Shown here one piece after another: positions 1-25,193 of a DNA stretch of 25,193 nucleotides. Origin of the DNA: Chiloscyllium plagiosum (lineage: Eukaryota); contig NC_057758.1 of assembly GCF_004010195.1 (NCBI RefSeq), forward strand, positions 719,396 through 744,588, read 5' to 3'. Each line of letters starts with the position of its first letter. Positions within the stretch are counted from its first letter, which is position 1. The position numbers were made by a program, and so were the translations under genes. A model generated the notes under the pieces. The model saw nothing but the letters and a program-made list of their open reading frames with translations, was not told the DNA's origin and made no database searches.

Positions 1-1865
1 GCTGAAATCCATATACACCACATCACCCCTTTTACTCTCATCTACCTGTTTGGTCACCTTACAAAGAACTCAATAAGGTTCGTGAGGCACTACCTACCCT
101 TCACAAAACCGTGCTGACTATCCCTAATCAATTTATTCTTTGCTAGATGATTATAAATCCTATCTCTTATAATCTTTTCCAACACTTTATCAACAACTAA
201 AGTAAGGCTCACTGGCCTATAATTACCAAGGTTGTCTCTACTCCCCTTCCTGAACAGGGGAACCACATTTGCTATCCTCCAGTCTTCTGGCACTATTCCT
301 GTAGACAATGACGATTTAAAGATCAATGCCAAAGACTCGGCAATCTCCTCCCTGGCTTCCCAGAGGATCCTCGGATAAATCCCATCCGGCCCAGGGGACT
401 TACGGACTATCACACTCTGCAGAATTTCTAATACCTCCTCCTTGTGAACCTCAATCCCAACTAGTCGAATAGCCTGTATCTCAGTAATCTCCTCGACAAC
501 ATTGTCATTTTCCAGAAAATGTTGAAAATATTGTTGAAAAACATTCATTTAGTGCTTCCCCTATCCACTCTGACTCCACACACAACTTTCCACGAATATC
601 CTTGATTGGCCCTAATCTTACTTTCGTCATTCATTTATTCCTTAAATACCTACAGAAAGCCTTAGGGTGTATCCTGATTCTATCCGCCAACAACTTCTCA
701 TATCTTCTCCTGGCTCTTCTGAGCTCTCCCTTTAGGTCTTTCCTGACTACCTTGTAACCCTCAAGCGCCCTAACTGAGCCTACACATCTCATCCTAAAAA
801 AAAAACATTCTTCTTCTCTTGACCAGAGATTCCATTTCATTTGTAAACTATGGCTCCCGCACTCTACAGCTACCTCCCTGCCTGACAGGTACATACCTAT
901 CTAGGACACACGGTAGCTTTTCCTTGAATAAACTCCACATTTCTTATGTGCCTATCCCCTTCAGTTTCCTTCTCCCTTCTATGCTTCCTAAATCGTGGCT
1001 AATCACATTGTAATTGCCTTTCCCCCAGCTGTAACTCTTGCCTAGTGGTATACACCTATCCCTTGATATCACTAAAGTAAACATAACAGCATTGTGATCG
1101 CTATCACCAAAATGCTCACCTGCTTCCAAGTTTAACACCTCTCAAGAGAAGAGTAAGGGAACTCGGGAATCAGTATTCCCTCTGGTACCCAACGATTCTC
1201 CGNNNNNNNNNNNNNNNNNNNNNNNNNAACATAACAGAATTGTGATCGCTATCACCAAAGTGCTCACCTCCTTCCAAGTCTAACACCTGACCAGGCTCAT
1301 TACCCAGTATCAAATCTAATGTGGTTTCGCCCCTTGTTGGCCTGTCTACATACTTTGTCATGAAGCCCTCCTGCACACACTGGACAAAAACTGACCCATC
1401 TATAGGACTCGTACTATCGTGTTCCCAGTTAACATTTGGAAAGTTGAAGTCCCCCATGACAACGACCTTGTCTCTCTCACTCCTATCGAGAATCATCTTT
1501 GCTATCCTTTCCTCTACATCTCTGGAACTATTCAGAGGCCTATTGAAAACTCCCAGCAGGGTGACCTCTCCTTTCCTGTTTCTAACTTCCGCCAATACTG
1601 CCTCAGTGACGAGTCCCCAAACATTCTTTCTGCAACTGTAATATTGTCCTTGACCAACAATGCCACACCTCCTCCTCTTTTACCTTCTTCTGTGTTCTTA
1701 CTGAAACATCCAAATCCTGGAACCTGCAACAGCTATTCCTGACCCTGCTCTAACCATGTCTCGAAATGGCCACAACATCGAAGTCCCAGGTACCAACCCA
1801 TGCTGCAAGTTCACACACCTTATTCCGGATGCTCCTGGCGTTGAAGTAGACAAACTTCAAACGAA
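1..1865 (-). pseudogene. CR1 ORF2 (APE endonuclease + start of reverse transcriptase), frameshifted
   Basis: YFNARSIRNK, GGGVALLVK, VMGDFNFP, LDLILGN, GDSDHN and RT motifs in ORF 90..548. Confidence 0.9.
1203..1227. other. Assembly gap (25 N)
   Basis: Run of N bases. Confidence 1.
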
Positions 1866-1977
1866 CTTCTTGCTTGCTGTTGCCATCTTGCGTCCCTGAA
1901 ACTTGATGTTGGACCTCCCTACTCTCAACCTTTTCTATAATTAAACTACAATTTTGGTTCCCAACTCCTTGCTGGAT

Positions 1978-2910
1978 TAGTTTAAACCCACCCCAATAGC
2001 CTTCGCGAATCCCCCCGCCCCCCAGATATTGGTACCCCTCTGGTTCAGATGAAGACCATCCTGCTTGTAGAGATCCACCTACCCTAGAAAGATCCCCAAT
2101 TATCCACGAATCCAAAATCCTCCCTCCTGCACCATCCCTGTAGCCACGTGTTTAAATCCTCTCTCTCTCCATATTCCTTGCCTCACTAGAACGTAGCACG
2201 GGCAACAAACCAGAGGCAACAACTCTGTTCGTCCTAGCTCTAAGCTTCCATCCCCGCTCTCTGAATTTCTGCCTTAAATCCCCATCTTTCTCCCTACCCA
2301 TGTCGTAGGTGCCTATGTGGACTCCGTGTTGGGCCTGCTCCCACTCCCACTTAAGGATCCCAAAAACACGATCAGTGACATCACGAACCCTGGCACCTTG
2401 GAGACAACACACCAACCGTGAGTTTCTCTCGTCTCCACAGAACCTCCTATCTGACCCCTAACTATGGAGTCTCCAATTACTACTGCTCTGCTTCTCTTTC
2501 CCTTTCCCTTCTGAGCAGCAGGAACAGATTCTGTGCCAGAGACCTGTACACCACTGCTTTCCCCTGGTACGTTCCCCCCCCCAACAGTATCCAAAATGGT
2601 ATATTTATTGTTGAGGGGAATGGCCACAGGGGATCCGGGCACTGCCGACCGGTTCCCTTTCCATCCCTTGACTGTAACCCTTTTTCTTGTACCTTAGGAG
2701 TGATTACCTCACTGTAACTCCTCTCAATAAACCACTCTGCCTCCCGAATGATCCGAAGTTCATCCAGCTCCAGCTCCAGTTCCCTAACGCGGATTTTGAG
2801 GTGTTGGAGTTGGCTGCACTTCCTGCAGATGTAGTCAGCAGGGACACTAGTGGTGACCCTTACCTCCCACATTCTGCAGGAGGAAAATTCAACTGTCCTA
2901 ACCTCCGTTC
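1978..2910 (-). pseudogene. CR1 ORF1 (Zn finger-leucine zipper + SGNH/GDSL esterase), frameshifted
   Basis: YICRKC..LKIRVRELELELDEL, VIGDSIVRG (block I), CLQGARVRDV, VHIGTYD and YKQDGLHLN (~2043-2069), spread over several frames. Confidence 0.85.
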
Positions 2911-3973
2911 ACAGCATTCTAAATTCCCAAAGAGGCTGTTGAAAAAAATAAGGAATAAAAAAAATCGTTACCTTACCATTCTGGCGCAGAGGTCCTTTTT
3001 TTTTGGTTAGAGGAGGAGACACTACCCGAGTAGGGTTTCGTGTAATGCGACCACACAAATATATGACTTTCCAGAAGTCCTTCACTCCTCCCTCGCACCT
3101 CTCGACAAATGGAGGCCCGACTCGCAAGGTAAGTCCCTTTTAGTGCGTGAAAACTCACCCTTCCAGACACCCCAGCTTCACCACTCCTTCTCTCCTCGCC
3201 ACTCTGGCAAATTTTCGATTGCAAATCTACTTCAAACACTATATGGCACGACTGAGTAAAATTTCAGTTCAACTCTGCATAGTATGTTCCAGATGACCAA
3301 CCTGGAAAGCAAATTTCATGATTTTTCAATTCAGCCTTCTCCAATTTCCCTTTGGTGTATCTCCATCAGGTACTAAACTTCAACAAGTGCAATAATTTAT
3401 TGGTAAAAAGATCTCAGGTTTCCCCCCCTTCCCACCACTCCAGTGCTCTGGAACCAATAACTCCCCTTCGACCAGATGAACCCTACGTTGTTGCTAACAT
3501 TGGGAGCTGATCGCCTGAAAATTGCTTGTCTCGTCTCCCTTATTAAACCAGTGAAAGCAGTCATTAGTCATTACATGTCTGCCCAATACTGTGAGACGTC
3601 GTGCGATTCTGACAAGTGTTGTTGGTTATTTTCTTTAATTATGCACCTTTCCTGCTCTGTCCAGTTCCCAGCAGCTCGCCCTGCTTTACCTTCCTCCTCT
3701 CCTTTTTTGTCTCTATCTATCTGCTGGAAAATGGGACGAGAGTAATTAGATGTGGGTGTTGAGCAAATGAGCTGAAGAAGCCTATCAATCTCTTTGCATC
3801 TATTTGTGTTCCATGAAGTGGTTAATTTCACAATTTCAGATGAAATAAAAGCAGAATAGTTGTAATATTGAATATTTTCAGCATCTCGATGTTTGTGTGA
3901 GTGTATCCCTCATACCAAATATGCAAATCTCCGCATCTACATGCTTATCTAATTAGCATCCCTATCCAAACCT

Positions 3974-3974
<1 letters not shown>

Positions 3975-4043
<69 letters not shown>

Positions 4044-4046
4044 ATA
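3975..4046. repeat. Compound microsatellite C-run/(CT)n/(CA)n
   Basis: (CT)n at ~3983-4028 followed by (CA)n at 4029-4042. Confidence 0.97.
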
Positions 4047-4142
4047 CATCCAGCAAATGCAGGGAAATGTCAGAGTAATTGAAATATGTGTTCCTCTTTA
4101 GAACACTGTTAATAAGCAAAAAATCGACAATGTTATAGGAGC

Positions 4143-4240
4143 GGGGGCACCTAATGAAGGGCTTTTGCTCAAAACGTCGATTTTCTGCTCCTCAGATACT
4201 GCCTGAACTGCTGTGATTTTCCAGCACCACTCTAATCTAG
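4143..4240 (+). mobile_element. Short Penelope-like (pLTR-derived) insertion with mutated hammerhead core
   Basis: CTAATGA-AGGGC-TTTT-GCTC-AAAAC-GTC is a decayed CUGAUGA..GAAAC-GUC. Flanked by a 14-bp direct repeat, AATGTTATAGGAGC (4129-4142) and AATGTTATATGAGC (4241-4254). Confidence 0.75.
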
Positions 4241-4577
4241 AATGTTATATGAGCATTCAAGATACATCGAACATTCATGGTCATTCATTCACTTTCTTTA
4301 ACTCAATCTAATTTCGCCCATTCTTAGAAGTTGGAGTATTTTATTTTATTGCAACATTTAGGTGTAGGTCCAAGAACACTTCAAAACTCGACATCAACCA
4401 AGGCAAACAAGTCGCTTTATTGGCCCCACATTGACAAGTATCACGCCCTACACCACAGTGTGCACCATCTCCAAGATACAACACAGAAATTCATGAATGA
4501 TCCTTACACAGTACCTTCCAAGATGAAAATGTGTTGCTGGAAAAGCACAGCAGGTCAGCAAGCATCCAAGGAGCAGG

Positions 4578-4618
4578 ACAATCGACGTTTCGGGCATGAG
4601 TCCTTCTTCAGGAATTCC
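4578..4618 (-). ncRNA. Minimal type I hammerhead ribozyme motif (core intact, one stem II mismatch)
   Basis: Minus strand reads GGAATTC-CTGAAGA-A-GGAC-TCAT-GCCC-GAAA-CG-TC-GATT. Confidence 0.6.
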
Positions 4619-4651
4619 TGAAGAAGGGCTCACGCCCGAAGCGTCGATTCC
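4611..4651 (+). ncRNA. Minimal type I hammerhead ribozyme motif (GAAA mutated to GAAG)
   Basis: GGAATTC-CTGAAGA-A-GGGC-TCAC-GCCC-GAAG-CG-TC-GATTCC. Stem II is intact and stem I is GGAAU(U)C/GAUUCC. Predicted cleavage after GUC at 4643-4645. Confidence 0.6.
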
Positions 4652-5140
4652 CCTGCTCCTTGGATGTTGCCTAACCTGCTGCACTTTTCCAGCAACACAT
4701 TTTCAGCTCTGATCTCCAGCATCTGCAGTCCTCACTTTCTCCACAGTACCTTCCAAACCAATGACCAACTGCATGTCGAAGGACAGCGAAGTGGTGAAAT
4801 AGGAACACCACCACATGAAAGATCCTCTCCAAAGCACTCACAATCATAAATGGGAAATATATCGCTGTTCGTTCAGTGCTGTTGGCTGAAAATCCTGGAA
4901 AACCATCCAGAATGTCATCCTGCAGTTCGTGAACTGCAGCTCACGACCACTCTCTCAAGTGCCAGAAGAAATGCTGACTAGCGAACGGCACCCATCTCCA
5001 CGAATGAATTCTTTTTAAAAATGAACAGCATCTGTCCATACCATTTTTCTGCAATCTGGCTGACTGTTGGAGTCATTGGAATGTGGAGGGAATACATTTT
5101 ATTCATAAAACAATGAGGCAGAAGAGCTGATTTCGACCCA

Positions 5141-5645
5141 GAGTCATAAGAAATAGAAACGACAGTACATGAATTGTCCCTTCGAAATACTCCATCCTTC
5201 AATAGATTATGACTGATCAGAGTCTCCTCAACCACACATTCCTGTGTTTTCTCTCTCATCCTTGATTCTCCTTTTCATCGGCGGCACGGTGGCACAGTGG
5301 TTAGCACTGCTGCCTCACAGCGCCAGAGACCCGGGTTCAATTCCCGCCTCAGGCGACTGACTGTGTGGAGTTTGCACGTTCTCCCCGTGTCTGCGTGGGT
5401 TTCCTCCGGGTGCTCCGGTTTCCTCCCACATCACAAAGATGTGCAGGGTCAGGTGAATTGGCCACACTAAATTGCCCGTAGCGCTAGGTAAGGGGTAAAT
5501 GGGTGGGTTTCGCTTCGGCGGGTCAGTGTGGACTTGTTGGGCCGAAGGGCCTGTTTCCACACTGTAATCTAATCTAATCTAATCTAATCACTAATCTCTA
5601 TTTCTCAGCCTTAACAGACAAGGACTCTTGCCCCACAGCCCATGC
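5141..5645 (-). mobile_element. Old CR1 LINE 3' terminal fragment, split by a SINE
   Basis: CATAAGAAATAG..GACTGATC..CCTTGATTC|..TCTCAGCCTT..CCACAGCC resembles a reverse-complemented shark CR1 3' UTR and the similar fragment at 7935-8450. Confidence 0.55.
5280..5589 (+). mobile_element. HE1-type tRNA-derived V-SINE, well conserved
   Basis: Pol III A box TGGCACAGTGG (5290-5300), B box GGTTCAATTCC (5334-5344), V-domain GTGTGGAGTTTGCACGTTCTCCCCGTGTCTGCGTGGGTTTCCTCCGG, LINE-like 3' end GGGCCGAAGGGCCTGTTTCC and (TAATC)n tail. Confidence 0.93.
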
Positions 5646-6300
5646 CGCGTGAACTTCAACGCTTATAACTGTGGTGTTTTGTTGAAATAAATCAACAAAA
5701 TAATTCCAAATAGTCAATGCCTTATACAATAGACATATCATGTGTAATTGAAGGAAAAGCTGTTGTGTTCATCTAAATAAACAGAAATTACCAAAATTAA
5801 AATGCAAAGCAAAGTGGAATTTTTAATAAAACATTAATATTCACCTGCTCAGTGGAACTTAATAGAAATTGCTACAGGAAACCATTTGAAGTACATTGAG
5901 AAGAATCAAGTCTCAACTATTGGTATTGTCAACAGTTTCAAGCCTCGGCTAAAATAACAAAGTACTGCTTTAAGGCTGCAAGCTCAGGAAACTCCATGTG
6001 AAAAGACCACTGAAGAAATGACAAAGCAATAAATAATGGTTACAATCACGCACCACAGAATGCAAATGTGGGTCGAAGTTGCAGTGTCTTTGAGAATGTA
6101 AGAAACTGCGTGGAAGCAGGCAAGATGTTCGTGAAATGAAAACAGGTTGGAGTTCAATTGCTTGAAGATACGTCAGTCAAAGAATTGAAGAACATTGTGT
6201 CGTGCAGAAGATTTGCCATGATGTCATAGGATCAATTCTGAACTGAATGCACTGTGCAGTTCTTGAAGTGCATTTCCCACCGCAGATCAATTCTGTGCTT

Positions 6301-7197
6301 TTATTTAAACAATGTAACAATGAGGTTAAAAGGATATTTTATCCCGTTCATTAACTCCTCTCGGAATTTAGTCTGTGTTAGTGCATAAATGCAGGTATTG
6401 GTACATGAGCTTAAAAGACGGAGCATGAATCCAACTTGCTGTGCAACATATACTGGATCACTAATGGTTTTGTCTGAATAATTATAATTGATGATTTGCC
6501 AGTTTAACGAATGTACAAACGTACGTCATCCACAAACGTATAAAATTAGCAAACAAGGCAAAAAGCAAAATAATGGATTTCCTTCGATTCTCCATCTCTG
6601 GATCAAAACTACTCCCATGACATTGGAATCCCCTTCGGCATTGATTAGCTCTTATAATATTCTTGATGGTGAGACCATTGAACACCAAAATCAAGAAAAT
6701 AGGAAGTAACGGTGTTAGAATACTGTCGATCCACTCACATGTTGCCCAGAAAGGTGAGGTATAATAGTCTGGTCTTTGAATGCAAAACCATGGGAAATTG
6801 TCAATGATAATTGACGGAACAAATGGAAAGTACCAGACAGTAGACCTTAAACAGCTGATAACTGCCGCAATTGCTATCACCATAGTTGCAGTTTTCTCAG
6901 TACAATATTTTAATTTAAACTTCTGGGAACAAATGGCTACAAATCGATCAAATGTGAAAGCTACTGTGAACCAAACAGAGCAGTCGAGAGCTGCAAGCAA
7001 CAAGACAGCTCTCATAGCACACACCGGAGTGATGAACAAAAAGGTGAGCGGGAAATAAATGTTATTAATTCGATTCATTATGATATTAATGATGACTAGT
7101 AGTAAATCTGCTACTGACATCGCCATCAGGTAACGGGTAATGCATTTGGAGAGACCACAGTTTCCTCGATAGAAGATCACAAGCGCCAGTAAATTAA
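6301..7197 (-). CDS. GPCR coding exon 2 (TM1-TM7), frameshifted near 6518
   Basis: Acceptor CCTTTCTTTCAG|TT. DRF motif in TM3. TM7 NTCIY and helix 8 KFREEL are in the shifted frame. TAA at 6301-6303. Confidence 0.85.
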
Positions 7198-7934
7198 CTG
7201 AAAGAAAGGCAACAAAATGGACAAGCTTTAGCTGTCAACACTACATGAATGTATCTTTAGCCTTATCAAATTTAGGGTGGCAGTTGTGGACCAATTATTA
7301 AATGCTTTCAGTTCAATGTGAAGATGAATAATATTACAATATTCGCCAGTAGGAATTTATTGTATGACCAAATGAACAAATCAAACTGAATCAAAGTAAA
7401 TCACAATAGAAATCTGAACAATTAGAGGATGTAATAAGTCCTGTCAATAAAATGCAGCGATTTGAATCGTACAGCAATCATAATTCATTGAATATTTCAT
7501 AAATACAGTTTGATATTTTAAATCTTACATTGTCAATTTGTGAAGGATAACATAATTCACTCCAGTTTCTAATACGAGAGCTAAAATTACAAAGGCATAT
7601 TTTTCTGTATCCAGCTAGGGCATATAAATGCTTATATTTTCCTACTGGCTGAACTTTCTGAAAACATTCAAAACCATAAACATGTCAATTCGGCATAACT
7701 GAGAGTCACGAATCTGTCAATGTGTGTTGTTAGTATTTTCTCTGTTGCTTCCAGTACTGGGATATCTTCGAATATAAAAGTGATGATCTCACCTCAGGAG
7801 AATCAACAAACAATTAACAATAAAAAAGGAGTCAAGGATTGCAAATAAACATTAGATAAAACTACAAAGTCAATCATGAATCATATTTAGCGGTCACATC
7901 AATAAAATTAACAAATATATTTTTCAAAATTTTA

Positions 7935-8450
7935 GATCATAAAACATGGAAGCATCAATAGGCTTTTTGTCCATCAATGGATGGCTGATCCGATCGCCCT
8001 CCATTCCACTTGACTGCCTTTTCATGATAACACTGATATAAAATCTGAGCCTTGAATATATTAATGTCCCACCTTCAACAGTCATCTGAGAGAGCAAACT
8101 CGCCCTTACCTCTGTCTGAACTGTGAGAGCTCTGATTTTGAGATCATGCCTTCTGGTCGTCGACTCACCCACAAGGAGAAAAACTTAGTCTCCAATTCAA
8201 ATATTCTCGAAATCTTTAAAGTTTTGTTCAGGTCTGATTTCATACTTCTCAATCTCAACCAAATACAGGACGAACATACACAGCGTTTCCTCAAAATATA
8301 GCTCCTTCCTAACTCGTACCAGCCCATTTAACATTGACCGAACTCTCTGAGATGTTAATCTATCTTTCCTCACATAAAAGATCTTCAATACAATATTCCA
8401 AGGAATTCTGACAACGGACTGGCATATTTTTTTAACAAAGTTTTCTTGCT
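7935..8450 (-). mobile_element. Highly decayed CR1 LINE 3' fragment in the GPCR intron
   Basis: Minus translation GESTTRRHDLKIR..TEVR matches the CR1 ORF2 C-terminus (compare GELRTRGHQFNIR at 10375-10659). Confidence 0.7.
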
Positions 8451-8574
8451 TTGGAAAAAGTCACGTTATATATAAGGAAACATAACTGATGTTAGAAATA
8501 AGGACACTTTGGAATTGACAAGAGCAGCAACAGCAATTAAATGCTGAGGCTAATTATTAGATTTAAAACCTTAC

Positions 8575-8641
8575 CTATGACGCCAATAGCTGCGAGAAAT
8601 GGATAGTAAATACGTTCAATCTGAAATATTAAAGGGTACAT
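8575..8641 (-). CDS. GPCR coding exon 1 (short N-terminus + start of TM1)
   Basis: ATG at 8639-8641, 67 nt long, ending at the consensus donor ATAG|GTAAG. Confidence 0.82.
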
Positions 8642-8721
8642 AATCTTCTTCAAAAGGAAGCTTTTGATGTAGAAGTCGTGATGCAGGCTGCTTCAAAGTC
8701 AATATGAATCCAAACTCCTGT

Positions 8722-8729
8722 TATTTATA
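8722..8729 (-). promoter_or_regulatory. TATA box of the GPCR gene
   Basis: TATAAATA on the minus strand, ~80 nt upstream of the exon 1 ATG. Confidence 0.6.
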
Positions 8730-8942
8730 CTAAAGTGGAAGCTCTGTTGAAACAAATGATATTACAGCACTCCAAATAACACTAATGACACTTCCCTGAA
8801 TAAGCCACCAGGGCATTCTCTTATTTCAAAATCGTTCAGTCAAATCCATTTGCAAGAACTATTGCAGCATTAGACAAAAATTGAAGTGTCTTTGGAAGAA
8901 ATAGAGAAAATTAAAACGAGGTTTGAAATGTATTTAAATTTA

Positions 8943-9291
8943 GCGTGACTTGGTGGCTCAATGGTTAGCACTGCTGCCTTACAGTTCCATGGATTTGGGT
9001 TTAATCCCAGTATTGGGTGACTGTCTATGTGGAGTTTGTACATTCACCATGTGTCTGCGTGAGTTCCTTCTGAGCGCCCCAGTTCACTCCCACAAGCCAA
9101 AGTTGCGTGGGCTGCGAGAATTGGTTGTGCTACTTTGCCTATAGCGTTCAGGGATGTGTAGGTCAGCTGCATTAATCAGGTGTAAATGAGGAGTAATAGA
9201 GTAGGGAATTGGTCTGAATGGATTGCTCTTTGCAGGATCAATCTGACCTGTTGGACCAAATGGACTTTTTCTGCAGTGTCGGAAGGCCATG
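8943..9291 (+). mobile_element. Old, diverged HE1-type V-SINE
   Basis: TGGTGGCTCAATGGTTAGCACTGCTGCCT..GTGGAGTTTGTACATTC..GTGTCTGCGTG aligns with the SINE at 5280. Confidence 0.85.
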
Positions 9292-10040
9292 GTTACGTGT
9301 TTTGATGATCAATGATACTACTTAGCCACAACTGACAACCACGTGGATGTCTTACGTCTACATGAAATGTTAATCTGCAGTAAGTTTGCTTTTAATCGAC
9401 ATTTCATACTTCCCTTTAAAGTATTGTTTTGAGAGATGCCCAAATATTCTTTGAAATTCATTATCTCATAAACTAAATCCAAGAAGCTCCATTTGCAGAT
9501 GTGTTGGGAGGGCAAAATTCCAGGAAAATAACATGTGATACAGGATCATACAGGATTATTCCAATATTGTACGCTTCATAAGAAAAAAGGTTAAAATTGA
9601 ATTTTGATATCAGAAAAGTCATTTTCGATTCTCAAATGTGACAACAGTGGCCAATATAATATCACAACATATTAAACATTTAAACTCTCCAGCAAGCATG
9701 AACAATCACCGCAGCAATATAGTAATGCGGGGCATGCTGCAAACTTCTTTGACATCACTTGTGAAACTCACTACATCACCAGCGACAGGTATAAGAGTAG
9801 TTCACGCCAGCACTGGAATTTTCATTGAGTCTCAAATTGCTCTCAATCTGGGCAATACTTCCTGTAGAACATGAGGACTTTTGCATTATTAAGCTCAGCG
9901 GTTCATCAATCATGCTGTTATATGACCAAAGATAATCAACTCCAAAAAAATCGAAGCAAATTGACTTTTTTAAAATCAAGGGATATAAATACACTACCCA
10001 TTTGTCGAGTGCTAACCATACTTAAGACGCAGATATAAAA

Positions 10041-10300
10041 GAAAACAAAGCATTTGAGATGCTGGAGATCTAAAAACAACATTGAAAAGCGATAAATTGC
10101 TGCAACAATTCGGGTGGTGACGAAACATTAGTATAGAGAGAAACTGATGTAATGTCTCAAGTTTGCTGACCCTTCTTTAGAAATTCAAACAGTTCAGTAC
10201 GGGTGGTATTTATGCCACTGATGGCGATTTGGGTGGGATGGGTGGAACTGAGAGGTTTAGATGGAGGTGAAGCCCAGACTGAGAGTTAGAGGCAGAGAGA
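10041..10300 (-). mobile_element. Decayed Penelope-like pLTR remnant (may continue at ~11690-11860)
   Basis: GATGCTGGAGATC is the reverse complement of GATCTCCAGCATC in the 4522 element. GACCCTTCTTTAG is a decayed reverse-strand hammerhead core. Confidence 0.5.
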
Positions 10301-10302
10301 AT

Positions 10303-11076
10303 GATAAGAGTCCTTCAACACAGGCAGACCCTTTACCCCAAACAGGTCCATGCCGTACAAAATGTCCATCCACGCTAACTCAATTTCCATGCATTTGCCC
10401 CATGTCCTTCTAATCCTTTCCTATGCATGTACTTGTCAAAAACTCCTTTGAATGTTGTTAATGTACCCCCCTGAATCGATTCTGCTGACAGCATACTCCG
10501 TATGAATACTACCCTCTGTGGAAAGACGTTGCTACTCAGGTTCCCTTTTATTCTTTCCCGTCTGATATTAAACTGATGCCCTCTCGTCCTCAATTCCCCA
10601 AACCTGGAAAGAAGACTGACGGCGTTCACAGTATCCATGCCTCTCATGATCTTATCCACCTCGACATGTTCCCCTCTCAGTGTCCCATTCTCGAAAGAAA
10701 AAGTCCTAGCTTGTCCAAGCTCTCCCTATACCTCAGACCATTGAGTCGAGGCAACATCCTTGTAAATTACTTCTGCACTCTTTCTAGTTTAAGAACATCC
10801 TTTCTATAGCAAGGTGACCAAAACTGAACACAGTACTCCGAGTGCCACCTCACCAACGTCCTGTAAAACTGCAACATAACTACCTAACTTCAATGCTCAA
10901 TATCCTAACTGGTGAATGCCATTGTGCCAAAAAAAGCCTTCTTCACTGTCCTGACTACCTGTGACTCCACTTTCAGAGAACTGTGAACTTCAGCTCCAAG
11001 ATCCCTCTTTGGCTCGACCATTCACCATGAAACTCCGACCTTCATTTGACTTTCCAAAATGCAAGACCTCACATTT
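10303..11076 (-). mobile_element. CR1 LINE 3' fragment (RT C-terminus + 3' UTR)
   Basis: ORF 10375..10659 DKIMRGMDTVN..RTRGHQFNIRRER..FPQRVV..TFKGVFDKYM, with an upstream LEYCVQFWSP motif at ~10813-10842. Confidence 0.85.
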
Positions 11077-11086
11077 ATGGATATTA

Positions 11087-11683
11087 TTTCCTCCGGGTGC
11101 TCCGGTTTCCCCTCACAGTCCAAAGATGTGCAATTCAGGTGAATTAGCCATGCTAAGTTGGGGTTGGTGACGATTCGCCATGGCACATTCGTCGCTGCCG
11201 TTTAGCCACTGCCAGTTTGCCGCCAGCGTTTCTCCACTGGGGTCGTTTGACCTCTGGAGACTATTCGCCACCGGAAAAAAAAAATATATATATATATGTG
11301 TGTTGATTGTTTTCCCTCCCGCCTGCTCTTTCATACTTCTCAGTCCCCTTTTCATTATACAACAACATAGTACATATTGATAAAAAAAGAGGTGAAATAA
11401 ATATCATTTTATTGGTTTATTCATAAAAATGGGTTACAAACACATGCAGTGGCGAATCGTCCACAGCGGCCAATGGGTGGTGGCGAAGCGTCCTCAGCGG
11501 TAAAAGGGCAGTGGCTACTCGGTGGCGGCGAATGGTCCCATCCCGGTTAAATTGACCATAGTGTTAGGTGCCTGATCAGGGAGAAATATGGGGAATGAGG
11601 CTGGGTGAGTTGCTCTTCAGAGGGTCGGTGTGGACTTGTTGGGCCGAAGGGGCTATTTCAATACTGTAGGATATCTAATCTAA
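11087..11683 (+). mobile_element. 5'-truncated HE1-type SINE split by a DNA-transposon-like insertion
   Basis: TTTCCTCCGGGTGCTCCGGTTTCC..GCCATGCTAA|..|ATTGACC..GGACTTGTTGGGCCGAAGG..TCTAATCTAA. Confidence 0.85.
11157..11547. mobile_element. Non-autonomous DNA transposon (MITE-like), superfamily unassigned
   Basis: Cleanly interrupts the SINE with a TAA (or TA) duplication at 11154-11156 and 11548-11550. Imperfect TIRs (GGGTTGGTGACGATTCGCC vs GGCGAATGGTCCCATCCC). TTCGCCA motifs on the left, GGCGAA on the right, AT-rich core. Confidence 0.7.
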
Positions 11684-12019
11684 ACTCCAACTAAAGTGAA
11701 AACATCTGAAGGGATTGCTCATGATAGATTTGGGAGATGAGCAAATGCTCAGTTGGTACTAATGGGGAGAGACAAAGTTGAAACTCGGACGGCTTTGCTG
11801 AGATCAACCTGAAATTTGTTTGTGGGTGGGTAACAGCGGAAGTTACTCATGCTCTCTAATTGCGGCCAGCATAGCTAAGATAGATCAACAGTAATCCAGT
11901 ACATGTTTGTGTTCTAGAATTTATCATATCAATAACGGCACTGCAAAATAATGGTAAAAACATGTACATGATGATGAATTGAATCTGTCAGTTGAATCAA
12001 AGTGAGATCCTGTCATGGT

Positions 12020-13695
12020 TGTGACAATGCTACCACTTTATTAAAAAGTTATTTTGTCCTTGAGTTTATTTTTAAAGAAATTTCGTAAAGGCAGAGGTGC
12101 CAAGGGGTCTAGGTAGAGCCTCGTTTAACAATGGCAGGGGAGTGGCCAATTCTCCAAGTTCAGTTTTATTGATCGAAACAAAACTGGGAGGTAGAGCTCG
12201 TGTGATATTTGCATTACTATTAGATTAGGTATCTGGGGAGTATGAAGAGGAGAGGAAAGCCATCTTAAGTACATGCGAGTTTGTGCCAGAAGCTGACAGA
12301 CATATCGAATGAAATAAGTAAAGAGCACAAGTTATCAACTTTAAAACAAATGGGTGAAAAAAAGCAGGTGTTGCGGATAACTCATGTTTTGCCATTAGGT
12401 GATCCTTCAGGAGGAAGGAAATCTGAGGCTAAAATGCAATTTCTTTTGTCCTGGACTGCGTAGGGATGTAGTTACATTTTTCCAGACATGCCATACATGT
12501 TAGATAATTGGAAATCCACAGGTAGTAATAAAACCAGCAGGTTTCATACCGATTCCTGCATTTTATGAAATATGTATACAGTTCTTAAGTGTTTGCGAAG
12601 GTTCCTTACAGAAAACAGAAGGTCTGAGTCAGCATTTGTTAACAAAAGTGAATGCTTCCACGAGATTTTGATTTGAAAATGTGACAGCTGTAGAAAATAG
12701 CTGTAGAACAGTTACTGATATTTTGCCCCAAATACGGATACTCACAGAGAAACAATCAGTTCAAGGGTCACATTTTACAGCAACATTCTTCAGGGAAGTT
12801 ACGGAAACCTTAGGAAAATAGCAATTCAAAGCCACTTCCAACATTCAGAATGATAGGGAGCGCTCACAAGTTGGCAACAGATGTGAAAGCCCATGTTAAG
12901 GGTTTATAGTTAATACTATCCAGACGATGGGGATAAAGTAAATCCGTTTGTATCTTTTCACATTATCGATGCACCAAATGAATCTATCAGTTTCAAGTCC
13001 ATTTGAAATAGTTTTGGGCGTGATGGCCCAAATTAAGGAAGAAATAATTAATCAGAGTTCAGAAACCATTCATTTGGAATTTATGTCAAAGATAAGTGAA
13101 TGATTAAATAGAGTGTAGGAGGTAGCTAGACAGCATTTAAATAATCACAGTATTTTATGAAACAGGAAGCAGACAAGAGATCAACGGTTCGCAGTTTTAC
13201 TAATAGGAATAAAGTGTTAGTGTTACTTTCGATGACTGACAAACCATTAAAAACAAGATTGTCTTTATATAATCGAAGGGAGATTGAGTGAAGTAATGTT
13301 TTTAATAAGGATTCCAAAGAAATCTCACAGAGTATGCTGTGTGAGTATGCTCAAACGGTATTCTGATAGGGAAAGAAAAGAAAAAGAAAACTTGGTCCTG
13401 TTTGCAAAAGACAGTGATGAACCAAGTTCAGAGGATGCTGAATTGGGCATTCCTCAAATTAGCTAGGAAAATGAAGAAGTTCTCAAAAATTGGGATAAAT
13501 TATTCATTAAACGTTCAGAGGATAACTGGAAGGAGCTGAAAGACGTATCAAAATTGCGTGGGGAGACATGTCGGAATAAGGTGAAAATTACGAATTTCAT
13601 TATCCATTATATAGAGAGTGGAATTGTTTTAATTAAGCAACATCCTTCCGGATATAACTCTGCAATTGGCACAGGTTCAAAAAGAGATTGAATAT
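12020..13695 (+). mobile_element. Older Gmr1-type Gypsy remnant: partial LTR, integrase, start of RT
   Basis: TGTGACAATGC.. is homologous to the reverse complement of the 23057-23654 LTR. Integrase PGLRRDVVTFFQTCHTC..KPAGFIPIPAF, then HRVCCVSMLKRY, then IKQHP..VQKEIEY, collinear with the minus-strand element. Confidence 0.82.
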
Positions 13696-14572
13696 TATTA
13701 TAGACTAAGCCTGACCTCTCAAAACATTCTTAAGCGTGCAGCTTAAGCGATAACTTTGCAATTTTTTCATTGAGTGTACCCGGATGAAGCTAGCTGGGTT
13801 TACTGCTAGATTTTAAAACAGACAGAAAATTATTCATAAAGCAACACGATGAAACACAAAACATAGAATAAAGAAACACATCAGAACTCAACCAATCCAA
13901 CTAGACTTAATTATCCTGTTCTGAATACACACAACAGCCCTAATAACAAAACTCCCTTTGAAACAAAAAATGAAAATGGAACACATGCTTACAGGTTTAT
14001 GTTGAAGGGCAGAAAAAGAGACAGATTTTCCAGACACTCCCTGTCGAACTTCCAACCAGTTCAAGACGGAACTAAACTGCTCAGCTCAGCTGGAGAGCTG
14101 ACCACTCCCCTTTCGTTATCCATGTCACTTCTAAAACATGACCACTTTCGCCTGAAGTCTCATCTGGTTACAAATAAACAAAAGGCATCTAAAAATCCTT
14201 TTTCATCTCTATAGCAAACCAGACTGATCAGAGCCTGGCCCACTTTATTACCCCTCCGAAAAAGTGCAGGATAGACTATGCTTGAGTTGACAGTGTGTTG
14301 TTGGAAAAGCACAACAGGTCAGGCAACATCCGACGAGCAGGAAAAACGACGTTTCGGGTCAGAGACCTTCATCAGGAATAACACTGGGAACCTTGGATGT
14401 GAACTGAACTGAAATGTTAATTTTCCTGCTCCTCGGATGCTGCCTGACCTGCTGCACTTTTACAGCAATATGCTCTCAACTCTGATCTCCAGCATCTGCG
14501 GACTTCACTGCCACAAGAGTTTGTTTGAGGCAAGAAACAACTTTTAGAAAAAAAGGGACAAGGTTTGTGGCA
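13696..14572 (-). repeat. 3' LTR (contains a Penelope-like insertion)
   Basis: TATTATAGACTAAG..AGGTTTGTGGCA, collinear with 22398-22987. Confidence 0.85.
14287..14515. mobile_element. Second palindromic Penelope-like insertion with a minus-strand hammerhead motif
   Basis: Absent from the 5' LTR. Inverted arms like the 4522 element. Minus strand CTGATGA-A-GGTC-TCT-GACC-C-GAAAC-GTC (~14348-14375). Degenerate 14-bp TSD at 14273-14286 and 14516-14529 (11/14). Confidence 0.78.
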
Positions 14573-14747
14573 AGTACGCTGAAAACAATGCCACGTCAAT
14601 ACCAAAAGTGGCTTGATTTTTAACACTTCAAACCCCGCTGAGTAGTCTTAACACTCATTTACACGATGCTAACTATAAACGTGCTAACATGCACAACCAC
14701 GTGCAAATTTAGCCTGCAACACACCCACCATCGAACACCTCCATATC

Positions 14748-15110
14748 TTATTCGAGTCTCCATAATGCATTGGCGATCATGTTTTTGTCATCTGCCATAT
14801 GCACAATTGTCAAGTTGAATGGCTGCAACAATAAGCTCCATCTGAACAATCTGGCATTTTTGCCCTTATGTTTGTCGACTAAACGTCAATAGTGTGTGAT
14901 CAGTGCATATGATTATGTAAGATGCATTGCTGGTAATAACAACACTAAAATGTTGCCATGCCAACACCAAGTTTAAAGTCTGTTTCTCCAGCGTTGAATA
15001 TTTCTGCTGATGAACATTCAACTTTCTGGAAAATTACCCGATGGGTCTTTCTATTCCAGCGTCATCCTCATGAGAGAGGACCACAACGACACTCACATGG
15101 GACTGGCATC
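14748..15110 (-). pseudogene. Gypsy RNase H remnant (C-terminal domain of pol)
   Basis: Hand translation: DAS..GIERPIG*FSRKLNVHQQKYSTLEKQ..TDH..NARLFRWSLLLQPFNLTIVH..NMIANALWRLE*. Confidence 0.85.
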
Positions 15111-17110
15111 ATAGAACATAGAACAATACAGCACAGAACAGGCCCTTCAGCCCACGATGTTGTGCCGAACATTTTCCTAGCTTAAGCACCCATCCATGTA
15201 CATATCCAATTACCGCTTAAAGGTCGCCAATGGGTCTGACTCTGCCACTCCCACAGGCAGCGCATTCCATGTCCCCACCACTCTCTGGGTAAAGAACCTA
15301 CCCCGACATCCTCCCTATACCTTCCATCCTTCAACTTAAATTTATGTCCGGTTGTAACACTCTGTTGTACCCGGGGAAAACGTTTCTGACTGTTTATTCT
15401 ATCTATTCCTCTGATCATCTTATAAACCTCTATCAAGTCACCACTCATCCTTCGCAGTTCCAATGAGAAAAGGCCTAGCACTCTCAACCTTTCCACGTAC
15501 GACCTATTCTCCATTCCAGGCAACATCCTGGTAAATCTTCTCTGCTCTCTCTCCAAAGCTTTCACATCTTTCCTAAAGTGAGGCGACCAGAACTGCACAC
15601 AGTACCACAAATGTGCCCTAACCAAGGTCCGAAACACCTGCAACATCACCTCACGACTCTTGAATTCAATCCCTCTGTTAATGAACGCTAATACACCACA
15701 GGCCTTCTTACAAGCACTATCCACCTGAGTGGCAACTTTCAAAGATCTTTTAACATAGACCCCAAGATCCCTCTACTCCTCCACCTTACTAAGAACCCTA
15801 TCGTTAACCCTATATTCTGCATTCTTATTTGTCCTTCCAAAGTGGACAACCTCACACTTGACAGGGTTGAAGTCCATCTGCCACTCCTCAGCCCAGCTCT
15901 GCATCATTTCGAGGTCACTTTGCAGCCGACAACAGCCCTCCTCACTATCCACAACTCCACCAATCTTCGTATCATCTGCAAATTTACTGACCCACCCTTC
16001 GACGCCCTCTTCCAAGTCATTAATAAAAATTACAAACAGCAGAGGACCCAGAACTGATCCCTGCGGAACTCCACTTGTAACTGGTCTCCAGGCAGAATAT
16101 TTACCATTTACCACCACTCTCTGAGTTCGACCAGTTAGCCAGTGTTCTATCCAACTGGCCAAATCTCCCTCTATCCTATGCCTCCTGACATTCTGCATAA
16201 GCCCACCATGGGGAACCTAATCAAATGCCTTACTAAAATCCATGTACACGACATCCACTGCTCTACCCTCATTCACATGCTTGGTCACCTCCTGAAAGAA
16301 TTCAATAAGACTGTAAGGCAAGACCTACCCTTCACAAATCCGTGCTGGCTGTCCCTAATCAAGCAGTGTCTTTCCAGATACTCATAAATCCTATCCCTCA
16401 GTACCCTTTCCATTATATTGCCTACCATCGAAGTAAGACATATTGGCCGGAAATTCCCGGGGTTATCCCTATTCCCTTTTTTGAACAGGGGCACAGCATT
16501 CACCACTCTCCAGTCTCCTGGTACCACCCCCTTTGACATTGAAGACGAAAAAATCATTGCCAACGGCTCTGCAATTTCCTCTCTTGCTTCCCACATAATC
16601 CTAGGATATATCCCGTCAGACCCGGGGGACTTGTCTATCCTCGAGTTGTTCAAAATGTCCAACACATCTTCCTTCCTAACATGTATCTCCTCTAGCTTAC
16701 CCGTCTGTTTCACACTCTCCTCTTCAACAATACGGTCCCTCTCATTCGTAAATACTGAAGGAAAGTATTCATTCAAGACCTCTCCTATCTCTTCCGACTC
16801 AATACACAGTCTCCCACTACTGTCCTTGATCGGACCTACCCTCGTTCTCGTCATTCTCATGTTTCTCACATACGCATAAAATGCCTTGGGTTTATCCTTG
16901 ATCTTATAGCCTAAGATTTTTCATGCCCTCTCTTAGCTCTCCTAATTACTTTCATCAGCTCCCTTCTGGCTATCCTGTATCCCTGCAACGCTCTGTTTGA
17001 ACTTTGTTTCCTTAACCTTATGTAAACCTCCTTCTTCCTCTTTACAAGACATTCAACCTCCGATCGTCAACCAAAGTTCCCTCACACGACCATTTCTTTC
17101 CTGCCTGACA

Positions 17111-17347
17111 GGTACATACATATCAAGGACACGTTGTATCTGGTCCTTGAAAAAGTTCCACATTTCCACGAGATCCTTCCCTGACAGCCTCTGCTCCCAA
17201 CTTATGCTCCTCAGATCCTGTCTTACAACCGGTACATACATATCAAGGACACGTCGTATCTGGTCCTTGAAAAAGTTCCACATTTCCAAGACATCCTTCC
17301 CTGACAGCCTCTGCTCCCAACTTAAGCTCCTCAGATCCTGTCTTACA
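17111..17347. repeat. 120-bp tandem duplication inside LINE ORF2
   Basis: 17111-17227 vs 17231-17347, 4 mismatches. Confidence 0.95.
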
Positions 17348-17552
17348 GCATCGAATTTACCCTTCCCCCAATTGTAAAACCTACTCTGTTGCACGCACCT
17401 ATCTCTCTCCATAACCAAGGTGAAAGTCACAGAATTGTGGTCACCATCACCAAAATATTCACCCACTAACAAGCCCATCACTTGTCCCGGATAGTTACCA
17501 AGTACCAAATGCAATATGGCCTCCCCTCTGGTCGGACAATCTATATACTGAG

Positions 17553-17624
17553 GTGGTTGAAACTTTATTGCTGGAACAGCACAGCAGGTCAGGCAGCATC
17601 CAGGGAACAGGAGATTCGACGTTC
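17553..17624 (-). mobile_element. 72-bp Penelope-like fragment flanked by a 41-bp perfect direct repeat
   Basis: GCTGGAACAGCACAGCAGGTCAGGCAGCATCC..TCGACGTT matches the arm of the 4522 element. Repeat at 17512-17552 = 17625-17665. Confidence 0.85.
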
Positions 17625-18283
17625 CAATATGGCCTCCCCTCTGGTCGGACAATCTATATACTGAGTTAGAAAAGCTTCCCGGATACACTGCACAAACAAC
17701 GCCCCATCCAATCTACTTGATCTAAAGAGCTTCCAATCAATATTTGCCCCCTCCTTTTTTACCACCCTCCCTAATCTTACTGAAACATCTGTAACCAGGA
17801 ACCTTCAACAACCATTCCTGTCCCTCTTCCATCCATGTTTCCGTAACGGCCACAACATCGTAGACCAAGGTACCGATCCATGCCTTAAGTTCACCCACCT
17901 TATTTCTGATACTCCTTGCGTTGAAATATAAACACTTGAAACCATTTCTGTGTCCGCAAGTATTCCCTGTCAGTGCTACCTTCTCCACAGCCTCCCTACA
18001 TTCTTGGACATCCTGACAAACTGCTAGCCTATTTGTTGGACTACAAGTCCGGATCCCACCCCCGTGCCAAATTAGTTTGAACTCCAAATTAGTTAGAGTG
18101 GTAGCAAACCTACCTCCCAGGATATTGGTGCCCTTCTGGTTCAGGTGCAACCCGTCCTGCTTGTACAGGTCCCACCTTCCCAGAATGCAGTCCAATTGTC
18201 CAAATACCTGAAGCCTCCTTCACCATCCTTGCAGCCACGTGGTCAACTGCACTCTCTCCCTATTCCTTGCCTCACTGTCACGT

Positions 18284-19200
18284 GCATCGATAGCCACCTT
18301 GAAAGGCTTCGTGCAATCGAGTGTGGCTAATATTAGGGCCGTGGATAAATACAGTTTTGGGGCTGTCAAATGTCTTTTGATTGCCCTCTGACCACTGAAA
18401 CTCTTGGCTTTTTTTAACAATTCGGCGAGTGGAGGAGCCACGCTGCTGAAGTTCGGCATAAACTTTTGGTAAAATCCACTCAGCCCTTGGATCTGCTGAG
18501 GCACTGCTTTTCTTGTCGATAGCAGGGGAAATTCCCCAATTATTTTCATTTTCGCATCCCGTGAGGCTGTTTATCCACGTCCAAAAACATGGCCCAGGAA
18601 GTTGACTTGGGCTTTGGTAAATTAACTTTTTGCTAGGTTTACCACCAAGCCTGCCTTCCGAATTTGATCGAGTAGGTCCGATAAATCCCGCAAATGCTTC
18701 TTTTATGAATGACTAAATATCACGAGGTCATCAATATATACCACACAGCTGGGTAATCCGGCAGTGACCTTATTAGCCAAACTCTGAAATGTGGCTGGAG
18801 CGTTTTTCACACGAAATGACTTAGGACTGATAGTCCATTTGACGCCACGAAAGGCAAAATTGCCTTTGCTCTTGATGACAGAGGTAGTTGCGAGTTGCCT
18901 CTGAGCAAGTCCAACTGGGCAATGTAAGTTGTAAGTTCCAGGTTTTTCGACATAGTCCTCCAAACGTGGAAATGCATCAGTCTTTGTAACGGCGTTGACT
19001 TTAAGGTCGTCCACACAGAACCGTTGGTTACCACCTGGCTTTGGCACCATGAGTATCGGTGAGCTCCAATCACCGCAACTCACTTCGATTATGCCATGCG
19101 TTCTATTTCCTTCTGAAACTGTACCAACTTTAGAGGGTTCTGCTTAATCGGAACAGCATTTTCTATATCCACATCACGCACAAGTTGGTTAGTACTTCCC
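18284..19200 (-). pseudogene. Gypsy reverse transcriptase remnant and first residues of RNase H
   Basis: WSSPILMVPKP..RFCVDDLKVNAVT, LDLLRG, KNAPATFQ, VYIDDLVIFS, KPFKVAIDA. Confidence 0.9.
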
Positions 19201-19399
19201 AGTTAATTTCTGCATGTCTCCCCATGTGATAGTAATAATTCTTTCAGATCCATTTCGATTTTGTTGTGCAAGGTAACTCAAAAATTCATCCCAATTTTTG
19301 GCATCTTCCTCATTGTTCAATTTGATTTGAGGAATGTCCAATTTGGAATCCTCTGAACTTGGTTCTTACTTCTGAGTTGTAATCATTAATAACTTGTCC

Positions 19400-20800
19400 T
19401 GTTGCTTTCCTTCCCTATCAAAATACATTCTGAACTGATTCACATGACACACTCTGTGAGATTGCTTCCTGTCTCCAGTCCTTTTCAGGTAGATCACCAC
19501 AGTCAGTTTCTTCTTAATTTGAAAAAGTCCACTAAACCAGGCTTTTAAAGGCTCACCTGTTACTGGAAATAACACCAATACCTTAACCATATTGCAAAAT
19601 TGCGCATTTGTGATTTCTGATCTTATTTTGTTCGTTATTTTCCGTGATACGTTAAAATGCAGTCTAGTCAACCCTCCAGCTCTAATTTCCCTGAAATGGG
19701 ACATATAGTTCAAATGGGTGGTCTCTGAATTTGGGCTTATAATTTCTCCTTAATCAATTTTAACAGTCCTCTTACTTCATGCCCCAAAATTAATTCAAAT
19801 TGACTAAACTTGATCGATATATTCGGGTGCATGTCTGATTCACAAAAAGTACAAATAGCATGCCCTTATTGCAATCATCTGGAAAATCCTGACCATAAGC
19901 CCTCAACATAGTCTTTTCTGTTTGAAGCCATCTCTCCACTGCTTTCTGCGATTCTGGACGTTATGCAATAGATTTGAATTGCTTTATTGCCAAGTTATTC
20001 ATAATCTCCTTGGATAGTTTGGTTGTGAACTTTGATCCTTGATCTGACTGGATCTCTATTGGTAGTCCATATCTAGTTAAAAAAAAACAATTATTCTACA
20101 AAACTTTTAGTTGTGTTGTTGCCTAATGGGATTGCCTCTGGAAATCTCATCGACAGATCCATTATTGTTAAGAAATACTCATTCCGACGTTTTTTTTTAG
20201 ATTAGATTACATTACAGTGTGGAAACAGGCCCTTCGGCCCAACAAGTCCACACCGACCCGCCGAAGCGAAACCCACCCATACCGGAAACCGGAGCACCCG
20301 GAGGAAACCCACGCAGACACGGGGAGAACGTGCAAACTCCACACAGTCAGTCGCCTGAGGCGGGAATTGAACTCGGGTCTCAGGCGCTGTGAGGCAGCAG
20401 TGCTAACCACTGTGCCACCGTGCCGCCCCTACGTTGTTTTACGTAGGGGAACGACGCAATCAATCAAGACTCTTATGAAAGTTTGCTCAAATGCTGGAAT
20501 AGGTATTAAAGGTGCAGGTTTTAATACTGCCTGTGGTTTTCGGATTAGCTGATATGTATGACACGTCTGGCAAAACACATCTATTCCTTCGTGTAGTCCA
20601 GGCCAGTAAAAATGTCTTTGTATTTTAGCCTGTGTTTTCCTCCCCAAAATGACCTTCAAGTGGTAGCTCATGCACCACTCGCAGCACTTCCTTTCCATAC
20701 CCGACTGGCAAAACAATTAGATGAATCTCGGCCTATTTCTCATCGACTTGAATGTGTGATGGTCTCCATTTCCTCATTAAGGTATCATTTCTGAAGCAAT
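19400..20800 (-). pseudogene. Integrase remnant (Zn-binding + DDE core + C-terminal domain)
   Basis: KTQAKIQRHFYWPGL..CQTCHTYQ, RVLIDCVVPL, RFPEAIPL, YGLPIEIQSDQGSKF, AVERW, RVCHVN. Confidence 0.88.
20197..20427 (-). mobile_element. HE1-type V-SINE with an internal deletion, inserted in the integrase
   Basis: Near-identical to the reverse complement of 5280-5589 but lacks the segment between CCGGTTTCC and ATGGGTGGG. (TAATC)n-type tail. Confidence 0.92.
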
Positions 20801-21098
20801 AATACAGAGGAAGGTATTCACTGTGCTTTTCTGGATTTGCCTTTTGATATAACTGTTTTAACTGCTCACCTTTCTGCTGTAATTCAATCAGCTTAGCAGA
20901 GCTAAAATTACATGCATGTTTACCTATTTGCTCCTTCTCTACTCCACTTATCTGATCAAAGTATGTTTTGGATAAAACGGTGTCAACTCCCTTTTCTGTG
21001 CCGTTTGATCTCTCCTGATTCAGCCTGTGTCTCTGTGATTTGGTGATCACACAATCAGGGAAAACCCCTGGAAAACCATTCTCCCTGTCTTCAATATC

Positions 21099-21410
21099 CT
21101 ATGTCACCACTGGCTTTTCAACTGCAGGAAGCAGCCCGCCTACTGGTGAATCAGCCAAGGACAAGGACAAGCCATTTGCAAGGAGAAATTGTATTCCTGG
21201 AGCTGCGACTTTGTCCAGTAATCCGACTACACCTTCTCCACTCTTCTCTGGACTCTCTAGCATCACTTTGCATAACTGAGCAGTTTTTGTCTCACTATGA
21301 ATTCCTGTTACAAGTACCTTTTCAGTCAATCGTCCCTCAGGAGTGCATATCTCCTCATCCTTCAGAGGATGCTGTGTTCCTTAATATTGTGACCTCCTCA
21401 CCTCCTGTTA
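21099..21410 (-). pseudogene. Aspartic protease remnant
   Basis: EVTILRNTASS (decayed LRDTG) and GIQFLLANGL (decayed ILGND). Confidence 0.65.
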
Positions 21411-21499
21411 CTGACCTATGCAAATACGCTTTAATATTTTATGCACATCTGGCACTGCATGCATAATCAACCTCTGATCATCTTGTACACTCTGAGGCC

Positions 21500-22299
21500 G
21501 TTGTCTCACTTCCCTTGTGCTTTCTGTTACTCGTGCAACAAACCTTCCAGGCTTGTCCGTTTTTCCGACATCTGGCTTTCTCCTAGCCGACCAAATCGTG
21601 ATTTTATGTGGCCTACGTTATTACAATGAAAACACCAAAACTTTTCAACTCTTTTCTCCCCCTCAAGGATTTTATTTTATCCTGCGGTAAGTTATCCTTA
21701 TGATCTTCACTGAGATCTACTTTTCCTTTTCCACGTGAGGACTTCTCTTTGACCAATTTCTATTCCTTATGGACTGAAATTGATTTTGGAAGCCAAACCG
21801 AGTTTTATGGAACAGCTCATATTCATCAGCCACTTCGGCTGCTAACGTTGCTGTTTTAACTGTCTGCTCTTCCACATGAGTTTGCACTACTTCCTCACGA
21901 TGTCTCCAGCCTTTTAAGCGGACTTTCCTATTTCAATGTCAGTTTTTGAAGTTCAAGATCTCTCGGTTTTTCTTTCTCTGCTCTTTCCCCCTCTCTTCTG
22001 CTTTTAATCGAAACCCAAACTGTCCCATTTCTGCTGCCCTTTCCTTATTTCTCGCCTCTAACTCAAGCTGCTTCATTTGCAATTGAATTCTTGTCATCTT
22101 TATAGATTCTGATGGTTTCTCCAGCAAGTTTAAATACTGAGCTACTGCTGTAATTATCTCTTCTTTCCACGCAGAAGCAGGCAGTTGCAATTCCAGCTTC
22201 TCTGCTAATTCTTGCAACTTGGTCTTATTCACTTTTTTCCAAACTTTCAAAATCACCGTATTCACAACCAGAAAACCTCTGGCGACTGAAAGAGCCATT
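21500..22299 (-). pseudogene. gag (internally deleted) with SCAN-like capsid tail and zinc knuckle
   Basis: MALSVARGF..KTKLQELAEKLEL, coiled coil, VQTHVEEQTVKTATLAAEVADEY (~21818-21890), knuckle CFHCNNVGHIKSRF (~21593-21634). Confidence 0.75.
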
Positions 22300-22375
22300 T
22301 CTATCCCAAGATTTATCTACTCAACCAACTAACACCCGAAATAAAGACACTAGCATCTGCCCCTCGCTGTTTAAA

Positions 22376-22394
22376 ATCCCGCAAGGAGCTCCCA
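22376..22394 (-). other. Primer-binding site, tRNA-Pro-like
   Basis: TGGGAGCTCCTTGCGGGAT lies 3 nt inside the 5' LTR. The canonical tRNA-Pro PBS is TGGGGGCTCGTCCGGGAT. Confidence 0.7.
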
Positions 22395-22397
22395 GTT

Positions 22398-22987
22398 TGT
22401 AATGGACTAAATCAGAGCACTCAAAAACATTCTTAAACAGGTAGTTCAGACAAAACTTCGTAATTTGTTTCGGTAAGTGCACAGTAAAAAATATCTGTAT
22501 TATGTTAGCTAGGTTGCCTACTAGATTTAAAAAACAGACAAACTTTATTCACAAAATAACACAATGAACAGAATAAAGAACCCCTACAGAACTCAAACTA
22601 TCCAACTAGACTCTTCTGAATACACACAAAAGTCTCAATAACTATTCTCCCTTTAAATACCAGTATAAATGGAACACATGCTTACAGGCCGAAGTTGAAG
22701 GGCAAGAAGTGAGAGAGAGTTTCCACAAAGCTACCTGCTGAACTTCCATTCAGATTAACACTGAACTAAATTGCTCAGCTCAGCTGGAGAGCCGACCTTT
22801 CCATTTTCTTTGTGCAGGTGACTTCTAAAACATGGCCAATGTGGCATGAACTCTCATGTGTTTACACATAAACAAAAGGAATGATTGGAAGCCGACACAG
22901 TTTGCCACGTCGCTGAAAATAAAATCAAGCAGGGTATCCTTGAACCAAAAAACAGCTTTCAGAAACGAATGTTCGAGGTTTGTGATA
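22398..22987 (-). repeat. 5' LTR
   Basis: TGTAATGG..TTTGTGATA. Shares blocks with 13696-14572, e.g. TCCAACTAGACT, AATGGAACACATGCTTACAGG, GCTCAGCTCAGCTGGAGAGC. Confidence 0.88.
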
Positions 22988-23056
22988 ATGTATGGGCAAA
23001 GGCAACATAATTGAAGTGATTTGCAGTGACTGGAGCTCATCAAGAGTAGTGGTGTC
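22988..23056 (+). mobile_element. Continuation of the older plus-strand Gmr1 element (RT start)
   Basis: MGKGNIIEVICSDWSSSRVVV continues KEIE from 13695 in frame after removing a 4-bp TSD, and matches GIIEVSCGDWSSPILMV of the nested copy. Confidence 0.8.
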
Positions 23057-23654
23057 TGTTATGGGGCAGGCCAGACCATCTCAAAATATTTTAACAATGG
23101 AGTCTGGGCCCTAACTTTTTCTTATCTTTAAAGGTAGATGTAAACTTGTTGTTCCATATGCAATGCAACTGGTCAAACCATTCAGCTTTAAGTAAAACCG
23201 AATTTGTTTAAACACCACATAAACAAAAGCAAGCGGATTCTCGAGTAAAATAACTTTGGAAAACTTAACCAATCAGATACAGTACCTATTACTAATTAAC
23301 TGTTGCAAGAAAGCAACATCCCACAAACACACCCCTTATCAAACAGATAAATTGCAAGCAGGAGTTCATTGCAGGTGGAAACAACAACAAGAGAGACTTG
23401 AGAGAAAATCAGTTATGAATCATTTAGTGAAGCTTGCAACCCTTTTAGGATTGAAACATTGTGACTGCGTTGAAACAAAAACAGCTAGAAAGCCAAGACT
23501 GGCAGAAGTGGCCACTTCCCTCCCATTGTTAAACTCCCATTATTTAAAATAAAACAAACGTCTATGAAACTATACAGCACCTCTGGCTGTATGACCTCGC
23601 TCCAGAAAAAAACCCATGACAAAATAACATTGTTAATATGACAGCATCGTGACG
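23057..23654 (-). repeat. LTR of a related Gypsy family, probably a 3' LTR
   Basis: TGTTATGG..TCGTGACG. The left end resembles 22398ff, and the right end is the inverse of 12020ff. A PPT-like AGGGGGCAGG (23655-23664, minus) abuts it. Confidence 0.72.
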
Positions 23655-23879
23655 CCTGCCCCCTGAAAAAATGAATCATCAGTATACAATAATCCTTATT
23701 CTATTCTATAAACAAATGACAATACATATACATTACATTGACTCTAAACATTTAGTACTGCATTTTATTTCAGTCTGATTACTGCTGCCACCGAAGCTAC
23801 GGTCTTTGTGATCGTATAAATTCCTACTTTGGAAATAAAAGCGGTCTGACTCCAGATTGAGAGACATACAGGCCTGAAA

Positions 23880-24245
23880 CAAGACCCCAGGCCTAAAATG
23901 CATTATCTGACCTGAGATTTCACATTATACTGATTATAATTTAAGTTCTCTTCGGGCAGTGTCTTGAAAGACATTGTGTGATTTACACATTCAACAACTT
24001 AAACGGGAACTGATTAAAAACTGAGTAGCCATCTGGATTTGTTCAATACTTTCACATCAGTTATAAAACACTTTCACCTTTTACCTATAAATAATGTGTT
24101 CGATGTATTCTCTGTCACGAGTTACCTGAAGATGGAGCAGGCTCTGAACATTTGTGGTTTGGAATAAACCTGTTGGATTATAACACCGTGTCTTGTGAGT
24201 TTTCACTTTGTCCACGCCAGTCCAACACTGGCACCTCCACCTCAT
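23880..24245 (+). mobile_element. Penelope-like element 3' end/pLTR of a different family, decayed hammerhead
   Basis: CTGAAGA-T-GGAGC-AG-GCTCT-GAAC (24126-24149), then AATAAACCTGTTGGA..CAGTCCAACAC. The left boundary is approximate. Confidence 0.6.
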
Positions 24246-24624
24246 GAGTTTTACCAGCCTCTTTTCATCGGTCATACCGTCTAAGGCAGGCAGAATCCTA
24301 GTAAACGTCTCTACCTTCGCGATAGCTTCCACACCTTTAGTGTAATATGGCGACTAGTATTGAATGCACTGCTCTATGTGTGGCCTAATGAACGGCGTCT
24401 TACAAAATTGCAACATGATGTCCTGATTCGGACTCAATCTTTCAAACAACTAAGGTCAGCATGCCAAACGTCTTCTTCAGCACGCTGTCTGTTTGTATGC
24501 CCACTTTCAGAGACCTATGGACGTGAACCCCAACGTCCCTGTGTATATCAATGCTGTTCAGAGTCCTGACATTAACTGCAAACTTTCCAAGAGCATTTGA
24601 CCTCTGAAAGTCCAGCACCTCACA
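24246..24624 (-). mobile_element. Old CR1 RT C-terminal fragment
   Basis: RDVGVHVHRSLKVGIQTDSVLKKTFGML and EAIAKVETFTRILPAL. Confidence 0.8.
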
Positions 24625-25193
24625 TATAGAACATAGAACAATACAGCACAGAACAGACCCTTCGGCCCACGATGTTGTGCCGAACATTTGTCCTAATTTA
24701 AGCACCCATCCATGTACCTACCCATTTGCCGCTTAAAGGTCACCAATGATTCTGACTCTGCCACTGCAACAGGCAGCGCATTCCACGCCCCCACCACTCT
24801 CTTGGTAAAGAATCTACCCCTGACATCCCCCCATACCTTCCACTCTTCAGCTTAAATTTGTGTACCCTTGTAACACTCTGTTGTACCCGGGGGAAAAGTC
24901 TCTGACTCTCTATTCTATCTATTCCCCCGATCATCTTATAAACCTCTATCAAGGCACCCCTCATCCTTCTCCGTTTCAATGAGAAAAGGCCTAGCATTCT
25001 CAACCTATCTTCGTACGACCTATTCTCCATTCCAGGCAAAATCCTGGTAAATCTCCTTTGCACCCTCTCCAGAGCTTCCACATCTTTCCTAAAATGAGGC
25101 AACCAGAACTGCACACGGTACTCCAAATGTGGCCTTATCAAGGTCCGAAACACCTGCAACATCACCTCACGACTCTTGAATTCAATCCCTCTG
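24625..25193 (-). mobile_element. CR1/HER1-like LINE 3' end, same subfamily as 15111-18283, runs off window
   Basis: RPHLEYRVQFWLPHFRKDVEALERVQRRFTR, ATAGAACATAGAAC tail, closely collinear with 15111-15676. Confidence 0.93.

Follow-up and report, generated by a model that had tools for sequence, protein, structure and literature searches.

We analyzed a window of 25,193 nucleotides from Chiloscyllium plagiosum (contig NC_057758.1, positions 719,396 to 744,588 of the forward strand; positions below are counted from its first letter), a repeat-rich stretch with LINE-type and LTR-type reverse transcriptase (RT) remnants. It harbors a short palindromic insertion bounded by a target-site duplication (TSD), which we assign, as probable, to the end of a Penelope-like element (PLE), with the following features:

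4507-4521, strandless: left TSD copy, 15 nt, or 14 nt if counted from 4508
4522-4615, minus strand: probable inverted, 5'-truncated PLE end module without tail (left arm), native family sequence being read from 4615 down to 4522
4584-4611, minus strand: minimal type I hammerhead motif with an intact core, in which T4601 disrupts one stem II pair
4614-4615, strandless: junction, a 2-nt self-complementary overlap (AT) shared by the two arms at their native 5' edges
4614-4707, plus strand: probable direct, 5'-truncated PLE end module (right arm), delimited by arm comparison and family contig ends
4618-4651, plus strand: minimal type I hammerhead motif (core to UC, 4618-4645), with GAA+G, A15.1 lost
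4708-4742, plus strand: unpaired tail of 33-35 nt, at one end only, without a partner in the hairpin
4742-4756, strandless: right TSD copy, matching 4507-4521

Elsewhere in the window lie relatives of this insertion and a receptor-like reading frame:

4150-4230: tailless, decayed single arm of this family; a possible 9-nt direct repeat lies at 4129 and 4241
6485-7234, minus strand: frame of 250 amino acids, stop to stop, matching 7tm_1 (rhodopsin-family GPCR; E 2.7e-13)
14284-14509: second inverted pair, from a sister subfamily (CUGAUGA core), with tail
17553-17624, minus strand: 72-bp family stub, without tail, inside a LINE remnant

The 7tm_1 frame may be an intronless receptor gene or a pseudogene. 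Broken LINE-type RT/endonuclease frames, together with LTR-type RT and integrase-zinc-finger remnants, occupy 93-1679, 15776-18219 and 18706-20716. Two young SINE-like repeats, 98-99% identical, are found at 5280-5580 and 20197-20427, the copy near 20,300 missing about 75 bp of its middle, and older copies of the same repeat at 8952-9105, 11087-11160 and 11602-11686. By alignment, the decayed repeats at 10040-10190 (minus) and 24125-24245 (plus) contain hammerhead-core-like words, and they presumably resemble the ends of other PLE families.

The original prediction described the insertion as a retrotransposed 220-bp unit with a perfect 15-bp TSD, made of 91-bp inverted arms. The two TSD copies are indeed identical at 15/15 nucleotides (rough chance of such a direct repeat, 2e-7) and bound an insert of 220 bp (4522-4741), although C4742 possibly belongs to the element itself, because family 3' ends fall at 4741-4743, and the duplication is then 14 or 15 nt long. 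The inverted arms were also recovered, with 11 mismatches over the 91-bp core (4524-4705), but the description had omitted the unpaired tail at one end (4708-4741). Over their full extent the arms abut at 4614/4615 with zero spacer and mismatch at 12 of 93 pairs, a second comparison giving 94 nt at 87% identity. The AT at 4614-4615 is the center of an 8-nt palindrome (4611-4618), and both arms end at the same 5' edge, 4 nt ahead of the hammerhead core. One duplication surrounds the inverted arm without tail and the direct arm with tail, as expected of a retrotransposed unit. Each arm deviates from the family letter at six of the 12 mismatches (4547 being read via its mirror site), a split that fits neutral decay, and the two have in common the minority family letter at 4631/4598; this shared letter and the equal split are as expected from one template followed by neutral decay.

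The mirror half could have been added later at the DNA level, either by fold-back repair or because another insertion landed in the 5' end of a copy that had one arm. The family is dense (four insertions in 25 kb), so that nested insertions happen, and repair also yields microhomology junctions. With both arms inside one TSD, equally decayed, and with a left arm that ends at the tail boundary, as in PLE units, we nevertheless hold such a history to be very unlikely. The flanks (4458-4517 and 4758-4847) are themselves multi-copy, with contig depths of hundreds to thousands; the target site therefore lies within another repeat, whose paralogues could serve as empty sites. No empty site was found among the 15 joints listed out of 485.

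Each strand of the insert reads CUGAAGA-A-stem II-GAA(A/G)-CG-UC. On the plus strand, CUGAAGA (4618-4624) is followed by the unpaired A4625, stem II (4626-4629/4634-4637), GAA+G (4638-4641), CG (4642-4643) and UC (4644-4645), with a predicted cut after 4645 and the 3' strand of stem I beginning at 4646. A relaxed core pattern was matched three times in the window against 0.03 expected, in agreement with the prediction of a PLE-type minimal hammerhead motif on each strand. Metazoan PLE minimal hammerheads combine CUGANGA, one unpaired base, a G-C-closed stem II, GAAA, a palindromic CG, UH and a short stem I (PMC4209133), and the motifs of the insert share this consensus: the family letters satisfy the core CUGANGA-N-stem II-GAAA-palindromic dinucleotide-UH, with one break in each arm here. 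G4641 (GAAG for GAAA), where the family has A, damages the plus motif, and T4601, where the family has C, costs the minus motif a stem II pair. These are the single damaging changes per arm noticed earlier; a strict scan of the whole window for minimal hammerheads returned 0 intact motifs, and the copy is probably inactive, as had been proposed, both motifs being damaged.

Minimal hammerheads occur mostly solo, opposite-strand pairs being reported 100-700 bp apart (PMC4209133), whereas the motifs of the insert abut (6 nt between cores), are both damaged and have a stem II of only 4 bp. Their native stem I is likewise weak (2 bp, a U-U mismatch and one A-U). The searched part of supplement file 2 of that study contains no shark row. 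None of the Rfam hammerhead families matched the insert at E up to 10, the absence of stem III being the probable reason. Rfam microRNA matches (best 44.4 bits, for a gathering score of 100) merely reflect the hairpin. In a covariation analysis limited to six arms, 73.8% of 42 stem cells were paired and 0/10 pairs had changed on both sides, pairing being no better than in shuffles and better than in slid registers.

The predicted potential to form a long dsRNA hairpin was borne out (-148.3 kcal/mol, z = -20.6; 0/200 shuffles equally stable). The companion claim, that a hammerhead would be presented whichever strand is transcribed, was not supported, the pairing probability of the hammerhead helices in equilibrium folds of the full RNA being 0.0 for either strand. 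In plus-strand transcripts, where the antisense arm is transcribed first, the stem II probability was likewise 0.0 at 11/11 chain lengths, in folds that describe equilibrium and not kinetics. Forcing the hammerhead helices costs 47.1 kcal/mol on the plus strand and 54.6 kcal/mol on the minus strand, against 4.4 kcal/mol for the direct arm alone. Any transcript of the insert contains one motif and its antisense only, and the proposed sharing of stem I between the motifs is therefore an overlap in DNA only. Since the opposite-strand motifs are never on one RNA in the same sense, there is no cis dimer, which minimal hammerheads need, their monomers being inactive and their tandem dimers weakly active (PMC4209133). 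If transcribed, the insert would be expected from these folds to yield a 93-bp dsRNA hairpin, not an active ribozyme, and this hairpin would be a likely ADAR substrate. No pile-up of RNA read ends was seen at the ribozyme cut site in one polyA single-cell library, which is uninformative on cleavage.

To place the insert within its family, the region 4398-4847 was compared with four runs, a subset of 24 listed runs, comprising the DNA of three organisms (A, that of the window, B and C) and one polyA single-cell RNA run. Matching contig pieces numbered 66,142, 68,544 and 59,734 in A, B and C, respectively; contig depth does not equal copy number. Contigs departing from the family into unrelated flanks numbered 2234, 2394 and 1886 at 4742, and 523, 595 and 465 at 4743; with thousands of departures at these two positions, the 3' end of the family is fixed. 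The consensus beyond it (from 4742 on) starts with TAGTT in all three DNA runs. Coming after a pyrimidine-rich tail, this could be a 3' splice acceptor of the parent element; a target preference could also explain it.

While 3' ends are fixed, copies are 5'-truncated at different points. At 4615, departures from the reference were found in 346, 327 and 279 contigs and in 321 RNA reads; the consensus behind them starts with GAGG at low agreement (0.35-0.53), and we read these departures as a mixture of copies continuing into the parent and copies beginning there. Because the parent sequence differs upstream of 4615, the native part of the center is limited to ATTCC (4614-4618), GGA (4611-4613) being sequence of the antisense arm, and the view of the center as a purpose-built stem I is unsupported. 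The outer end of the left arm is joined to the tail, on the other strand, in 11 of the 15 joints listed (of 485), as a single arm with a tail would give; among the listed joints, one arm plus tail is the commonest form of the family. Other junctions include 4554>4615, 4591>4715, 4607>4715, 4613>4717 and 4545>4614, and a 1-nt deletion at 4615 occurs in 12, 13 and 10 contigs. The exact center was crossed gaplessly, at 82-84% identity and flanked by 31 or more letters in both directions, by three of 24 listed pieces, from organisms A and C, the 24 being the longest of 199,862 and not a random draw. The center therefore recurs at other loci, probably owing to an accumulation of 5' ends at the base of stem I, and palindromic copies centered at 4614/4615 are a minority of those listed.

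These family data bear on the possibility that the insert is a MITE, a palindromic DNA transposon in which the hammerhead-like motif would be incidental. The size of about 200 bp, the near-perfect fold-back and the high copy number are in keeping with it, and a palindromic Harbinger family of about 200 bp is known in frog (PMC5625713). A TSD of 14-15 nt and a one-sided tail misfit terminal inverted repeats, however, most copies among those listed have one arm, their 3' end being fixed and their 5' end variable, and the core motif fits the PLE consensus; we thus consider a MITE origin extremely unlikely.

In our judgment, with a probability of about 0.8, the insert is a PLE end stub with head-to-head arms and represents the published unit of inverted end, end and tail in its shortest form. 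In PLE insertions, an inverted truncated copy lies adjacent to the element and a tail of 30-40 bp is confined to one end (PMC8557442, Fig. 2), and one described case displays an overlapping inverted pLTR, a 31-bp tail, a 9-bp TSD and palindromes at the junctions, for which self-priming was proposed (PMC3846280). Like the units of endonuclease-bearing (EN+) PLEs, the insert comprises an inverted truncated end beside a direct copy, overlapping head to head at a short palindrome, with a one-sided tail in the 30-40-bp range and one TSD around the whole. Unlike them, it lacks both a reading frame and a second direct pLTR, and its halves are cut to 93-128 nt; the TSD of 14-15 nt also compares with 8-10 bp in the Adineta cases quoted there, and the copy number here is very high. 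The pattern is already known for PLEs.

The PLE end stub reading is supported by the second pair in the window (14284-14509), whose left arm shares the 5' edge of the insert but whose junction differs: an unrelated spacer separates this arm from a damaged right one. The search for a TSD around this pair gave no duplication above 6 nt. The stub at 17553-17624 starts 6-7 nt upstream of the predicted cleavage site and was therefore not copied from cleaved RNA. It is flanked by a perfect 41-bp direct repeat (region 17512-17665), unusually long for a TSD.

As an end stub, the insert would be an integration product of an endonuclease-bearing PLE, reduced to the end module. The PLE protein would cleave the two target strands at positions 14-15 nt from each other, and reverse transcription would start from two sites bounding the tail, at about 4742 and 4707, on opposite target strands. 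We lean slightly toward a route in which the two cDNAs would stop at the common 5' edge and join via the self-complementary AT; nearly as probable is a route in which one cDNA would snap back at this AT and copy itself up to the tail boundary. By either route the mirror half would be built during insertion and the copy would have decayed afterwards, and the center would recur since the 5' edge would be a hot spot. Since sequence is present on both sides of the cut site, the ribozyme had not cut the template RNA.

In vitro, the PAc protein (Poseidon of Anolis) cuts both strands, initiates reverse transcription at two positions that flank the tail, and inserts independently of ribozyme cleavage (PMC11167929). 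The insert resembles it in its two candidate RT start sites bounding the tail, in an apparently uncleaved RNA and in that no RNA-seq ends are listed at the cut site. PAc is autonomous, with a reading frame starting in stem II, whereas no such frame is linked to the insert, and the parts covered of the PAc work do not reconstitute the head-to-head join (PMC11167929).

No GIY-YIG match was found in 40 reading frames scanned, selected from the 86 of the window. The 40-aa frame that spans arm and tail yielded no true relative in protein searches, and four candidates for a protein link gave 0 matches among longer proteins. Two matches from a representative protein library, one of them a P450, were repeat-inflated and unrelated. 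As no copy was linked to a PLE RT/GIY-YIG frame, membership in the PLEs rests on architecture and motif. A 30-nt arm motif had 0 matches in metagenomes and a 19-nt motif 0 matches in viral contigs; of 48 metagenome loci with the 19-nt motif, three had a BLAST match of 22-34 nt to the arm, none longer, and we attribute all 48 to chance. Outside Repbase/Dfam, no account of this particular family was found in the literature, a scope beyond which lie the supplements of the retrozyme preprint (one chondrichthyan) and supplement file 1 of PMC4209133, which may list it.

A separate palindromic family had originally been proposed. In this scenario, the family would be preformed and non-autonomous, a master hairpin RNA being mobilized whole by PLE proteins and the center inherited. 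The three listed pieces from other loci in organisms A and C that cross the center without a gap count in its favor, and this recurrence of the same center in two species would be expected from a preformed palindromic master as well. The clean insert ends and the TSD are also compatible with it, as is the minority letter at 4631/4598 in both arms, though one template RNA gives the same. Since junctions vary and most copies are single-armed, however, the outcome named in advance as refuting the proposal, inversion points that differ between copies, is largely but, given the recurring center, not completely borne out; among those listed, single-armed copies dominate and other junctions, including some shifted by 1 nt, occur, and the other inverted pair of the window has a different junction. 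At most 14/3503 RNA reads lie wholly within the stretch, for about 24% expected if all copies were palindromic, a figure weakened by adapter read-through, hairpin bias and editing, which all act against whole reads. A hairpin would moreover hide the arm, which may carry a protein-binding structure. The recurring center stands, and the separate family appears unlikely.

The same holds for a retrozyme-like version of this scenario. Non-LTR retrozymes (see also PMC7229834) are likewise short and non-coding, with a type I hammerhead, and derive from PLE ends (10.64898/2026.07.22.740005), and they are present in the one chondrichthyan sampled (10.64898/2026.07.22.740005). They are, however, by definition tandem direct repeats in which every unit has a hammerhead (10.64898/2026.07.22.740005), whereas the insert is an inverted pair, with no direct repeat of the unit nearby. 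An inverted pair therefore offers no cis dimer and no rolling-circle monomer, unlike retrozymes.

A check for A-to-I editing, proposed along with the original prediction, produced a hint at the level of the family and nothing specific to this locus. In the comparison, which lists 34 in-element differences (with a further 96 rows beyond those listed) from one RNA run with no matched DNA, four of the top five strand-biased differences are A-to-G in the ribozyme sense, the fifth resting on 4 reads. By strand, A-to-G amounts to 296/994 vs 32/633 at 4555, 72/250 vs 5/102 at 4640 (core A14; 0.03% of DNA depth in X3) and 68/195 vs 12/84 at 4632, and at 4641 (A15.1) the family A is read in 158/253 vs 96/105. 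Other types of change display a strand bias of up to about 2.6-fold. These strand-biased A-to-G differences, two of them in the catalytic core, suggest A-to-I editing of the family, not of this locus; such a bias could also stem from a small number of strongly expressed loci or from the way reads were assigned to arms. Editing of the family would be expected rather than surprising, because Penelope repeats in lizard are heavily edited, as are palindromic Harbinger repeats in frog (PMC5625713). The likeness lies in fold-back or inverted repeats serving as A-to-I substrates; the difference is that editing here is only suggested, at the family level, and on ribozyme core adenosines.

The editing hint also allows a bolder reading, which we regard as quite unlikely, in which a subset of the palindromic copies would be a self-propagating hairpin retroelement: the inherited center would silence the hammerhead by antisense pairing, ADAR would edit A14 and A15.1, and the edited RNA would be written back, G4641 being then a trace of this process. 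If true, self-propagating hairpins would be an Alu-like source of dsRNA in this lineage.

On the preferred reading as a PLE end stub, the single locus matters little, being a decayed insertion of a described pattern. The family is a usable natural dataset on how PLEs build head-to-head inverted ends: its thousands of short copies, with a common 5' edge and junction variants of 1-2 nt, could separate twin priming from snap-back. Editing of Penelope repeats has already been reported in lizard (PMC5625713), and the A-to-G signal, if confirmed, would represent host editing acting on PLE ribozymes.
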